The notes beneath the pieces are model-generated. The model ran no database searches and had not been told where the DNA came from. It was given only the letters and a program-made list of their open reading frames with translations. Below, piece after piece: positions 1-54,866 of a stretch of DNA of 54,866 bases. The stretch is from Candidatus Pacearchaeota archaeon (GTDB lineage: Archaea > Nanobdellota > Nanobdellia > Pacearchaeales > GW2011-AR1). Location: positions 1-54,866 of the forward strand of contig JACQLK010000010.1 in the NCBI GenBank assembly GCA_016204145.1. The letters are read 5' to 3'. Made by a program: the position numbers and the translations under genes. Within the stretch, counting starts at the first letter, position 1, and each line of letters starts with the position of its first letter.

Positions 1-92
1 CGAAAAAGAGATTATGGGAATTATAGAATAGGAAAAATTAAATGAATAGGATTTTGTTATAATTAAGAATTAGAGATAAAATAACTGCTACA

Positions 93-638
93 TTGATAAA
101 AGATTATCTGTATTGTCCTAGAATGTTTTATTTTAAGCATGTGTTAAATCTTCCCTATTCAGATACTGCGAAAACAATAAAAGGCAAAGAAAAAGAATCT
201 TTGTTCAAAAAACAGACATCGAGAAATAAAATTGTTAAAGACAAACATGAACCAAAATTCGTGAAAAAATATGGGATTTACTTGGATGACGGAGAATTGT
301 CCACAAAGCTGGATTGCATCATGATTGATGAAAATAATAAAGCCGCTTTTCCATTGCAGCTTAAAAATACGAAGACCCCAAAATCCGTTTACAAAACCCA
401 GAGGTTGCAGCTTATGCTAGAATCGTTCCTCATAGAAAAAGTTTTGAAATATAAATCTCCATATGGTTACATAAGATACGCCTTGTCAAATGAATTGATT
501 AAATTAGATTTAAGAGACAAAGGGGAATTATTTGACATTATAACTAGGATTAAAGAACTGATTAAAAGCGAAATATTGCCTCCATCCACAAAATATAAAA
601 AAAGGATTGTTGATAATTGTTACAGGAGATTTTACTGA
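93..638 (+). CDS. cas4: Cas4-like RecB-family nuclease, apparently degenerate
   Basis: The N-terminus (IT)ATLIKDYLYCPRMFYF matches the Cas4 N-terminal Cys motif. KLDCIM...PLQLK resembles the RecB D...ExK motif but has Q in place of E. A QxxxY-like QLMLESF follows. Only one C-terminal Cys (DNCYRRFY-stop) replaces the usual CxxCx5C. The frame is open from 63, so the TTG start at 93 is uncertain. The stop overlaps the effector ATG (TGATG). Confidence 0.6.
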   Translation: MIKDYLYCPRMFYFKHVLNLPYSDTAKTIKGKEKESLFKKQTSRNKIVKDKHEPKFVKKYGIYLDDGELSTKLDCIMIDENNKAAFPLQLKNTKTPKSVYKTQRLQLMLESFLIEKVLKYKSPYGYIRYALSNELIKLDLRDKGELFDIITRIKELIKSEILPPSTKYKKRIVDNCYRRFY

Positions 639-2557
639 TGGGAGAAAAAGTTCAACAAACTATATTCTGTGAAAAATGTGACAAGGAGATAAAAATTCAA
701 AAAAACTATCTTGGAAAAAAAGATGCAATAGAGAAAACAAGAGCCAAGCACGAAAAAAAAGAGCACGCATTAATTACAGGAGTTAAGTTTAAGATATATC
801 CTAAAAAAGAAGAATTAAGCAAACTAAATGACTATTTTAATGACTATGCAAAAGCCATAACTTTTGCTGCCAGAGTTATAGATGAACTAAAATCACCTTT
901 CAAATTTTGCGGGTTATCTATAAGTTGGGTTGAGGATTTAATAGAAAAATATCCAGATAAAGAAGATGTAAAAAAAATTGTAATAAAATATGGATATAGT
1001 CCCAAGCAATTAGAATATGCTTTGGAAATGATTTCAAATAAAAAGAAAGAAAAATATTCATACATTCAGGATAAATGTAACTTTTGTGATTTAGAAACAG
1101 AAATCTTTTATTTAAAATCGGATGGAGGAGTTAAAATATGCAAGCAATGTTATCTTAAAAAATTTAGTGAACAAGGATTGCTAGAAAAAATTTATGCCGC
1201 GAAAGGCAGAAGAGTTAATCCAAGTTTTAATTTATTCAACGTAACAAAAAATCTGTCTAGAACACATAATAATTACATAATCAAAGAAGCCATCCAACTT
1301 CTAGACGCTCTCAAAAAACAAAGAAGAGAAAGAATAGTGAGATTGGCTAAAGACAGAAGAAGGTTAAGACAATTTGAAGAAATGCTTGATGAAGAAAAGA
1401 GATATGAACTTCCTATGAAAGATAGGCAAAGAGAAAAAAGATTTATTCATATAAACCAAAAAGAAAAAGCTTCAGAATTGAGAGGATACACTCACCGAGC
1501 AATAATCGGTAAAATAAAGATTTTAACGAGAAACATCCAAAGAGAACAAAAGTCATTAAATAAAAAATCTCCGATTAATTTTAAAGGCAGTAGAATTAGA
1601 TTGCCCCCCTCTGTAAAATTTAATAAAGAAAAAAGTGAAGTTTCAGTTACAATATCTGATAAGATATCTAAAAAGTTTGAATTTAGTGGTTTAGGGGTTG
1701 CCAATAAACACGGAAAAAGGTTTTTTGAAGAAAAGCTGAAACAAATAGAAGAAAGTAAACCAAAATATTCATATCTTATTAGAAAATTAAAACCAAAATT
1801 TATAGCATTAACAAAAAAAAGGCTAAAAGAGTTGGTTAATGAAAAAGACGATATATACGATTATTATTTACAATATACTTTAGAAGTTTTGCCTGAATTT
1901 AAAGGGAGAGATTATAAAGGCGTTTTAGGTATAGACCGAGGGATAAATACATTAGCTTGTTTAGTTTTTTTGGAAAAGGATAAAAAAATTCCAACATCAG
2001 TAAAATTCTTTAGTGGTAAAGGACTTTTAGAATTTAAGAATAGCAGAAGAAAACAATTATATTTCCTAAAGGGAAAACATAATAAGAAAAAGAAGCAAAA
2101 GAAGATTAGGTTAATAGAACCACGAATTGACCAGATATTACATAGGGTATCTGAACAAATAGTATCGCTGGCTAAAGAGAAAAATGCTGCGATATTCTTG
2201 GAGGATTTACAACAGCCAAAAAAATCAAGATTCAGACAAAAAAGAAGAGTTAAATATAAGTTAAGCCAATTCAACTTCAAAACATTATCTGATTATATTG
2301 AATACAAAGCAAAAAGAGAAGGAATTTTAGTGGATTATGTTCCTCCCGAATTTACGAGTCAAAACTGTTCTCGCTGTGCCATGAATGGAGATATTCACGC
2401 AGATACTCAACGACCTTATAAAAAACCAAATTCAAAAAAACCTTTCACTTCTTTGTTCAAATGCAATAAATGTCAGGTAGAACTTAATTCAGATTATAAC
2501 GCTGCATTTAATATTGCTCAGAAAGGTTTAAAAGTTTTGAATTCCAGTCAATCTTGA
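638..2557 (+). CDS. cas12f: Miniature type V CRISPR effector, Cas12f/Cas14-like (TnpB-derived RuvC nuclease), 639 aa from the ATG at 638
   Basis: The C-terminal half has the split RuvC plus zinc-ribbon layout of TnpB/Cas12: GIDRGINTLA (RuvC-I Asp), AAIFLEDLQ (RuvC-II Glu), CSRC...CNKC zinc ribbon, and NSDYNAAFNIA (RuvC-III Asp). The N-terminus has VKFKIYPKKEELSKLNDYF (TnpB-like WED start) and two further Cys clusters (CEKC..H..H and CNFC-x18-CKQC). It sits between cas4 and a CRISPR array on the same strand. Confidence 0.8.
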   Translation: MGEKVQQTIFCEKCDKEIKIQKNYLGKKDAIEKTRAKHEKKEHALITGVKFKIYPKKEELSKLNDYFNDYAKAITFAARVIDELKSPFKFCGLSISWVEDLIEKYPDKEDVKKIVIKYGYSPKQLEYALEMISNKKKEKYSYIQDKCNFCDLETEIFYLKSDGGVKICKQCYLKKFSEQGLLEKIYAAKGRRVNPSFNLFNVTKNLSRTHNNYIIKEAIQLLDALKKQRRERIVRLAKDRRRLRQFEEMLDEEKRYELPMKDRQREKRFIHINQKEKASELRGYTHRAIIGKIKILTRNIQREQKSLNKKSPINFKGSRIRLPPSVKFNKEKSEVSVTISDKISKKFEFSGLGVANKHGKRFFEEKLKQIEESKPKYSYLIRKLKPKFIALTKKRLKELVNEKDDIYDYYLQYTLEVLPEFKGRDYKGVLGIDRGINTLACLVFLEKDKKIPTSVKFFSGKGLLEFKNSRRKQLYFLKGKHNKKKKQKKIRLIEPRIDQILHRVSEQIVSLAKEKNAAIFLEDLQQPKKSRFRQKRRVKYKLSQFNFKTLSDYIEYKAKREGILVDYVPPEFTSQNCSRCAMNGDIHADTQRPYKKPNSKKPFTSLFKCNKCQVELNSDYNAAFNIAQKGLKVLNSSQS

Positions 2558-2569
2558 GTACCTTTGATG

Positions 2570-2850
2570 AGATGCTATTTGGTAAAATGAATAGCGTTGA
2601 GGTAACGAGATGCCACAAGCTATAGCAGTAATATTCTGCACTATTTTCTACGTAATGTTTAGAATAGGGCAAGTGGAGAAAAGCAAAGGGCGGCGTTGCA
2701 CCGCAGTTAAAGATTCGAAATAATCTAAAAAACTTAGCTGTTGAAAAGAAAGCATTAGCAAGTATAAGTAAGCGGCAATTATTGGTCTCGGCTGATAAAG
2801 TTTACGGATTAATCTTTAATCCCGTTCTGACTTAAAAGTCAGAATTCATT
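2570..2850 (+). ncRNA. Candidate tracrRNA (boundaries approximate)
   Basis: Non-coding spacer between the effector and the array. It contains an 18-bp anti-repeat at 2813-2830 and several local hairpins: gctatt/aatagc near 2573-2596, gcgg/ccgc near 2690-2705, ggatt/aatcc at 2806-2822, and ttctgac/gtcagaa at 2825-2844. Same strand as the effector and crRNA. Confidence 0.45.
2813..2830 (+). other. Anti-repeat segment complementary to the CRISPR repeat
   Basis: tctttaatccc|gttctga pairs antiparallel with repeat nt 10-16 (tcagaac, 7 bp) and nt 20-30 (gggattaagga, 11 bp including one G-U). Repeat nt 17-19 (aaa) bulge out. Confidence 0.6.
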
Positions 2851-2935
2851 TAAAAACAAAATGCAAAAATCACACATTTCAAAAATCTTGGAAAATTTTG
2901 CTTCCTGCGGTCTTTTAGAGCCGAAATTTTTGGCT

Positions 2936-4578
2936 ATTTCACACTCAGAACAAAGGGATTAAGGAATGCAACTATCCCGATGCGCTCTACCCTCAGCCGG
3001 TTATCTCATTTCACACTCAGAACAAAGGGATTAAGGAATGCAACTCCCATTACCGCATTCAGTGCAAGGGTGTCCGTCTATTTCACACTCAGAACAAAGG
3101 GATTAAGGAATGCAACTTCTTTTGAGATAAATTTGTATGGGTAATTTAAGATATTTCACACTCAGAACAAAGGGATTAAGGAATGCAACCGTTTGGGTAA
3201 AATGCTTTTAAAGTGGCAGTTGCTTATTTCACACTCAGAACAAAGGGATTAAGGAATGCAACTTCCTTTGGTTCAGGCGAAGGAATAGTTATTCGGTATT
3301 TCACACTCAGAACAAAGGGATTAAGGAATGCAACAGATTTTCCTTTCAAAACTTCCTCAATTATCTCCTATTTCACACTCAGAACAAAGGGATTAAGGAA
3401 TGCAACAATGTCAAGATGGAACAATCATTGAACTTCAAAATATTTCACACTCAGAACAAAGGGATTAAGGAATGCAACGCTTACGGCGACATATTGCGCC
3501 TTGACGTCGAGGCAATTTCACACTCAGAACAAAGGGATTAAGGAATGCAACAGAATTACAATCCCATCCGGCAATTTCCGGAATGCCATTTCACACTCAG
3601 AACAAAGGGATTAAGGAATGCAACTATTTTTTGCCGCCGGATATTCTTACGGATTTGTCATTTCACACTCAGAACAAAGGGATTAAGGAATGCAACAATG
3701 TCAGAGTGTATTCATAAAAACATAAATGAAAAATTTCACACTCAGAACAAAGGGATTAAGGAATGCAACTGTTCGAGCCCAATGTCGGCAACACGAACTT
3801 TTTGCGGATTTCACACTCAGAACAAAGGGATTAAGGAATGCAACATAAATTCAAAATCCGAGATGTCAATCGTCGTCGTGATTTCACACTCAGAACAAAG
3901 GGATTAAGGAATGCAACTAATAATGCCGTAGCGACGACGACGGGACAGGCACAAATTTCACACTCAGAACAAAGGGATTAAGGAATGCAACTAATTAACG
4001 ACGACGCAGAGCCAGAGGACGATTGGAAATTTCACACTCAGAACAAAGGGATTAAGGAATGCAACAATAACATTATTTATCTGCGTGATGATTGAATTCA
4101 GATTTCACACTCAGAACAAAGGGATTAAGGAATGCAACAAAACGAGCTCGCCGGATTGGGAACCGAGGTCGGATATTTCACACTCAGAACAAAGGGATTA
4201 AGGAATGCAACCGGAACAATCAACTCCGCCACAAGCGGAAGCGTTGACGATTTCACACTCAGAACAAAGGGATTAAGGAATGCAACTATATTCTCGCTTC
4301 TTCTTCAATATCAAACATTTTTATTTCACACTCAGAACAAAGGGATTAAGGAATGCAACTTTTCCCTGCTGTGCTGAATCCCTGGCAAGGGGCTCCATTT
4401 CACACTCAGAACAAAGGGGTTAAGGAATGCAACCGTCGTTGGAGCATAAAATAGAAGATGTTGCCAAAATTTCACACTCAGAACAAAGGGATTAAGGAAT
4501 GCAACCAATGCGTCAAGGATTGCCTGTTTCTCGGAGATCAAATTTCACACTCAGAACAAAGGGGTTAAGGAATGCAAC
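2936..4578 (+). CRISPR. CRISPR array, 23 x 37-nt repeats (ATTTCACACTCAGAACAAAGGGATTAAGGAATGCAAC), 22 spacers of 35-38 nt
   Basis: Repeats counted by eye start at 2936, 3008, 3080, 3153, 3226, 3298, 3370, 3442, 3515, 3588, 3660, 3733, 3808, 3881, 3955, 4029, 4102, 4175, 4250, 4323, 4397, 4469 and 4542. Repeats 21 and 23 carry A>G at repeat position 23 (GGGGTTAAGG). All spacers are unique. Confidence 0.97.
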
Positions 4579-4588
4579 TAATTAAATT

Positions 4589-5125
4589 TTACAATTTCGC
4601 AAACTCTTCAATCATCTTCTTATTCCTTACCTCTGGATGAAATAAAACTCCGTAAATCGGCTTTGTCTTGTGTTTTATCGCCTGCGGAATTTTGCCGTCG
4701 GTGAATTGCTCAAATTCCTTCGGCAATGTCATGTAATTGTTATGTAAATGATAAACTTCGTGTTTTCCAATTAACGATAAAAATTCGCGATTAAATTCCT
4801 CGTTGTAAAACCCGATTTCTGTTTCTTTTTTTATTTTTCCGCCGAAAGCCAAAGAAATAATCTGCATTCCGGCGCAAATTCCGAGAAGGGGCTTTTCAAA
4901 ATACTTAATCCATTGAAACCTGTCAAGATGCTTCAAGTAATCGCAATCTTTCAACGAAGTGCCACAAATTATAATTTGGTCTGCTTTCCTCAAATCGTTT
5001 TCATTAATTTCTTTGTAATGCCTTGTAAAAAATTTTATCTTATTTTTTTTCAATATTTTTTCAATCGGCTTTACAAATTCATAGTAATGCAGCTTTTCCT
5101 TGCAGACGTTTATTATCAGTATCAT
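4589..5125 (-). CDS. Class I glutamine amidotransferase (GMP synthase subunit A-like)
   Basis: LLGICAGMQ (nucleophile Cys) and GVLFHPE (His/Glu of the triad). The 178-aa size fits a stand-alone GATase subunit. Confidence 0.7.
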   Translation of the reverse strand: MILIINVCKEKLHYYEFVKPIEKILKKNKIKFFTRHYKEINENDLRKADQIIICGTSLKDCDYLKHLDRFQWIKYFEKPLLGICAGMQIISLAFGGKIKKETEIGFYNEEFNREFLSLIGKHEVYHLHNNYMTLPKEFEQFTDGKIPQAIKHKTKPIYGVLFHPEVRNKKMIEEFAKL

Positions 5126-5175
5126 GCTTAATATAGGACAATTATATATTTAAATCAATCCAAAATACTTGGATA

Positions 5176-5730
5176 ATGGATGAGTATGACTCTGTGATTG
5201 TTTTGTCCTACAGGCATAATAACGGGGTAATAACCGATCAATCCAAGAACAGGGTGGATTTGGGAATAAGATTATATTCAGAATCGGAAGCCCGTTCTTT
5301 ATGTTTTTCCGGAAAAGCCGCCAAAGCGATGGAGAGTTACGCGAAAGAAAACGGGTTTGAAGGGAGGATTTTACTGGAAGATTCTTCGGAAGACACCGTC
5401 GGAAACGCCCTTTTCACAAAATTGGAATTTTCGCGGAATGAAAAATGGAAAAATTTGCTTGTAGTGTCTTCGGATTATCATATTTCCCGAGTTAAGAAAA
5501 TTTTTAATTTTGTATACGCCGAAAAATTCAATTTGGATTTTTTCGGCTCGGCGGGGAACTTCCCGCCAAAGGATGAAAAATCAGAGGCGGAAAAACTTGA
5601 AATATTTTTGAGTTTCTTTCATGGAATAAAACCGGGAGACGACATGGCAATAATAGGCCGGCTGACTAAATCGCATGAACTGTATAAAAATCGTCCGGAC
5701 CTTAGGGCTCAACTTATGGGGATGTTGTGA
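5176..5730 (+). CDS. DUF218 (YdcF/ElyC-like) family protein
   Basis: The VVSSDYHISR motif and overall layout are typical of DUF218. Confidence 0.55.
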   Translation: MDEYDSVIVLSYRHNNGVITDQSKNRVDLGIRLYSESEARSLCFSGKAAKAMESYAKENGFEGRILLEDSSEDTVGNALFTKLEFSRNEKWKNLLVVSSDYHISRVKKIFNFVYAEKFNLDFFGSAGNFPPKDEKSEAEKLEIFLSFFHGIKPGDDMAIIGRLTKSHELYKNRPDLRAQLMGML

Positions 5731-6446
5731 TTTTTTGGTTAAATTTAAATATCGGAATTATACTATATCTGTTTATGTGGGCATTGAATATTAAAGTTAG
5801 GGAAAAGTGGAATATTTATAATGAACGCGCGTCAAAGTTTAAAGTTAAATTATATTTTTATTCTCAAAATTATTATGAAGAAAAGGGAAAAATATATTTT
5901 GTCGCTTCCGGAATTGTAGAGGGAGAAGAGAACAATAAGAAAAGATTTTTTTCGAGTTTAAAGAGAGACAAGAAGGTTGTTAATTTAGAATGGAATAACG
6001 ATTTCTTCATTTGCACTTATTCCGAAGGAAAAAATAGCAAAAGGTCAAAGGCAGTTAAAGCGGCTTATAATCCAAAACTTATTTTTCTCAAACCAGTTAT
6101 TATTGACGAAGAAGGGCGGGAAGAATGGGAAATTGCCGCTCCAAGCAGAAATGATTTGGGTTTATTCATCAAACACGCGGAAAAACTTGCCAATGTTGAA
6201 TATAAAGTTCTGTATTTTAAAGAAAAGAAAATGGAAAATCTCATGATTTACGCCATGCTTCCAAAACTTACCAACAAGCAAAAGAAAGCGTTGATGTTGG
6301 CCGTGGAAAGAGGATATTACGGATACCCCAGAAAAATAACATTGGAAAAATTGGCAAAACAAATTAATCTTTCCACTTCAACGTTCCAGTTTCATTTGGC
6401 CAAAGCCGAAGCCAAACTAATGCCTTTTTTGGTAAGACAGTATTGA
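5727..6446 (+). CDS. Membrane-anchored HTH_10 (bacterio-opsin activator-type) DNA-binding protein
   Basis: The C-terminus LTNKQKKALMLAVERGYYGYPRKITLEKLAKQINLSTSTFQFHLAKAEAKL matches the archaeal HTH_10 signature. The N-terminus is hydrophobic. Confidence 0.6.
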   Translation: MIFWLNLNIGIILYLFMWALNIKVREKWNIYNERASKFKVKLYFYSQNYYEEKGKIYFVASGIVEGEENNKKRFFSSLKRDKKVVNLEWNNDFFICTYSEGKNSKRSKAVKAAYNPKLIFLKPVIIDEEGREEWEIAAPSRNDLGLFIKHAEKLANVEYKVLYFKEKKMENLMIYAMLPKLTNKQKKALMLAVERGYYGYPRKITLEKLAKQINLSTSTFQFHLAKAEAKLMPFLVRQY

Positions 6447-6513
6447 CTTTTGTATATCGGAATATTCCGATAAAAATTATTTATAGATATTCTATTTTTT
6501 GTTAGCAATAAAA

Positions 6514-7536
6514 ATGGCACAGATGTTATTGGAACAGCCGATGAAAGCGGCAATTAAAATTGGTTATAACTCTTTGGAATATTCGGAGCTAGAGCAAAAG
6601 TTACATGATGTCAAAGAGAATATTACCCCAGAAATGCGTAGAATTGTAAGAAGTTACGAGGACGATCCTTCGCTAAGAAGAATAATTTTAAACGGGATTC
6701 CAAAAGAAGGATCTTATCACAGGGGATCTTTAATAAGCATTTCTTCCGGAGCAAGGGGAGAAAAAGAAGACATCTCACTTGCCGCAGCAGGAGAGTTGTT
6801 CTATTGGGCAACTGCATGGCTTGATGACATTGCGGATGATAATACTTTCAGGCAAACGGTCCAATCCGTCAGAAAATCCGCCGGCGACGGCGTTGCCATG
6901 TACTCCTCCAATGTATTATACGGCATTGTGATGAGGGCAATAATGGATCAGTTTAGGAATACTCCCATCAAACTTGCAAGGATTCTGGACTATGTTTCCC
7001 ATAATTTTTATATTATAAATAAAGGACAGGCAAGGGACATGCTTTTGGCTCAAAAACCCTTAAGGGATGTTAGCGTTCAGGATTATATCAAGCTTATCGA
7101 AGAAACAACAGGAGTGGATGTGGCCACAAGTTTGGCTATAGGGGGAATTTCGGCAGAACTTGACGAAGAAACGCAGCAAAACCTTTATGGATTCGGTTTG
7201 AATTTGGGAACTTTGGCCCAAATTAGAGACGATGTATTGGATTACTGCGACGCGAAAGATTCGGAAGGCAATTATATAATTGGAAAATTGCCCTTTAGGG
7301 ATTCTGAAACCGGAAAGAAAAGATTGCCTTTATTGTTAACAGGAGATGCTAATATGAGAAGAATTCCAGACATGGTTTATGACCAAATTGAAAATGATTT
7401 TATAACAAAAAGAAGAAATGATGCTGAAGCATACATTGACGGAGCAAATATAAACGAGGATTCAAAACAATTATTGAGAGGCATATTAAAATATTGGAGT
7501 GATATAAGATTGTTTCAACAGCTTGCTTCTAATTAA
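6514..7536 (+). CDS. Polyprenyl (trans-isoprenyl) diphosphate synthase
   Basis: Two Asp-rich motifs: WLDDIADD (DDxxD) and QIRDDVLDY (DDxxD). The ATG at 6514 is preferred over the TTG at 6499. Confidence 0.8.
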   Translation: MAQMLLEQPMKAAIKIGYNSLEYSELEQKLHDVKENITPEMRRIVRSYEDDPSLRRIILNGIPKEGSYHRGSLISISSGARGEKEDISLAAAGELFYWATAWLDDIADDNTFRQTVQSVRKSAGDGVAMYSSNVLYGIVMRAIMDQFRNTPIKLARILDYVSHNFYIINKGQARDMLLAQKPLRDVSVQDYIKLIEETTGVDVATSLAIGGISAELDEETQQNLYGFGLNLGTLAQIRDDVLDYCDAKDSEGNYIIGKLPFRDSETGKKRLPLLLTGDANMRRIPDMVYDQIENDFITKRRNDAEAYIDGANINEDSKQLLRGILKYWSDIRLFQQLASN

Positions 7537-7605
7537 AGCATATTCTTTTTTTCATCTCACCTCAACCCCCTCCTCTCGGCAAATTTCATAATTTGACGTA
7601 GGCGT

Positions 7606-8277
7606 TTATTCAACATCAATTTCCCTACTCCAGCTATTTCCCTCTCCAAAATCCTCAAAAGATTTTATTTTTAATTTTCTTTTGAACAATTTCGGGGCGT
7701 AAAGAACAAACGTCTCAAACTCCCCGCCCTCTCCGGCGGGATTTATTTTATATTTTTCCTGCAATTTTTTTATTTCTTCAACAAACTTTTTATCAATTTT
7801 TCTTCCGAGCCATTTCTCGTCAAGAGGATATGCAAAAACGCCTGTAATTATTATCTCAAACTTGTTTTTTATCAGTCCTTCAAGCAGCTCAATCTGATCC
7901 ATTTGCCAAAGTGGATTGAAACACTCCAAATTCAATTCATTGCAAATTTTCTGAATTCTTGACGCCTGATAAACCGACTCAACAGCTCCAGTGACAATTC
8001 CTTCAATTTTGAATTTCTCCTTTGCTTTTTTTATCGCCTTTTTCAAATCATTCAATTCTTTTTCCTTTTCGCCTTTTGTTTTACGAATTATTATCGGAAT
8101 TTCCATCGCTTCCGCCTGTTTTTCCGTCTTTGAAACCGACGGCGTGTGAAACATATAGCTTTCCTTGTTTTCAGAAATTATGGAAATTAAACACGCAATT
8201 TCATATCCGTTCTTTTTTGCGAGCCACGCCGCGAAAGTTGAATCCTTTCCTCCGGAAAACAAAACGCCGAGTTTCAT
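7606..8277 (-). CDS. dph6: Diphthine-ammonia ligase / MJ0570-family N-type ATP pyrophosphatase
   Basis: MKLGVLFSGGKDS PP-loop, YMFHTP, and GAVESVYQ..R motifs. Confidence 0.75.
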   Translation of the reverse strand: MKLGVLFSGGKDSTFAAWLAKKNGYEIACLISIISENKESYMFHTPSVSKTEKQAEAMEIPIIIRKTKGEKEKELNDLKKAIKKAKEKFKIEGIVTGAVESVYQASRIQKICNELNLECFNPLWQMDQIELLEGLIKNKFEIIITGVFAYPLDEKWLGRKIDKKFVEEIKKLQEKYKINPAGEGGEFETFVLYAPKLFKRKLKIKSFEDFGEGNSWSREIDVE

Positions 8278-8327
8278 TATTATCTTTAATGAAGAAAGTT
8301 TAAAAACTGTTTATTGTCTAAGGGAAT

Positions 8328-8873
8328 ATGGGAGAAGATGCTCAAACAGAGGAATTGTTTAATTTAGCCGAAAGAATATCTAAAGAAGGAGAATTTGTGT
8401 CTAGAGGGGGATCTGGGTGCAATATTTTCGTTGGAAAACGTGAGGGTAAACAGTACCGAGTTGAATACGAACCGAGTCCCGGTTATGATTGCATAAGCAT
8501 TTACGGTCCGGACGGATTTCTTTCTTCTTTAAATATGAATATGTGGGACACGAAGGGAAGAAATGAATACAGTCACAATGGAGAAATTTCTCAGGAAGAA
8601 TTAAGGAACTTACTGGAAAATTTGGAAAAAGATGATGTCGCCCTGAATCGAATTAGGGAAAATTATCTTAGAAGTTTTTCTAGGGGGACAAGAAGAGAAC
8701 ATGAAACTTTTTTTGGTGAAAGGGAAAGAAGGATGCCCGTCTCGGACGTTGATTCATCCGACTCTGATTTGACAAAGAGGGCATTCGGCGCCTCCGCTTT
8801 GGGTTATCTCTTTCTCGGACCAATTGGACTTCTTTTTGGACCTGCTTTGATTAATAAAGAAAGGAAACACTGA
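8328..8873 (+). CDS. Hypothetical protein with a C-terminal hydrophobic anchor
   Basis: Long ORF in an otherwise unexplained interval. No motif recognised. Confidence 0.4.
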   Translation: MGEDAQTEELFNLAERISKEGEFVSRGGSGCNIFVGKREGKQYRVEYEPSPGYDCISIYGPDGFLSSLNMNMWDTKGRNEYSHNGEISQEELRNLLENLEKDDVALNRIRENYLRSFSRGTRREHETFFGERERRMPVSDVDSSDSDLTKRAFGASALGYLFLGPIGLLFGPALINKERKH

Positions 8874-8926
8874 ACTTTCATAATCTGAAATGGCGTTTTT
8901 ATTATATAAATTTATTTAAAGGAGAA

Positions 8927-9223
8927 TTGCAAATTTTAGTTATGGGAGATATTGGAAGCGATACTGAAGCGCAACTAGAAATGATGAGAGATGCTTACAG
9001 AGATTTGAGAAACAAATGTCCAAATCATGAATTGTTAAAATTAGCGTCTTTGCATCAAGATGAAGAGGGATTTGATTTTACGCCGGAATTCGGAAGAAGA
9101 TGCGTTAGGACTGAAGACAGATATAAGGCAAGCAGTTACGCGAGGTATACTATTGCTTTAGAATCGGCAGCGCAAAATAGCACCTTTAAGCTTCTTGATA
9201 CAAATCCTTCTTGTGATTATTAA
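8927..9223 (+). CDS. Hypothetical protein
   Basis: ORF only. The start is uncertain (TTG at 8927 or ATG at 8942). Confidence 0.35.
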   Translation: MQILVMGDIGSDTEAQLEMMRDAYRDLRNKCPNHELLKLASLHQDEEGFDFTPEFGRRCVRTEDRYKASSYARYTIALESAAQNSTFKLLDTNPSCDY

Positions 9224-9263
9224 GTTGGAATAATTTATATATTATTTTTTCATTAGTTCTTTT

Positions 9264-9785
9264 ATGAATCAAAGGGGTTACGAGAGAAAATATCTTCAGG
9301 AATTTGTTTACGGCGGAATTGACGGCGCCGTGACCACGTTCGCCGTCGTCTCGGGAGTTGTCGGCGCCTCGCTAAGCCCGTCAATTGCATTGATTCTCGG
9401 ATTCGCAAATCTTTTCGGCGACGGATTTTCAATGGCAATGTCGAATTATCTTTCAAACATTTCCGAAGAAGAATTGAAAAAGAAGCGGGATCACACCGCG
9501 AAGAAAAAGGCGCTTGCGACTTTTTTCTCTTTTGTCGCGATAGGATTCATTCCCTTGCTGTCTTTTGTTTTGGCTTTGATTGTAAAATCTAGTTTTCTTG
9601 TAAAAAATCAATTTGCTTTCTCGCTGATTCTGACCGCAATGGCGTTTCTTTTTGTCGGCTGGCTCAAGGGAGACATCGTCGGAAAAAGCAAAACAAAATC
9701 CGCGTTTGAGACGCTTTTAATCGGCGGAATCGCCGCGGCCGTTGCGTATTCGACGGGATATTTGATTAAAGGATTAATCGGATGA
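9264..9785 (+). CDS. VIT1/CCC1-family membrane protein (short form)
   Basis: The N-terminus YGGIDGAVTTFAVVSGVVGA is typical of the VIT family. Multiple TM segments. Confidence 0.7.
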   Translation: MNQRGYERKYLQEFVYGGIDGAVTTFAVVSGVVGASLSPSIALILGFANLFGDGFSMAMSNYLSNISEEELKKKRDHTAKKKALATFFSFVAIGFIPLLSFVLALIVKSSFLVKNQFAFSLILTAMAFLFVGWLKGDIVGKSKTKSAFETLLIGGIAAAVAYSTGYLIKGLIG

Positions 9786-9851
9786 TTTATTTTTTGTTTT
9801 AATCTGCTTCATTTTGTTCGGGTTTTTACAAATATGTCTCAAATAAGAAGG

Positions 9852-10187
9852 TTAAAAATTCATTGTTTTGTTGCTTTTGCATTTTAAATCCACGATAAAA
9901 CGATTATTGTATTTTACCTGAAAATTTCCATCTGTGTCCAGGTAAACTCCTCCTGATTTAATCAAAGAGTCAAACTTTGACTCCAAGGCATTTCTTTCCA
10001 CTTCATAATCAAAATTGGGGTTTATTGATTCAATTGTGCAAGAATATTTTTTGCCAAAATATGTTTCTCTTGAAGAAATTTTATTTTCATTGCCTGAAAG
10101 AACAAAGTAAAAGATCAGCCCTCCCGCAATAGTTCCAGTTAAAAAAATAACCGCGGGATTCCTGAAAAGATTTGTCAAACTAACCAT
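9852..10187 (-). CDS. Hypothetical N-terminally anchored protein
   Basis: ORF with an N-terminal TM segment. Confidence 0.4.
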   Translation of the reverse strand: MVSLTNLFRNPAVIFLTGTIAGGLIFYFVLSGNENKISSRETYFGKKYSCTIESINPNFDYEVERNALESKFDSLIKSGGVYLDTDGNFQVKYNNRFIVDLKCKSNKTMNF

Positions 10188-10356
10188 TCAATTCACGAAT
10201 TATCAGAATATATAAAGATGCCGTAAAATTGGCTTTGTTTAAAAAATCCAAAATTGTTTTGACTTTGGCAAATTTTTATTGATATCCAAGTCGGGGCGCG
10301 AGTAGTGACGGAGTCAGGCACGGAGCAATTAATCTGCGAACGAAGTGAGCGTAATT

Positions 10357-11316
10357 TTAAATAAAGTTCTTTCCTTCCCCGATTTCAGAATTCTCTTCAT
10401 TTGCTGATTTTTCGCTCTCATCTTTCTCGGCTTTTTCCCAGTCCTTCTCGCTTGTTTGTTCCTCGTCCGCAAACTTCAAATCCGCGAACGGATCGTTGTT
10501 TTTGAAATAATTTTCTTTTTCCCACACTAAAATTTCGCCGAAATGCTCTTTCTGCTCGAGCCAGATTTTTTTCTGATTTTCAAGATGCAAAAGCGACGAA
10601 AAGAAATAAATTGTTTCTTCCTTGTCTTCTCCGATGATGCTTGAAAATGAAACGCTCGTTTCGCTGTTCTGGAAATGCCCGAACAAAACTCCGTAAATTT
10701 CTTTTATTTTGTCTTTTATCACGTATTTTCTTTTTGGAAGAGAGAAGGACGTTTCTCTCAGCGCGTTTCTTCCGACAATTTCTTTGTTTATTCTTCTGTT
10801 CTCCGTGATTATCGCCTTGTTCAGCGATTCAACAAGCTCTTTCAGCGTCACTTTCCTGAATCTCGGCAAAGGGCTTTTCGGAATCAATTCCGGAATGTAA
10901 TCGTCAAGTTCTATCCTTTCGAAATCAATCGGCTTTTTTTCCTTTTTCCCGAAGAGAATTTCGTCGATGCTTCTGATATATTTGTTGAGAAGAATCTCGG
11001 ATTTTATCCTTAACAACAGCGCGGCGGCGAGGAGAACCTTGCTTGAAACAAAATAATTATCCTCCTCGTATTGCTGGAGTTTTTTCATGTAATTGTTCGT
11101 CAAAACGATAATGTCAATGTTCCACGGATCAAGTTGCTCAGAGTTTATCAAATCGTAAATGATTTCCTGCCATCCTATCTCTCTGCTGAAAACAATGTTG
11201 TGGACTTGCTCCTGCGACGGGCTTATTTTTTCCTCGGAATCGGTTTTTTCATCCTTTCCGTCGGGAAAATTATCTTTTTGTTTTGGAATATCTCTTTTTT
11301 CAGGATTTTCGTCCAT
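10357..11316 (-). CDS. scpA: Segregation and condensation protein A (kleisin)
   Basis: WQEIIYDLINSEQLDPWNIDIIVLTNNYMKKL is the ScpA N-terminal signature. A winged-helix-like C-terminus and acidic tails are present. Confidence 0.7.
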   Translation of the reverse strand: MDENPEKRDIPKQKDNFPDGKDEKTDSEEKISPSQEQVHNIVFSREIGWQEIIYDLINSEQLDPWNIDIIVLTNNYMKKLQQYEEDNYFVSSKVLLAAALLLRIKSEILLNKYIRSIDEILFGKKEKKPIDFERIELDDYIPELIPKSPLPRFRKVTLKELVESLNKAIITENRRINKEIVGRNALRETSFSLPKRKYVIKDKIKEIYGVLFGHFQNSETSVSFSSIIGEDKEETIYFFSSLLHLENQKKIWLEQKEHFGEILVWEKENYFKNNDPFADLKFADEEQTSEKDWEKAEKDESEKSANEENSEIGEGKNFI

Positions 11317-11688
11317 GAAATATAAAGGAAAAAGAGTGTTATAAATTTATGTAGTGCCTAAAAATGGCAAAGTAGTGCCTAAGAAATCAACGGAAAATCA
11401 CTACTAATAACTAATTACCCCTCGTCATTCTTAAAGAGTAACAAAACCGAAAGATTTAAATACGACCGCTTTATATGAATTATATCACCTCTTTTTCCCC
11501 AGGAGAGCCTTCAGGTCATCTTTTTGACTGGCTTGAAGAATCTCCTAGGGTTTATGCTTTTTACAAGCAGGGGTTTCACAATCATTAATTTGATAAAAGT
11601 CGTGGAGTTTGCTAACATTATTTAGTGTTTGTGTCCACGCATAATATTCTAACACAATTAATCTTATAAGCAACTAACTATTATCCTA

Positions 11689-12006
11689 TTGAATATGACT
11701 ATTGCAGATCCGACGAGTTTAGAGTATAAAGAAAGAAGGAGAAAGGAATTAGAAGAATCCGGGTATGTGGGATTGACTGCATTTATATTGACTCATCCAG
11801 AGACGCAAAAGAAATCTATTGAAATAGCATCTGGCGCAGGCAATCCTTGCGGAATTAAGGAAGAAAAATGGTTAAATGTTCACGCATTCGGTTCAACTAA
11901 GACGGGTATGTATGATTTCAACGGAGAAAGAATTGAAGGAATAGAAAATGTCGCCTCTAAAATGAGAAATTATGTCAGAGAAAATTATTCGCATTTGTTG
12001 GATTAA
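11689..12006 (+). CDS. Hypothetical protein
   Basis: ORF only. Confidence 0.35.
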   Translation: MNMTIADPTSLEYKERRRKELEESGYVGLTAFILTHPETQKKSIEIASGAGNPCGIKEEKWLNVHAFGSTKTGMYDFNGERIEGIENVASKMRNYVRENYSHLLD

Positions 12007-12059
12007 TTTATTTCTCTTCTTCACAATTAACTTTATAATCTCTTTACTCATGAATTTTT

Positions 12060-12845
12060 ATGGGAGACGTTATAAGCATCGCTGAAAGATTGAATGAAAA
12101 GAATGTTGGAAAACTTTTAACGCAGCTTGATGAATTGCGCAATAAAGGTCTTTCTTTTTCCCGCGATTTTTCCAGAATTCTTGAAGAAAATCCCAATGAA
12201 GCGGTTAAAGAAATTGCCAATTATTTGGATGGCGCTAAATACGGGGGTAGTGAGAAAAAAGTTGTAGGAATTGATCCAAATCAAGATTATACCGGACCAA
12301 TCTTATGTTTATTCGGAAATGTTTACCCGATTTTGGACAGAGAAACAAGGAAAGAAGGATTATTGCAATGTTTTAGTTTTTTAGACAAGCTTAACTATTT
12401 TCAGGCGCAATTCAATGTTGAATATATAAATGAACCATGGCTGGCTGCGGATATTTTGATCAATCGGGGCTTATATTGGTGCGGTTATAAGGAATATTGC
12501 GATGTCTTGGAAAAAACTTCCGAGTGGAAAAATCTTTCTGCGAAAATAGATAAGATGAAAAGTCAATTTTGGTTGGCAATGGCGATTATAAATTATAAAC
12601 ATGCTTCATTGGAAGTAAGAGCTAAATTTTACAGGGAATTTCCAAATCTAGTCGATAGAACCGAAGATGCAATTGCCGCTTTGACTTTTAATCACGCACA
12701 AGATGCAAATAAAAGAAAAGAAACCCCCGTTGACGAATATATTGATGGAAGTTTATCCAAATACGATCCGATATTGCATAACAATATAAGGAAAAAGATG
12801 GGCGAGCAAAAGTGGATAAGAATAGATCCTAATGTTAGTCATTAA
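12060..12845 (+). CDS. Hypothetical protein
   Basis: 261-aa ORF with coding-like composition. No motif recognised. Confidence 0.45.
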   Translation: MGDVISIAERLNEKNVGKLLTQLDELRNKGLSFSRDFSRILEENPNEAVKEIANYLDGAKYGGSEKKVVGIDPNQDYTGPILCLFGNVYPILDRETRKEGLLQCFSFLDKLNYFQAQFNVEYINEPWLAADILINRGLYWCGYKEYCDVLEKTSEWKNLSAKIDKMKSQFWLAMAIINYKHASLEVRAKFYREFPNLVDRTEDAIAALTFNHAQDANKRKETPVDEYIDGSLSKYDPILHNNIRKKMGEQKWIRIDPNVSH

Positions 12846-12899
12846 TTACTTCCTTTTATTTCTCTTTTGTCGTGAACTCCGCTCGTTCGCGGCAAATAT

Positions 12900-14687
12900 T
12901 TACTCTTTTATGTATCCGCCCTTCTGCAAATTCCAGAGTTTCCTGTATTCTCCTTCCCGAGAAATCAATTTTCTGTGATTTCCCTCTTGAATTATTTTTC
13001 CATCTTTCATAACGATTATTCTGTCGGCATTCATGATTGTTGAGAGTCGGTGCGCGATTATGATTGATGTTCTGCCTTCAAGCAATTTCTGCATGTTTTT
13101 TTGGATCTCGTTTTCCGTCTCTGAATCAAGCGAGGATGTCGCCTCGTCAAGGACAAGAATTTTTTTGTTTGCCAATATGGCCCTTGCAATTGAAACCCTT
13201 TGTCTTTCACCTCCGGAAAGTTTTATCCCCCTTTCTCCAACTATCGTGTTTTCCTTCTTAGGCAATCTGCTTATGAGTTTATCAAGTTGCGCGAATCTTA
13301 TCGCTTTAAATACTTCTTCTCTTGTGGCATCTGGATTGGAAAATTTGATATTGTTGAATATTGTATCGTCAAACAAAATACATTCTTGGGGAACTATGCT
13401 TAATTCTCCCCTCAATGACTCCTGTTTGAAATCTCTTATATCTTTTTCATCAATTAAAATTTCTCCTGTTTCAACGTCGTACAATCTGTAAAGCAATTTT
13501 ATCAATGAAGTTTTTCCGCAACCCGAATGCCCAACAAGCGCGATTTTTTCGTTTTTGTTTATTTTCAAATTGAAATCTTCAAGAGAAAATGCTTTTCTTT
13601 TTCCGTAATGGAAGGAAATATTCTTAAATTCAATTATTCCCTGTTTTATTTCCAAATTCTCTGCATGAGGCCTGTCTTTTATTTCACTTTCTATTTTTCC
13701 ATATTCAAACAAATCCTGAAAGTCAGACATTGCTCTGTAAAATTGTCTCATTCCCCAAACAAAACCAAACATTGGAACAAATACATTTCCAATAACAGAA
13801 TATACAAAAGCCAAACTTCCAAGGGTGATTTCCTTGTTCAAAAAATCCATCAACGGAAAATAAATCATAAGCAATGTTCCTATTCCAAGAATAAAAATTT
13901 GCCCTGCATCAAGCCACCTGTAATATTTCCCATACCAAATGTTGGCATCCTTAGTTTTATTTATTCTTTTAAGGAATTTGTTTTTTATCGCGAACTCTTT
14001 ACCGAAATATTTTACCGCTTCCATGTTTGCGAAAACATCGCTTATGAATCCTTTGTCTCTGTCTTCTAAACTATTCACATATAATCCAACTTTTTGCTGC
14101 AAATGTTGCATTGCAAAACTGTAAAGAATGAATGCGCCGGATGTTCCAATCAGAACAATAGTTAGAATCCAATTGAAAAAAGACAGAGATGCCCCAACGA
14201 CGATAATTTGGAAAATAAGGGGGGAAAAATTAAATAGCAATGTATCGGTCATTGTTTCTATTGAATGGGCACCGCGGTTCAGCCTTGATATAAGCGAGCC
14301 GGTTTTATGGGTTGTATGAAAGCTGTATGAAAGTCCTATAATGTGATTAAAATATTTTTCCTTCAAATCCAAAATCAAATTAGATTCCAAAAGGTTAATC
14401 AAATGTAGTTTTATCCATGCCATTATTGGTCTTGCGATTATGACTGCTAAAAAAATCAGTCCGGAAATTATCAGAATTTTTGTAAAAACGGCTTGTGAAA
14501 TTGTCCCGTCAATAAATTTTGTTCCGTTGTCTATTATAATTTTGAACAGGAACTTATCAACTATCATCAGCACTTCTATTACGAGAATTACAAATATGGC
14601 TGAGAAGAGAAGCAGCTTGTACCTTTTCAAAATGCTGAAATATTCTTTTACGTTATATTTGAAATCTATGTTTTTTTCTATTTTCAT
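12900..14687 (-). CDS. ABC exporter, fused permease/ATPase (MsbA-like)
   Basis: Six-TM N-terminal half, Walker A GHSGCGKTS, signature LSGGERQR, Walker B ILVLDEATSSLD. Confidence 0.9.
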   Translation of the reverse strand: MKIEKNIDFKYNVKEYFSILKRYKLLLFSAIFVILVIEVLMIVDKFLFKIIIDNGTKFIDGTISQAVFTKILIISGLIFLAVIIARPIMAWIKLHLINLLESNLILDLKEKYFNHIIGLSYSFHTTHKTGSLISRLNRGAHSIETMTDTLLFNFSPLIFQIIVVGASLSFFNWILTIVLIGTSGAFILYSFAMQHLQQKVGLYVNSLEDRDKGFISDVFANMEAVKYFGKEFAIKNKFLKRINKTKDANIWYGKYYRWLDAGQIFILGIGTLLMIYFPLMDFLNKEITLGSLAFVYSVIGNVFVPMFGFVWGMRQFYRAMSDFQDLFEYGKIESEIKDRPHAENLEIKQGIIEFKNISFHYGKRKAFSLEDFNLKINKNEKIALVGHSGCGKTSLIKLLYRLYDVETGEILIDEKDIRDFKQESLRGELSIVPQECILFDDTIFNNIKFSNPDATREEVFKAIRFAQLDKLISRLPKKENTIVGERGIKLSGGERQRVSIARAILANKKILVLDEATSSLDSETENEIQKNMQKLLEGRTSIIIAHRLSTIMNADRIIVMKDGKIIQEGNHRKLISREGEYRKLWNLQKGGYIKE

Positions 14688-14856
14688 TTCAACAGGATAA
14701 ATTTATATAGTTTTTAATCCTTAAGTTTTAATGAAGAATAGAATTGCTTTGGGCAATTCAGTTTTTAATGTCAAGTCCTGCGATTACGATATGAATGATG
14801 AGGATTCTGACGAATTCAATGATAATAGTGAGAGGGATGAAGATTAATGTCTTTCT

Positions 14857-15066
14857 TCACTTTGCCTTCGTCACAAATTCTGAATAATGGCATTTTCCGC
14901 AATACAACCTGTCCGGCGTCTTCATGAGAAATATTCCCGGTCCGCACCGGGGACACGACTGCGCCCTCGTGATTTTGTCGCCCTCGATTTTATATTTCGC
15001 ATATTTCTTGCTCGTCGGCTTGTTCTTGTGCTTTTTCTTTCCTTTCTTTTCCTTTTTCTTTCCCAT
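14857..15066 (-). CDS. rps27ae: Ribosomal protein eS31 (S27ae)
   Basis: CPRCGPGIFLMKTPDRLYCGKCHY zinc ribbon with a basic N-terminus. Confidence 0.85.
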   Translation of the reverse strand: MGKKKEKKGKKKHKNKPTSKKYAKYKIEGDKITRAQSCPRCGPGIFLMKTPDRLYCGKCHYSEFVTKAK

Positions 15067-15165
15067 TGAAATTCTTCCTGAATTTTAATTGAGCCGATTT
15101 AGTCGGCGATTTTGAAATTTTGTTTCAAAATTTACATTCGCTGAATTTTAAATTCCCGCGATTTT

Positions 15166-15444
15166 TTACGAAGCCGGCTGAATCGCGGCTTTATTTCCAA
15201 TTTCGAATTTGTCCTTGTCTTCTTTTGAGTCGTATGCAAACGCGATTATGTTGAATAAATTTGTGCCGAAATTTCCGCGGATTTTTTTTATCTTGACGCA
15301 TTCGGCGGGAACGGATATTTTTTCCGAAATTATTTTTTCAACTTCGTCAATTTTCGGCGAAGAAGGAACGCTCATCTCCGCGGCAATTTCTTTTCTTTTG
15401 AATAGCGGATTTTCCCTTTGCGCGATTATTCTGATTTCAATCAT
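15166..15444 (-). CDS. rps24e: Ribosomal protein eS24
   Basis: NPLFKRKEI...KIRGNFGT motifs. Located in the conserved rpoE-spt4-S24e-S27ae neighbourhood. Confidence 0.8.
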   Translation of the reverse strand: MIEIRIIAQRENPLFKRKEIAAEMSVPSSPKIDEVEKIISEKISVPAECVKIKKIRGNFGTNLFNIIAFAYDSKEDKDKFEIGNKAAIQPAS

Positions 15445-15445
15445 T

Positions 15446-15631
15446 TTATTTTGTCTTTATAGCGTAAACTCCCTTTTCCTTTATGTTCAATCTCTTCGCT
15501 ATCTCCGATTTCTCGGAATTCAATATTATTGTTTTCCCCTTGAAACTGTCCGTGGATTCCTTGCTTCCGCAGGCGGGGCATTTTTCTCCCTCGAAAACCC
15601 TGCTGCATATTTTGCATGCTTTTTGTTTCAT
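15446..15631 (-). CDS. spt4: Transcription elongation factor Spt4 (RpoE'')
   Basis: MKQKACKICSRVFEGEKCPACGS zinc ribbon followed by KGKTIILNSEKSEIAKRL. The ATG at 15631 forms an ATGA overlap with the rpoE' stop. Confidence 0.8.
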   Translation of the reverse strand: MKQKACKICSRVFEGEKCPACGSKESTDSFKGKTIILNSEKSEIAKRLNIKEKGVYAIKTK

Positions 15632-16233
15632 TTTTTCTTTCCCCCTTTCTTCTCGGATTTCTCGTCTTCTCTCGCCGCTTTTTTCGCGAATCTTTCTTTT
15701 TTCGTTTGATCCTCTTTTATCCACTCGAGTTTTCCAAGCCCCGGCTGTCTCATTGTCAGTCCGACTTTTGGAAAATTTCCCTTATGGCTTATTGCGACGA
15801 TTCTCGCAATGCACAAATCTCCGACCTTGAGAATCCTCTTGGACGATTTTCCCGTAAGAGTGTTCGTCTTGCTGACGCTAACATAATCCTCCATTGTCTG
15901 CCCGATGTGAATCATTCCCTTCATGACACCGAGATCTATGAATGCCCCGAAATTTGTAACTTCGGTTATGACCCCGTATGTGACTTCCTGCATTTCCGGT
16001 TTCCAGGTTATGAGTTTGAATCTTGAATTGTAATAAGCCGCTCCGTCGCCGGGAATCACGACTCCGTCGCCAACTTGGAGGACCTCGACAACAGCGACGG
16101 CTTTTCCCATTTCTTTGTCATAATAATCTTGGTAAATTTTTTTCAACTGATTGCTTACCGCTTCAAGCGTCGGAAGCCCAAAAAGCTTCGGCTCAACTCT
16201 CACGTAATCTTCAATCTCCGTTAAATAGAACAT
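15628..16233 (-). CDS. rpoE: RNA polymerase subunit E' (Rpo7) with a K/E-rich C-terminal tail
   Basis: The N-terminus MFYLTEIEDYVRVEPKLFG is followed by an S1 domain (GVITEVTNFGAFIDLG). Confidence 0.85.
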   Translation of the reverse strand: MFYLTEIEDYVRVEPKLFGLPTLEAVSNQLKKIYQDYYDKEMGKAVAVVEVLQVGDGVVIPGDGAAYYNSRFKLITWKPEMQEVTYGVITEVTNFGAFIDLGVMKGMIHIGQTMEDYVSVSKTNTLTGKSSKRILKVGDLCIARIVAISHKGNFPKVGLTMRQPGLGKLEWIKEDQTKKERFAKKAAREDEKSEKKGGKKK

Positions 16234-16303
16234 CCAAATTTAGAGTAAAATTGCTTTTTAAAGCTTTTTCCGGAATGCGTTCGCAGAATACAAATTCTTT
16301 TAA

Positions 16304-16720
16304 ATGCGGGATTTCAAGCCAGTCCATGAAAAGCGCGGATTCCTGAGTGGCATAAGAAATAAGATCTTTCCGTCGCTGGAGAGAAAAAGAAGAATTGTGA
16401 TGACGAAAAAACGCCCGGATAATTTGGGAGGGGACGCAATTTACATTCAGGTCCGCCCGAGCGAATTCAAAATGAGGATTATTGGAAAGCCCGCCATTGA
16501 GAAATATTTTGTCAGGATTTATTCGGCGCAAGAATTTGTTTTTCCGGAACTCGGCCGCTTGAATCCGGATATCAACCTGATTGATTTGAATGATTACGGC
16601 GGAATGTGCGAAGCGTTTTATTCGATTGGAGCCATAGGAAGGCAATTCTCAAACATGAATCAAATAGTCCGCGAACTTTTGAAAGACAATCGCGGAAAAT
16701 TGGAATATATTTCCCAATAG
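16304..16720 (+). CDS. Hypothetical protein (start uncertain, possibly the ATG at 16400)
   Basis: Codon pattern resembles neighbouring genes. It competes with the antisense ORF 16211-16645. Confidence 0.3.
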   Translation: MRDFKPVHEKRGFLSGIRNKIFPSLERKRRIVMTKKRPDNLGGDAIYIQVRPSEFKMRIIGKPAIEKYFVRIYSAQEFVFPELGRLNPDINLIDLNDYGGMCEAFYSIGAIGRQFSNMNQIVRELLKDNRGKLEYISQ

Positions 16721-16750
16721 ATAAATTCTTTTAAACCCTTTTTTATTTTT

Positions 16751-17149
16751 ATGCAAATGGCCGAAGATGAAAAGAAAAGGACGATATGTATGGGATATGA
16801 GATTCCCGAAGAAAAAAATTTTGCGGGAGATGTCATTTATGTCGGTCATCTGACAAGAGGAGTCGGCATGGAATGTACGGTCGTTTCCCGGGAAGAATTC
16901 AAATATCGGGCAAGAAATTCTGAACGCGGCCCGGAAATAAAGAGCGGAAAAGAATTGAAAATATATTCAGGCAAAATGGTTCCGTTTAGAAATTTGGCTG
17001 ACGAGCTTGCGGAATTGAATAACGGTTCTGTCCGCGATTCTCTTTTTGAAGAGGGCTTGAGAATTTTTGAAAGCTTTCGGGACATAAAAGGAAGATTGAG
17101 AACCCTCGACGAAGAGATCGCGGGAAAAAGATACGGGGAGCGTGACTAG
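16751..17149 (+). CDS. Hypothetical protein
   Basis: ORF only. Confidence 0.4.
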   Translation: MQMAEDEKKRTICMGYEIPEEKNFAGDVIYVGHLTRGVGMECTVVSREEFKYRARNSERGPEIKSGKELKIYSGKMVPFRNLADELAELNNGSVRDSLFEEGLRIFESFRDIKGRLRTLDEEIAGKRYGERD

Positions 17150-17514
17150 GCGATTTCCAGATTTTTCTTTCCCCTTATCACAATTTTCCGATTTTTTGTT
17201 TTGCGTTTTATTTCCCTGTCCAAAGTTGCAATCGCGGTTTCTTGATTTTCCTTCGCGAATTTTATTATCCCTTTGTCGACATCTTTTTTCTTCAGGTTGA
17301 TTTTCTCAAAATTATTTTTTTCAAGAATTTTCAAAGCCAATTCGGAATTTTTTGCCGTTTCAAAACCGTCGCGGGAAGAAATTTTTTTCAATTCCTGAAC
17401 GACTTGCGCCGGAATTATTATTTTAAATCCCGTTTCTTCCAGAATTCTGAAAAAGTCAATTTTCTGCTTCACGCAGGTTATTATGAAATTCGTGTCCAAA
17501 ATCGCGGTTTGCAT
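17146..17514 (-). CDS. PIN-domain protein (Fcf1/VapC-like)
   Basis: AILDTNFII (first acidic residue), IIPAQVVQEL, and ATLDREIKRK. The internal ATG is chosen to leave a divergent promoter spacer with atatataaa. Confidence 0.6.
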   Translation of the reverse strand: MQTAILDTNFIITCVKQKIDFFRILEETGFKIIIPAQVVQELKKISSRDGFETAKNSELALKILEKNNFEKINLKKKDVDKGIIKFAKENQETAIATLDREIKRKTKNRKIVIRGKKNLEIA

Positions 17515-17573
17515 GCGCAAAAATATACTTTTGCATATATAAATTCTTTTAAATAACGGCATTTTTAGATAAA

Positions 17574-18287
17574 ATGGCGGAAAAATTTTATGATTTGTTC
17601 AGGGTTAAAAAACCGATCATCGGAATGATTCATCTTGCCGGAGACGATTCTTATTGTAAAATAACTCGCGCTCTTCAGGATGCGTCTGTTTTCAACGGGG
17701 AAGGAGTGGACGGCGCTATCGTTGAGGATTTTCATCCCGGTTCTTTTCAGGATGTTCTCGGAACATTGGATAAGCTTTCAAAAACGGAAAACAAAATCGT
17801 TCTTGGAGTTAATTTTCTGCAAAACCCCTATTCGGGATTTGAATTGGCAAATTTGTTTGATTTAAAATTTGTGCAATTTGACAATGTCCAGACGCCGGGA
17901 ATTGACTTGAGATTTTACAGGGAAATGCGCTCGCAATATCCCGGAATTTCGGTTCTTGGAGGAGTTAGATTCAAATACGCGCGCCCGTCGGGAAATTCGC
18001 TTGAGACGGATTTGAGAGAAGGAATGAAAAGATGCGAGGCGATTGTGACAACGGGGGCGGGCACGGGAATGGAAACTCCTATAGAAAAATTAAGGGAATT
18101 CAAAGAGGTCATGGGAAATTATCCTCTCATTGTCGGAGCGGGCGTAACTGCCGAAAATGTTTGCGAGCAGTTAAGCGTTGCAGACGGGGCGATTGTCGGA
18201 AGCTATTTCAAAAATGGAAATGCGAAAAATCCCGTTGACGCGAGAAGAGTGAAGAATCTAATGTCAAAAGTTCTGAAATTAAGGTAG
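17574..18287 (+). CDS. BtpA/SgcQ-family TIM-barrel protein
   Basis: GMIHL, IVEDF, TGAGTG, VGAGVT and ADGAIVGSYFK motifs. Confidence 0.75.
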   Translation: MAEKFYDLFRVKKPIIGMIHLAGDDSYCKITRALQDASVFNGEGVDGAIVEDFHPGSFQDVLGTLDKLSKTENKIVLGVNFLQNPYSGFELANLFDLKFVQFDNVQTPGIDLRFYREMRSQYPGISVLGGVRFKYARPSGNSLETDLREGMKRCEAIVTTGAGTGMETPIEKLREFKEVMGNYPLIVGAGVTAENVCEQLSVADGAIVGSYFKNGNAKNPVDARRVKNLMSKVLKLR

Positions 18288-18326
18288 CTACAATATATTT
18301 TTAATCCTTAAAACACATGTTAATCA

Positions 18327-18881
18327 ATGCACGAAAAAGAGCATGTGATAAAAATTCTCGAAGAAACGAAAGACGCTTTGCTGAACAACGACGTTTTCAA
18401 ATTGAAGGAATTGAGCAATCAGACGGTGCATGCGGCGTCGACTGAACAGGACACGGACAGCATAACCCTCGCGATTATAATTTACTCGTTGAGCAAAGTC
18501 ATAGAGAGAAAATACAAATATGAAAAATCCTGCACCGGTTTCTGCAGATATTCCATGAAAGCGATTGAGCGCGCTATTGACTCGCTGAAAAAAGGCCAGG
18601 AGGAAAAATTCAGGAGAAATTTGCAGGAAATAATTGACAGCATAAACAAATTTTCCGGCGATTTCAAGGCGAATGTCGAGGACGTTTTCAGGAAAGCCAG
18701 GATAAACAAGGCATCGAAAATTTACGAGCACGGAATATCAATGGAGCAAACGGCGAAACTTTTGGGAATAACGATGTACGAGCTCGCGGGATATGTCGGG
18801 CAACAAGGGGCGCAAAATCCCCTTGCAAAAACAATCTCGGCAAAAGAGAGAATTAAAATCGCGGTGGATTTTTTCAGATGA
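18327..18881 (+). CDS. Hypothetical protein with a possible C-terminal HTH
   Basis: ISMEQTAKLLGITMYELAGYVG resembles an HTH. Otherwise unassigned. Confidence 0.45.
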   Translation: MHEKEHVIKILEETKDALLNNDVFKLKELSNQTVHAASTEQDTDSITLAIIIYSLSKVIERKYKYEKSCTGFCRYSMKAIERAIDSLKKGQEEKFRRNLQEIIDSINKFSGDFKANVEDVFRKARINKASKIYEHGISMEQTAKLLGITMYELAGYVGQQGAQNPLAKTISAKERIKIAVDFFR

Positions 18882-19435
18882 AAATAATTCTTGCAAGACA
18901 CGGGGAGTCGGAGCACAATGCAAAATTGACCGAAGACAAGGACTCAATTTTGACTGAAAGAGGAAGGATGCATACGGCATATCTGGGGAAAAAACTGAAA
19001 AAAGAAAACATATCCGAGGTTTACGCAAGCAATTTGAAGAGGGCAAAAGAAACTGCGGGGATAATTTCAAAAATAATAAAAGTCCCGGTTAAATATTTTT
19101 TTAGAGAATTAGACGAATATAGTGGAAAAAATCTAAAGTTTGCTATAATCGGGCTGTTTAATCTAAGATTAAGGAAATTAAAAAAAATCCTGAACAAGAT
19201 ATCCAAAGAGAGGGAAAAAGACAAGACAATTTTAATCGTTGCCCACGGCATTACCAACAGAATAATAATCGGGCATCTTCTCCAAATGCCGCTTAAAAAA
19301 CAGCTTCTTAGTCTTTGGCAACATAACACCGGGTTAAACGTCCTCTCTTGGAATAAAGACCATAAAAATTGGGGATTGGAATCCCTGAACGATTTGTCTC
19401 ATCTCCCTAAAAGATTAAAGGATGGTTTAAAATGA
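18878..19435 (+). CDS. Histidine phosphatase (phosphoglycerate mutase-like) family protein
   Basis: ILARHGESEHN (RHG motif) and LIVAHGITNR. Confidence 0.75.
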   Translation: MKIILARHGESEHNAKLTEDKDSILTERGRMHTAYLGKKLKKENISEVYASNLKRAKETAGIISKIIKVPVKYFFRELDEYSGKNLKFAIIGLFNLRLRKLKKILNKISKEREKDKTILIVAHGITNRIIIGHLLQMPLKKQLLSLWQHNTGLNVLSWNKDHKNWGLESLNDLSHLPKRLKDGLK

Positions 19436-19794
19436 ATCTAAATAAATTCCGCCACGAGATAAATTCGCTTATTTTCAACGGAATATTTGCAATTTTGACT
19501 TTGTTGACAGTGATAATTTTTTATAAGAACATTTTATTGACCACAGTTATCCTTTCCGTTCTCGCAATAATCGCGTTGTTAAAATGGAAAACCGCGAAAG
19601 TTTTTATTATTTTTATTTTAGGCGGATTTTTGGGAGCGTTTGCGGAAATAATCGGAGTAAATTACGGCGCTTGGAGTTATTCCTATGCAAGTTTCCTGGG
19701 CGTTCCCGCATGGATTTTCTTCTTTTGGGGAAACGCGGCGATATTTATCTATCGCCTTTCAAATGAAATTAAAAAGATAAAAATGAAAAAATGA
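19432..19794 (+). CDS. Small integral membrane protein
   Basis: Four hydrophobic segments. Its start and stop overlap neighbouring genes. Confidence 0.5.
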   Translation: MNLNKFRHEINSLIFNGIFAILTLLTVIIFYKNILLTTVILSVLAIIALLKWKTAKVFIIFILGGFLGAFAEIIGVNYGAWSYSYASFLGVPAWIFFFWGNAAIFIYRLSNEIKKIKMKK

Positions 19795-20216
19795 AAATCC
19801 GCAAGGCGGCGATGAAAGACGCGAAAAGAATTTTGGAACTGCTGAACAGCGACGATAATTTAAGCGTTAATATGACAAGAGGGGATTATCGCGGAGAGGA
19901 TATTAAAGATTATATTGCTAAAAAAATAAATCAAACTTTTGTTTATGAAGAGGACGGGAAAGTGGTGGGAGTTGTCGTGTCTCAATTTTGGACGACTTAT
20001 TTTCACTTGAATCTCATAGTTATTGATAAGAATTATCGCGGCAAGGGAATAGGCGCGCAACTTGTCAAACACGTTGAAACATTGGCAAAAAAAAGAGGCA
20101 TAGGATATGTTGAGTTGGTTACCGAAGAAAAAAACTCTCAGATGCAGCGTCTTATGGATAAATTAAATTACAGGAAAGGAAATAAATTTCTTTCTTATTG
20201 CAAAGACCTAAAATGA
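19791..20216 (+). CDS. GNAT-family N-acetyltransferase
   Basis: The YRGKGIGAQLVKHVETLAKKRG acetyl-CoA binding motif. Confidence 0.8.
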   Translation: MKIRKAAMKDAKRILELLNSDDNLSVNMTRGDYRGEDIKDYIAKKINQTFVYEEDGKVVGVVVSQFWTTYFHLNLIVIDKNYRGKGIGAQLVKHVETLAKKRGIGYVELVTEEKNSQMQRLMDKLNYRKGNKFLSYCKDLK

Positions 20217-20896
20217 CGCAAAAAGTTTTAATTTTCGACTCCGGCGCGCTGATAAGCTTGGCGATGTCCGGGCTTATTGGAGAGATAAGAAACCTCAAGA
20301 AAATATTTGACGGAAAATTCATGATAACCCGGAGCGTCAAAGGAGAGGTGATAGACAAGCCGCTCACGATAAAAAGATTTGAGCTTGAGGCGATGATGAT
20401 TCAACAGCTTCTTGACGATAAAATTCTTGAGGCGCCTTCATCTTTGGGAATCGGAGACGGCGAAATAATGGAAGAAACGCGTAAAATTCTTGACGCTTCA
20501 AACAATATCTTTTACACGAGAAAGCGCCCGGTTCACTTGATTGACGTCGGAGAGGCGTCGTGCCTTGCGTTGAGCCGGATTTTGAGCGGCAAAAAAATTG
20601 AAAATATAATTGCGATTGACGAGAGAACGACAAGGATGCTGGGAGAAAAGCCGGATAATTTAAAGAAGCTTATGGAAAGCAAATTGCACATGCCTATTTT
20701 TGAAAAAAAAGACGATTACAAATTTTTCAGGGGATTCAAATTCATCCGCTCCACGGAATTGGTTTACGTCGCATACAAAAAAAATTTGATTCCGATAAAA
20801 AACAAAAATCTTCTTGACGCGCTTCTTTACGCCCTGAAATCAAACGGCGCGGCGATTTCCGAAGACGAAATCGCGGAAATAAAGAGGATTGGGTGA
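20213..20896 (+). CDS. Hypothetical protein, possibly a PIN-like fold
   Basis: VLIFDSGALISL at the N-terminus, with later acidic positions (DVGEAS, AIDERT). The ATG at 20213 forms an ATGA overlap with the GNAT stop. Confidence 0.4.
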   Translation: MTQKVLIFDSGALISLAMSGLIGEIRNLKKIFDGKFMITRSVKGEVIDKPLTIKRFELEAMMIQQLLDDKILEAPSSLGIGDGEIMEETRKILDASNNIFYTRKRPVHLIDVGEASCLALSRILSGKKIENIIAIDERTTRMLGEKPDNLKKLMESKLHMPIFEKKDDYKFFRGFKFIRSTELVYVAYKKNLIPIKNKNLLDALLYALKSNGAAISEDEIAEIKRIG

Positions 20897-20898
20897 AA

Positions 20899-21228
20899 TT
20901 ATCTTATTAACTTTACTGAAGATATCAAGGTGATAAAAAAAGTTATGAAATAACCTACGATTGCTAAAAAATTACTATCTTTATTACTTTGGTTTAATGA
21001 TAAGGAATAATCTGATAATTTTATACTAAGTTCACTATTTATGCACAAGGGGGTTTTATCTCCCCACACTAAAATTTCTTCTCCGCCAGAGCAATATGTG
21101 ATCCTTGAAACATCCATTGGCGAAAGATACGGAAATTCTTGGAGATATAAAGATAGATGCATTACGATTAAAACCAAAAAAATAAAGTTTAACGGAAAAA
21201 TGATCTTATTAGTTATTTTAATTTCCAT
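20899..21228 (-). CDS. Hypothetical two-TM membrane protein
   Basis: An internal Met start avoids overlap with tRNA-Trp. TM segments at both ends. Confidence 0.3.
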   Translation of the reverse strand: MEIKITNKIIFPLNFIFLVLIVMHLSLYLQEFPYLSPMDVSRITYCSGGEEILVWGDKTPLCINSELSIKLSDYSLSLNQSNKDSNFLAIVGYFITFFITLISSVKLIR

Positions 21229-21240
21229 CTTCTTCAAAAA

Positions 21241-21334
21241 TGGGCACGGAGGGAATCGAACCCCCATCTCCTGGGCTCTCCGCAAATTTTATTCTGCGCT
21301 GGAGCCAGGTAGTCTGCCACTAGCCTACGCACCC
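21241..21334 (-). tRNA. tRNA-Trp(CCA) with a 23-nt canonical intron (21276-21298)
   Basis: The reverse complement reads GGGTGCG..GGGGGTTCGATTCCCTCCGTGCCCA. There is a 7-bp acceptor stem (two G-U pairs), a T arm, and a 5-bp anticodon stem CCTGG/CCAGG. A bulge-helix-bulge motif gives the spliced loop CUCCAGC. An oligo-T tract follows the 3' end. D-stem pairing is weak. Confidence 0.75.
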
Positions 21335-21383
21335 TGTATAATACTAAAGAAAAAGTTTATTTTTAATGGTTCCCATTAGCAAA

Positions 21384-21563
21384 TCACTCATCCTCTTCCA
21401 TATCGTCCAGCGTCAGTTTCCAGCGATTTTCCTGATAATCTTTCCATTCTTCTTTCTTTTTAATGGAGCATTTGTCGCAATATTTTCTCTTGAATTTCGG
21501 GCGCTGAACCACGTCGACTTCCTTTCCGCATTCCGCGCATTGTATGTTTATCGTTCTGCTCAT
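21384..21563 (-). CDS. 59-aa zinc-ribbon protein
   Basis: Manual translation: MSRTINIQCAECGKEV...RKYCDKCSIKKKEEW...EEDE, with a CxxC-x16-CxxC pattern. It lies antisense to the implausible hydrophobic track ORF 21366-21578. Confidence 0.45.
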   Translation of the reverse strand: MSRTINIQCAECGKEVDVVQRPKFKRKYCDKCSIKKKEEWKDYQENRWKLTLDDMEEDE

Positions 21564-21631
21564 TATTGTCTTAAATAAATTATAGATATAAAAAATTATC
21601 TGTAACTAAAATTTATTTTTCGAAAACAGAA

Positions 21632-21829
21632 TTATCTCTTCGGAGCATGCTCCCTGATTTTATCCATAAAACGCGAGGCCTTTAAAATTTCTATTCCTAT
21701 AACCTTCCCGTTCTTGTCCAATTCCATATTTATTCCCGGGGCTATTTCCTCAAAACTTTCTTCCTCTCCCCCTTCCAAGAAAATGAAAAGAGAGTCGGAT
21801 TTTTCGTCATAATTGTATTTTTTATTCAT
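21632..21829 (-). CDS. DUF2283-family small protein (antitoxin-like)
   Basis: YDEKSDSLFIFL...GINMELDKNGKVIGIEILKAS is the DUF2283 pattern. Confidence 0.6.
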   Translation of the reverse strand: MNKKYNYDEKSDSLFIFLEGGEEESFEEIAPGINMELDKNGKVIGIEILKASRFMDKIREHAPKR

Positions 21830-22028
21830 TTTTTATCCATCTTCCGTTAAATAATCTGTTTGTTATTTTTTCATCGCTTATGGGATGAATCGTCACTATT
21901 TCTATTCTTTCGCCATACGCTTCATAAGCAATCATCATATTTCTCAATTTGTCGTTATATTTAAGCTTTTTTATCGCAATATGCGTTCTTTCAATTTTGT
22001 CAAAAAAATTTCTGTTCCGATTTTTCAT
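21822..22028 (-). CDS. DUF4258-like small protein (toxin-like)
   Basis: Overlaps the DUF2283 gene by 8 nt. The ...GERIEIVTIHP ending resembles DUF4258. Confidence 0.45.
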   Translation of the reverse strand: MKNRNRNFFDKIERTHIAIKKLKYNDKLRNMMIAYEAYGERIEIVTIHPISDEKITNRLFNGRWIKNE

Positions 22029-22267
22029 AAATTAATTTGGGATAATGTTCTGGAATTTTCCTGATGTTTAATCTTAAACTTAAATGAGGCGTGTAGATTA
22101 TTTCCATATTCAATCTATATCTATGGGTAAAATAAATTTTTAAGCTTAATCTATTTCTCAAAAACGACATCCCTAAACATTTAAAAACCGTCATTCTATA
22201 TGATTTGCAGATACAACTAGTAACAACTTAGTGTTTCTAAAACCAATTAAATAAATTATCGGATAAA

Positions 22268-22453
22268 ATGAAAGGCACTGTAAAATTTTTCAACGAAGTC
22301 AAGGAATTCGGATTCATAACCGGCGAAGACGGCAAGGACTATTTTGTCCACAGAAGCGCGTTGAGCGACGGCATGACTATAGGCGAAGGCGACTCTGTTG
22401 AATTCGACGTCGAGAAAGGCGAAAAAGGGCTCAAAGCTGTTAAGGTTCATTAA
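22268..22453 (+). CDS. csp: Cold-shock domain protein
   Basis: [32 protein letters not shown] contains RNP1/RNP2-like motifs. Confidence 0.9.
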
Positions 22454-22765
22454 ACTCTTTGGATTTGTTTTTCTTTCTAAGCAGATAAATTTGTTTAGCT
22501 TTGCCTGTTTGTTTGCCGCTCCGAGCCGGATTTCATCGCGGCGCTTCGCTTAAGAAAAATTTTAATCCAAATATATCGCGCAATTTTATCAATTATTGTC
22601 TTACGGGGATTTCTACTACTTCTTAGAGAATACGCTTATTTTTAAATCAACAAAAAATAATTATTCTGCTTCCATGAAAATGGGGCAAAAGGAGATAAAA
22701 TCTCCGCGTTTCGGAAGAAGTGATAAAAGTGTCAATTAAAAAAATCAGGTTAAGGGTGTTCTTGC

Positions 22766-22885
22766 ATGTCTTTTGACGGCTCGCATTATGTGTGTTCAAA
22801 GCACAAAAAGGAAAAGCATTACAGCCCGGCAGACGAGAGGTGGTTCTGCTCCGATTGCGAAATTGAAGGCAAATACGGGAAATAA
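22766..22885 (+). CDS. Possible 39-aa Cys-containing micro-protein
   Basis: Manual translation: MSFDGSHYVCSKHKKEKHYSPADERWFCSDCEIEGKYGK. No other support. Confidence 0.2.
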   Translation: MSFDGSHYVCSKHKKEKHYSPADERWFCSDCEIEGKYGK

Positions 22886-22908
22886 TTTAAACATCGCTTA
22901 ATGGAGAC

Positions 22909-23106
22909 ATGGCAAACAAATTAGTTCGATTTATCGACAAAATCTCGGCCGCGCTTTTGATTCTCGGCGGATTGATACTCGGTTTTATGGGAGTTTTGAA
23001 TTTTAATTTGCAGTTTGCAAATTTAACGCCATTTTTGATTTCTCTGTTCTACGCAATCGTCGGCTTGTCCGCAATATGGGGCATTTTCAGGAGGATTAAA
23101 TCATAA
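22909..23106 (+). CDS. DUF378-family small membrane protein
   Basis: Two TM helices. LILGGLILGFMGVLNFNL ... YAIVGLSAIWGI is the DUF378 pattern. Confidence 0.6.
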   Translation: MANKLVRFIDKISAALLILGGLILGFMGVLNFNLQFANLTPFLISLFYAIVGLSAIWGIFRRIKS

Positions 23107-23261
23107 TGATTTATCTTAAATGCGGCTGTTCAATAAAGGAAGATGGAACGTTTGTCGTCGGGAAAAGGTGCGAATATTGCGCGGAATGCAACGCAATGGT
23201 TGAACTGCATCCTTTCGGAGAAAAGCGATTTGAGGAATTGGGATTTCATTCTCATCACTAA
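23106..23261 (+). CDS. Possible 51-aa Cys-rich micro-protein
   Basis: Its ATG overlaps the preceding stop (TAATG). Translation: MIYLKCGCS...KRCEYCAECNAM... Confidence 0.25.
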   Translation: MIYLKCGCSIKEDGTFVVGKRCEYCAECNAMVELHPFGEKRFEELGFHSHH

Positions 23262-23305
23262 TTGTTTACAATAATTGATTTAAACCCTTTTTATTTTTCT
23301 TAATT

Positions 23306-24394
23306 ATGGAAAGCAGCGCCGATTTTAAAAAACAGGCATCGCAAATTCTTTACGAGGCGTCAAAGCGGACTTGGGAAAACAGAAAAGGAAGAATCGGCGA
23401 GGTCATATCTTCTTCCGAAGATTTTAGAGGTCCTCGCGGAATTGATATTTCCGAATTGCCCAAAGGAACAAGGTTGTACGGAGGAATGGACGGCGTCGGA
23501 AACAAGATTGAAATTGCCGAGAGAATGAAAAATCACAGGACAATGGCGTCGGGCTTGGTTGAAATGGTTTGCGGCGACAAAGTTCGCGAAGGAATGGAGC
23601 CGATTTTTATAATGTCAAACATTGATGTTAATTCTCTAAACGGAAATATTGGCATTGTAAAAGAGATAGTCGAAGGATATGTTGAGGCCGCGAAAGAAGC
23701 GGACGTCGTGATTCTCAACGGAGAAATCGCGGAATTGGGAAAAAGAATTTCAGGATACGGGAATTTTAATTACACTTGGTGCGCAAGCGCGATAGGAATT
23801 GGAAGAGCGGAAAGAATTCTTGACGGAAGAAAAATAAAAATTGGTGATGCTCTCGTCGGATTGGAAGAGCCGGGTTTTCGCTCAAACGGGCTCTCAAAAC
23901 TTCTTGAAATTATGGAAAAAAATTTCGGCGAACATTGGCACGAACTTTCTTTTGAAGGAAAAAAGAAATTCGGAGAGTACGGACTTGTTCCCGCGAAAAT
24001 TTACACTCGCGCCGTCGTTGAAATGTTCGGCGGATATGACCGGGAGCCGAAAGCGGAAATTCACGGCATAGCGCACATAACCGGGGACGGAATTCCGGAA
24101 AAACTTTCAAGCGCTTTAAATGGAACAGGACTTGGCGCGCATGTTGAGCCGTTTGAGCCAAATGATTTTATAAAATATCTCCAATACATTGGAAAAATCG
24201 ACGATGCTCTGGCATACAGAACATGGAACATGGGGCAAGGCATGATAATCATAACTTCCGAGCCGGAAAAAGTAATGAATGTCGCATCGTTTCATAATAT
24301 TGAATCAAAGATTATCGGCGAGATTACAAAAAATCCCGGAATTACAATAAAAAGCAAAGGATATTATTCCGAAGAGGAGGAGTTAAGATTTTGA
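23306..24394 (+). CDS. purM: AIR synthase (PurM)-like protein
   Basis: GGMDGVGNKIEIAE, the ILNGEIAELG and HGIAHITGDG motifs, and the NMGQGMIII C-terminal domain. Confidence 0.7.
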   Translation: MESSADFKKQASQILYEASKRTWENRKGRIGEVISSSEDFRGPRGIDISELPKGTRLYGGMDGVGNKIEIAERMKNHRTMASGLVEMVCGDKVREGMEPIFIMSNIDVNSLNGNIGIVKEIVEGYVEAAKEADVVILNGEIAELGKRISGYGNFNYTWCASAIGIGRAERILDGRKIKIGDALVGLEEPGFRSNGLSKLLEIMEKNFGEHWHELSFEGKKKFGEYGLVPAKIYTRAVVEMFGGYDREPKAEIHGIAHITGDGIPEKLSSALNGTGLGAHVEPFEPNDFIKYLQYIGKIDDALAYRTWNMGQGMIIITSEPEKVMNVASFHNIESKIIGEITKNPGITIKSKGYYSEEEELRF

Positions 24395-25126
24395 TTATCT
24401 CAATCTCCCGACTTTCCCGAAATCAAAAATTTTCCCGTCGTCTCCGATTGCGTGGACTTTGAATTTCTGAATCTCCCTTGCAGGAATTATTGAAAAATTC
24501 TCGTCTCTCCCGTAATTTTTTTCGTTTACCGCGCTTCCTTCGACAGTTCCAAAAAAACTCGGAAGAATGAAAACCTCTTTGCCTTTGTAATTTCCCGTAA
24601 GAAAACATTTGTATTTCTCCCGTTTGATGTTTGCCTTGTCCGAGAGAATAATAGACGGATGCAAATGCCCGAAAACCCACGTTTTTACTTTCTCGTCTGA
24701 CAATTGCGAAAACTCCATGTGCCCGTGGAAAAACATAATTCCTTTTGAAAAATAATAATTTTTCATTTTCTTTCCGGAGAAATCAAACTTGTCGTGATTT
24801 CCCTTTATCAAAATTATATCCGAGTCCTTAACGTAATTTCCCAAAAAATCAAGAATTTTGCCGAAGTTGAATTTTTCCTTCCATTCGTAGTTGAAATAAT
24901 GCTTTATGTCTCCGAGAAAAATTATTTTTTTCAGCTCATAATTTTTCCGCTTTATTTCTTCAATAATCTTTTTCAAATCCGCGATGATCTCTCCAACCTG
25001 CCTTTCCGGAATGAGAATTCCCGATTGCTGAACCGCGTGCTCGTATCCCACATGAAGATCTCCGACTGCGAGAATCCCGCTTTCAGGGAAGAAAAGCGAT
25101 TTGTCAACAAATACATAATTTTCCAT
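24395..25126 (-). CDS. Calcineurin-like metallophosphoesterase (archaeal SbcD/Mre11-related type)
   Basis: VGDLHVG, FLGDIKH, KGNHD and FGHLHP metal-binding motifs. Confidence 0.75.
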   Translation of the reverse strand: MENYVFVDKSLFFPESGILAVGDLHVGYEHAVQQSGILIPERQVGEIIADLKKIIEEIKRKNYELKKIIFLGDIKHYFNYEWKEKFNFGKILDFLGNYVKDSDIILIKGNHDKFDFSGKKMKNYYFSKGIMFFHGHMEFSQLSDEKVKTWVFGHLHPSIILSDKANIKREKYKCFLTGNYKGKEVFILPSFFGTVEGSAVNEKNYGRDENFSIIPAREIQKFKVHAIGDDGKIFDFGKVGRLR

Positions 25127-25141
25127 GGAAATGTTTTTAAA
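25118..25141. repeat. 24-nt element attttccatggaaatgtttttaaa, copy 1 (contains the perfect palindrome TTCCATGGAA)
   Basis: Identical to 25466-25489. It spans the metallophosphoesterase start codon and the divergent promoter region. Confidence 0.85.
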
Positions 25142-25162
25142 CTAAAATATTAAAATCTTTGG

Positions 25163-25435
25163 ATGAGCGAAGAAAACGGAAAAAGCAATATGTTGAAATA
25201 TTCTCATAAAGGCCGCCCGGTTTATGAATTCGACAGGGAAACCGGAACCCTAGGATTATCAATGTGCCGGAGCGACATTGAATATTTTTTAATCAAACAC
25301 CCGATGCCCATGGCTAAATTAACGTTGCCAATCCCGAACATGAACCCTGCATTTGAAAACGTAAAAAGCATAGAAGGTTTGTCAAGTCCCGACGGAAGAT
25401 ATTCGTTCAAATTTTATCGCCTGTTTTCCGGATAG
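25163..25435 (+). CDS. Hypothetical protein, tandem paralog A
   Basis: GRPVYEFDRETGTLGLSM...IEYFLIKHPMPMAKLTLPIP aligns with the next ORF. Confidence 0.5.
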   Translation: MSEENGKSNMLKYSHKGRPVYEFDRETGTLGLSMCRSDIEYFLIKHPMPMAKLTLPIPNMNPAFENVKSIEGLSSPDGRYSFKFYRLFSG

Positions 25436-25465
25436 AATCGCCTTTTCATCTTTTAAATTCTCCGC

Positions 25466-25489
25466 ATTTTCCATGGAAATGTTTTTAAA
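25466..25489. repeat. 24-nt element, copy 2
   Basis: Exact copy lying 348 nt downstream of copy 1. Confidence 0.85.
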
Positions 25490-25518
25490 TTTTGAATATT
25501 AATACTTGAATAAACGGG

Positions 25519-25827
25519 TTGGGAAAAATTCTGGAGCCGTTTAAAGGAATAGTCGCGCCAAGAACCGGGATATTTGATGGTTATGTAAACGGCCGCCAAA
25601 TTTACAGATTTGATAAATCAACAAGAATCCTGGAACTTTCTATAAGTCCTGAAGAAATTGAAAATTTTTTGGTTGATTATATTATGCCAATGAATGTTTT
25701 AACGCTGCCTCCGCCGGTCCGCCGGACGTTTGAACGGGTAAAAAAAGTTGATAATCTCCCTCCGGGAAAGAGCGGAAAATATTATTTCGGATATGGGGAC
25801 TACGGGTTTTATATAGTGCAAGATTAA
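25519..25827 (+). CDS. Hypothetical protein, tandem paralog B
   Basis: GRQIYRFDKSTRILELSI...IENFLVDYIMPMNVLTLPPP aligns with paralog A. Confidence 0.5.
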   Translation: MGKILEPFKGIVAPRTGIFDGYVNGRQIYRFDKSTRILELSISPEEIENFLVDYIMPMNVLTLPPPVRRTFERVKKVDNLPPGKSGKYYFGYGDYGFYIVQD

Positions 25828-25868
25828 AAAAATTAATTTTCCTCAAAGAAAACTTATTTTCAAATTCA

Positions 25869-26144
25869 TCAGAATTTCTTCTTATAAATGTTGTCGTGAT
25901 GGTCAAAGTCCTCAAAATAAATCAAACGGTCTTTAACATTGAATCTAAAAATTAACACAAAATGTCCTATATGCACTCTTTTAAATTCTTTCAGATCATG
26001 GCTTAGATTCTTATAATGTTCAATATTTTCAGAATTGACAATTTCTCCAATTTTCTTTTTTATTTGGAGGTATAACTCTTGATTTTTCCTCTCCAATTTG
26101 GCTAAAATTTTTTCAAGTTTCTTCTCAATTCTAAATTTATACAT
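25869..26144 (-). CDS. RelE/ParE-superfamily toxin
   Basis: HYKNLSHDLKEFKRVHIGHFVLIFRF...YFEDFDHHDNIYK. Overlaps the upstream antitoxin gene by 8 nt. Confidence 0.7.
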   Translation of the reverse strand: MYKFRIEKKLEKILAKLERKNQELYLQIKKKIGEIVNSENIEHYKNLSHDLKEFKRVHIGHFVLIFRFNVKDRLIYFEDFDHHDNIYKKKF

Positions 26145-26382
26145 TTGATTTAAGATGCCGGTCTAATTCTTCCACAGAACTAAATACCATGCCGTATTCT
26201 TTGTCAATTTTCTTCAATTTTTCCAAATACTCCGGTCTCAGCTCGGGCTCAAGAAAACTTTCCATGTAAATTTTTGCAATCATCGCGACCGCTTGCGACT
26301 TGTTTTTTAATCCGTATTTTGCCTTCACTATGTTTAAAATTCTGTCCTCATTCTCGTCTATGTCAATAATGCTTTGAACCAT
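26137..26382 (-). CDS. Cognate antitoxin-like protein
   Basis: RILNIVKAKYGLKNKSQAV is shared with the ORF at 37673. Its position upstream of the toxin fits an antitoxin. Confidence 0.55.
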   Translation of the reverse strand: MVQSIIDIDENEDRILNIVKAKYGLKNKSQAVAMIAKIYMESFLEPELRPEYLEKLKKIDKEYGMVFSSVEELDRHLKSNV

Positions 26383-26592
26383 TTTATCTTTTATTATGTT
26401 TTATAATGAATTATAATGTTTATAAATTTGTTGGCTTTTCCAGTTCTGTTGAAAACCTAGTTAACTGCGAGGTTTAGATTGTGACAGATTGCCTTGCAAT
26501 AAATTTCCGAATTAATGCTTCTAAAATTTTTTTCCAAAAACACTTCCGCCGTATTTTCTTTTTAACATAAGGGTTAATAAAAATTTAATTTC

Positions 26593-27444
26593 CTAATTTT
26601 CTGAAAATTTATCTTTTATCTTATAAAAATTATCCTCGGCTTTTTTTACTATTTTATATTCTTCTGATTTTTCGAATTCTTCATCGTTCATTTGATTTAT
26701 TCCCATAGCTTTCATTACCTCATATCCAAAAGAAGTCCAATGGTAAGCATACTCAAAATTATACCCCGACCAATTAGAATAAGCAAATTTTACAATACCT
26801 AGGTCAATTAATCTAAATAAAGAAGCCTTCTTATTAATATCCATATTTTCGCTATTAAAATGATTATGTCCTTTAGGTATACGACCAATCTTCTTCATAA
26901 GACTTAATCCTATTTCATCTAAAGATTCTATCGCCGAGAGTACCCTTTTATTTTTATATAATTCTTGTTTTTTAATAGCATCATTTATAACCCTTTTAAT
27001 AAATTCCTCGCTAATTTCGTTATCAAATAAGTTTATATGTAAATTCTGTATATCAAACGGAAGATTCAATTCTTTATCTATTCTCTTTCTTATAATAACT
27101 ATATCCGAAGGTTCTCTAATAGTTGTGGCAACTCCCAATTCATAAATAACATTTTGATTAATCCTTGAGAATTTATTACCATTATCTTTTGGAAATCTAT
27201 TATCATCGGATAAATCAAAAAGAAGCATCCTAGAATTTGCTATTGAATCAAAAATTATTTCAGGAATACTATTCGCTTCAGTTTCAATCCCTACTCTAAA
27301 TGCTCTTTCAAATCCAATTTTCTTTGCAGTATCATCAATTATAGAGAAATTTTTTTTAATAGAGTCATTAAATGGCGCTCCAAGAAATATCTGATTTTTC
27401 TGTTCACCTTCCCAGAATCTTTCTAAAAAATGTTTTGGATACAT
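26593..27444 (-). CDS. TIR-like / nucleoside 2-deoxyribosyltransferase-like domain protein with a C-terminal winged-helix-like region
   Basis: IFLGAPF...LLFDLSDDN...RINQNVIYELGVA...IVIIRKR resembles the NVxxELG core of TIR-like (PF10137-type) and NDT-like folds. The ATG at 27444 lies 1 nt after the helicase stop. Confidence 0.45.
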   Translation of the reverse strand: MYPKHFLERFWEGEQKNQIFLGAPFNDSIKKNFSIIDDTAKKIGFERAFRVGIETEANSIPEIIFDSIANSRMLLFDLSDDNRFPKDNGNKFSRINQNVIYELGVATTIREPSDIVIIRKRIDKELNLPFDIQNLHINLFDNEISEEFIKRVINDAIKKQELYKNKRVLSAIESLDEIGLSLMKKIGRIPKGHNHFNSENMDINKKASLFRLIDLGIVKFAYSNWSGYNFEYAYHWTSFGYEVMKAMGINQMNDEEFEKSEEYKIVKKAEDNFYKIKDKFSEN

Positions 27445-27445
27445 T

Positions 27446-30085
27446 TTAATTTTCCTCCCCCAATTCCCCCAAAAATTTCTTCGCAATTATTCTCACTTGT
27501 TCCTCGTGCATTCTTTTCAAAAACTCCTGCCTGTCTTCGATTCTTATCAAGTCACTGTATCCTTGAAGAATCAAATTTGACGCGAACGGGCTTGGGATTT
27601 CGGTCTCCACTATTTTTATCTTGACATCGCCGTCTTTGATCCATTTCAAAACCTCTTTTGCTGAGGCAATGTCCATCAAATCCTCAAGAACTTCCCTTCG
27701 CGCCTCTCTCAATATCGGAAATTCGTTGGTTATTTTTTTTACGGCGTGAAGAAGAAAGTGGCTCTTCATCTGCTGCTTTCCGACGGTTTTGCTTCTTCCC
27801 TTGTAATTTTTCAGAATCATCAAAGCGCGCGAAGCGCAATGCCTGAATCTTCTCGCGAGAACGTCGGTTTTGTCAACCGCCTCTTTCAAAACATCCTCGA
27901 TATTTTCCGGCTTCAAATATTCCAAAGGCGTTTTTATCTGGATCCTTTCTCCCGCAATATAAAATCCGTTGTCGTTTATTCCGACTTCCATGTCCCTTCC
28001 GCCAAGCCGTCCGATTAAAAATCCAAACGCTCTTGACAGAGCATCATTAACACGGCGGCCGTACATGCTGTGGAAAATAAGATAATTTTTCTGCGATTTG
28101 TATTTCTCGACGAGAATCAAGTCCTTTCTCGGAATTTCCAAAAATCTGTGCTGCTCGTCAAAATAATTGTATATCGCCTCGGCGGTATTTTCTTTGACGT
28201 AAAGATGCTTCATTATGAATTCGACAACCTCTTCTTTTGGCTTTTCTGCGTTTAATTTTTCATGCATAAGTTTTCTAAAATTATTTATTTCCAAACCCGA
28301 ATCAAAACTCAGAGGAAGCATTTCCGAAAACCATGAAGGTATGGTGGGAGAAAGGTGCTCCGCCGAACTGACGTAAAGATTCATTCCTTTTGTGTATCTG
28401 TAAAGATATTTTTTTCCGCCGAGGACAAAAACGTCGCCTTTTTTCATTCTCTCCATAAATCCCTCGTCGATATATCCTATCGGCTCCTCGCCGCCGTAAA
28501 CTTTCACGGTTATGAATGACTCGTCGGGAATAGTTCCGATGTTCGTCATATACAAGACCCTCGCCATTTTTCCCCTTTTTCCTATTTGCTTCGAGTCCTT
28601 ATCATACCAAATTTTTCCGTAAACATTGTTTTTGTCCAGGTCGTATTCTCCCGCAAGATAGCTTATTATGTCGAGGAAATCGTTTCTTGAAAGTTTTGAA
28701 TAACAATAGCTTTTTTTTATTACCGAGAAAATTTCATCAATATTCCAAATTTTGTAAATCGCCATCCCGAAAATTTGCTGCGCAAGAACATCAAGACAAT
28801 TCTTCGGAAAAGTTATTTTGTTTATTTTTCTTTCAATCATTTCTTTTTGAATGACAGAACATTCAACCAAGTCATCCCTTTCTGAAACGATGAATCTCCC
28901 TTTTGCCGTGTCGTGCAATTTGTGCCCGGCTCTTCCGAGCCGCTGCAATGCCCTTGCCGACGACTTTGGAGAACCAATCATTATTACGAGGTCAATGTAA
29001 CCTATGTCAATTCCCAATTCCAAGCTTGTGGAACAGACGACAACTTTTAATTTTCCCATTCTTAAACGCTCTTCAATGTCAAACCTGTGAACTTTGCTCA
29101 GCGAAGAATGATGCGCCGCAATGTTATCGTCGCCGTATTCTGTCGGAAATTTTTCTTTCAGGTGATTCACAATCCTCTCTGTCGCGGAGCGAGTGTTTGT
29201 AAAAACAAGAGTCGTTTTGTGCGCCTTTATCAGCGAATCAAGAAGAGAATAAAAATTCGGCGTTATGTTTTCGTCTTCAATCAGATTTTCAACAGGAGTT
29301 AAAACATCAATATCTATTTTCTTGTCCAAGGGCACACGGACAATTGAAACGCTTCTTTTTTCATCTTCTCCGACAAGATATCTCGCGACTTCTTCCATTG
29401 GCTCCACTGTCGCGCTTAATCCTATTTTCACGGGAAATGTTTTGCTGACTTTGTTCAAGCGTTCAAGAGTAAGGGAAAGATACGTTCCTCTTTTATTGTC
29501 CATTGCGTGGATTTCGTCGACAATGCAAAATTCGACGGCATTTAATTTTTCGACAAAGACCTTGCTTGTCAAAACAATCGCCAATGATTCCGGCGTTGTA
29601 ACAAAAATGTGCGGCGACTTTCTCGCCATCTTTGCTCTTTCCGCCGTCGTGGTATCTCCGGTTCTGAGTCCGACGCGGATTTCCTGCAATTTTATTCCTT
29701 TTTTTTCCGCGAGCGCGTTTATTTCCTGCAGCGGTTCAATCAGATTTTTGTGAATGTCGTTGCTCAATGCCTTCAAAGGACTTGTATAGACGGCGTAAAT
29801 TCTGCTTTCAAGTTCGTTCTTCTCGGCCAAAATAACGAGATAATTCAAAATTGAAAGAAACGCCGTCAGCGTTTTTGTTCCTCCGGTCGGCGCGGAAATC
29901 AAAATGTTCTTCCTGTTCCAGATGTTCAAAACCCCGTACTGCTGCGTCAGAGAGAAATTCGCGAACTTAGAAAAAAACCATTCGCTGACCAAAGGATGCA
30001 GCACTTTCCTTGTTTCCTCGTCGCTATATTTCTTGCCTTCTGTTATGGTTGTCATTTTAGTATCTTCAAGAGAACTCCGAAGCAT
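27446..30085 (-). CDS. lhr: Lhr-type SF2 DExH helicase (Lhr-core)
   Basis: Motif I SAPTGGTKT, motif II VDEIHA, motif III SAT, TNTR, SSLELGIDIG, motif VI QRLGRAGH, and a long C-terminal DEAD-associated region. Confidence 0.85.
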   Translation of the reverse strand: MLRSSLEDTKMTTITEGKKYSDEETRKVLHPLVSEWFFSKFANFSLTQQYGVLNIWNRKNILISAPTGGTKTLTAFLSILNYLVILAEKNELESRIYAVYTSPLKALSNDIHKNLIEPLQEINALAEKKGIKLQEIRVGLRTGDTTTAERAKMARKSPHIFVTTPESLAIVLTSKVFVEKLNAVEFCIVDEIHAMDNKRGTYLSLTLERLNKVSKTFPVKIGLSATVEPMEEVARYLVGEDEKRSVSIVRVPLDKKIDIDVLTPVENLIEDENITPNFYSLLDSLIKAHKTTLVFTNTRSATERIVNHLKEKFPTEYGDDNIAAHHSSLSKVHRFDIEERLRMGKLKVVVCSTSLELGIDIGYIDLVIMIGSPKSSARALQRLGRAGHKLHDTAKGRFIVSERDDLVECSVIQKEMIERKINKITFPKNCLDVLAQQIFGMAIYKIWNIDEIFSVIKKSYCYSKLSRNDFLDIISYLAGEYDLDKNNVYGKIWYDKDSKQIGKRGKMARVLYMTNIGTIPDESFITVKVYGGEEPIGYIDEGFMERMKKGDVFVLGGKKYLYRYTKGMNLYVSSAEHLSPTIPSWFSEMLPLSFDSGLEINNFRKLMHEKLNAEKPKEEVVEFIMKHLYVKENTAEAIYNYFDEQHRFLEIPRKDLILVEKYKSQKNYLIFHSMYGRRVNDALSRAFGFLIGRLGGRDMEVGINDNGFYIAGERIQIKTPLEYLKPENIEDVLKEAVDKTDVLARRFRHCASRALMILKNYKGRSKTVGKQQMKSHFLLHAVKKITNEFPILREARREVLEDLMDIASAKEVLKWIKDGDVKIKIVETEIPSPFASNLILQGYSDLIRIEDRQEFLKRMHEEQVRIIAKKFLGELGEEN

Positions 30086-30138
30086 ATAGTGCAGAATATA
30101 GGTTTAATAAATTTGCTATCCTACACAAAATTAATATT

Positions 30139-30768
30139 TTATAGTTTTTCCATGAGAAAATAATTGGCAAAAACCTTTTCTTCTTTATTTGAAGAAAGTT
30201 GAATAATTTTTTCATCCAATATTTTAAAATGCGGTCTAAATAATTTTTCAAGCTTTTCTTTTGATGCGAAGTAACACAAGGTTCCTACGGGCGTTTTGCG
30301 AATTTTACCATATCCCCAGCATTTTGTCTGATCGCTAAAGGAAACAGAAAGATATTTCCCTCCTTCATTTAATATATTGTTAATAATTCTAACATAAGTT
30401 TTTCTGTCGGCTTCTTTAATAATACCATGAAGAAATCTCCAATCCAATATAAAACCGAATTTATCTTTTAATTCATTTAAATTTTTGTAGTCCATGACTA
30501 AAAATTTGCATGATACTTTGGCATTTTTTGCATTTTGTTTGGCGCGGTTTATCGCTTCTTTAGAAATGTCTATTCCGGTTACCTTGAAGCCATTGGATGC
30601 CAAATAAATGGGATAGTGACCTTCACCGCATCCAATATCAAGAGCATTGCACGGCAAAATTATTTTATCTTTAATTAGATTTGACAGTTCTGTCGGTATA
30701 TCATTTGAAGTCCATGGAGCTTTATCTTTTTTGTATAAAGAATCATAAATAAATTTATCTTTCATCAT
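30139..30768 (-). CDS. Class I SAM-dependent methyltransferase
   Basis: The ALDIGCGEGHY motif I and a Rossmann-like pattern. Confidence 0.8.
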   Translation of the reverse strand: MMKDKFIYDSLYKKDKAPWTSNDIPTELSNLIKDKIILPCNALDIGCGEGHYPIYLASNGFKVTGIDISKEAINRAKQNAKNAKVSCKFLVMDYKNLNELKDKFGFILDWRFLHGIIKEADRKTYVRIINNILNEGGKYLSVSFSDQTKCWGYGKIRKTPVGTLCYFASKEKLEKLFRPHFKILDEKIIQLSSNKEEKVFANYFLMEKL

Positions 30769-31378
30769 TTTTTAAACGAACTCCTCTGGAACCTCTAACT
30801 CTACAATCAAGAAGAATCCCGAAATCTGGCTTACAGGCTCGGCCGATTGGCCATACCAAATTATCATCGGGAAAGTAAATTCTTCCAGATTCTCTAATTG
30901 CTTGGGGTAACTCCTGATATTTTCTCGAATATAAATACTCTATCACTTCAGGGCTTATTTTGCTGATAAATTCTAAATCGTTCCAGCCATGATTTATTCC
31001 TGCAACCTTAAAAGATACTTGACTCTTATGCCATGAATTATTTCCATATACTTTATAACATTCTCCGTTCCAGAATAAACCTGTCGCATTTTCATAAAAG
31101 AATAAATTTCCGTCGGATACCTGAACCGCATGACAAAAAAATTCGCCATGGCGTTCTAGCATATTTGCTGCAATCTTTCCTAATTTTTGATCTAATCTTC
31201 CTTCAAGATGCGCAATTATTAAGCCCATGGCTTCTTGTGGAGTCGGAGCTCTTTCCCAACCACTTTCTTTTAATCTTTTTTCGTGGGAATCGTAATGAAG
31301 CATTTTTTTACCCTCTGTTCCCGTAGCAGCTGTAGGTTCAAGAATTAAACTATTGAAACCAGAGTACATTTCAACCAT
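30755..31378 (-). CDS. Hypothetical protein
   Basis: ORF only. Confidence 0.45.
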   Translation of the reverse strand: MVEMYSGFNSLILEPTAATGTEGKKMLHYDSHEKRLKESGWERAPTPQEAMGLIIAHLEGRLDQKLGKIAANMLERHGEFFCHAVQVSDGNLFFYENATGLFWNGECYKVYGNNSWHKSQVSFKVAGINHGWNDLEFISKISPEVIEYLYSRKYQELPQAIRESGRIYFPDDNLVWPIGRACKPDFGILLDCRVRGSRGVRLKNDER

Positions 31379-31407
31379 ATTCTTTATTATTCCAAGAGTA
31401 CTTAAAA

Positions 31408-31626
31408 TTATCTCCCCCTCTTCTTTTCCCTAGAAAAAACATACAAATAAAGAATCGGCAAAATTCCTATTGTGTTGAAAATTCCGATGGCAACAAACCA
31501 TATCGGCGAATTTCTTTTCGCCGCCTTCCACATTCCGAGAAATTTCCAGACCAAATCCCAAATTGCTATGGCGACAAGTAAAGTTATAATCCCTATGCCG
31601 AAACTTTCAAGCCAAAATCTGTACAT
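31408..31626 (-). CDS. Small two-TM membrane protein
   Basis: WDLVWKFLGMWKAAKRNSPIWFVAIGIFNTIGILPILYL is a pattern common in small-genome lineages. Confidence 0.5.
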   Translation of the reverse strand: MYRFWLESFGIGIITLLVAIAIWDLVWKFLGMWKAAKRNSPIWFVAIGIFNTIGILPILYLYVFSREKKRGR

Positions 31627-31761
31627 AACGAGGTAAAATCTTTGTTCTTTATAAAATCTCTGAAAATTATTTTATGCGAACTTTTTTTGAATTTTTCCGC
31701 AAACCATTTTAAAATAGTCACAAAACTTTAAATAGTTCCAATTTTATTGAAAACTCGGAAA

Positions 31762-31809
31762 ATACAATTTATAGTAATATAAGTTGGTTAAGCATACAAC
31801 ATATTGTAT
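31762..31809 (+). promoter_or_regulatory. Two tandem NrdR-box-like palindromes upstream of nrdR-nrdJ
   Basis: ATACAATTTATAGTAA (31762-31777) and ATACAACATATTGTAT (31794-31809) have centres 32 bp apart. Both resemble the acaCwAtATaTwgtgt consensus. Confidence 0.55.
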
Positions 31810-31822
31810 GCAGGTCTTAATT

Positions 31823-32266
31823 ATGAGGTGCCCTTATTGTTCAAATACAACATTCAGAGTTACTGACAAGAGGGACTCGCCGGACAACATAAGGCGGAGA
31901 CGCGAGTGCTTGAAATGCAAAAAAAGATTCACGACGCACGAAATTGTCGATTCCGGCGACTTTTACATAATAAAAAAAGACAAAACGAGGGAAAAGTTCA
32001 GCAGGGAAAAACTCGAGCGCGGAGTCCAAAGAGCGTTTGAGAAACGCCCTGTTTCAAAAGAGGAGATTGACAAAATGATAAACGAAATCGAGGAACAACT
32101 GAGGAAAAAGGGGAAAAAAGAAGTCAACAGTTCCATTGTCGGAGAGCTCGTGATGAAAAAATTGAAAAAAATCGACAATGTCGCGTACATAAGATTCGCG
32201 TCCGTTTACAGGAATTTTCAGGATGTTGACGATTTTAAAAACGAATTGAAGGAGTTGAAGAAATGA
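31823..32266 (+). CDS. nrdR: Transcriptional repressor NrdR
   Basis: MRCPYCS...RRRRECLKCKKRFTTHE zinc ribbon plus an ATP-cone. The ATG at 31823 is downstream of the boxes. Confidence 0.85.
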   Translation: MRCPYCSNTTFRVTDKRDSPDNIRRRRECLKCKKRFTTHEIVDSGDFYIIKKDKTREKFSREKLERGVQRAFEKRPVSKEEIDKMINEIEEQLRKKGKKEVNSSIVGELVMKKLKKIDNVAYIRFASVYRNFQDVDDFKNELKELKK

Positions 32267-34857
32267 CGGAACATGCCCGTCCTGATGACAAGGGAGGCAA
32301 CGGAATAAGTTTGGAGGGAATGGTTGGTCGTCAGGTATATTCTCATGAAGAAGCGGTTAGAAGATCAATAGAGTATTTTAATGGAGACAGGTTAGCCGGT
32401 GAAACCGTGGTAAACAAATATCTTCTCAAAGATTCCAAAGGAAATATTTACGAATCGTCTCCGATAGATATGCACAGAAGATTGGCAAGGGAGTTTGCAA
32501 GAATTGAAAGTAAATATCCAAATCCTATGAGCGAGGAAAAAATTTTCTCTTTGCTTGACAAATTTAAATATATTGTTCCTCAAGGAAGTCCCCAATCGGG
32601 AATAGGAAATGATTACCAGGTAGTTTCTTTATCAAATTGTTTTGTCATAGGCAACGAGTCCGACTCTTACGGGGGAATAATTAGGACAGATGAAGAGCAG
32701 GTTCAATTAATGAAGAGGAGAGGAGGAGTCGGGCAGGATTTGTCTCACCTGCGTCCAAAAAAAAGCGCCGTCGCTAACAGCGCATTGAACTCAACGGGAA
32801 TGGCCACTTTTATGAATAGATACTCCGAATCGACGCGCGAAGTTGCGCAAGATGGCAGAAGAGGCGCATTGATGTTGAGCGCCGCAATAAGGCACCCCGA
32901 TGCGGAATATTTCATAGACGCTAAAACGACTCCCGGAAAAGTTACCGGGGCAAATATTTCTGTAAGAATAGACGATGAATTTATGAATGCGGCGATTAAA
33001 GACAAAAAATATGTCCAGCAATTTCCTGTAAATTCAGAAAACCCTTCCATAAAAAAAGAGATCAATGCAAGGGACTTGTGGAAAAAAATAGTTCATAACG
33101 CGTGGACTTCTGCGGAACCAGGAATTTTATTCTGGGATACGATAATAAGGGAATCCGTTCCGGACAGTTACGCGGACGAAGGATTCAAAACCGTCTCCAC
33201 AAATCCTTGCGGAGAAATTCCGTTATGCGTTTATGATAGCTGTCGATTGCTCGCAATGAATCTTTACAATTACGTTGATAATCCGTTTACGAAAGATGCC
33301 AAATTTAATCACGCTCTTTTCAAAGAACACGCCAGACACGGACAAAGATTAATGGACGATTTAATTGATTTGGAACTTGAAAAAATTGATAAAATAATCG
33401 CTAAAATTGATTCCGATCCGGAAGACGAAGACATAAAATACGTGGAAAAAAATTTATGGGAAAAAATAAAGAAAAAAGCGGAACAAGGAAGAAGAACGGG
33501 GTTTGGAGTAACGAGCGAGGGAGATATGCTTGCGGCCTTGGGAATGAGGTATGGCAGCGACGAGGCGATTGAATTTTCGGCGAACACCGTTCATAAAACT
33601 CTCGCCTTGGAAGCTTACAGATCGTCGGTAAATATGGCGGAGGAGAGAGGAGCTTTTCCAATTTATAATAGTTCAAAAGAAGAAAAAAATCCTTTCATAA
33701 ATAGAATCAGAGAAGCAGACCCGGAGCTTTATGCGAAAATGACAAAACATGGGAGAAGAAACATCGCCTTGCTTACAATCGCGCCAACCGGCTCCGTAAG
33801 CATTGAGACGCAAACAACTTCCGGACTTGAAAATGCGTTTTCCGTTGCTTATATGAGAAAAAGAAAAATAAATCCCAACGACAAAAACGTCAGAGTCGAT
33901 TCCGTTGACGGAGTTGGCGACTCGTGGCAGCATTATTCAGTTTTGCATCACAAGTTTGTAACTTGGATGGAAATCAACGGATATGACGTTGAAGAAGTTA
34001 AAAGAATTGCAGATCAGAGTTTCCAAGAAATTCCGGAAAGAAGACAAAGAATGCAAGAACTGGAGCAGATAATTCAAAAATCTCCTTATCATAACGCAAC
34101 AGCAAAAGATGTCGATTGGGTAAGCAAAATAAAATTACAGGGAGCGGTTCAAAAATGGGTTGACCATTCAATAAGCGTGACCGTTAATTTGCCGGAAGAC
34201 ATTCCCGAAGAAATGGTTGGAAAGGTCTATGAAGAGGCCTGGAGAGAAGGATGCAAAGGCGTTACAGTTTACCGAGCAGGTTCAAGGGATGGAGTTTTAA
34301 TTTCAAATGACAACGGAAAAAAAGAAATTGGTAGAAAAGAGTTGAGCGATTTAGTCATGGGAGTAATAAATCGGAAGAGACCGGATAATATTCAGGGAAG
34401 ACCGGAAGAAGTAATAACACCTTATGAGAATAGTGTCTTTGTAACATTAAACTGGGAGAAAGATGAAAAGGGAAATATCGTCGCGCCTTATGAATCTTTT
34501 GTGGCGATTGGAAAGGCAGGGGAGGATTTGCCTGCAATTGCGGAAGGATACGGAAGACTTACCTCTCTTGCTTTGAAAGCAGGGGTCACTGTTGAAAAAA
34601 TAATTTCGCAATTAAGAGGAATAGGTGGAGCAAGTCAAAAAGGATTTGGAGAAAATAAAGTAACTTCTTTGCCTGATGCAATTGCAAAGGGGTTTGAGAC
34701 CATCTTGGAAAAAGAAAGAAGATATGGCAATCTAAAGAGCGACGGAAATTCAAATAACGGGATTAAAGCAAGCGGAAATTTCTGCCCAGAAGGACATCCT
34801 ACGATTTTTGAAGAGGGTTGCGAAAAATGCCCGACTTGCGGATTTTCAAAATGCTAA
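32263..34857 (+). CDS. nrdJ: Class II (adenosylcobalamin-dependent) ribonucleotide reductase
   Basis: The STNPCGEIPL active-site loop, the C-terminal redox Cys pairs CEKCPTCGFSKC, and its size. Start overlaps the nrdR stop. Confidence 0.9.
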   Translation: MTEHARPDDKGGNGISLEGMVGRQVYSHEEAVRRSIEYFNGDRLAGETVVNKYLLKDSKGNIYESSPIDMHRRLAREFARIESKYPNPMSEEKIFSLLDKFKYIVPQGSPQSGIGNDYQVVSLSNCFVIGNESDSYGGIIRTDEEQVQLMKRRGGVGQDLSHLRPKKSAVANSALNSTGMATFMNRYSESTREVAQDGRRGALMLSAAIRHPDAEYFIDAKTTPGKVTGANISVRIDDEFMNAAIKDKKYVQQFPVNSENPSIKKEINARDLWKKIVHNAWTSAEPGILFWDTIIRESVPDSYADEGFKTVSTNPCGEIPLCVYDSCRLLAMNLYNYVDNPFTKDAKFNHALFKEHARHGQRLMDDLIDLELEKIDKIIAKIDSDPEDEDIKYVEKNLWEKIKKKAEQGRRTGFGVTSEGDMLAALGMRYGSDEAIEFSANTVHKTLALEAYRSSVNMAEERGAFPIYNSSKEEKNPFINRIREADPELYAKMTKHGRRNIALLTIAPTGSVSIETQTTSGLENAFSVAYMRKRKINPNDKNVRVDSVDGVGDSWQHYSVLHHKFVTWMEINGYDVEEVKRIADQSFQEIPERRQRMQELEQIIQKSPYHNATAKDVDWVSKIKLQGAVQKWVDHSISVTVNLPEDIPEEMVGKVYEEAWREGCKGVTVYRAGSRDGVLISNDNGKKEIGRKELSDLVMGVINRKRPDNIQGRPEEVITPYENSVFVTLNWEKDEKGNIVAPYESFVAIGKAGEDLPAIAEGYGRLTSLALKAGVTVEKIISQLRGIGGASQKGFGENKVTSLPDAIAKGFETILEKERRYGNLKSDGNSNNGIKASGNFCPEGHPTIFEEGCEKCPTCGFSKC

Positions 34858-34866
34858 TTTATTCTT

Positions 34867-35130
34867 ATGAAACTTCCCCATTTTTATTCCGATGAAAAAG
34901 ACGCTGAAATTTTGCAAAAAGCGTTAAGCAACATTCCTCATAAAAATATTGAAGGATTGGCGACGGTTTCCCGTCAAAAAAATGGGATTGTAATAAAATT
35001 AAGAATTAAATGCGGGCAGGATATTGAGAAAATTATCCCGGAAAGTTATAATATTATTCGTAGAGATTGTGAAGGAATATTTTTTGAATCCGGCGAGTTT
35101 AAGTATCTCTGTTTTCACAGCGGAGTATAA
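34867..35130 (+). CDS. Hypothetical protein
   Basis: ORF only. Confidence 0.35.
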   Translation: MKLPHFYSDEKDAEILQKALSNIPHKNIEGLATVSRQKNGIVIKLRIKCGQDIEKIIPESYNIIRRDCEGIFFESGEFKYLCFHSGV

Positions 35131-35176
35131 TTTTCATAACACAAATTCTTATAAATAATCTTTTTTTCAATAAGTT

Positions 35177-35710
35177 ATGTTTCTTCCGGACCACGAAATA
35201 AAAAAGAGAATAGCGAGCGGAGAAATAAAAATTTCCCCTTATGAGGAAAAAAATATTCAGCCGGCGTCGCTGGATTTGCGTTTGGGTTCCGAATTTCTGA
35301 GAATAGAGCACCACGAAACTTCGGGCGTGATAAATCTTACGGAAAAGCCGAAATACAAGAGAATAAAAAAAGACGAAGTTATAATACCGCCGGGGCATTT
35401 TGTTTTGGGAACGACTCTTGAAAAGATTTCCATCCCGGACAATATTGTTGCGCATATTGAAGGAAGAAGTTCAATAGGAAGAAGAGGATTGTTCATTCAA
35501 AACGCCGGATGGGTCGACCCAGGATTCAACGGAAATATAACCCTTGAACTTTACAATGCAGACAGCTTGCCGATAAAACTCCAATCCGGAACGAGAATAT
35601 GCCAGATAGTTTTCGGATTGATGAGCAGCAGGTCGGAAAATCCTTATCGCGGAAAGTATCTCGGGCAAGAGGGGGTTACGGGAAGTAAATCTTATCTGGA
35701 TAAAAAATGA
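35177..35710 (+). CDS. dcd: dCTP deaminase
   Basis: The N-terminus PDHEIKKRI..GEIKISP...IQPASLDLRLG, followed by GRSSIGRRGLFI and GWVDPGF. Confidence 0.85.
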   Translation: MFLPDHEIKKRIASGEIKISPYEEKNIQPASLDLRLGSEFLRIEHHETSGVINLTEKPKYKRIKKDEVIIPPGHFVLGTTLEKISIPDNIVAHIEGRSSIGRRGLFIQNAGWVDPGFNGNITLELYNADSLPIKLQSGTRICQIVFGLMSSRSENPYRGKYLGQEGVTGSKSYLDKK

Positions 35711-36132
35711 CAATTGAAATAAAAGTAAAAAAAATTCGTCCTGACGCGATAATTCCTGAATACGCTCATCCCGACGATGCAGGGATGGATTTGCGCTCAA
35801 TGGAAGATTATACTTTAAAACCGTCGGAGAGAAAGGTCTTCGGAATAGGATTGGAGTTTGAAATTCCAAAAGGATATGTCTGTCTGATTTGGGATAGAAG
35901 CGGAATGGCGGGCAAAGGAATAAAAACGATGGGGGGAGTTATTGATTGCCATTATCGCGGAGAATATAAAGTTATTCTGCTAAATACCGCTTTGGAAAAT
36001 TACGAAGTGAAAAAAGGCGACAAAATCGCGCAATTATTGATTCAACCGGTTGAAACCGCCGAAATTTTTGAGGTTGAAGAATTAAGTGAGACCGCGCGAG
36101 GCGAAGGCGGTTTCGGAAGCACGGGAAGATAA
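35707..36132 (+). CDS. dut: dUTP diphosphatase (trimeric dUTPase)
   Basis: YAHPDDAGMDL, GVIDCHYRGE and RGEGGFGSTG motifs. Confidence 0.9.
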   Translation: MTIEIKVKKIRPDAIIPEYAHPDDAGMDLRSMEDYTLKPSERKVFGIGLEFEIPKGYVCLIWDRSGMAGKGIKTMGGVIDCHYRGEYKVILLNTALENYEVKKGDKIAQLLIQPVETAEIFEVEELSETARGEGGFGSTGR

Positions 36133-36161
36133 TTTTATAAATCCTCATTATAAGTAAAAAC

Positions 36162-36611
36162 ATGAGCAAAGTAAAGGATAGCGGATACTACGGATACAAG
36201 GATGATGTAATGGAATTAAAAAGTCAATTGGCTCAAAGGAGAAAGCCCGTTCTTGAAAAAAGAGTTACGGAATTTAAAAATATCTGTCAAGTTTTGAAGT
36301 TAAGAGATGAGGAAATAGCACAAGTGCTTGGTTTCTATTCAGAACAATATTATGATTATGGCGGACCGGATCAAATTCTAAGAGGAGATTATAATCCTCG
36401 CGGAGAAGCGAGAGAACGTATAGATAATTTTATTCAAATAAATGTCAGAATTTCTAAAATTTTTAATGATACTGCAACAAGAATAGCGTATTTGAACAGC
36501 GAGCAACCTGAATTCAACGGCAAATCCGTGTTGCATATGCTTAAAGAAGGACATATTGAAATGATTGAAGCGGCGGATTTTGTTTCCGCCTTGCAGGAAT
36601 CCAATCAATAA
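36162..36611 (+). CDS. Hypothetical protein with a DUF2384 (MbcA/ParS-like)-resembling C-terminus
   Basis: AYLNSEQPEFNGKSVLHMLKEGHIEMI resembles the Xre/MbcA antitoxin C-terminal domain. The match is weak. Confidence 0.35.
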   Translation: MSKVKDSGYYGYKDDVMELKSQLAQRRKPVLEKRVTEFKNICQVLKLRDEEIAQVLGFYSEQYYDYGGPDQILRGDYNPRGEARERIDNFIQINVRISKIFNDTATRIAYLNSEQPEFNGKSVLHMLKEGHIEMIEAADFVSALQESNQ

Positions 36612-36638
36612 TTTTATAAATTCTGTTTTTGAGTTATT

Positions 36639-36965
36639 TTGATGAAAAACGAAACCGTTCCAGAAATAAGCAAAAAAGAATTCAACAGCGAGATAAAATC
36701 GGGATTTGTTTTGGTTGATTTCTACGCCGATTGGTGCATGCCGTGCGTGATGATGTCGCCGATTCTCGACGGACTTGCGCAAAAATTCAACGGAAAAGTG
36801 AAATTCATCAAGATAAACATTGACGACGCTCAGGAATTGGCGCAAAAATTCAACATTGTCTCGATTCCGAACTTTATCTTGTTCAAAGACGGAAAACAAG
36901 TCGCGCAATTCATAGGCGCGGTTTCAGAGGAAGAGTTTGAAAAGCGGTTGGGGAAGTTTGTTTAA
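36639..36965 (+). CDS. trxA: Thioredoxin
   Basis: The VDFYADWCMPC active site (a WCxPC variant) and a size of about 107 aa. Confidence 0.85.
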   Translation: MMKNETVPEISKKEFNSEIKSGFVLVDFYADWCMPCVMMSPILDGLAQKFNGKVKFIKINIDDAQELAQKFNIVSIPNFILFKDGKQVAQFIGAVSEEEFEKRLGKFV

Positions 36966-37354
36966 AATTATATTTTTCAGAGAATAAATGTTTATAACCT
37001 TGATAATAAATTTTTATTCTTAACCATTTTATTTGTATAAAGAATGTAATAGAATAATGTTCCAGCTGTAAAAGTTCCAAAATAATAAAATGTCAAATTT
37101 CTTGCCATAAGATTATCCTTACATAAATATCTCAATCCTACACCGGCAAGAGCAGAGATAATTCCCAAACCTAAGCTAACTTTTCTCTTAAAATTATACC
37201 TTTTAACTTTTTCTTCCGCCGGAGCTTCTTTTTCATCAATAATTTTTAATTGACTCTCAACTATAGTTTCTAAAATTTTATCTTTAATCGTATACTTCTA
37301 GGTTTTCAAATACTTTTTAAACGTATCTTTTCTTTTGATAATTGCAAGTAAATC

Positions 37355-37428
37355 GGCTCCGTAGCTCAGCCTGGCAGAGCACTGGACTTTTAATCCAGGT
37401 GTCGTGGGTTCAAATCCCATCGGGGCCA
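37355..37428 (+). tRNA. tRNA-Lys(UUU)
   Basis: Clean cloverleaf: GGCTCCG / GCTC..GAGC / CTGGA-CTTTTAA-TCCAG / GTGGG-TTCAAAT-CCCAT / CGGGGCC-A. Confidence 0.95.
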
Positions 37429-37525
37429 TGGTTTCAAACTTGTTTGAAAACATTGAGGAAAATAAAATTTTCCGATATTTCAAATTGAGTAGAGCGAAAT
37501 TGCATTGTATGAATTACGATTTGAA

Positions 37526-37609
37526 TTCAAATCCCGAGCGGTTTTGTTTGAAATTATTGCAAAGCGAAAAATAAAAAATCCAAGCGGGGCTGCGAGCAAT
37601 CGGGGCCAT
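37526..37609 (+). repeat. Duplicated fragments of the tRNA-Lys 3' end
   Basis: ttcaaatccc (37526-37535) repeats the T-loop segment. atcggggccat (37599-37609) repeats tRNA positions 37419-37429 exactly. Confidence 0.5.
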
Positions 37610-37672
37610 TTAACTCTTTTGAATAATTAGGAAAAGTTTAAATATCTTAAATGTATGCCAAGTGTATATTAA

Positions 37673-37954
37673 ATGCATTTTAAGACACATATGGAAAATT
37701 CAACCATTTCAGCAAGAGTAGAATTGGGGGATTATGCCAACAGAGTTCTCGGCATTATCAAAATAAAATATGGGCTGAAAGACAAGTCAGAAGCCCTGAA
37801 TAAATTTATTGAACTTTATGGGCAGGATATCCTTGAGAAAAGGGCAACAGAAGAATATGTAAAAAAGATCATCACTATGTCTAATAACCATTTCAAAAAA
37901 TACGGCTATAAAAAGATGAGCTTGCGGGAGCTTGATAAACTTTCCGGAGTTTAA
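37673..37954 (+). CDS. Antitoxin-like protein (paralog of 26137-26382)
   Basis: RVLGIIKIKYGLKDKSEAL is the shared motif. It lies immediately upstream of the toxin. The start may be the ATG at 37691. Confidence 0.5.
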   Translation: MHFKTHMENSTISARVELGDYANRVLGIIKIKYGLKDKSEALNKFIELYGQDILEKRATEEYVKKIITMSNNHFKKYGYKKMSLRELDKLSGV

Positions 37955-38245
37955 ATGTTTGATTTTAACATTACTGACGAGCTCAAATTAATAATAGAAA
38001 AATTAGCGAAAAAAGACAGGAAAAGAACAGAGATAATTGATAAAAAAATAAGGCAGATAATAAATTCCGATTCTGCATCAATTCATCATTATAAAAATTT
38101 AAGGCACGATTTAAAAGAATTTAAAGCGGTTCACATAGATTCAAGTTTTGTTCTTATTTTTAAAGTTGATCTAAAAAGAAATTTTATTCTGTTTGTTGAT
38201 TTTGATCATCACGATAAAATTTATAAGAAAAGATACCAATTGTAG
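37955..38245 (+). CDS. RelE/ParE-superfamily toxin (paralog of 25869-26144)
   Basis: HHYKNLRHDLKEFKAVHIDSSFVLIFKV...VDFDHHDKIYK. Confidence 0.7.
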   Translation: MFDFNITDELKLIIEKLAKKDRKRTEIIDKKIRQIINSDSASIHHYKNLRHDLKEFKAVHIDSSFVLIFKVDLKRNFILFVDFDHHDKIYKKRYQL

Positions 38246-38300
38246 ATAGAGAAAGTTTATAGTTCATCCTGTGTTTAAAAAATGTTTTATTGACAAGAAA

Positions 38301-38870
38301 ATGAAAAAATAATTGGATTGGTAGGACCGATTTCGGCTGGAAAAAACACGTCGGCGGAATATATCCGGGAGATTGGGGATTCCTTTTTATACAATAAGCG
38401 ACGCGCTCAAAGAAATTGCCGTTTCCGGAAACCTTCCTCCGACAAGGGACAATTTGATAGTTCTGGGAAATGAATTGGCGACGGAAAAAGGCGGAGAATA
38501 TCCTTCTAGAGAAATTCTCGATAAGATTAGATACGTCGGAATAATCTCCGGGATGAGGCAGCTTGGACAGATACAATACTTTAAGGAAAATTCAAATCTC
38601 GCGCTTATTTCAATAGACGCTTTCCCAAAGGTCAGATTTGAAAGAGCCAAACAAAGAAAAGGAGTTGCAGAAGCGGATAATCTCGAGGACTTTGTCAGAA
38701 AAGAAATTGAAGAAAATTCCGGCGACAACGTTCAGCGATTATTTGAATGCATGAAACTTTCCGATTACAATGTGAAAAATAATTCTGCAAAAAGAGCTCG
38801 GAAGAACTCAGAAAATTTTATCCCTATTATTTCGGCAGGAAAAAGAATTAATTTTCCGGCATTTTTTTAA
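38301..38870 (+). pseudogene. P-loop kinase-like gene (UPF0200 / dephospho-CoA-kinase-like) interrupted by two compensating frameshifts
   Basis: ATG-AAA-AAA-TAA is in frame 0. The Walker A segment IIGLVGPISAGKNTSAEYIREIG is in another frame (38309-38377). The remainder, GIPFYTISDALKE..., returns to frame 0 from 38373. The shifts sit in an A6 run (38304-38309) and a G4 run (38375-38378). Confidence 0.5.
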
Positions 38871-38928
38871 AATTCTCAGATTAAACAATGGAAATTGTAT
38901 ATTTCAATACAGCAATCCTTAAATAGAA

Positions 38929-39393
38929 TTGCTTTATCTTAAAATAATGATTAGGCGAGAGCAATATAACATAAATCCGACAAATTTATACAGAATAAGC
39001 CCCGGCGACGAACCAATGAGACCTCAAGATGATCCGGGTATTGGAATTGAGTTTAGACCGCCGAGAGTAACATATAACGAGGTTACAAATTTTCTTAACG
39101 TAAAAAGCATGATTAGTAATGGTGTAATCTCTCCAACAGCACCCTATGCTGGAAATTACGCTCAAATTGAATTGCCGGAATTTGTTAAAATGTTAAGAGA
39201 AATGATTTATGACCCTGAAAATAATGTATCTCTTGAAGCAGCTGTAGGAAGTTCTGAAAGGTTTGATAAAATTGTCGCCAAAGCGAAATATGATGATGGA
39301 CAACGCAGAATAGCCCACCTATTTCCTGAGGAAGATTTTTGGGACGATGTTTTTACTTCCGACACCGCTTTCGGCGGCGATCCGGATTATTAA
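38929..39393 (+). CDS. Hypothetical protein
   Basis: ORF only. Start uncertain. Confidence 0.4.
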   Translation: MLYLKIMIRREQYNINPTNLYRISPGDEPMRPQDDPGIGIEFRPPRVTYNEVTNFLNVKSMISNGVISPTAPYAGNYAQIELPEFVKMLREMIYDPENNVSLEAAVGSSERFDKIVAKAKYDDGQRRIAHLFPEEDFWDDVFTSDTAFGGDPDY

Positions 39394-39396
39394 GAA

Positions 39397-41931
39397 TTAA
39401 TCTTTCCCGTACTTCTCCAAAACCCTTATTATTCTTTTCAAGCCGTCGATATGTTCTTCAAGATATTTTTTCAGGAGCTTATTTGAATCGCCGGAATTTT
39501 CAAGGAAATGAATCGCTTTTTTCAGCGTCTTCCCGTTTGCGTAGAGCATCGGAAAAAGATTTTCAAAAAAAGCCATTGCGTAATGCCTGTCGCGCTTTTC
39601 AAAAACGGTCTTGACGTCGCTAAAAAACAAATCCATGTATTCTTCCAACCCTTCTTTTTGAATTCTCCAATAAAATCCCTTCATTGCCTCACGAATGTAA
39701 TCCAAGCTTTTTCCTTCGCCGGAAACGTAAATTCCCCAAAATCTTTTTTTGTTTTTTATGTTTGACGCTTCTGCAACCGCCGCGTTTTTTTGCCCCCTGT
39801 CGCTTTTGTCCCGGCTCCTCTCGATTTCCAGCAATTCGTCCGCTTTTTCATGCCCCCTGGCATGGAATCTTGCGATAACGCTCCATCTCTTGTCGTCGTC
39901 AAATTCAAAATCATCGAAGACGATTTTATTTTCAAGTATGTGAATCATCTTTTCAAATTTCTCCTCGCCGATTCCAATGCTTGCAAACGCGAGCATGTTG
40001 AACCATTCGCTTTTTCTTTCCGAATCGATTTTGGATTCGAGCATCTTGAATGAAATTTCAAAAAACTTGTCGCAATATATTTTGAAATCATTTTCATTGA
40101 TGAAAAAATTCAAAATGTTTTTGACGCGGAGAAACATTCGCTCAAGCGAAAGAAGATTTTTTTCTTCGGAAGCGTTTTTCAAGACCAATTCCAAAAAATC
40201 TTTCGGATTGAACTCCGCGTCGCGGACCATTTGCCACAGGCATCCGTAAATCATCTGCCTTGTCAGCAAATCTTTTATTTTTCCTAAATTATCAAGAATG
40301 TATTTCAAAGAATCGGCATCGAATTTGTCTTTTGTGTAATCCCAGTCGCCGTAATTCAGAAATGCAAATTTGAAATTTTTTCCGTTCATTTCAATGTCCT
40401 TTATTTCTGTTTTTTTCCCTTCGTAAAAAACCTCTTTTACAAATTCCGGTTTTGCCTCCGAATTGTTCTCTGAAAAAAGCGCGATTTTTGTTTTGTGCTT
40501 TCTCAACAAATCGTTTTCCATCGAAGGATGTTGAATTATCGCAAAATTTTTAATTTTGCCGTCCGAAAATTCAATTTCAGAGGATATGGAATTTATTCCG
40601 GTTGTTTTTATCCAGTCATCAAACCATTCGCTTAAATTTTTCCCGCACGCTTCTTCGAGACATTCAAGAAAATCCGCCAACTCCGTGTTTTTCCAAGCGT
40701 ATTTTTTGAAATAATTTCTCATGCCGTTTCTGAAATTTTCCTCGCCTATGTAGAACATTAATTGCTTTATGACACTCGCGCCTTTTGCGTAGCTGATTCC
40801 GTCGAAGTTGCTGAATGCGGCGTCGGTGTCTTCCGCATTGGCCGCAATCGGATGCGTTGTCGGCAGTTGGTCCTGGTAATAAGCCCACGCCTTTCTCGCG
40901 TAAAAGTCCTCCCACGAGTCCTTGAATTCCGTCGCTTTGAACATTGAAAAATATCCCATGAAATCCGCGAAACTTTCATTAAGCCACAAATCATCCCACC
41001 ATTTCATCGTCACCAAGTCGCCGAACCACATGTGCGCCATTTCATGCAAAAGCGTCACCGCAATTCTCGCTTTGTCATTTCTCGTCGGCGCATGTCTCAC
41101 AAGCAAATGCTCGGAAAACGTCACGGCTCCGGGATTTTCCATCGCGCCGGAATTGAATTCCGGAACAAAAATTTGGTCGTATTTTGAAAAAGGATATTTG
41201 CAGTCAAAAAAATCAGAATAAAACTTCAGGCCTTTCTTTGTGAGTTCAAACATTTCCTTTTCGCGAACGTATTTTTTCATCGACTTTCTGAAATAAATTT
41301 TCATCTTGATTCCGTCGCAAGAATCCTCGAAACATTCGTAATTTCCCGCGCTTATGTGAAAAAGATATGTGCTGATTTTTTTTGTTTTGGAAAAAACGAC
41401 AATTTTATTTTCTCCGCTTGTTTTTTCCTCGCCCTTTTCATTTGAAATCGCCGTCCACTTTTTCGGAATTTCAACGCTTAATTTCAGCGTTGCTTTTATG
41501 TCCGGCTGGTCAAAGCACGGAAACATTCTGTGCGCGTCGTAGGGTTCGAAGTTGCTGTAAATGTATTCGCCTCCGTCTTCAACATCGGTGAATTTGTGCA
41601 ACCCGTCTCCCGTATGGTTGTAATCGGCGCGGTATTCTATTTCAATTAAATTCTCCTTTTCATTTTCAAGCCCTTCGCCGAATTTTATCGTGAAATCGCC
41701 TTTTTCATATCCTGCTTCTTTTCCGTTTACAAGAACGCTTTTCACGTCGCTTATGCTTTCGAGAACAACGCCTTGCTTTTTGTCTTTCAGGAAAAAACTT
41801 ATCCTGCATTTGCCTGAATATTTGTCCTTTTTCGGCTCAAAATTCAAAAAAAGCTCGTATTTCACATTGTCAACCTGCTCTTTTCGCGATTCGGCGAACG
41901 TCTTTAGAAGAACATCTGTTTTTCCGGGCAT
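39397..41931 (-). CDS. pepN: M1-family aminopeptidase N
   Basis: GAMENPG exopeptidase motif and HEMAHMWFGD-x18-E zinc site (WLNESFA). Confidence 0.9.
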   Translation of the reverse strand: MPGKTDVLLKTFAESRKEQVDNVKYELFLNFEPKKDKYSGKCRISFFLKDKKQGVVLESISDVKSVLVNGKEAGYEKGDFTIKFGEGLENEKENLIEIEYRADYNHTGDGLHKFTDVEDGGEYIYSNFEPYDAHRMFPCFDQPDIKATLKLSVEIPKKWTAISNEKGEEKTSGENKIVVFSKTKKISTYLFHISAGNYECFEDSCDGIKMKIYFRKSMKKYVREKEMFELTKKGLKFYSDFFDCKYPFSKYDQIFVPEFNSGAMENPGAVTFSEHLLVRHAPTRNDKARIAVTLLHEMAHMWFGDLVTMKWWDDLWLNESFADFMGYFSMFKATEFKDSWEDFYARKAWAYYQDQLPTTHPIAANAEDTDAAFSNFDGISYAKGASVIKQLMFYIGEENFRNGMRNYFKKYAWKNTELADFLECLEEACGKNLSEWFDDWIKTTGINSISSEIEFSDGKIKNFAIIQHPSMENDLLRKHKTKIALFSENNSEAKPEFVKEVFYEGKKTEIKDIEMNGKNFKFAFLNYGDWDYTKDKFDADSLKYILDNLGKIKDLLTRQMIYGCLWQMVRDAEFNPKDFLELVLKNASEEKNLLSLERMFLRVKNILNFFINENDFKIYCDKFFEISFKMLESKIDSERKSEWFNMLAFASIGIGEEKFEKMIHILENKIVFDDFEFDDDKRWSVIARFHARGHEKADELLEIERSRDKSDRGQKNAAVAEASNIKNKKRFWGIYVSGEGKSLDYIREAMKGFYWRIQKEGLEEYMDLFFSDVKTVFEKRDRHYAMAFFENLFPMLYANGKTLKKAIHFLENSGDSNKLLKKYLEEHIDGLKRIIRVLEKYGKD

Positions 41932-42089
41932 GAAAATAATTAATCCGGATGGTTATAAAAGTTTGTTGCGCTTTTTTTCGCGCAAAACCGGACAAAACGC
42001 AAGCTTTTTAAACTAATTTTTAGTTTCATTTATTATCGTCCAGTTGCTAAAATAAATCACAAACTTTTTAAAGCGCTTTCCAACAAACA

Positions 42090-42299
42090 ATGCACATTCT
42101 TCAACCAAAACATTCAAAGATGAGCGAAAAAGAGACGGGAGAATTATTTGAAAAACTTAACATTTCAAAATCGCAGCTTCCCAAGATATTGCTGAGCGAC
42201 GCCGCCCTGCCGGAGAGCTGCGCCGTCGGAGACATTATCAAAATAGAAAGAATAAACAGCGACGGGAAAGCCGCGGTTTATTACAGAGTCGTCGTGTGA
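42090..42299 (+). CDS. rpoH: RNA polymerase subunit H (Rpo5)
   Basis: HILQPKHSKMSEKE...LPKILLSDAA...GDIIKIER...VYYRVVV. Located upstream of rpoB. Confidence 0.85.
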   Translation: MHILQPKHSKMSEKETGELFEKLNISKSQLPKILLSDAALPESCAVGDIIKIERINSDGKAAVYYRVVV

Positions 42300-42342
42300 A
42301 ATGTTTTTTGAAATTTTACCGCAATAAAAACGAAACGTAAAA

Positions 42343-45300
42343 ATGCAAGACAAACACCTTATAGTAAAAAAATACCTTGAAGAGCACTCGCTTGTCGAGT
42401 CAAACGTCATTTCTTTCAATAATTTTATCGACAAGAGAATGCAGGAAATCGTGAACGAAATTTCCGAGACGATTGTCAATGACGAATTTGAAATAGTCCT
42501 CGGGAAAATAAAAGTCGGAAAACCGAATGTCATAGAATCCGACGGAAGCTCTTCTTTGGTGATGCCGTACGAAGCGCGATTGAGAAACCTCACTTATTCC
42601 GCGCCGATAACTCTCGAATTGACAATAAAAAAAGACGGGCAGATTGATTCCGACGACGTTGAAATCGGAAGAATTCCGATAATGATCGGAAGCAACAGAT
42701 GCAATACCTACGAATTCTCAAAAAACGATTTGATAAAAAATTACAACGATCCAAATGATCCGGGGGGATATTTCATAATCAACGGAAACGAAAGGGTTAT
42801 GATAATGTCCGAAGACCTTGCTGAGAACCAGCCGTTCATAGAGGAAAACTCGAAAAAAAATCTTCATTTGAGAATATTCTCGTCAAAAGGGACTTACAGG
42901 ATTCCGACGACAATCTCGGAAAACAAGGATGGAATTCTCGAGGTTTCCTTTTCAAGATTTCGCGATTTGCCCGCGATTGTTCTTTTGAAAACTCTCGGGA
43001 TGACGAAAGAGGCGGACATTGCAAAGCTCATAGGAAAAGAAACAGACAGCGTCATTGTCAATCTTTATGAATTCGTGAATCTCAGCACGCCCGAAGACGC
43101 GATGCTTAACATCGCCGAAAAAGCGTCGCTGCAAGGAACAAAAAAAGAAATTCTTGACAGGGTTAAAAGCAGGATTGACTCTTATTTGTTTCCGCACATA
43201 GGGCAGAAAAAAGAAGACAGGATGAAAAAAGCGGTGACTTTGTGCAAATTGATAAAGCAGTTTCTCACGGCAAAGGAAAATCCCGAATTGAAAACCGACA
43301 AAGACCATTACGCAAACAAACGTGTCCGCCTGTCCGGCGATTTACTTGCAAGCTTGTTCAGGGTGAACCTCGGCGTTTTGATAAGAGACATACAATATTC
43401 CCTGCAAAAATCCTCAAAAAGAAAAAAATTATTCTCAATAAGGACTATTGCAAAATCGACTTTGTTTTCCCACCGCGTCGAGTCGGCGATAGCGACGGGA
43501 AGTTGGACCGGAGAAAGGTCGGGAGTTACGCAAAACATGGACAAGACAAACTATCTCGCGATAATTTCGCAACTGCAAAGGGTTTCATCCATGCTTCCTT
43601 CGGATCAGGAAAATTTCCCCGCGAGAACATTGCATCCGACTCATTACGGAAAATTCTGCCCGATTGAAACGCCCGAGGGAACTGAAATCGGATTGAGAAA
43701 AAATCTCGCGATTTTGTGCAAAATATCGACTCGAGTTGAGTTGGACGAGGAGAAATTCATAAAAAATCTTGAATCGGAGGGAATGGAAAAGGACGGCGTT
43801 TCGGGAAGCGATGTTTTCTTCAACGGAAGATTTATCGGAAGCACGAACAATTCCGGGGAATTTGCGAAAAAAATCCGCGAGAAAAGAAGAAATGGCGAGC
43901 TCCCTCTTCAATTAAATGTAAGATATGACAAAGGATTCAACATGATATTGATTTCAAGCGAACCGGGAAGGGCGTTAAGACCTTTGATAATCGTCGACAA
44001 CGGAATTCCGAGGATAACGAAAGACCATTTGATAAAATTGCAGCAAAACGAAATAAAATGGATTGACTTGATAAAACAAAAGGCGATAGAATATCTTGAC
44101 ACTTCTGAAGAGGAAAACGCGCTCGTCGCATTGTATGAGCATGAACTTACTCCGGAACATACGCATCTTGAAGTTGATCCCATGGATTTGCTCGGCGTCG
44201 TCACGTCTCTTGTTCCTTACGGAAATCACGACCAAAGCTCGCGTCTGAACAGAGGAAGCAAGACGCAAAAGCAGGCGCTTGGAATGTATGCGACAAATTA
44301 TCTTGTCCGGCTTGATACCGACGTTTCTGTTCTTCAATATCCGCAAAAGCCGATTGTAAGAAGTTTTGTTTACGACACGCTGAACACTTATCCTGCAGGG
44401 CAGAATTTAATCGTCGCGATAATGACTCATGAGGGATACAACATGGAAGACGCCCTTGTATTGAACAAGGGAAGCGTAGACAGAGGTGTCGGGAGAAGCT
44501 ACTACTTCAGGCCGCATTCTGCTGTTGAAATGCATTATGCCGGAAGCTTGAGAGACGAAATATTGATTCCAAGCAAAGACACGTCGGGATACAAAACGGA
44601 GGAAAGCTACAGATTTTTGGACGATGACGGGATCGTCTCTCCGGAAGCGGAAATCAACGAGGGAGAGGTTCTGATAGGAAAAGTCGCGCCTCCAAAATTC
44701 CTCTCTGAAGCGAGGGAAATTTCAATCAAGACAAAAAAAGAATCTTCCGTCACAATGAGACAGGAAGAGCACGGAACAGTCGAGGGCGTCTTTATAACTC
44801 AGGACGAAGAGGGAAACAAGGTCGTTCAGGTAAAAACAAGGGACATGAGAATTCCGGAATTGGGCGACAAATTCGCGACATCCCACGGACAGAAAGGAGT
44901 TATCGGCGCAATCGTCTCTGAAAATGACGTTCCGTTCACGTCAAGGGGAATGAAGCCGGATGTTGTTTTCAATCCTCACGGGCTTCCAAGCAGAATGACT
45001 GTCGGATATTTGCTTGAGCTTCTTGCGGGAAAAGTCGGCTCTCTTAGAGGAGAAACGGTCGACGGAACTCCGTTCTCCGGAGAAAGCAAAAAGGATTTGG
45101 AAAACCAGCTTGCAAATCTCGGATTCAGATACGACGGAAAAGAAACAATGTACAATCCCGTGACGGGAAAACGCCTTGTTGCAAAAATTTTCATCGGAAG
45201 CTTGTATTACTTGAAATTGAAATACATGGTTGCAAACAAAATCCACGGAAGGGCGTCCGGAAAAATCGCGTTGCTTACGCGACAACCGATTGAGGGAAAA

Positions 45301-45594
45301 TCAAGAGGCGGCGCCCTGCGGCTGGGAGAAATGGAGCAACAAGCATTGGTTGCGCACGGAGCGTCGCTGTTGCTGAAGGAAAGATATGATTCGGACAAGG
45401 TGGCTCTGCACATTTGCGAAAAATGCGGCGCGATTGCCGTCGAAGATAACATAAGGGGAAAAATTTACTGTCCTCTTTGCAACTCCGAGGATACGGAGCC
45501 GGTCGAAATTTCATACGCGTTCAAGCTTTTGCTCGAAGAACTTCAGGGATTGCACATTCAAACTAAATTCAAGTTGAAGAACAAATATGAGTGA
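42343..45594 (+). CDS. rpoB: RNA polymerase subunit B (Rpo2), unsplit
   Basis: 1083 aa with GDKFATSHGQKGV, GEMEQQALVAHGA, a C-terminal zinc ribbon CEKCG...CPLC, and other universal beta-subunit motifs. Confidence 0.97.
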   Translation: MQDKHLIVKKYLEEHSLVESNVISFNNFIDKRMQEIVNEISETIVNDEFEIVLGKIKVGKPNVIESDGSSSLVMPYEARLRNLTYSAPITLELTIKKDGQIDSDDVEIGRIPIMIGSNRCNTYEFSKNDLIKNYNDPNDPGGYFIINGNERVMIMSEDLAENQPFIEENSKKNLHLRIFSSKGTYRIPTTISENKDGILEVSFSRFRDLPAIVLLKTLGMTKEADIAKLIGKETDSVIVNLYEFVNLSTPEDAMLNIAEKASLQGTKKEILDRVKSRIDSYLFPHIGQKKEDRMKKAVTLCKLIKQFLTAKENPELKTDKDHYANKRVRLSGDLLASLFRVNLGVLIRDIQYSLQKSSKRKKLFSIRTIAKSTLFSHRVESAIATGSWTGERSGVTQNMDKTNYLAIISQLQRVSSMLPSDQENFPARTLHPTHYGKFCPIETPEGTEIGLRKNLAILCKISTRVELDEEKFIKNLESEGMEKDGVSGSDVFFNGRFIGSTNNSGEFAKKIREKRRNGELPLQLNVRYDKGFNMILISSEPGRALRPLIIVDNGIPRITKDHLIKLQQNEIKWIDLIKQKAIEYLDTSEEENALVALYEHELTPEHTHLEVDPMDLLGVVTSLVPYGNHDQSSRLNRGSKTQKQALGMYATNYLVRLDTDVSVLQYPQKPIVRSFVYDTLNTYPAGQNLIVAIMTHEGYNMEDALVLNKGSVDRGVGRSYYFRPHSAVEMHYAGSLRDEILIPSKDTSGYKTEESYRFLDDDGIVSPEAEINEGEVLIGKVAPPKFLSEAREISIKTKKESSVTMRQEEHGTVEGVFITQDEEGNKVVQVKTRDMRIPELGDKFATSHGQKGVIGAIVSENDVPFTSRGMKPDVVFNPHGLPSRMTVGYLLELLAGKVGSLRGETVDGTPFSGESKKDLENQLANLGFRYDGKETMYNPVTGKRLVAKIFIGSLYYLKLKYMVANKIHGRASGKIALLTRQPIEGKSRGGALRLGEMEQQALVAHGASLLLKERYDSDKVALHICEKCGAIAVEDNIRGKIYCPLCNSEDTEPVEISYAFKLLLEELQGLHIQTKFKLKNKYE

Positions 45595-45790
45595 ATTAAA
45601 TTTTTACGAAGTTGAAGGAAATTTTCTTGGCGCAGACGGAACAGACATAAAAGCAATTAACATTTATGAAACCGAAACTCCCAGACAGGCAATTAGAATT
45701 GCAAGTTGGAGAGATGGATTAAACCTTGATGCAAAAGTTTCAATGAGAAAAATAAAATTAAATGAAGATAGAATAAGTTCACAAAATTAA
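45587..45790 (+). CDS. 67-aa orphan ORF embedded between rpoB and rpoA
   Basis: Its ATG overlaps the rpoB stop by 8 nt (ATGAGTGA). Its stop lies 1 nt before the rpoA ATG. No motif recognised. Confidence 0.5.
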   Translation: MSELNFYEVEGNFLGADGTDIKAINIYETETPRQAIRIASWRDGLNLDAKVSMRKIKLNEDRISSQN

Positions 45791-45791
45791 A

Positions 45792-48700
45792 ATGCAAAAC
45801 ATTATTAGAAAAAAAGTCGACGAAATAAAATTCGCTTTGCTCAGTCCGGAACAGATTAAAAAAATCTCGTGCGCGAAAATCGTGACGCCGGAATTGTACG
45901 ACATTGACGGATATCCTGTCGACGGCGGTTTGATGGATTTGCGTCTTGGAGCGATAGACCCCGGAGTAAGATGCAGAACCTGCGGAGGGCGTTTGAAAGA
46001 ATGTCTTGGTCACCCGGGAAGAATAGAACTTGCAAGGGCGATTTTCCATTTGAAATACATTCCGATAATTGAAACCGGTTTGAGATGCTTTTGCCACGAA
46101 TGCGGAAAGCTTCTTCTCTCTGACGCGGACTTGAAAAAATATTCCGCAAGCGAAAGGGCGAAAAAAGCGAAAGACGCGAAAAGATGCCCCCATTGCAACG
46201 CCGCCCACGAGAAAGTCAAGCTGGAAAAGCCGACAAGTTTTTATATAGGAAAAAAACGCCTTTTCCCGACGGCAGTCAGAGAAATTCTTGTTAACATAAA
46301 AGACGAGGAATTGAAAAAAATAGGAATCGATCCGGAGAGCTGCAGACCCGAGTGGGCTGTTTTGACGTTCCTTCTCGTTCCTTCCGTGACAATAAGACCG
46401 AGCATAATTCTCGAATCCGGAGAGAGAAGTGAAGATGATTTGACTCACAAACTCTCGGACATAATAAGGGCAAACCAGCGACTCTGGGAAAATTTGAACG
46501 CTGGAGCGCCTGAAGTTATCATCGAGGATTTGTGGGATTTGCTTCAATTTCATATAACCACTTTTTTCGACAACAGCGTCTCCAAAATTCCTCCCGCAAG
46601 ACATCGAAGCGGACAGCCGCTGAAAACAATAACCGAAAGGATAAAGGGGAAAGAGGGAAGAATAAGAAAAAACCTCGCCGGAAAAAGAGTCAACTATTCC
46701 GGAAGAACCGTAATCTCGCCGGATCCTTCAATGGAATTGAACGAAGTCGGAATTCCATTTGAAATCGCGAAAATCGTCACCGTCGCGGAAACAGTCAACG
46801 ATTCAAACATGGATTATTTGAAAAAGTTGATTGAAAACGGCGAAAAATATCCGGGCGCGAATTATGTCATTCGCCCCGACGGAAAAAAGAAGAAAATAAC
46901 TCCGGAATTGAAAGAGGAAATAATGAATGAAATCTCTCCGGAATACAAAGTTGAAAGGCACTTGCAAAACGGCGACATTGTCTTGTTCAACAGACATCCT
47001 TCGCTGCACAAAATGAGCTTGATGGCGCATGTCGTAAAAATCCTTCCGGGAAGAACTTTCCGTTTGCATCCCGGAACCGCATTCCCTTACAACGCGGACT
47101 TCGACGGGGATGAGATGAACATACACTCTCCGCAAACCGAAGAGGCGAGGGCCGAGGCGAAAATACTTCTCGATGTGAAAAAAAATTTAATGTCTCCGAA
47201 AAACAACACGAACTTTCTCGGCTGTTCGCAGGACGCGATAACTGGAAATTATCTTCTCGGAACTTCCGAATTTTCCGCGGATTACGCAAATCAACTTCTT
47301 TACAAAACGGGAATAATAAAGCCGGTCTCAAAGAAAAACATTTCCGGATTTGAGTTGTTCTCAAACATTCTTCCGAAAATAAATTTCTCAAACGGTTCCG
47401 TGAAAATACAGGACGGGGAAATTTTAAAGGGAAAAATAGACAAGACGCTGTTCGGGCAGGAAGACGGCGAATTGATAAGGGAATTGGACAAAGAAATCGG
47501 AAGGGACGAAACGGTGAAGACGATAAAGCGCGCGTTCGACTTGGGAATAAATTACCTGACAGACAGGGGAATAACAATTTCCCTGGAGGATTTGAATTTG
47601 AGCAGGAATCCGATTGCGCAGGGCGAAGAAATAATAAAAAAAGCCGAGAAGAGAACGGAAGAACTTATTGAGCTGTACAACAAGGAGGACTTTGAAATAA
47701 TTCCCGGAAAAACAAAAGAAGACACGAGGGAAATAAAGATCCTGCAGGTGTTGAACGAAGTAAGAACAAAAGTCGGGGAAATCGTAAAGCAGGAATTTCC
47801 TTCGGATAATCCGGTGAATCACATGATAATTTCAGGAGGCGGAGGAAACATTCTCAACATCACTCAGATTGCGTGTTGCGTCGGACAACAGGCGTTGTGG
47901 GGAAAAAGAATTGAAATAGGGTACAATCACAGAACGCTTTCATTTTTCAGAAAAGGGGAATTGTCTCCGGCGTCGAGAGGATTCATAAAAAGCTCTTTCA
48001 TGCGCGGTCTCAGACCCGATGAATTTTTCTTCGGCGCCATCACGGGAAGGGATTCCCTTATGGATACCGCTCTTAGAACTCCGAAATCCGGATATTTATA
48101 TCGGCGTTTGGCAAGCGCGCTTCAGGATTTGAAAGTTGAATACGACGGAACGGTGAGGGACAGCAACAATAGTATCATACAATACAAATACGGCTCCGAC
48201 GGCATTGACGTTTCAAAATTGCACTTGAACGGAAAAATAGAGTCAGGAGAAGCGATAGGAATCGTCACCGCGCAGTCGTTCGGAGAGCCGTCGACGCAGA
48301 TGGCGCTGAACGTTTTCCACTTTGCCGGCGTTCAGGAAATGCAGATTACCGCGGGTCTTCCTCGATTGATTGAAATTTTCGACGCAAGAAAAAAACCCTC
48401 GTCTCCGAAAATGGAAATATATTTGTCAAGGGACTATAACAATGAAAAAGAAGCGAGGGCGTTCGCGGAAAAAGTCAAGGAAGTGAAAGTCGCGGAAATC
48501 GCGTCCGAGATAAATGTAAATTTCAACGACAAAAACATTGATATAAAAATCGACAAAGAAAAGTTGAGGCATGCGCATATCGGAATAAAGACGGTTGTCG
48601 AGCGCTTGAACGAAGCGGGATACAAATCAAGGGAAAAAAGCGAATCGGTTGCGATAAGCGCTCCCGAATTGGGATTCAAAGAATTGTACAAATTGAAAGA

Positions 48701-49280
48701 AAAAATAAAAAAAGAAATAATCTCCGGAGTGAAGGGAATAAGCCAGGTCCTGATTGTAAAAAGGGACAAGGATTACGTCGTCACGACTCTCGGAACAAAC
48801 ATGAAAAAAATAATAACTTTAAAAGAAGTTGAAAAAAACAAAACAATTTCAAACGACTTCCATGAAATCGCCGGAATTTTCGGAATCGAAGCCGGAAGGC
48901 AATTGGTAATAGATGAAATCAATCGCGTTTTAAGCACGCAGGGGCTTGACATAAACATAAGGCATCTCGAGCTTGTCGCCGACGCAATGACAAACACCGG
49001 AGATGTGAAGGGAATAACAAGAATGGGAATCATCGCGCAAAAATCCTCGATACTTGCAAAAGCGACATTTGAAACGCCCGTGAAGCAATTTGTGAACGCG
49101 TCTGTAAAGGGAAGCAAGGACAAATTAACGAGCGTCGTCGAGAATATAATTCTAAACCAACCGGTTCCCGTCGGGACAGGGCTTCCGGGATTGCTTGTTA
49201 AAGTTGTCGGTCCGATGTCAAAGAAAGACAAGGACATGAAAACCGCGAAGAAAGAAATTGTGGAAAAAGTGAATGAATAA
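45792..49280 (+). CDS. rpoA: RNA polymerase largest subunit, A' and A'' fused in one ORF (Rpo1)
   Basis: A' motifs (zinc sites CRTCGG.. and CHECG, plus the catalytic YNADFDGDEMN) and A'' motifs (trigger loop GEAIGIVTAQSFGEPSTQMALNVFHFAGV) lie in a single uninterrupted 1162-aa frame. Confidence 0.95.
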   Translation: MQNIIRKKVDEIKFALLSPEQIKKISCAKIVTPELYDIDGYPVDGGLMDLRLGAIDPGVRCRTCGGRLKECLGHPGRIELARAIFHLKYIPIIETGLRCFCHECGKLLLSDADLKKYSASERAKKAKDAKRCPHCNAAHEKVKLEKPTSFYIGKKRLFPTAVREILVNIKDEELKKIGIDPESCRPEWAVLTFLLVPSVTIRPSIILESGERSEDDLTHKLSDIIRANQRLWENLNAGAPEVIIEDLWDLLQFHITTFFDNSVSKIPPARHRSGQPLKTITERIKGKEGRIRKNLAGKRVNYSGRTVISPDPSMELNEVGIPFEIAKIVTVAETVNDSNMDYLKKLIENGEKYPGANYVIRPDGKKKKITPELKEEIMNEISPEYKVERHLQNGDIVLFNRHPSLHKMSLMAHVVKILPGRTFRLHPGTAFPYNADFDGDEMNIHSPQTEEARAEAKILLDVKKNLMSPKNNTNFLGCSQDAITGNYLLGTSEFSADYANQLLYKTGIIKPVSKKNISGFELFSNILPKINFSNGSVKIQDGEILKGKIDKTLFGQEDGELIRELDKEIGRDETVKTIKRAFDLGINYLTDRGITISLEDLNLSRNPIAQGEEIIKKAEKRTEELIELYNKEDFEIIPGKTKEDTREIKILQVLNEVRTKVGEIVKQEFPSDNPVNHMIISGGGGNILNITQIACCVGQQALWGKRIEIGYNHRTLSFFRKGELSPASRGFIKSSFMRGLRPDEFFFGAITGRDSLMDTALRTPKSGYLYRRLASALQDLKVEYDGTVRDSNNSIIQYKYGSDGIDVSKLHLNGKIESGEAIGIVTAQSFGEPSTQMALNVFHFAGVQEMQITAGLPRLIEIFDARKKPSSPKMEIYLSRDYNNEKEARAFAEKVKEVKVAEIASEINVNFNDKNIDIKIDKEKLRHAHIGIKTVVERLNEAGYKSREKSESVAISAPELGFKELYKLKEKIKKEIISGVKGISQVLIVKRDKDYVVTTLGTNMKKIITLKEVEKNKTISNDFHEIAGIFGIEAGRQLVIDEINRVLSTQGLDINIRHLELVADAMTNTGDVKGITRMGIIAQKSSILAKATFETPVKQFVNASVKGSKDKLTSVVENIILNQPVPVGTGLPGLLVKVVGPMSKKDKDMKTAKKEIVEKVNE

Positions 49281-49395
49281 ATATTTGCAAGTTCCAATAA
49301 TAAAAAGAGAAAAACAAATAGTTTTATAAATTTTCTTTTTCACGAACTTGTGAGGGAAACATGAAAATTTATTTTTTAAATTTTCTTTTTACTGA

Positions 49396-49839
49396 ATGTA
49401 TGGGGGAAACAAATTTACAAGAATGATTAACACGATAAACATGCAGGACATGAGATATTTGAATCTCTTCGGAAAAATAACCCAAGTGAACACGAGGCAC
49501 TGTTTCAAATACAACGAATTCATATTTTTCTCGGTTCCGAAAGAGTTTGTTTCAAAAGCGATAGGCGAAAACGGAAAAAATGTGAGAAAAATGAGCGAGA
49601 TACTCGGCAGAAAAATTCGCGTTATTTCGGCGCCGGAAAGCGTTCTCGGCGCGAGAAAATTCGTCGCTGAAATAATAAGCCCCGTGACATTCAAGGATTT
49701 TGAAATAAAAGGCAACGAAATAACAATCACGGCGGGAATGCAAAGCAAAGCCGCGCTTCTTGGAAGAAACAAAAGGCGGCTTTATGAGATGCAGAAAATC
49801 GCAAGCGATTTTTTCGGGAAGGAATTGAGGATTATTTGA
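49396..49839 (+). CDS. nusA: Archaeal NusA-like protein (two KH domains)
   Basis: MRYLNLFGKIT...VSKAIGENGKNVRKMSEILGRKIRVI...KAALLGRNKRRL. The start is uncertain (49396 or 49423). Confidence 0.8.
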   Translation: MYGGNKFTRMINTINMQDMRYLNLFGKITQVNTRHCFKYNEFIFFSVPKEFVSKAIGENGKNVRKMSEILGRKIRVISAPESVLGARKFVAEIISPVTFKDFEIKGNEITITAGMQSKAALLGRNKRRLYEMQKIASDFFGKELRII

Positions 49840-50201
49840 ATATAAGGATTTAGCTCGATTATCCTAAATCAGATAAAATATCCCCGTTAATTCTCGGTTG
49901 AATGAAAATATTAATGTAGTGAACAATCATATAGCATCAGAAAAAAATGAAAAAGTTGAACAGACGGAACGGTTCCGCGATGATTTTTTGAAAAATATTA
50001 ACATGCAATCCAAACTTAAACATTATCGGTATTGTTTTTTAGATTAACCTTTTTCTATTGGCGCGAGTGGCAGGGGATTTTTTGGAATGGCGCGATAAAT
50101 TTTTTGGATTAAACTTTTCTTTAAAGAAGAAACTTGACGTAATCGGTTTCTGAGTCATTAATAAGCGAAATAACGGTTACGAATTTTAATTGTAAATTTC
50201 A

Positions 50202-51332
50202 TTATCCCTCCTCCGGCTCATCCTTGTAATCCAAATAATCTTTCGGATTTTCTTCTGAGTTGTTCTGATTGCCTGAATCATTATCCGGATTGTTTGAAAA
50301 ATCGCTTTGATTTCCGGAATAACTGTTTTGACCGTTTGAAGAATTATTCTGCGCGTTGAAATAATCTCCTTGAGGATTCATTTCCGCTTCTTTTCTTTCT
50401 TTGTATATTCTGCTGATGAGAAGCGCCACGATAAGAATTATATTTATTAAAATTGCAATGAGAAGATAATATATTAAATTTGAAAGGGAAATTTTCTTCG
50501 GAGGAAGAACTTCGAAATGCGCGCTCGACGTCGCGACGCCGTTGGAATAAATAACTTCTACTCCGACAATGTATTTTCCGGAAGGAAGAATTCCGGTGTC
50601 AAAGTCCCTATTGAAATCAATTTGCTTGTCGACAAGAAGCGTCTCGCTTTTCGTCAGATAAATCTTGTTGTTGTAATCCTTTATCACATAATTCAACGTG
50701 ACATCCAAGCGCGAACTTTCGCCTAACGGAATAAGGGTTATCTGCGTCTTCAACGTTTCCCCCTGACTGACAAGATAATCCGGATTAAGAACAATTATAT
50801 TGGAATCAAACAATAAAAGTTTTGTTCTTATGCTTATGGAAACCGGAATTTCCTTGCTGCCGACAAAGATTTTTCCGGTGAAAATTCCGGTTTGATTCAA
50901 GGCGACAAAAATAACATTAAAGGTTTTTGTTTCAAGCGGCTCCAATGAAAGATTTGTGCTCCCGAGAATTATAAAATTGTCGAGTCCGGTCTGCCTTATG
51001 CTCAAGCGGGTTTGCGCGTTTCTCAAATTCTTTACCGTCACGGCTTTTTGCGCGTTTGTGTTTACCGCAAGCTCTATGTCGAATTCAGACGGAGAAACCT
51101 CGTAATTTTTAACAACAACCGCACCGCCTCCCGAAGCTCCTCCACCGGAAGGGGTTGTTGTGGTTGTTTCGGGAATGTCTCCGAAGAGCGTTCCCTCTGA
51201 AAACGGTCCAGGATTTAAAGCGCCTCCCGCGGAAGCGTCTAAGGAGATAGTATCATATCCCGTCAAAGAAAAAAACCCGAAGAAATCTACTGTTGCAACT
51301 GTTAATATCAAAAAAATATAGACCCACTTCAT
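50202..51332 (-). CDS. Type I membrane / surface protein with a Thr/Gly linker, beta-rich ectodomain and N/S/Q-rich cytoplasmic tail
   Basis: N-terminal signal/TM segment, TTTTPSGGGASGGG linker, C-terminal TM (LIYYLLIAILINIILIVALLI), and a low-complexity tail. Confidence 0.6.
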   Translation of the reverse strand: MKWVYIFLILTVATVDFFGFFSLTGYDTISLDASAGGALNPGPFSEGTLFGDIPETTTTTPSGGGASGGGAVVVKNYEVSPSEFDIELAVNTNAQKAVTVKNLRNAQTRLSIRQTGLDNFIILGSTNLSLEPLETKTFNVIFVALNQTGIFTGKIFVGSKEIPVSISIRTKLLLFDSNIIVLNPDYLVSQGETLKTQITLIPLGESSRLDVTLNYVIKDYNNKIYLTKSETLLVDKQIDFNRDFDTGILPSGKYIVGVEVIYSNGVATSSAHFEVLPPKKISLSNLIYYLLIAILINIILIVALLISRIYKERKEAEMNPQGDYFNAQNNSSNGQNSYSGNQSDFSNNPDNDSGNQNNSEENPKDYLDYKDEPEEG

Positions 51333-51463
51333 CCGTTAACATAAAATCGCAACTCTTTAAAGTTTTGTGGGATTTAAAGAAATATTTATAAATCATTTTC
51401 AGCATCCCTTTTCATGGTCAAAATTAAAATAAATTTTGTCGATGTATTTTCAGGAGGAAATCC

Positions 51464-51886
51464 ATGGGATTAAAAAATGCCTTGAAATTCAGGAAAGACA
51501 GGAAGAAATTCAGATGGAAAGATCACAAATACAAGGCGAAGACGTTGGATTTGTACGCGAAGGCGGATCCTCTCGAGGGAAAAAATCAGGCAAAGGGAAT
51601 TGTGCTGCAAAAAGTTCAGAAAGAGGCGAAACAGCCGAACTCGGCGATGAGAAAATGCTGCAAAGTCCAGCTGACAAAAAACGGCAAAACCGTGACTGCG
51701 TTCATTCCGGGAAATCTCGCGCAAAGATTCATCGACGAGCATGATGAGGTCATGATTGAAAGAATCGGCGGAAAGCAAGGGCGTTCAAAGGGCGACATCC
51801 CAGGCGTAAGATTCAAAGTGATAAAAGTAAACGACCAACCGCTGCACTTGTTGTGGCAGGGCAAAATAGAAAAGGGTAGAAGATGA
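51464..51886 (+). CDS. rps12: Ribosomal protein uS12
   Basis: [28 protein letters not shown]...[13 protein letters not shown]. Confidence 0.95.
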
Positions 51887-52194
51887 CCGATTACAGAGTA
51901 TTCAGAGTGATAGATGGAAATTCTGAAAGAATCGCGGGAAGGGGATATCATCAAGCGTCAGCCCAAAGAATCAGAGAAGAAGCGCGCCTCTCTCCCGAAG
52001 AATATTTTGAAGTTGCCAGAAAAATAAGAAATCTTCCGATTCACACATCGTATCAGGACAAAAATGGGCTGCATTATTTTTTGAGAGACGGCGGACGATT
52101 TATTACCAATCCCGAACAAGGAACGGTTATCGGATTAAATGTTGACGAAAGAATATTTAGGTTTTTGTTAAAAATAAAATCCCAAAAAAATTAA
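51883..52194 (+). CDS. 103-aa orphan ORF embedded between rps12 and rps7
   Basis: ATGA overlap with the rps12 stop. Its stop lies 1 nt before the rps7 ATG. No motif recognised. Confidence 0.5.
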
Positions 52195-52195
52195 A

Positions 52196-52810
52196 ATGTC
52201 AGAGCAAAAAACGCTTCCGAAATTTAAAATATTCGACTTGTATGATTTGTCGGAGGTAAGCGTTGAAGACCCCGGCTTGAAATCCGTTATAAACCTCGAG
52301 CCGAAACTTGTCCTGAAAAGCTACGGAAGAAACGTCCAAAAAATGGGGCAGACAAAAGTCAACGTCGTCGAGCGATTGATGAACAAGCTCGCCGTTGCAG
52401 GACACAGGGGAAGAAAGCATAAACTTGAAATAGGCGAAGTCACGGGAAAATACACGAAGAACATGAACATAATTCTCAAAGCGTTGAAAATCGTCGCGGA
52501 AAAAACAGGAAAAAATCCCGTGCAGGTGCTGATAAAAGCGATTGAAAATTCCGCGCCAAGAGATGAAGTCACTGTAATTGAATACGGCGGTGCCAGATAT
52601 CCTCAGGCGGTTGACGTCGCGCCGTTGAGAAGAGTTAATCTCGCATTGAAGCACATTATTCACGGCGCGTCGGACAAGGCGTTCGGAAAGAAAAAAAATA
52701 TAGTCCAAGCGCTCGCGGAAGAAATAATTCTCGCGCATGAAAACAACGGCGACAGTTTCGCCGTGAGAAAAAGAAACGAAGCGGAGAAACAAGCGGACAG
52801 CGCGAGATAA
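52196..52810 (+). CDS. rps7: Ribosomal protein uS7
   Basis: KLMNKLAVAGHRG...ARYPQAVDVAPLRRVNLALKHI...KRNEAEKQADSAR. Confidence 0.95.
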   Translation: MSEQKTLPKFKIFDLYDLSEVSVEDPGLKSVINLEPKLVLKSYGRNVQKMGQTKVNVVERLMNKLAVAGHRGRKHKLEIGEVTGKYTKNMNIILKALKIVAEKTGKNPVQVLIKAIENSAPRDEVTVIEYGGARYPQAVDVAPLRRVNLALKHIIHGASDKAFGKKKNIVQALAEEIILAHENNGDSFAVRKRNEAEKQADSAR

Positions 52811-52962
52811 TATTTTGTTAAAAACAATTAAATGATGTTAACATAAAACCGCGGATTCATAGTTATTATTTTTTTAATGTGAGCGAAGCGAACCGGATTG
52901 TTAGTGGTTAATTAAACGCGTTAATCAACAAAATTTATAATCTCTTTCTCATTGCTCCTTGA

Positions 52963-54711
52963 ATGAAAAAAGCGGTTGCTGAAATTCTGGAAAAAGCGCT
53001 GAAAAAAATAAGCGCGAATTTGAGCGAAGAAGAAATTGAAAAATTGGTTGAAATTCCGCCTTCCTCTGAAATGGGCGACTTCGCCTTTCCGTGCTTTCCT
53101 CTTGCGGCAATCCTGAAAAAAAATCCGGCTCAAATCGCGATTGAAATAAAAAAGCAAATTCGCGTTGAAAAAGAATTTGAAAAAATCGTTGTTTCCGGAC
53201 CTTATGTGAATTTTTTTGTCGACAAATTGAATTTCTCGGAAAAAACAATTGAAGAAATACTCAAAAAGAAAAACGCCTTCGGCAAATTTTCTCTGGCAAA
53301 AAAAGAAAAAATCCTGGTTGAATTCTCCCAGCCGAACACGCACAAGGCGTTTCATGTCGGGCACATAAGGGGAACGTCTCTCGGCGAAAGCATATCAAGA
53401 ATTTTGGAATTCTGCGGACAAAAAGTCATAAGGGCGAATTATTCCGGAGACACGGGAATGCACGTTGCGAAATGGCTTTGGTGCTACAAAAAATATCATT
53501 CAAGGGAAAAACTTTCCGACAATGAGGAATGGATTGCCTCCATTTATGTCGATGCTGTAAGACGACTTGAAGAAAAACCGTTGCTTCATGCGGAAGTTGA
53601 TGAAATAAACCTAAAACTGGAAAGCAAGAAAGACAAAAAACTCTACGAATTGTGGAAAAAAACAAGAAGGCATTCCGTAAACTCGTGGAAAAAAATTTAC
53701 AAAGAATTGAATGCAAAATTTGACAAATATTTTTTTGAAAGCGGGGTTGAAAAAAGAGGAAAGCAAATATCTCTTGAACTTTTGAAAAAAGGAATCGCCG
53801 AGAAAAGCGACGGGGCGGTGATAATGGATTTGAAAAAATATAATCTCGGCGTCTGGGTTTTGCTGAGAAGCGACGGCACTGTTCTTTATTCGGCAAAGGA
53901 TTTGGCGTTGGCCGGGGAAAAAATGAAAAAATATCGCGCAGATAAAAATATTTCATTGCACGGTTCCGAGCAAAACCTGCATTTCCGGCAATTGTTCAAA
54001 ACGCTGGAGATTATGGGAATTGAAAAGGAAAAATTCAGCGACATCGCCTTTGACATGGTCCGCCTTCCAAGCGGAAAAATGTCGTCGCGAACCGGAGAAA
54101 ATATCTTGTATTCCGATTTCATGAAAGAAATCGCCGAACATGCCAAGATGGAAATAAAAAAACGACAAAGGAATTCGTTGACATTTTCTTCGCAATCTGA
54201 GAAAATGGGGCGGAAAATTTCCCAAAAAGAACTTGATTCAAGAGCATTGAAAATTTCAATCGCCGCGATAAAATATTCAATGCTTAAGCAAAGCGCCAAC
54301 AAAGTTATTGTATTTGACAAGAAAGAGGCGCTGAATTTCGAGGGAGACACGGGACCGTATTTGCTTTACAGTTATGCAAGGGCGAAATCGATAATAAAAA
54401 AATCAAAATCCTTCTCAAAGAATTCCGGGAAACCGGAAAAAATAAAAATCATTGATGAAAAAGAAATCGAACTCGCAAAGAAATTTTCGCAATTTCCGGA
54501 AATTGTGAAAAATTCATTTGAAAATCTCAATCCCGCAATGATTGCAAATTATTCTTATCAACTTTCGCAAACGTTCAACGAATTTTATCACTCGTGTCCT
54601 GTGCTCGGCTCTGAAAAACAAAATTTCAGAATCGCTCTTGTAAAATCATTTGTTCAAGTGATGGAAAATTCCTTCGGCATGCTCGGGATAGTTGCGCTCG
54701 AAGAGATGTGA
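52963..54711 (+). CDS. argS: Arginine-tRNA ligase
   Basis: The FSQPNTHKAFHVGHIRGT (HIGH-type) motif, GKMSSRTG (KMSKS-like), the anticodon-binding C-terminus, and the typical terminal Met. Confidence 0.9.
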   Translation: MKKAVAEILEKALKKISANLSEEEIEKLVEIPPSSEMGDFAFPCFPLAAILKKNPAQIAIEIKKQIRVEKEFEKIVVSGPYVNFFVDKLNFSEKTIEEILKKKNAFGKFSLAKKEKILVEFSQPNTHKAFHVGHIRGTSLGESISRILEFCGQKVIRANYSGDTGMHVAKWLWCYKKYHSREKLSDNEEWIASIYVDAVRRLEEKPLLHAEVDEINLKLESKKDKKLYELWKKTRRHSVNSWKKIYKELNAKFDKYFFESGVEKRGKQISLELLKKGIAEKSDGAVIMDLKKYNLGVWVLLRSDGTVLYSAKDLALAGEKMKKYRADKNISLHGSEQNLHFRQLFKTLEIMGIEKEKFSDIAFDMVRLPSGKMSSRTGENILYSDFMKEIAEHAKMEIKKRQRNSLTFSSQSEKMGRKISQKELDSRALKISIAAIKYSMLKQSANKVIVFDKKEALNFEGDTGPYLLYSYARAKSIIKKSKSFSKNSGKPEKIKIIDEKEIELAKKFSQFPEIVKNSFENLNPAMIANYSYQLSQTFNEFYHSCPVLGSEKQNFRIALVKSFVQVMENSFGMLGIVALEEM

Positions 54712-54866
54712 TGCGATTTTGTAAATAAATTGCGCTTCGCAATATTAATGGCTCAAAATTAACTCGTGCCACGACTTTGTTATTAATAATTAAATTTGTC
54801 AAAGTCAAAACACTCGGTTTTGCTCGATTTCTTGCTGATGAAATTTTTAATGCAATAAAAATTACC

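Follow-up and report, generated by a model that had tools for sequence, protein, structure and literature searches.

Cas12f2 proteins were formerly called Cas14b, Mi1Cas12f2 being Cas14b4, reportedly from the 2018 work of Harrington and colleagues. Among these effectors of the type V-F2 CRISPR-Cas systems, Mi1Cas12f2, Mi2Cas12f2 and AuCas12f2 cut dsDNA beside 5' T-rich PAMs, and the source of the tracrRNA for Cas12f2 is the intergenic region (Karvelis et al., 2020, PMC7229846). For the type V-F1 effector Un1Cas12f1 (Cas14a1), the complex with its sgRNA has been solved (PDB 7C7L, 7L48/7L49) and its architecture described (PMC8053092).

The window analyzed here, a 54,866-nt stretch of DNA from a Candidatus Pacearchaeota archaeon, carries at its left end a real and apparently intact miniature CRISPR-Cas locus of this described kind, type V-F2 with the effector Cas12f2 (Table 1). 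It is highly probable that this is part of a chromosomal type V-F2 system made up of cas1-cas2-cas4-cas12f2, a tracrRNA, a leader and an array, with the window carrying the effector and expression half. The initial annotation had proposed a compact type V-F locus with cas4, a miniature effector, a tracrRNA region and a same-strand array; this proposal is upheld by profile matches above curated cutoffs, by an arrangement kept in at least 19 relatives, by cas1 and cas2 genes to the left of the window and by covariation in the tracrRNA, and the array, the effector ORF and the Cas4-like gene were all found in place. The host is a small-genome, AT-rich archaeon whose nearest relatives are DPANN-type MAGs, in line with the small-genome archaeal hosts of type V-F2.

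Table 1. Features of the type V-F2 locus, numbered from the first letter of the window.
Feature	Position	Strand	Basis
cas2 3' tail, gene cut at window start	1-79	+	tblastn: Cas2 of L001 matches window 2-76
cas4, 189 codons	69-638	+	Pfam, TIGR00372, PADLOC; alignments with Pcal_0546 (4r5q) and 15 loci
cas12f2 (cas14b), 639 aa	638-2557	+	NCBIfam, PADLOC and Pfam profiles; alignment A1; AF2 model
CxxC...H(x4)H finger, beta-beta-alpha (C11, C14, H38, H43)	659-766	+	alignment A1, AF2
Clade-specific insertion, ~40 aa (residues ~93-135)	914-1042	+	alignment A1, AF2
TATA-like box TTTAAAA in last cas12f2 codons (K-G-L-K)	2527-2533	+	conservation across loci
Predicted tracrRNA, ends approximate	2553-2851	+	alignment A2 (19 loci), pairing/covariation test
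tracrRNA outer stem	2559-2563/2600-2604	+	52% paired (helix 1), poorly supported
tracrRNA 5' hairpin	2572-2579/2590-2597	+	
tracrRNA stem with two-hairpin insert of ~45 nt	2613-2616/2673-2676	+	
tracrRNA hairpin	2690-2693/2701-2704	+	
Hairpin loop GUUGCA, complement of repeat end UGCAAC	2695-2700	+	pairing in A2 loci (helix 7)
tracrRNA enclosing stem	2712-2717/2805-2810	+	
Anti-repeat, TCTTTAATCCC:GGGATTAAGGA plus GTTC(TGA):(TCA)GAAC of the repeat, AAA bulge on repeat side	2813-2830	+	RNAduplex, helices 11/12
tracrRNA terminal hairpin, then T-run	2825-2831/2838-2844	+	
CRISPR leader with TATA box TTTAAAAA (2849-2856)	2849-2935	+	19-locus alignment A2; box ~80 nt upstream of repeat 1
CRISPR array, 23 x 37-nt repeats and 22 unique spacers (35-38 nt)	2936-4578	+	repeat/spacer parsing

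A public contig, L001, is 99.7% identical to window positions 1-2963 and extends the locus to the left, where cas1 (326 aa) and cas2 (98 aa) are complete and lie directly upstream of cas4. The adaptation module is thus present: the window holds cas4 and the end of cas2, and L001 holds the two genes for which a leftward extension had been suggested. The order cas1-cas2-cas4-cas12f2, followed by a gap of ~300-400 nt and then the array, is common to the 19 relatives, and the same gene order together with an array whose repeats end in GGAATGCAAC was found in every related locus of sufficient length. As also seen in type V-F2, cas1, cas2 and cas4 precede the effector gene in this order, the tracrRNA is encoded between effector gene and array, and the array lies on the same strand. 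Within its first 72 nt the window differs from L001 by nine mismatches, each to A or T; one turns the cas4 ATG (69-71) into ATT, so that in the window no canonical start precedes the TTG at 93, and another is an in-frame stop in the cas2 tail. These differences look like a contig-end error or a strain variant. On the other side of the array, a GATase ORF (4589-5125) had been taken to start 10 nt after the last repeat; it lies on the minus strand in convergent orientation and ends there.

The effector matches the curated NCBIfam profile NF049972 CRISPR_Cas12f2 across all of its positions (1-524/524) with 703.2 bits (2e-211; curated cutoff 450 bits). In addition, it matches the PADLOC 'Cas14b' model (8e-146) and, in Pfam, Cas12f1-like_TNB and RuvC_1. 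In BLASTP comparisons, for which the first 399 aa of each reference protein were used, identity reaches 29% over the first 366 aa of Mi1Cas12f2/Cas14b4 (E=5e-37) and 22% with Mi2Cas12f2 (E=1e-14). The motifs GIDRG, IFLED, NSDYNAA and CSRC...CNKC, previously noted as a RuvC and zinc-ribbon signature, are all present and supply the RuvC triad (D433, E522 and D619, respectively) and the TNB zinc ribbon (C577/C580/C609/C612). These seven residues are invariant in the 18 proteins of alignment A1, and the D/E/D residues align with the catalytic motifs of AsCas12f, contrary to a failure to align that had been raised as an argument against the assignment. A predicted structure (AF2, pLDDT 82) was, as the initial annotation had suggested, compared with Cas12f, and the solved Cas12f structures are its nearest fold.

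Like type V-F2 effectors, the protein combines the RuvC triad and TNB zinc ribbon with a CxxC...CxxC finger in the REC domain (C147/C150/C168/C171). The N-terminal Cys clusters had been regarded as the mark of a distinct subfamily, yet they are features of the family: the CxxC...CxxC finger is invariant or almost so among the 18 aligned proteins, and the CxxC...H...H finger occurs in 16 of them. The latter (AF2 secondary structure E8-11, E16-19, H30-43) lies outside the NCBIfam profile, as the NCBIfam and PADLOC matches begin at residue 47-48, and is an accessory domain of the window effector and most of its clade that is absent from the characterized Mi1Cas12f2. The protein is ~95 aa longer than Mi1Cas12f2. 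The extra length noted earlier is due to insertions of ~40 aa and ~13 aa. The former, absent from Mi1Cas12f2 and restricted in A1 to the effector of the window and the two relatives that are 85-86% identical to it (P0002 and P0003), is predicted to form three helices (95-104, 108-117 and 122-133; pLDDT ~84-88).

The RuvC and zinc-ribbon core is homologous to that of TnpB from IS200/IS605 elements (e.g., ISDra2 TnpB), with which the effector shares an RNA-guided nuclease ancestry. The nearest NCBI homologs are publicly annotated as 'transposase', and there are sub-threshold matches to OrfB_IS605 and to guided_TnpB (97.1, cutoff 100), as would be seen if the ORF were a transposon-borne accessory nuclease of IS200/IS605 or IS607 that merely lies beside an array. 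However, the IS607_TnpB score is 36.6 against a cutoff of 350, no tnpA is adjacent in the window or on L001, and the neighbors are cas genes and the array rather than a transposon context. The effector ATG shares one nucleotide with the cas4 stop (TGATG), which agrees with the translational coupling noted earlier, and lies downstream of cas1-cas2 in an order that is kept, with tracrRNA and array, in distant relatives. Furthermore, at 639 aa it is larger than TnpB, and its REC and zinc-finger domains are arranged as in Cas12f2. Its guide would come from a CRISPR array and a tracrRNA instead of an omega/reRNA; the sequence 3' of the gene specifies an RNA that can pair with the CRISPR repeat, in place of an omega-RNA that runs to the end of a transposon. 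A transposon-borne TnpB is therefore so improbable as to be nearly negligible, and the ORF is read as a Cas12f2 gene.

The first repeat follows the effector stop codon after the 378 nt (2558-2935) reported earlier, and the same-strand array of 37-nt repeats with 22 unique spacers was likewise confirmed. The repeat, ATTTCACACTCAGAACAAAGGGATTAAGGAATGCAAC, is exact in 21 of 23 copies, with one A>G each in repeats 21 and 23; that mutated repeats are confined to the end away from cas12f2 is consistent with a leader on the effector side. The TATA box of this leader, almost invariant across the 19 loci of A2 and reading TTTATAAA in relatives, is a putative array promoter.

The gap between cas12f2 and the array encodes a conserved plus-strand RNA, predicted from the alignment to be the tracrRNA, for whose region Rfam holds no matching family. 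Across 19 loci, 89.1% of cells are paired in the proposed structure, compared with 31-44% when the partners are slid, compensatory changes occur in 41 of 69 pairs, and none of 500 shuffles reached the observed score. Frequent G-U pairs place the tracrRNA on the plus strand. Two sites pair with the repeat. At the first, the hairpin loop can form all six pairs with the repeat end in 19/19 loci, without covariation because both sides are essentially invariant. At the second, the 3' anti-repeat gives an RNAduplex energy of -23.6 kcal/mol on the plus strand versus -16.4 for the best minus-strand site, with 93.8% pairing and six covarying pairs in helix 11 and 98.7% pairing in helix 12. The TATA-like box is a putative tracrRNA promoter, as GG(T/C)TTAAA(A/T) recurs at the same cas12f2 codons in ~20/22 loci, with the first tracrRNA stem 29-31 nt downstream. 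The RNA ends are likewise predictions.

Several of these RNA features recall Un1Cas12f1. Both repeats have the same final 12 nt, and comparison with the published sgRNA sequence verified the earlier statement that the repeat 3' end is the Cas14a1/Un1Cas12f1 crRNA handle (AAGGAAUGCAAC), the GGAATGCAAC end being common to that crRNA and all relatives. In topology, the tracrRNA resembles the sgRNA of Un1Cas12f1, in that the loop pairing with the repeat 3' end corresponds to AR:R1 (anti-repeat:repeat duplex 1, Stem 3 loop), the long enclosing stem to Stem 4, and the 3' anti-repeat forms AR:R2; by contrast, this anti-repeat pairs with another repeat segment, and the predicted tracrRNA (~300 nt) is about double the 140 nt of Un1Cas12f1. 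An effector of the V-F1 type (Cas12f1/Cas14a-like) would accord with the shared repeat end AAGGAATGCAAC, with this topology and with the homology of the C-terminal RuvC/TNB half to Un1Cas12f1 (E=5e-10). Against it, PDB sequence matches span only residues ~410-632, and the first 399 aa of Un1Cas12f1 gave no significant BLASTP alignment with the effector, whereas Mi1Cas12f2 is clearly similar; membership of V-F1, which would entail an N-terminal WED/REC half homologous to Un1Cas12f1, was rejected for this reason. Cas12f2/Cas14b profiles are also the best matches, ahead by over 100 orders of magnitude in E-value. The repeat handle fails to separate the subtypes, because a related locus (L007) combines a Cas12f2-type effector with a repeat that agrees with the Un1Cas12f1 repeat at 36/37 positions. 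Assignment to V-F1 is accordingly very unlikely: the profile search sustains the earlier call of a Cas12f/Cas14-type effector, and the subtype is V-F2 (Cas12f2 = Cas14b), not Cas14a/Cas12f1.

Cas4 was rightly called degenerate, and the same is true throughout its clade. Its profile matches (Pfam Cas_Cas4 5e-8; PADLOC Cas4b 5e-24; TIGR00372 64.9, just under the cutoff of 65) and the RecB-type nuclease fold keep it in the Cas4 fold family, and the motif D and K are retained in alignment with Pcal_0546 (4r5q). Compared with the functional residues of canonical Cas4 (motifs II D and III ExK, QhXXY and four cluster Cys; PMC4176176), the catalytic Glu is replaced by Gln (PLQLK) in 15/15 aligned loci, QhXXY has no Tyr, and a single Cys remains of the C-terminal CxxCxxxxxC, leaving the sub-clade of the window with two of four Fe-S Cys. 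Nuclease activity of other Cas4 proteins depends on residues that are missing here. These losses would also suit a decaying or non-immune remnant, in which a once active array remains beside a non-functional effector or adaptation module, as would the ATT at the cas4 start in the window copy and the L122 locus, whose array is down to one degenerate repeat beside an effector 85% identical to that of the window. Additionally, no protospacer was found for eight spacers scanned against IMG/VR or for the whole array against phage and plasmid collections, and no self-match of the spacers was detected. However, the Cas4 substitutions are common to 15 loci with full-length ORFs that are 28-58% identical to the window Cas4, implying that this Cas4, though altered, has been kept by purifying selection, with a probably non-catalytic role. 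The ATT is one of the changes in the first 72 nt of the contig, a stretch prone to error, and L001 has ATG at this site. The catalytic and zinc residues of the effector are all intact and invariant, 21 of the 23 repeats show no difference, and no two of the 22 spacers are the same. A remnant is thus unlikely, at long odds, and the locus is taken as an apparently intact type V-F2 system.

In such a system, Cas1-Cas2 and the probably non-catalytic Cas4 would add spacers to the array on the side next to the leader. The array would be transcribed from the TATA box at ~2849, and a separate tracrRNA of ~300 nt from the box inside the last cas12f2 codons. The tracrRNA would then pair with the repeat at its two sites, the loop GUUGCA with UGCAAC and the 3' anti-repeat with GAAC...GGGATTAAGGA, and Cas12f2 would bind the dual RNA, the 3' spacer-derived part of the crRNA leading it to complementary DNA beside a 5' PAM, expected to be T-rich by analogy with Mi1Cas12f2, Mi2Cas12f2 and AuCas12f2. 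There, the lone RuvC site (D433/E522/D619) would cut the target. Cleavage of dsDNA, whether or not the effector shares the asymmetric dimer state of Un1Cas12f1, is likewise expected from the tested Cas12f2 proteins, to which the effector is only 22-29% identical over their N-terminal 400 aa, with the 40-aa insertion in addition. As type V-F2 has already been described, the locus adds a new member to this family rather than a new type of system.

Profile and sequence comparisons place the 639-aa product of the effector gene in the Cas12f2 (Cas14b) family. Every motif quoted for this open reading frame in the initial annotation is present, the ATG shares one base with the stop codon of the Cas4-like gene that precedes it, and the 378-nt gap between the effector gene and the first repeat is non-coding. 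Pfam returns Cas12f1-like_TNB (3e-18) together with RuvC_1, and the NCBIfam model CRISPR_Cas12f2 scores 703 bits against a curated cutoff of 450, with residues 48-635 spanning the whole 524-position profile. In PADLOC, the V-F effector model ranks first (1e-153), followed by a model labelled 'Cas14b' (8e-146). When compared with the partial sequences from Karvelis et al., the protein is 29% identical to Mi1Cas12f2 (Cas14b4; E=5e-37) and 22% identical to Mi2Cas12f2 (E=1e-14). Sequence matches in the PDB are confined to the RuvC/TNB half, with AsCas12f as the best (E=9e-12) and Un1Cas12f1 at E=5e-10. An AlphaFold model built from an alignment with 18 homologs (pLDDT 82, pTM 0.62) is nearest to Cas12f1 complexes, the best being AsCas12f 8J12 (E=7.5e-14, 15% identity, target-normalised TM 0.56), with TnpB, Cas12g, CasX and others next in rank; no Cas12f2 structure is among the PDB sequence or structure matches.

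Two other assignments were considered and rejected. A transposon-type TnpB is disfavoured because the generic NCBIfam TnpB model reaches 97.1, just under its cutoff of 100, and because a cas1-cas2-cas4 context is common to the relatives. Membership of V-F1 is disfavoured by the lack of any alignment with the N-terminal 400 residues of Un1Cas12f1 (Cas14a1), and by the lead of Cas14b in PADLOC. The type V-F reading of the initial annotation is supported and its subtype refined to Cas12f2/Cas14b. The locus is a genuine and complete type V-F2 CRISPR-Cas system, probably a functional one, and a new, divergent member of a type that has already been described and biochemically characterised.

The window starts inside cas2, and the leftward extension proposed earlier as a check for cas1 and cas2 is provided by L001, a 4.6-kb Logan contig that carries the same exact protein and is 99.7% identical to window positions 1-2963. 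This contig continues through cas4 (189 aa, ATG start), cas2 (98 aa) and cas1 (326 aa). The two sequences differ by nine mismatches, all within window positions 1-72 and all changes to A or T, likely reflecting a contig-end assembly error or a strain variant. As these changes convert the cas4 ATG to ATT and place a stop in the cas2 tail, truncating it, a contig-end artefact probably accounts for some of the degeneracy that cas4 appears to show in the window.

Relatives of this system are few. A word-indexed search of 5.8 billion proteins yielded 18 full-length relatives, and only 18 cluster representatives among 1.84 billion fall at E<=1e-30. MAGs of Pacearchaeota, Nanoarchaeota and Aenigmatarchaeota supply the nearest named homologs, which are annotated as 'transposase'. 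When genome and metagenome collections were scanned, 24 loci encoding full-length or nearly full-length relatives emerged, some in JGI metagenomes and the others in MAGs of Pacearchaeota, Woesearchaeota, Aenigmatarchaeota, Nanoarchaeota, Hadarchaeales and Methanosarcinales. Every contig of sufficient length shows cas1-cas2-cas4-effector, then a 294-407-nt gap and then the array, with repeats ending ...GAATGCAAC; this order is the canonical V-F2 architecture. The effectors of two related loci, L089 and L091, are only 39-41% identical to that of the window and L001 and lack the N-terminal finger, whereas their Cas1 proteins are 80-83% identical to the Cas1 of this lineage; where the effectors are 58% identical, Cas1 stands at 71-74%. 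This discordance suggests exchange between adaptation and effector modules.

The remainder of the window is ordinary archaeal chromosome, encoding RNA polymerase subunits, ribonucleotide reductase, Lhr helicase and ArgRS. Since Rpb1 domains 1-5 lie in a single open reading frame, the A' and A'' subunits of RNA polymerase appear fused, and subunit B is unsplit. The archaeal RNA polymerase genes, together with the taxa of the nearest Cas12f2 homologs, are the basis on which the host taxon is assigned. In addition, a 94-nt tRNA that ARAGORN missed, found with the Rfam tRNA model at 46.5 bits, is probably an intron-containing archaeal tRNA.

Coordinates of features in the window and in two related contigs
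Feature	Position	Strand	Detail
cas2 tail	1-79	+	
cas4	69-638	+	
cas12f2 (cas14b)	638-2557	+	639 aa
TTTAAAA string	2527-2533		within cas12f2
tracrRNA (predicted, approximate ends)	2553-2851	+	
Predicted site of repeat interaction	2812-2831	+	18 bp
TTTAAAAA	2849-2856		form of the TTTATAAA box in the window
CRISPR array	2936-4578	+	
Spacers	2973-4541		
Glutamine amidotransferase gene	4589-5125	-	Pfam GATase
tRNA	21241-21334	-	94 nt
RNA polymerase subunit B	42343-45594	+	1083 aa
RNA polymerase large subunit	45792-49280	+	1162 aa
Related locus L007	4253-5251		Methanosarcinales MAG CAYWNO010000117.1
Related locus L122	7897-8420		Logan SRR8925765 contig

An alignment of 18 effector sequences shows no variation at the RuvC residues D433, E522 and D619 or at the ribbon cysteines C577/C580/C609/C612, and little or none in the CNFC...CKQC cluster (C147/C150/C168/C171). 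The position of this cluster matches that of the REC zinc finger of Cas12f1 (PMC8053092). A second, N-terminal CEKC...H...H cluster (C11, C14, H38, H43), predicted by AlphaFold to form a beta-beta-alpha unit, is found in 16 of the 18 proteins but is absent from Mi1Cas12f2 and the curated profiles. Given that both clusters are widespread in the alignment, they do not define a new subfamily; the initial annotation had suggested a distinct one from these clusters and the larger size. Two insertions account for the extra length of the protein, one of about 40 aa (residues ~93-135) and the other of about 13 aa. The longer one is confidently predicted as three helices and, among the 18 aligned proteins, is shared only with two from Logan assemblies that are 85-86% identical to the window protein.

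The CRISPR array is real, consisting of 23 copies of the 37-nt repeat ATTTCACACTCAGAACAAAGGGATTAAGGAATGCAAC, 21 of them identical and repeats 21 and 23 each carrying one A>G change, separated by 22 spacers of 35-38 nt that are all different. The match between the repeat 3' end and the Cas14a1 handle, cited in the initial annotation, is correct, as the repeat portion of the published Un1Cas12f1 sgRNA terminates ...GAAUGAAGGAAUGCAAC (supplement of PMC7229846). The neighbouring glutamine amidotransferase gene had been described as starting just beyond the last repeat; it lies on the minus strand, and its end adjoins the array. The repeat of the related locus L007 is identical to that of Un1Cas12f1 at 36 of 37 positions, while its effector is Cas12f2-like (32% to Mi1Cas12f2, with no N-terminal similarity to Un1Cas12f1) and its tracrRNA is unlike that of Un1, so that nearly the same repeat is used by two effector subtypes. 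In L122, which encodes an effector 85% identical to that of the window and keeps a full tracrRNA, the array is a single repeat with its last base mutated, directly followed by an SMC-family gene.

No protospacers emerged from the searches for spacer targets. In IMG/VR, scans with the 22 PAM-proximal nt of spacers 1, 2, 4, 5, 8, 9, 12 and 17 gave 0 matches each, the whole array had no blastn match in phage and plasmid collections, and when all spacers were compared with the remainder of the window and every fetched locus, only chance matches of 13-15 nt appeared. As no PAM can be read from these results, a T-rich PAM would be expected by analogy with Mi1, Mi2 and AuCas12f2 (PMC7229846). Spacer G+C ranges from 22% to 59%, compared with 38% for the window, a spread suggesting that the targeted genomes are of more than one kind, with a higher-GC host or its mobile elements possibly among them.

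The gap and first repeat of 19 loci were aligned, revealing long conserved blocks, and a tracrRNA structure named from the window sequence was then counted on this alignment. The 69 pairs tested form in 89.1% of cells, a share that falls to 31-44% once the 3' partners are displaced by 1-3 columns; 41 of the 69 pairs are changed on both sides, and none of 500 column shuffles reached the observed score. Support is best for four elements: the stem CCAC/GUGG plus GC/GC is 100% paired with covariation in 5 of 6 pairs, the long-range stem GAUUCG/CGGAUU is 95.6% paired (4 pairs covary), the 5' hairpin is 89% paired (6 of 7 covary), and the anti-repeat:repeat duplex is 93.8% paired, with 6 covarying pairs, the adjacent GUUC:GAAY being 98.7% paired. 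The outermost 5' stem is weak, at 52%. Additionally, the GUUGCA loop of the hairpin GCGG-CGUUGCA-CCGC is complementary to the repeat end UGCAAC in 19/19 loci. Because both elements are essentially invariant, their pairing is compatible with the data rather than proven by covariation. A single-sequence fold of the tracrRNA is weakly better than shuffles (z = -2.05), and support for the structure comes from covariation, single-sequence folding adding little; Rfam, at gathering and permissive thresholds, returned no family for the region.

The repeat interaction predicted by RNAduplex has an energy of -23.6 kcal/mol on the plus strand, compared with -16.4 for the best minus-strand site. A minus-strand tracrRNA was rejected owing to this weaker duplex and to the many conserved G-U pairs that would there become A-C mismatches; the frequency of G-U pairs identifies the plus strand as the transcribed one. 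In order, the predicted tracrRNA comprises a hairpin with a loop that would pair with the end of the repeat on its 3' side, a long enclosing stem and a 3' anti-repeat. The same elements occur in the Un1Cas12f1 sgRNA, where cryo-EM identified the Stem 3 loop as AR:R1, Stem 4 as the long stem and the 3' end as AR:R2 (PMC8053092). The second stem holds an insert of about 45 nt forming two hairpins not only in the window but also in its two close relatives and in five loci that are more distant. A link between this insert and the 40-aa protein insertion was rejected, as loci L006, L007, L086, L087 and L088 have the former without the latter.

A nearly invariant box, TTTATAAA, lies about 80 nt 5' of the first repeat in all loci and is consistent with an archaeal TATA box serving the array. 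The opposite array end holds the mutated repeats, in agreement with a leader on the side of this box. The codons for the conserved K-G-L-K/N at the effector C-terminus contain a second TATA-like string, TTTAAAA; in about 20 of 22 loci it precedes the first tracrRNA stem by 29-31 nt. Because AT-rich genomes are expected to encode Leu as TTA, this string is only suggestive of a separate tracrRNA promoter inside the cas12f2 coding sequence; such a promoter could itself constrain the Cas12f2 C-terminus.

The cas4 product belongs to the Cas4 family (Pfam 5e-8; TIGR00372 64.9 vs 65; PADLOC Cas4b 5e-24), and was aligned to Pcal_0546 (4R5Q) and across 15 V-F2-type loci (the window and fetched contigs, L001-L094). 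Motifs II and III retain their Asp and Lys, respectively. In all 15 proteins, the metal-binding Glu (Glu136 of Pcal_0546) is replaced by Gln (PxQxK), and the Tyr of QhXXY is absent. In Pcal_0546, this Glu and Tyr are required for nuclease activity, and four Cys bind an Fe-S cluster (PMC4176176). Cas4 of the window sub-clade ends ...DNCYRRFY, leaving one of the three C-terminal cluster Cys, and two of the four Fe-S Cys are missing. These substitutions go against the generalisation that all Cas4 proteins keep the catalytic motifs and four Cys (PMC5704561). Given that cas4 is a conserved full-length open reading frame in all loci, the most economical reading is that Cas4 is retained in adaptation and is probably non-catalytic.

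A broader proposal joins these features. In it, the window protein would belong with its two close relatives to a Cas12f2 lineage of distinct structure, marked by an N-terminal beta-beta-alpha zinc finger, a three-helix REC-lobe insertion and a tracrRNA that is about 300 nt long and has two additional hairpins; the assembly of this lineage (stoichiometry or RNA contacts) or its PAM would be unlike those of tested Cas12f, and V-F2 Cas4 would be a nuclease-dead, Fe-S-free adaptation factor choosing PAMs without cutting. Taken jointly, we regard this as rather unlikely. If true, such a Cas4 would contradict the published claim of universal motifs and four Cys.

Cas12f-type nucleases are the smallest CRISPR effectors used in genome editing, and within them the V-F2 branch is rare and its guide RNA little described. 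The addition made here is incremental, leaving the picture of CRISPR biology unchanged and holding no surprise for the specialist, and is useful for compact-nuclease mining, with secondary interest in the clade-specific insertion, the well-supported tracrRNA model and the unusual Cas4. The locus supplies a divergent Cas12f2 ortholog with extra domains and, together with 19 relatives, a comparative model of V-F2 tracrRNA/crRNA pairing that could serve directly for single-guide RNA design. Furthermore, with catalytic and Fe-S residues lost from the linked Cas4 throughout the clade, these loci offer a natural test of whether Cas4 must act as a nuclease in spacer acquisition.

Follow-up and report, generated by a model that had tools for sequence, protein, structure and literature searches.

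A predicted Cas12f2 tracrRNA with two repeat contacts and a subtype-specific 3' hairpin at an archaeal type V-F CRISPR locus

In Un1Cas12f1 (Cas14a1) the tracrRNA gene stands between the gene for the effector and the CRISPR array, on the same strand. [quoted passage not shown] Cas12f2 loci cloned with a 'putative tracrRNA' region cleave DNA and are active in E. coli lysate (PMC7229846). In Mi1Cas12f2 (Cas14b4), Mi2Cas12f2 and AuCas12f2 (Karvelis et al. 2020, PMC7229846) this region lies between the nuclease gene and the repeats and is treated as a black box, the available part of that report giving no ends, structure or anti-repeat. The locus described here is likened to these three by its subtype and by the position of the corresponding region.

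Positions 2558-2935 of the window (i.e. the whole stretch of 54,866 nucleotides that was analysed) form the gap that separates a Cas12f2 (Cas14b) gene from a CRISPR array of 23 repeats. The chromosome is archaeal, as identified by RNA polymerase subunits B and A'/A'' encoded in the window. The effector family, the adjacent array and an adaptation gene together place the locus in type V-F2 (Cas12f2/Cas14b). The 639-residue effector (638..2557, + strand) matches NCBIfam NF049972 (CRISPR_Cas12f2) with 703.2 bits against a curated cut-off of 450, over residues 48-635, and contains Pfam Cas12f1-like TNB and RuvC domains; its C-terminal half resembles solved Cas12f and TnpB chains, although the match to Cas12f1 structures (E about 1e-9 to 1e-10) is confined to that half. 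The preceding cas4 gene (93..638, + strand) scores 33.5 bits against Pfam Cas_Cas4 (cut-off 22.7) and 64.9 bits (E 8e-18) against NCBIfam TIGR00372, the latter marginally below the 65-bit cut-off. Relatives show the gene order cas1-cas2-cas4-cas12f2, and cas1 and cas2, present in those relatives, would sit upstream of the window edge. The array (2936-4578, + strand) is built of 37-nt repeats, ATTTCACACTCAGAACAAAGGGATTAAGGAATGCAAC, and spacers of 35-38 nt; two distal repeats (starts 4397 and 4542) carry an A23>G change. We collected 30 homologous loci, of which 29 were distinct and used in comparison. Most of the 30 share the layout of cas12f2, a spacer region of 310-410 nt, and 37-nt repeats with the 3' end GGAATGCAAC; a few have a single repeat, and several contigs stop within the first repeat. 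We interpret positions 2555..2852 (+ strand) as the tracrRNA gene of a type V-F Cas12f2 system, with two repeat contacts and, in this subtype, a 3' hairpin formed in cis, a reading to which we assign a probability of roughly 85%.

As in Un1Cas12f1, a long anti-repeat lies at the 3' end of the predicted RNA, beside the cas genes and the array. It comprises TCTTTAATCCCGTTCTGA at 2813-2830 (+ strand), of which 2813-2823 matches repeat nt 20-30 in 11 bp with one G-U, and 2824-2830 matches nt 10-16 in 7 bp; between the two, three repeat nucleotides, AAA, bulge out, and across this bulge GUUC (2824-2827) is able to pair with GAAC (repeat nt 13-16), and 2828-2830 with nt 10-12. This is exactly the 18-bp pairing that a preliminary description of the region had claimed, and RNAduplex assigns it -23.6 kcal/mol. 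The 18-mer is the sole match in the window at up to three mismatches (shuffle mean 0.12). Its duplex energy falls in the top handful without being unique, about 8 other 60-nt windows of 5393 reaching -23 to -24.4 kcal/mol, and we accordingly dropped the energy scan of the whole window as a stand-alone argument. The single sequence is thus suggestive of an anti-repeat, and it is the comparative data that make the case solid. Across the 29 loci, 88.0% of cells in the repeat pairing are paired, as against 81.6% in shuffles and 27-43% with slid partners, and 49 cells are compensatory compared with 20.2 in shuffles (0 of 500 as high), indicating that anti-repeat and repeat co-vary within each locus. 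The 11-bp proximal helix is 90.1% paired, with compensatory double changes in seven of its 11 pairs, and the GUUC:GAAY pairing is kept across loci, CUUC:GAAG replacing GUUC:GAAC in L124-L126. The proposal of a tracrRNA with its anti-repeat at this site, which had named conservation across homologous loci as a check, is in this respect borne out. An inverted repeat between TTAAAGATT (2707-2715) and AATCTTTAA (2811-2819) was considered and rejected; it fails to track the change in the anti-repeat of L001 and L002, which the repeat does track.

Conservation in 22 aligned loci runs from about the cas12f2 stop codon to the TATA box of the array, and together with the consensus structure it delimits a predicted tracrRNA of about 290 nt (2555..2852), both ends of which are probable placements. 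The consensus structure contains 45 pairs, with 96.1% of cells paired (83.0% in shuffles) and 111 compensatory cells (29 in shuffles, 0 of 500 as high), pair counts that are somewhat inflated by prediction and scoring on the same alignment. Compensatory changes occur in 28 of the 45 pairs, which make up seven conserved helices (P1a, P1b and P2-P6), and the many G-U pairs among them identify + as the strand of the RNA. On the 5' side, the outer helix of P1 (2559-2564/2599-2604) has two of six pairs changed on both sides and encloses the P1b hairpin (2571-2580/2589-2598), in which all ten are so changed, and P2 (2613-2616/2673-2676 and 2619-2620/2669-2670) is paired in 100% of cells with four of six pairs compensatory; a two-hairpin insertion of about 48 nt in P2 (2621-2668) is found in some of the aligned loci only. 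The long-range helix P4, GAUUC/GGAUU (2712-2716/2806-2810; 98.8% paired, three of five pairs compensatory), encloses P5 (2737-2742/2771-2776; five of six) and P6 (2780-2787/2790-2797; four of eight). Folding of the single sequence is weakly better than shuffles and not decisive (z = -1.94 on the + strand, -1.34 on the - strand). The two upstream hairpins suggested earlier, at about 2573-2596 and 2690-2705, are real conserved helices, namely P1b and P3, and the accompanying likeness to the long structured guide RNAs of Cas12f systems is well founded. Whilst the RNA shares this multi-stemmed form with its Un1Cas12f1 counterpart, it is about twice as long and has the three-way domain P4-P6 in place of the single stem 4 of Cas12f1.

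A second contact with the repeat is suggested by P3 (2690..2704, + strand), a hairpin with a GCGG/CCGC stem whose loop contains GUUGCA (2695-2700), complementary to the last six repeat nucleotides, UGCAAC. The preliminary description had left the repeat 3' end, AATGCAAC, unpaired, a view at odds with this complementarity, which is kept in all 24 informative loci (with one G-U). The P3 stem co-varies, being G-C in 22 loci and U-A in six; loop and repeat end are both invariant, and the proposed pairing between them is based on conservation and on analogy, not on covariation. The analogy is with the stem-3 loop of Un1Cas12f1 (78-83; PMC8053092, single-guide RNA sequence in PMC12955468), where a short G+C stem, GGCUG/CAGCC, likewise presents a UUGCA-containing loop to an invariant ...AUGCAAC repeat end, and the two systems have the repeat 3' end GGAAUGCAAC in common; the pairing here would be shifted by one base (GUUGCA:UGCAAC rather than UUGCAU:AUGCAA). 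In having a long bulged stem and a short pseudoknot stem, of 5-7 bp and beside the guide, the predicted arrangement also resembles those of Cas12b, Cas12g and Cas12l (PMC11246509), although the effectors differ and the RNA sequences are unrelated.

These data bear on whether the region encodes a tracrRNA at all, rather than a 3' UTR or leader in which the match to the repeat arose by chance or from a decayed repeat. Such a reading could appeal to the duplex energy, which other sites in the window equal, and to Rfam: at the gathering score the whole window yields two tRNAs only, with no family for the tracrRNA region, and a permissive search of 2300-4700 (E up to 10) gives no credible match. 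It is extremely improbable, given an anti-repeat that co-varies with its own repeat in 29 loci and seven helices backed by covariation; moreover, a decayed repeat would have the orientation of the repeat and not that of its complement.

The preliminary description had further noted that each anti-repeat half is flanked by a copy of the repeat sequence with which it would pair, and these copies are indeed present (ggattaa at 2806-2812, gtcagaa at 2838-2844). From them it derived two adjacent hairpins which would mask both halves and would both have to open for the 18-bp duplex with the crRNA to form. The minimum-energy fold of 2556-2852 as a single sequence draws both, but the alignments separate them. 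Hairpin 1 (ggatt/aatcc) is rejected, being paired in 68.3% of cells against 67.6% in column shuffles (29 loci; 199 of 500 as high), with no excess covariation, and its GGAUU arm is committed instead to the co-varying P4. Hairpin 2 (2824-2832/2837-2845, + strand; 9 bp, loop 2833-2836), which overlaps the distal 7 nt of the anti-repeat, is conserved in all 12 loci of this repeat subtype, although weak in L081 and L002; it is paired in 90.8% of cells (86.5% in shuffles), with seven compensatory cells against 2.2 in shuffles (0 of 500 as high).

Hairpin 2 does compete with 7 bp of the anti-repeat, as proposed, and in 10 of the 12 loci the anti-repeat is able to pair with repeat nt 10-16; that the hairpin opens for the crRNA is not favoured by either covariation or energies. 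Covariation in the 12 loci, which are related to one another, backs the hairpin and not the competing intermolecular pairs, and in L001, where the 5' arm has changed, the 3' arm follows and the repeat does not. When co-folded with the repeat, as had been recommended, the minimum-energy structure retains hairpin 2 in 10 of the 12 loci, by differences of 0.6-7 kcal/mol, and the full 18-bp duplex is not favoured. A longer intermolecular duplex, running past repeat nt 10, was likewise discarded, two extra positions pairing in 0-1 of the 12 loci and the third in seven. We accordingly consider a switch in which both hairpins open to be unlikely; hairpin 2 is predicted, from sequence comparison and folding models, to stay closed, so that only the 11-bp proximal duplex forms. 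In other loci the long duplex spans the entire repeat, and here its distal part would be replaced by the hairpin. No such cis hairpin over the distal anti-repeat is described for Cas12b, Cas12g or Cas12l in PMC11246509, and it is a feature by which this repeat subtype also departs from Un1Cas12f1.

Both ends of the predicted RNA adjoin elements with the appearance of archaeal promoters, whose function we infer from their sequences. A BRE/TATA-like element, GAAAGG-TTTAAAAG, lies within the last cas12f2 codons (2521..2534, + strand) and would direct transcription of the tracrRNA; 27 of 29 loci have GAAAGGTTTAAAWA in nearly invariant form. Synonymous sites at this embedded promoter are frozen: TTA encodes leucine in 27 of 28 loci, against 46% in the rest of these genes, and GGT encodes glycine in 22 of 25, against 21% in the rest. 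The distance from the promoter to the conserved start of the RNA (GTAC/GTGC) is constant at 29-32 nt, whatever the position of the stop codon, and in L001 and L002 the conserved RNA begins before that codon. This arrangement recalls the omega-RNA of TnpB, a guide-scaffold RNA that directly follows the nuclease gene on its strand and whose start coincides with the end of the ORF or falls just within it; unlike the tracrRNA, omega-RNA carries its own guide and involves neither a separate crRNA nor repeat pairing (PMC10097598). The second element, AGAAT ... TTTAAAAA (2841..2856, + strand), is a putative array promoter and overlaps the 3' arm of hairpin 2. Directly after the anti-repeat region CTTTATAAA or a variant is found in all aligned loci, and an AGAAT box precedes the TATA-like box of the array in most of them, even where there is no hairpin. 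The 3' arm of hairpin 2 thus coincides with a box kept in hairpin-less loci, and there is no need to regard it, as had been suggested, as a relic of an inverted repeat copy. Beyond lies the leader (2857..2935, + strand), with the motif ATGCAAAAA-N-ACATT(C/T)CAAAA (alignment A2, columns 401-423); that 2850-2935 would be the leader had been anticipated, and the conserved TATA-like box agrees with this. A scan for sigma-70 promoters returned none, and is irrelevant for an archaeon.

The position of hairpin 2, at the very end of the conserved RNA and directly before the array TATA-like box, raises the possibility that it acts solely on the transcript end, as a terminator or a block to 3' exonucleases, without contributing to the structure of the effector complex; its resemblance to the repeat would then be a by-product of overlap with the anti-repeat and the AGAAT box. 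The conservation of that box where no hairpin forms is in keeping with this, as is the finding that the long complementary region of Un1Cas12f1 is disordered, and dispensable in the single-guide RNA (PMC8763643). Against it, only a short T run (UUCAUUU) follows the stem, with no clear oligo-T terminator, so that read-through into the array is possible, and the scan for intrinsic terminators finds nothing on the + strand after hairpin 2, its only terminator-like match being the minus-strand reading of P3. Hairpins are not known to be needed for termination in archaea. In both of the effector clades in which it occurs, hairpin 2 is also strictly confined to a single repeat subtype, which suggests a connection with repeat pairing, and we regard an exclusive transcript-end role as a possible but rather unlikely explanation. 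Far less plausible is that the near-perfect palindrome at 2824-2845 works as DNA, for example as the operator of a dimeric regulator of the array promoter, whose BRE-like box it overlaps. Its arms co-vary instead of holding to one half-site sequence, the loop that separates them measures 4 to 8 nt according to the locus, and its G-U pairs (at the closing position in six of 12 loci) would be C-A mismatches on the other strand.

The tracrRNA reading leads to the following outline. Transcription would start near the cas12f2 stop codon, from the element in the last codons, and would end in the T-rich stretch after hairpin 2, and the RNA, as covariation shows, folds into the seven helices. On the evidence of complementarity and covariation the 3' anti-repeat (2813-2823, with GUUC 2824-2827) pairs with repeat nt 20-30 and 13-16; the P3 loop would pair with the last six repeat bases beside the spacer, giving a short duplex of pseudoknot type like that of the solved Cas12f1 guide RNA. 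In this subtype the distal anti-repeat, judging from covariation and energies, would fold with the downstream repeat-like segment into the 9-bp 3'-terminal hairpin instead of extending the duplex. [quoted passage not shown] By homology, Cas12f2 would bind the tracrRNA:crRNA pair and target DNA via the spacer.

We tentatively suggest, as a conjecture that is possible but on balance improbable, that in the subtype whose repeats begin with xTTTCAyA the cis hairpin replaces the distal half of the duplex, its 3' arm mimicking repeat nt 10-16. The same continuous helix of about 20 bp would then be built from 11 intermolecular and 9 intramolecular pairs, stacked, leaving the 5' half of the repeat single-stranded and altering pre-crRNA trimming in archaea that have no duplex-specific processing RNase. 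The same conjecture extends to mobility, since the subtype is found in two effector clades that are only about 40% identical, across which the leader-array module looks more alike than the rest of the tracrRNA; this module may therefore be able to pass from one locus to another.

Few programmable nucleases that cut DNA are as small as those of the Cas12f group, and most gains in their engineering have come from redesign of their oversized guide RNAs. DNA cleavage has been demonstrated for Cas12f2, and among the papers searched its tracrRNA figures merely as a 'putative' region. The covariation-backed structure presented here can serve as a starting point for designing or trimming a Cas12f2 single-guide RNA, to which it offers seven helices and two anti-repeats, as well as probable 5' and 3' ends and an insertion of about 48 nt that is optional, whilst the variant with a 3' hairpin suggests that provision of the distal repeat duplex in cis is feasible. 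In genome annotation, Cas12f2 loci of DPANN-type archaea could in addition be recognised by the embedded promoter together with the conserved RNA.

The 378-nt gap between the effector gene and the CRISPR array of the window, the region under study here, is predicted to encode a type V-F2 tracrRNA with a bipartite anti-repeat, a reading to which we assign a probability of about 0.85. The window starts with cas4 (93-638), followed by a gene for a 639-residue effector (638-2557) that scores 703 bits (cut-off 450) with the NCBIfam Cas12f2 model (Cas12f2 being the former Cas14b) and is matched by solved Cas12f and TnpB chains over its C-terminal half; the array (2936-4578) comprises 23 repeats of 37 nt (ATTTCACACTCAGAACAAAGGGATTAAGGAATGCAAC). 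Two array-distal repeats (4397-4433 and 4542-4578) carry an A23>G variant (GGGGTTAAGG) that, judging from its sequence, would preserve pairing with the anti-repeat through a G-U, and whose position fits a leader at the cas-proximal end. The window comes from an archaeon: it also carries genes for archaeal RNA polymerase subunits B and A'/A'', and the nearest relatives of the effector are encoded in assemblies of Pacearchaeota, Nanoarchaeota, Woesearchaeota and Aenigmatarchaeota. The A' and A'' subunits appear to be fused in one 1162-residue ORF (45792-49280, + strand; A' match at residues 3-817, A'' match at 807-1131), and a 94-nt tRNA (21241-21334, - strand), found by Rfam (46.5 bits) and uncalled by ARAGORN, is probably interrupted by an intron, in line with an archaeal host.

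Relatives of the effector were gathered from genomes, metagenomes and Logan assemblies; 30 loci (29 distinct) were kept, whose effectors share 30-86% identity with that of the window. Their usual layout is cas12f2, then 310-410 nt, then 37-nt repeats with the 3' end GGAATGCAAC; a few have a single repeat in place of the array (in loci L122 (6300-6340), L126 and L086 the gene and tracrRNA region precede one repeat, which in L122 has an SMC-like gene downstream), and several contigs stop within the first repeat. In one Cas12f2-like locus, L006 (4253 onwards; effector identity with the window 40%), the repeats are one base away from the Un1Cas12f1 (Cas14a1) repeat, of which the last 17 nt were checked against a printed sgRNA; repeat types would thus seem to be common to both sides of the Cas12f1/Cas12f2 boundary.

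Alignment across loci spans the entire gap, beginning at about the stop codon and reaching the first repeat, and an RNAalifold consensus from the 16 closer loci contains 45 pairs in seven helices. These pairs form in 96.1% of cells, against 83.0% in shuffles and 29-50% with slid partners, and 28 of the 45 show compensatory changes (111 compensatory cells against 29, a value equalled in 0 of 500 shuffles); prediction and scoring on one alignment flatter these numbers, although the margin is nonetheless large. The many G-U pairs assign the RNA to the + strand, where its helices are P1a (2559-2564/2599-2604), P1b (2571-2580/2589-2598), P2 (2613-2620/2669-2676), P3 (2690-2693/2701-2704), P4 (2712-2716/2806-2810), P5 (2737-2742/2771-2776) and P6 (2780-2787/2790-2797). 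P1b and P3 correspond to further upstream hairpins noticed in the preliminary description; P4, joining GAUUC with GGAUU, is paired in 98.8% of cells, with compensatory changes in three of its five pairs. P2 accommodates an optional insertion of about 48 nt (2621-2668) with two small hairpins (GCAG-UAAUAUU-CUGC, conserved UAAUNUU loop); this insertion is limited to the window and loci L121, L122, L124, L125, L085, L087, L006 and L005. Compared with the other homologues, the window effector and the two proteins closest to it have about 50 extra residues.

The anti-repeat TCTTTAATCCCGTTCTGA is present at 2813-2830, as the preliminary description had claimed, flanked by the copies ggattaa (2806-2812) and gtcagaa (2838-2844); it can pair with nt 10-16 and 20-30 of the repeat, including one G-U and leaving a 3-nt bulge (RNAduplex -23.6 kcal/mol). 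No second copy of the exact 18-mer exists in the window (with up to three mismatches allowed, shuffles average 0.12 matches), but in duplex energy with the repeat the site is equalled by a handful of unrelated 60-nt windows; taken alone, the match is only suggestive. Conservation and covariation, which had been named as a check, are found across 29 loci: when the P3 region, the anti-repeat region and each locus's own repeat were concatenated, the proposed pairs formed in 88.0% of cells, against 81.6% in shuffles and 27-43% with slid partners, and 49 cells were compensatory, where shuffles gave 20.2 and none of 500 reached that count. That the gap encodes no tracrRNA at all is scarcely credible. 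The proximal 11-bp helix is 90.1% paired and has double changes at seven of its 11 positions, such as repeat GGGATTGAGGA matched by tracrRNA TCTTCAATCCC in locus L001, and AGAGTTAAAGA by TCTTTAACTCT in L082. The next four bases, GUUC, find their partners GAAC or GAAU beyond the 3-nt bulge, and in L124-L126 tracrRNA CUUC stands opposite repeat GAAG.

The repeat 3' end had been described as unpaired, but the complement of its last bases, GTTGCA, lies at 2695-2700, in the P3 loop. All 24 informative loci retain complementarity between this short anti-repeat (GUUGCA) and UGCAAC at the repeat end, allowing for one G-U. Covariation is seen in the P3 stem, where 22 loci have G-C and six have U-A; because loop and repeat end are both invariant, the putative contact between them rests on conservation and analogy.

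A single-sequence fold draws both of the hairpins from which a conformational switch had been proposed, of which comparison supports one. Hairpin 1 (ggatt/aatcc) was rejected, being paired in 68.3% of cells against 67.6% in shuffles across 29 loci with no excess of covariation; its 5' arm lies within a near-invariant motif, GAC[AG]GAYYAAU, whose GGAUU forms P4. Hairpin 2 (2824-2845; ttctgac/gtcagaa), which overlaps the distal 7 nt of the anti-repeat, is real but clade-specific. The loci form two classes by repeat 5' end: where repeats start GTTGCAG or similar, the anti-repeat extends to pair with most of the repeat 5' half and hairpin 2 is absent; where they start xTTTCAyA (12 loci, as in the window), that pairing is lost and GUUCUGAy folds with downstream rUCAGAAy, giving a hairpin of 6-10 bp in 10 of the 12 (weak or absent in L081 and L002). 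In this class hairpin 2 pairs in 90.8% of cells (86.5% in shuffles) and shows seven compensatory cells against 2.2 (0 of 500 as high), mostly in apical pairs unrelated to the repeat, whereas the competing intermolecular pairs show no covariation across the same 12 loci (71.7% against 71.2%). The 5' arm of the hairpin is changed in L001 and L002 without a matching change in the repeat, and in L001 the 3' arm has followed. Co-folding with the repeat had been suggested in the preliminary description; run on the tracrRNA 3' segment, it gives a minimum-energy structure that combines hairpin 2 with the 11-bp duplex in 10 of 12 loci, by 0.6-7 kcal/mol. Since the hairpin covaries, its rival pairs do not and the co-fold mostly retains it, the likelier arrangement is a 3' hairpin that persists next to an 11-bp duplex with the repeat, rather than a hairpin forced to open. 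Dynamic exchange between hairpin 2 and intermolecular pairing is possible; the two-hairpin switch, which would require hairpin 1 as well, is improbable. That hairpin 2 is a mere transcript-end element, which would not conflict with the main reading, we regard as rather unlikely; a terminator scan found no strong terminator after it, so the tracrRNA 3' end is uncertain and read-through possible.

Upstream, GAAAGGTTTAAAWA is near-invariant in 27 of 29 loci within the K-G-L-K/N codons ending cas12f2. The window element, BRE/TATA-like GAAAGG-TTTAAAAG (2521-2534, + strand), lies in the last codons of the gene, with synonymous sites frozen across 27 of 29 loci: Leu is encoded by TTA in 27 of 28 loci (46% in the rest of these genes) and Gly by GGT in 22 of 25 (21% in the rest). 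A constant 29-32 nt separates the box from the start of the conserved RNA (GTAC/GTGC), also in L001 and L002, whose longer C-terminal tail extends the ORF past the RNA start. The box looks like an archaeal BRE/TATA promoter of the tracrRNA, with a start near 2555-2560, and suggests a promoter embedded in cas12f2 coding sequence, recalling those omega-RNAs that start inside tnpB. A second box, CTTTATAAA, follows the anti-repeat region in all loci (TTTAAAAA, 2849-2856, in the window), with AGAAT upstream in most, and is taken here for the putative promoter of the array. Its AGAAT box is overlapped by hairpin 2 at the 3' arm, and this overlap explains the repeat-like copy without the relic of an inverted repeat once envisaged for it; that the palindrome is instead a DNA-level operator is very improbable, given its compensatory changes.

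A leader motif, ATGCAAAAA-N-ACATT(C/T)CAAAA (2857-2885; columns 401-423 of the gap alignment), is conserved in almost all loci and may belong to the promoter/initiator or serve as a leader element in spacer integration; its ATGCAA equals repeat nt 31-36, and its CATTCC complements GGAATG in most relatives, the window having CATTTC. Similarities in the distal anti-repeat and leader are incongruent with those in the tracrRNA body: body and leader similarity are 90% and 65% between the window and L122, 52% and 73% between the window and L009 (effector about 39% identical), and 88% and 64% between L009 and L090. This incongruence hints that a leader-array module may have been exchanged between cas12f2 lineages.

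Cas12b, f1, g and l generally combine a long bulged stem with a short pseudoknot stem (PMC11246509). [quoted passage not shown] The window tracrRNA is collinear with the Cas12f1 guide RNA but about twice as long, and a three-way domain replaces stem 4. Karvelis et al. (PMC7229846) assumed a tracrRNA at this position, and report cleavage by three Cas12f2 nucleases cloned with the 'putative tracrRNA' region. The literature searched, whose coverage stopped short of Harrington et al. 2018, yielded no published Cas12f2 tracrRNA structure, and Rfam holds no family for this RNA. We rate the cis-hairpin variant, in which one Cas12f2 repeat subtype adds a 3' hairpin over the distal anti-repeat, as the most original aspect of a tracrRNA otherwise of the known type V-F2 kind.

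Follow-up and report, generated by a model that had tools for sequence, protein, structure and literature searches.

The window analyzed here is a 54,866-nucleotide stretch of DNA from a metagenome-type draft assembly of a Candidatus Pacearchaeota archaeon (GCA_016204145.1, contig JACQLK010000010.1). It carries an RNA polymerase operon with the archaeal gene order rpoH-rpoB-rpoA-nusA-rps12-rps7, in which rpoH is named by sequence and position only. The principal genes, and the motifs of rpoA upstream of its A'/A'' junction, are as follows.

42090..42299, forward strand: rpoH (Rpo5), a 69-aa ORF that opens the operon, named on the basis of sequence and of its place upstream of rpoB
42343..45594, forward strand: rpoB (Rpo2), unsplit, 1083 aa, with Pfam Rpb2 domains 1-7
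45792..49280, forward strand: rpoA (Rpo1), one fused A'+A'' gene, 1162 aa, an intact ORF with Pfam Rpb1 domains 1-5, PDB matches to A', A'' and Rpb1, and an AF2 model
45972..46199, forward strand: two clamp zinc sites (C61, C64, C71, H74; C101, C104, C132, C135), from motif positions
47091..47120, forward strand: catalytic metal-A motif NADFDGDEMN, residues 434-443, from sequence position
48015..48131, forward strand: bridge helix, spanning about residues 742-780 and carrying the nanoarchaeal-type proline P764, from an AF2 helix at 742-777 and sequence position
49396..49839, forward strand: nusA-like KH protein downstream of rpoA, Pfam KH_1, with KH_5 below cut-off

In the operons of other lineages (L101 and L102), the gene at the rpoH position belongs to PF01191. 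The gene rpl30e is absent from its usual place in the operon.

An earlier note, made from the sequence alone, had read rpoA as a single A'+A'' frame of 1162 aa, and this reading holds. The ORF comprises 1162 open codons followed by TAA; unlike in the canonical split, where A' ends in a stop and A'' has its own start, positions 45792-49277 run without a stop. The Pfam families PF04997, PF00623, PF04983, PF05000 and PF04998 (Rpb1 domains 1-5) occur in this order with scores of 77-268 bits, all far above their cut-offs, and both halves have PDB matches. The metal-A motif and the Cys/His columns of the zinc sites are nearly invariant in an alignment of 71 sequences, and both the bridge helix and the trigger loop are present. 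By its domains, motifs and operon context, the protein is the largest subunit of a multisubunit RNA polymerase (Rpo1 / Rpb1 / beta'). Neither a second rpoA nor a separate A'' was found in the organism's own genome (34 contigs, 88% complete). The window organism is a tiny Pacearchaeota-type DPANN archaeon that encodes this subunit in one gene, not two.

The region where the two halves meet contains three features.

48198..48218, forward strand: last conserved A' block, DGIDVSK, residues 803-809, from alignments to A' chains and split relatives
48219..48245, forward strand: junction linker LHLNGKIES, residues 810-818 (9 residues), from the sequence, alignments and AF2
48246..48392, forward strand: trigger loop region, where A'' homology begins, GEAIGIVTAQSFGEPSTQMALNVFHFAGV ... 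GLPRLIEIFDARK, matching A'' from residue 54-58 and Rpb1 from 1053, with AF2 helices

The linker occupies the place where A' tail, stop codon and A'' head would otherwise stand, and A'' homology restarts at GEAIG (residue 819, nt 48246). Structure-sequence matching pairs window residues 6-805 with Sulfolobus A' 3-855 (of 880) and residues 809-1136 with Sulfolobus A'' 54-387 (of 392), leaving A' 856-880 and A'' 1-53 with no counterpart in the window protein. Yeast Rpb1 798-879 corresponds to window residues 730-811, and Rpb1 1053-1129 to residues 811-887. Because the Rpb1 matches stop at 879 and restart at 1053, Rpb1 880-1052, the foot position, likewise has no counterpart. The junction is shorter by about 75 residues than Sulfolobus A'/A'' and by 55-63 than split relatives in the same class. 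Between the conserved blocks lie 70-78 positions in seven such relatives, a count that includes a marker placed at the stop, versus 15-16 in the fused form. From the D-x-D/S block to P/S-G-E-A, the window protein has 15 residues and eleven other Pacearchaeales-type sequences have 15-16. The AF2 model assigns a pLDDT of about 90 to residues 800-820, with a short helix at 807-812 and further helices at 822-844 and 855-863 in the trigger loop region. The alignments to Sulfolobus, yeast Rpb1 and split relatives thus bear out the earlier proposal that the A' tail and A'' head were deleted rather than simply joined; the spacing of about 12 residues given there is close to the 9 measured for the linker.

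We also searched for the lost segment elsewhere. An HMM built from the A'' heads of seven relatives gave a best E-value of 0.35 against a six-frame translation of the whole genome, which is a weak negative given the short segment and the 88% completeness. A 67-aa ORF between rpoB and rpoA was considered as a relocated junction module and rejected, since it does not match this HMM; it has no homologue in related loci either.

The survey of related genomes that the earlier note had proposed was then carried out. Within the window's order, 30 genomes from three families were sampled, and every one carries one intact ORF with the same 15-16-residue junction. At 80 further loci, labelled mostly Pacearchaeota, Woesearchaeota and Nanoarchaeota, the junction is recovered as one contiguous match of 75-93% identity, and protein clusters with lengths of 1145-1167 aa number more than 100. 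In the other orders of the class, every one of the 123 genomes in which the state could be judged is split, and none is fused. The short fused Rpo1 is therefore a lineage marker for one DPANN order (30/30 versus 0/123), as had been suggested from the sequence.

Several genomes had to be inspected individually. Candidate full-length fusions in 20 genomes outside the order (open frames of 1200-1350 aa) were rejected, each having a real stop. In these 20, which belong to the 123 split relatives, A' ends in TAA, TAG or TGA and A'' continues in the same frame, beginning 0 to about 25 codons past the A' stop, with ATG directly after the stop in at least six. Three genomes that appeared split because each gave two matches (G348, G342 and G267) proved to have single ORFs of 1177-1186 codons with an insertion of roughly 23 residues near residue 534. 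A supposed internal TAA in G237 and G319 is the terminal stop, and the junction pattern in both is the same as that of the window.

Fused Rpo1 in Pacearchaeota has been published. Da Cunha et al. (2017, PLoS Genet, PMC5484517, text and S29 Fig) describe “a secondary fusion in Pacearchaeota”, and the Weinzierl laboratory (2021, Front Mol Biosci, PMC8204694) reported two pacearchaeal A'/A'' sequences as fused and described the nanoarchaeal-type proline substitution in the bridge helix. The window protein shares with these the lineage label, the single A'+A'' polypeptide and the bridge-helix proline, and nothing essential differs. The case is not new in kind; the novelty seen in it earlier is lost to a fusion that is widespread and already catalogued, while the observation itself stands. 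The passages of the two papers that concern the fusion mention it and do not discuss the loss of 55-75 junction residues, and the survey they offer is not order-wide.

Compared with split Rpo1N/Rpo1C (P. furiosus 8CRO chains A and C, S. solfataricus 2PMZ, T. kodakarensis 4QIW), the window protein has the same domains, motifs and operon context, with E-values of about 1e-218 to 1e-242 for A' and about 1e-73 to 1e-77 for A''. However, no stop separates its halves, about 25 aa of A' tail and about 53 aa of A'' head are missing, and its total length is 1162 aa versus 1272 aa in Sulfolobus. The A-type unsplit Rpo1 of Thaumarchaeota/Nitrososphaeria, Bathyarchaeota and Korarchaeota likewise uses one gene for the whole subunit, but at 1259-1280 aa it has 87-89 junction residues (P0126, P0132, P0356 and P0388), whereas the window protein has 15. 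These forms fall elsewhere in the tree, and starred branches separate the window protein from the TACK unsplit forms. Eukaryotic Rpb1 is also a single chain with bridge helix as well as trigger loop in one polypeptide, and the AF2 model (pLDDT 82.6) superposes as a whole chain on Rpb1 chains with TM scores of 0.82-0.83. Rpb1 differs in having a 173-residue stretch at this site (880-1052), which carries the foot mutation rpo21-4 at W954, as well as a C-terminal repeat domain, both of which are absent from the window protein.

Short fused Rpo1 is also found in other small-genome archaea: P0124, P0128/P0339 (labelled Nanohaloarchaeota) and P0359 (labelled Altiarchaeota). They are fused like the window protein and have 11-23 residues at the junction, but identity to it is 42-45%, their junction sequences are unlike, and they form separate clades. 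Furthermore, rpoB is split in P0124 and P0128 and unsplit in the window. Monophyly of these forms with the Pacearchaeales forms was rejected (AU p 7.5e-5), and similar short fused subunits arose separately in these archaea.

To place the order's form, we used a tree built without the junction columns, by a quick search with SH-aLRT as its only support measure and with long branches present, in which 12 Pacearchaeales-type sequences group together as a single clade (SH-aLRT 100), with split relatives as its sister (99). The window protein lies inside this fused clade, and its nearest rows are P0012 and P0034. Three short fused sequences on very long branches (P0191, P0160 and P0245) were left unused because their placement is unreliable. 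Given this position next to split relatives, the state of the fused clade is a secondary re-fusion in which the junction module was lost, not a retained eukaryote-like state; the bearing on a eukaryote-like unsplit ancestor proposed in the earlier note does not survive this result. Unsplit Rpo1 is known from several archaeal phyla (PMC5484517), and one could suppose that an ancestral unsplit gene, as in Thaumarchaeota, Korarchaeota and eukaryotes, was kept in the order and underwent only a later deletion at its junction. We consider this highly unlikely. The fused clade sits within a wider set of split sequences, so that keeping the unsplit gene would call for the same site to have been split independently many times. 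In addition, the window protein is 56-59% identical to the split A' of class relatives versus 39-46% to unsplit TACK forms. An assembly, binning or frameshift artefact joining two genes might be suspected in a fragmented metagenome-type draft of 34 contigs and 88% completeness, but its probability is negligible: more than 100 independent assemblies, made in many studies, share this junction length and motif, so that a local assembly error or frameshift is excluded. The junction also keeps the reading frame, is conserved, and is modelled by AF2 with confidence.

Very probably, then, the window carries an Rpo1 gene, predicted from its sequence to be functional, of a Pacearchaeota-type DPANN archaeon in whose order the rpoA'/rpoA'' genes were fused and the junction shortened in the common ancestor. 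There, the neighboring rpoA' and rpoA'' would have been welded into one frame; A' would have lost about 20 codons from its tail and also its stop codon, and A'' about 45-50 codons from its head. The bridge-helix half would thereby have come to join the trigger-loop half through the 9-residue linker, and the lost piece would correspond to the position of the foot domain in eukaryotic Rpb1. The enzyme may work without the junction module because its halves are now covalently joined. No intermediate, whether a fused gene keeping the module or a split pair lacking it, was seen among the 30 order genomes or the 123 judged class relatives, and the order of events is therefore inferred. This absence speaks for a single step, in which one in-frame deletion of roughly 170-190 nt took the A' 3' end, the stop and the A'' 5' end together. 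Consistent with such a step, NGKIE-SGEA can be read as an A' tail ending ...NGKID joined to an A'' segment ...ARIDPGEA, as if the deletion had occurred between short similar stretches; however, the similarity is short and could be chance. The alternative is stop-codon loss followed later by deletion. In the 20 same-frame split relatives, one base change would first give a full-length fusion, and in the P0128/P0339 lineage fused relatives with 65-70 residues (P0340 and P0131) branch beside the short forms, which points to a two-step route there. We give the single step slightly less than an even chance.

Because the A'/A'' split is reversible, counts of splits and fusions are weak evidence for rooting the archaeal tree. 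The recurrence of junction-module loss in several reduced genomes suggests that the module may be a surface element that catalysis does not need. We raise only tentatively the idea that this small helical module, which consists of A' tail plus A'' head and is the archaeal equivalent of the Pol II foot site, is mainly a clasp for two split polypeptides and expendable after covalent joining. The unsplit subunits of Bathyarchaeota, Korarchaeota and Nitrososphaeria argue against joining as a sufficient cause: they retain their 87-89 residues at this site, and therefore fusion by itself does not make the module dispensable. If true, the clasp reading would explain why no fewer than three small-genome lineages (Pacearchaeales, the group of P0128 and that of P0124/P0359) lost the module independently, either at the time of fusion or afterwards, and these enzymes would define a minimal archaeal Rpo1. 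As for partner subunits, the window organism's genome gives a weak match to Rpo4, the Rpo5 candidate is the 69-aa ORF heading the operon, and Rpo6 and Rpo7 are encoded.

The largest RNA polymerase subunit encoded here is a real and conserved fusion of A' and A'', and it is an already published lineage trait. Da Cunha et al. (2017) describe "a secondary fusion" "in Pacearchaeota" and align Pacearchaea AR1 and AR19 over the split region in S29 Fig (PMC5484517), and a 2021 study from the Weinzierl laboratory reports A' and A'' as a single polypeptide in two pacearchaeal sequences (PMC8204694). Relative to the consulted passages of these papers, only how much was deleted at the junction and the uniform occurrence of this deletion across the order Pacearchaeales are additional. 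The gene and the elements of its product are as follows.

45792-49280, + strand: rpoA (Rpo1), fused A'+A'', one ORF of 1162 codons with a terminal TAA
Rpo1 residues C61/C64/C71/H74 and C101/C104/C132/C135: clamp zinc sites, both found
Rpo1 residues 434-443: metal-A motif NADFDGDEMN, found
Rpo1 residues about 742-780: bridge helix, found
Rpo1 residues 819-867: trigger loop region, found

Rpb1 domains 1 to 5 occur in order along the protein, all well over the Pfam cut-off, and the zinc-site and NADFDGDEMN columns are almost invariant in an alignment of 71 sequences. This conservation suggests that the shortened enzyme is active. The bridge helix carries a proline (P764, in DTALRTPKSGY; 48081-48083). 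This is the nanoarchaeal-type substitution that PMC8204694 describes for N. equitans and Pace/Woesearchaeota sequences, and the subunit resembles the published pacearchaeal ones in this proline as well as in its single chain.

The earlier note had claimed a fusion in one frame with junction material deleted rather than merely joined, and both points hold, the first through the single ORF in which both halves align and the second through three comparisons. Alignment to solved structures places residues 6-805 on Sulfolobus A' 3-855 (of 880) and residues 809-1136 on A'' 54-387 (of 392), so that the last 25 or so residues of A' and roughly the first 53 of A'' are without a counterpart. Against yeast Rpb1, residues 730-811 correspond to 798-879 and residues 811-887 to 1053-1129, with no counterpart of Rpb1 880-1052 in the alignment. 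The junction itself reads DGIDVSK (803-809), LHLNGKIES (810-818) and GEAIG (from 819). Between the same two conserved blocks, seven split relatives of the class Nanobdellia have 70-78 positions (a count that includes a marker at the stop) versus 15-16 in fused forms, a net loss of 55-63 residues relative to these close relatives.

An AlphaFold2 model built from the 71-sequence alignment (mean pLDDT 82.6, pTM 0.72) runs from a bridge helix (742-777) through a short helix (807-812) straight to the trigger-loop helices (822-844 and 855-863), with confidence of about 90 over junction residues 800-820. The tip between the trigger-loop helices is of low confidence, which is normal for a mobile loop. 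Because the model is continuous and superposes in full on Rpb1 chains with TM 0.82-0.83, the lost module would act like a surface excursion whose ends lie near each other and that could be removed without upsetting the catalytic core. The yeast segment lacking a counterpart includes W954, the site of the foot-domain mutation rpo21-4, and the Pol II foot is reported to secure Rpb1 association with Rpb6 and Rpb4/7 (PMC5389574). Archaeal homologues of these partners are encoded in the source genome (Rpo6, Rpo7 and a weak Rpo4 match), as is a putative Rpo5 ORF, and thus the module was lost without a matching loss of these partners.

A protein search returned over 100 clusters, 1145-1167 aa long, with 72-87% identity across the junction region, the named ones mostly labeled Pacearchaeota or Nanoarchaeota, and a scan of species-representative genomes gave 80 loci with the junction as a single contiguous match (75-93% identity). 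Among 400 sampled genomes of the phylum, every one of the 30 that belong to the order (27 of family f1, one of f2 and one of f3) carries a single intact fused ORF with the junction seen here. This recurrence shows that the fusion is a trait of the order and not an artefact. In the source genome, which comprises 757 kb in 34 contigs and is 88% complete, neither a second rpoA match nor a separate A'' occurs. In the fused proteins of loci L012, L013 and L014 (genomes G348, G342 and G267), the search match is cut in two by about 23 additional residues inserted near residue 534.

All 123 genomes judged outside the order, from the matches listed, are split. The A' frame ends after about 850-985 codons in 103 of them, and the other 20 have a long tabulated open frame of 1200-1350 codons. 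Inspection of all 20 (L003, L002, L019 and L108-L124) ruled out a full-length fusion: a real stop ends A', and after a gap of 0 to about 25 codons A'' begins, still in frame. These stops are a mix of TAA, TAG and TGA, which argues against recoding. Tabulated open-frame length runs through the stop in such pairs and is a trap for scoring fusions.

With the junction columns excluded, a tree of 42 largest-subunit sequences groups all 12 fused sequences of Pacearchaeales type in a single clade (SH-aLRT 100). Its sister group (99) consists of eight split sequences of the class, and more split sequences lie outside. Unsplit Bathyarchaeota, Korarchaeota and Nitrososphaeria proteins branch elsewhere and retain a junction of 87-89 residues. 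The gene is therefore a secondary re-fusion that arose in the stem lineage of the order and not a retained eukaryote-like state. As such it says little about how the unsplit gene of eukaryotes arose, a question on which the earlier note had seen it bear.

Short fused forms also occur in other lineages. P0124 has 11 junction residues, and its operon contains a split rpoB; P0128 (labeled Nanohaloarchaeota, adjoining split rpoB) and P0339 have 23; P0359 (labeled Altiarchaeota) has 19; and P0160, P0245 and P0191 are short fused forms on long branches. Fused genes beside split rpoB lie at 6001-9477 of locus L101 and 6001-9507 of L102. Forcing the Pacearchaeales forms into one group with P0128, P0339, P0124 and P0359, a grouping chosen after the tree was seen, lowers the log-likelihood by 361.7 units (AU p = 7.5e-5). 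Small-genome archaea have thus lost the module at least twice; the unsplit TACK proteins keep it.

A single in-frame deletion may have made fusion and shortening together. No intermediate was found for the order among the 30 genomes sampled, and NGKIE-SGEA could reflect a join of A' ...NGKID to A'' ...ARIDPGEA, a pattern that may stem from a deletion with its ends in two short stretches of similarity. However, the same-frame A'' in 20 of the 123 split relatives counts against this route. Alternatively, loss of the stop codon may have come first and deletion of the module afterwards: the A'' ATG immediately follows the A' stop in at least six of those 20, so that mutating a single base there would produce a fusion of full length. 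Another lineage fits two such steps, as fused P0340 and P0131, with 65-70 junction residues, branch beside the short P0128 and P0339; for Pacearchaeales, the lack of a sampled intermediate weighs against such a two-step route.

The rpoA gene sits in the usual archaeal operon, with S12 and S7 genes further downstream.

42090-42299, + strand: putative rpoH, 69-aa ORF, named by sequence and position and not from Pfam
42343-45594, + strand: rpoB, unsplit, upstream of rpoA
45587-45790, + strand: 67-aa ORF between rpoB and rpoA
49396-49839, + strand: nusA-like KH gene, downstream of rpoA
50202-51332, opposite strand: 376-aa ORF, no Pfam match, breaking the nusA-rps12 link
51464-51886: rps12
51883-52194, + strand: 103-aa ORF, no Pfam match
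52196-52810: rps7

No rpl30e stands at its customary position between rpoA and nusA (region 49281-51463), and the 103-aa ORF separates rps12 and rps7, which are normally neighbours. The 67-aa ORF has no homologue among the related loci compared. In most relatives rpoB adjoins rpoA directly, and a minority have a variable spacer containing small unrelated ORFs, 57-146 aa in length.
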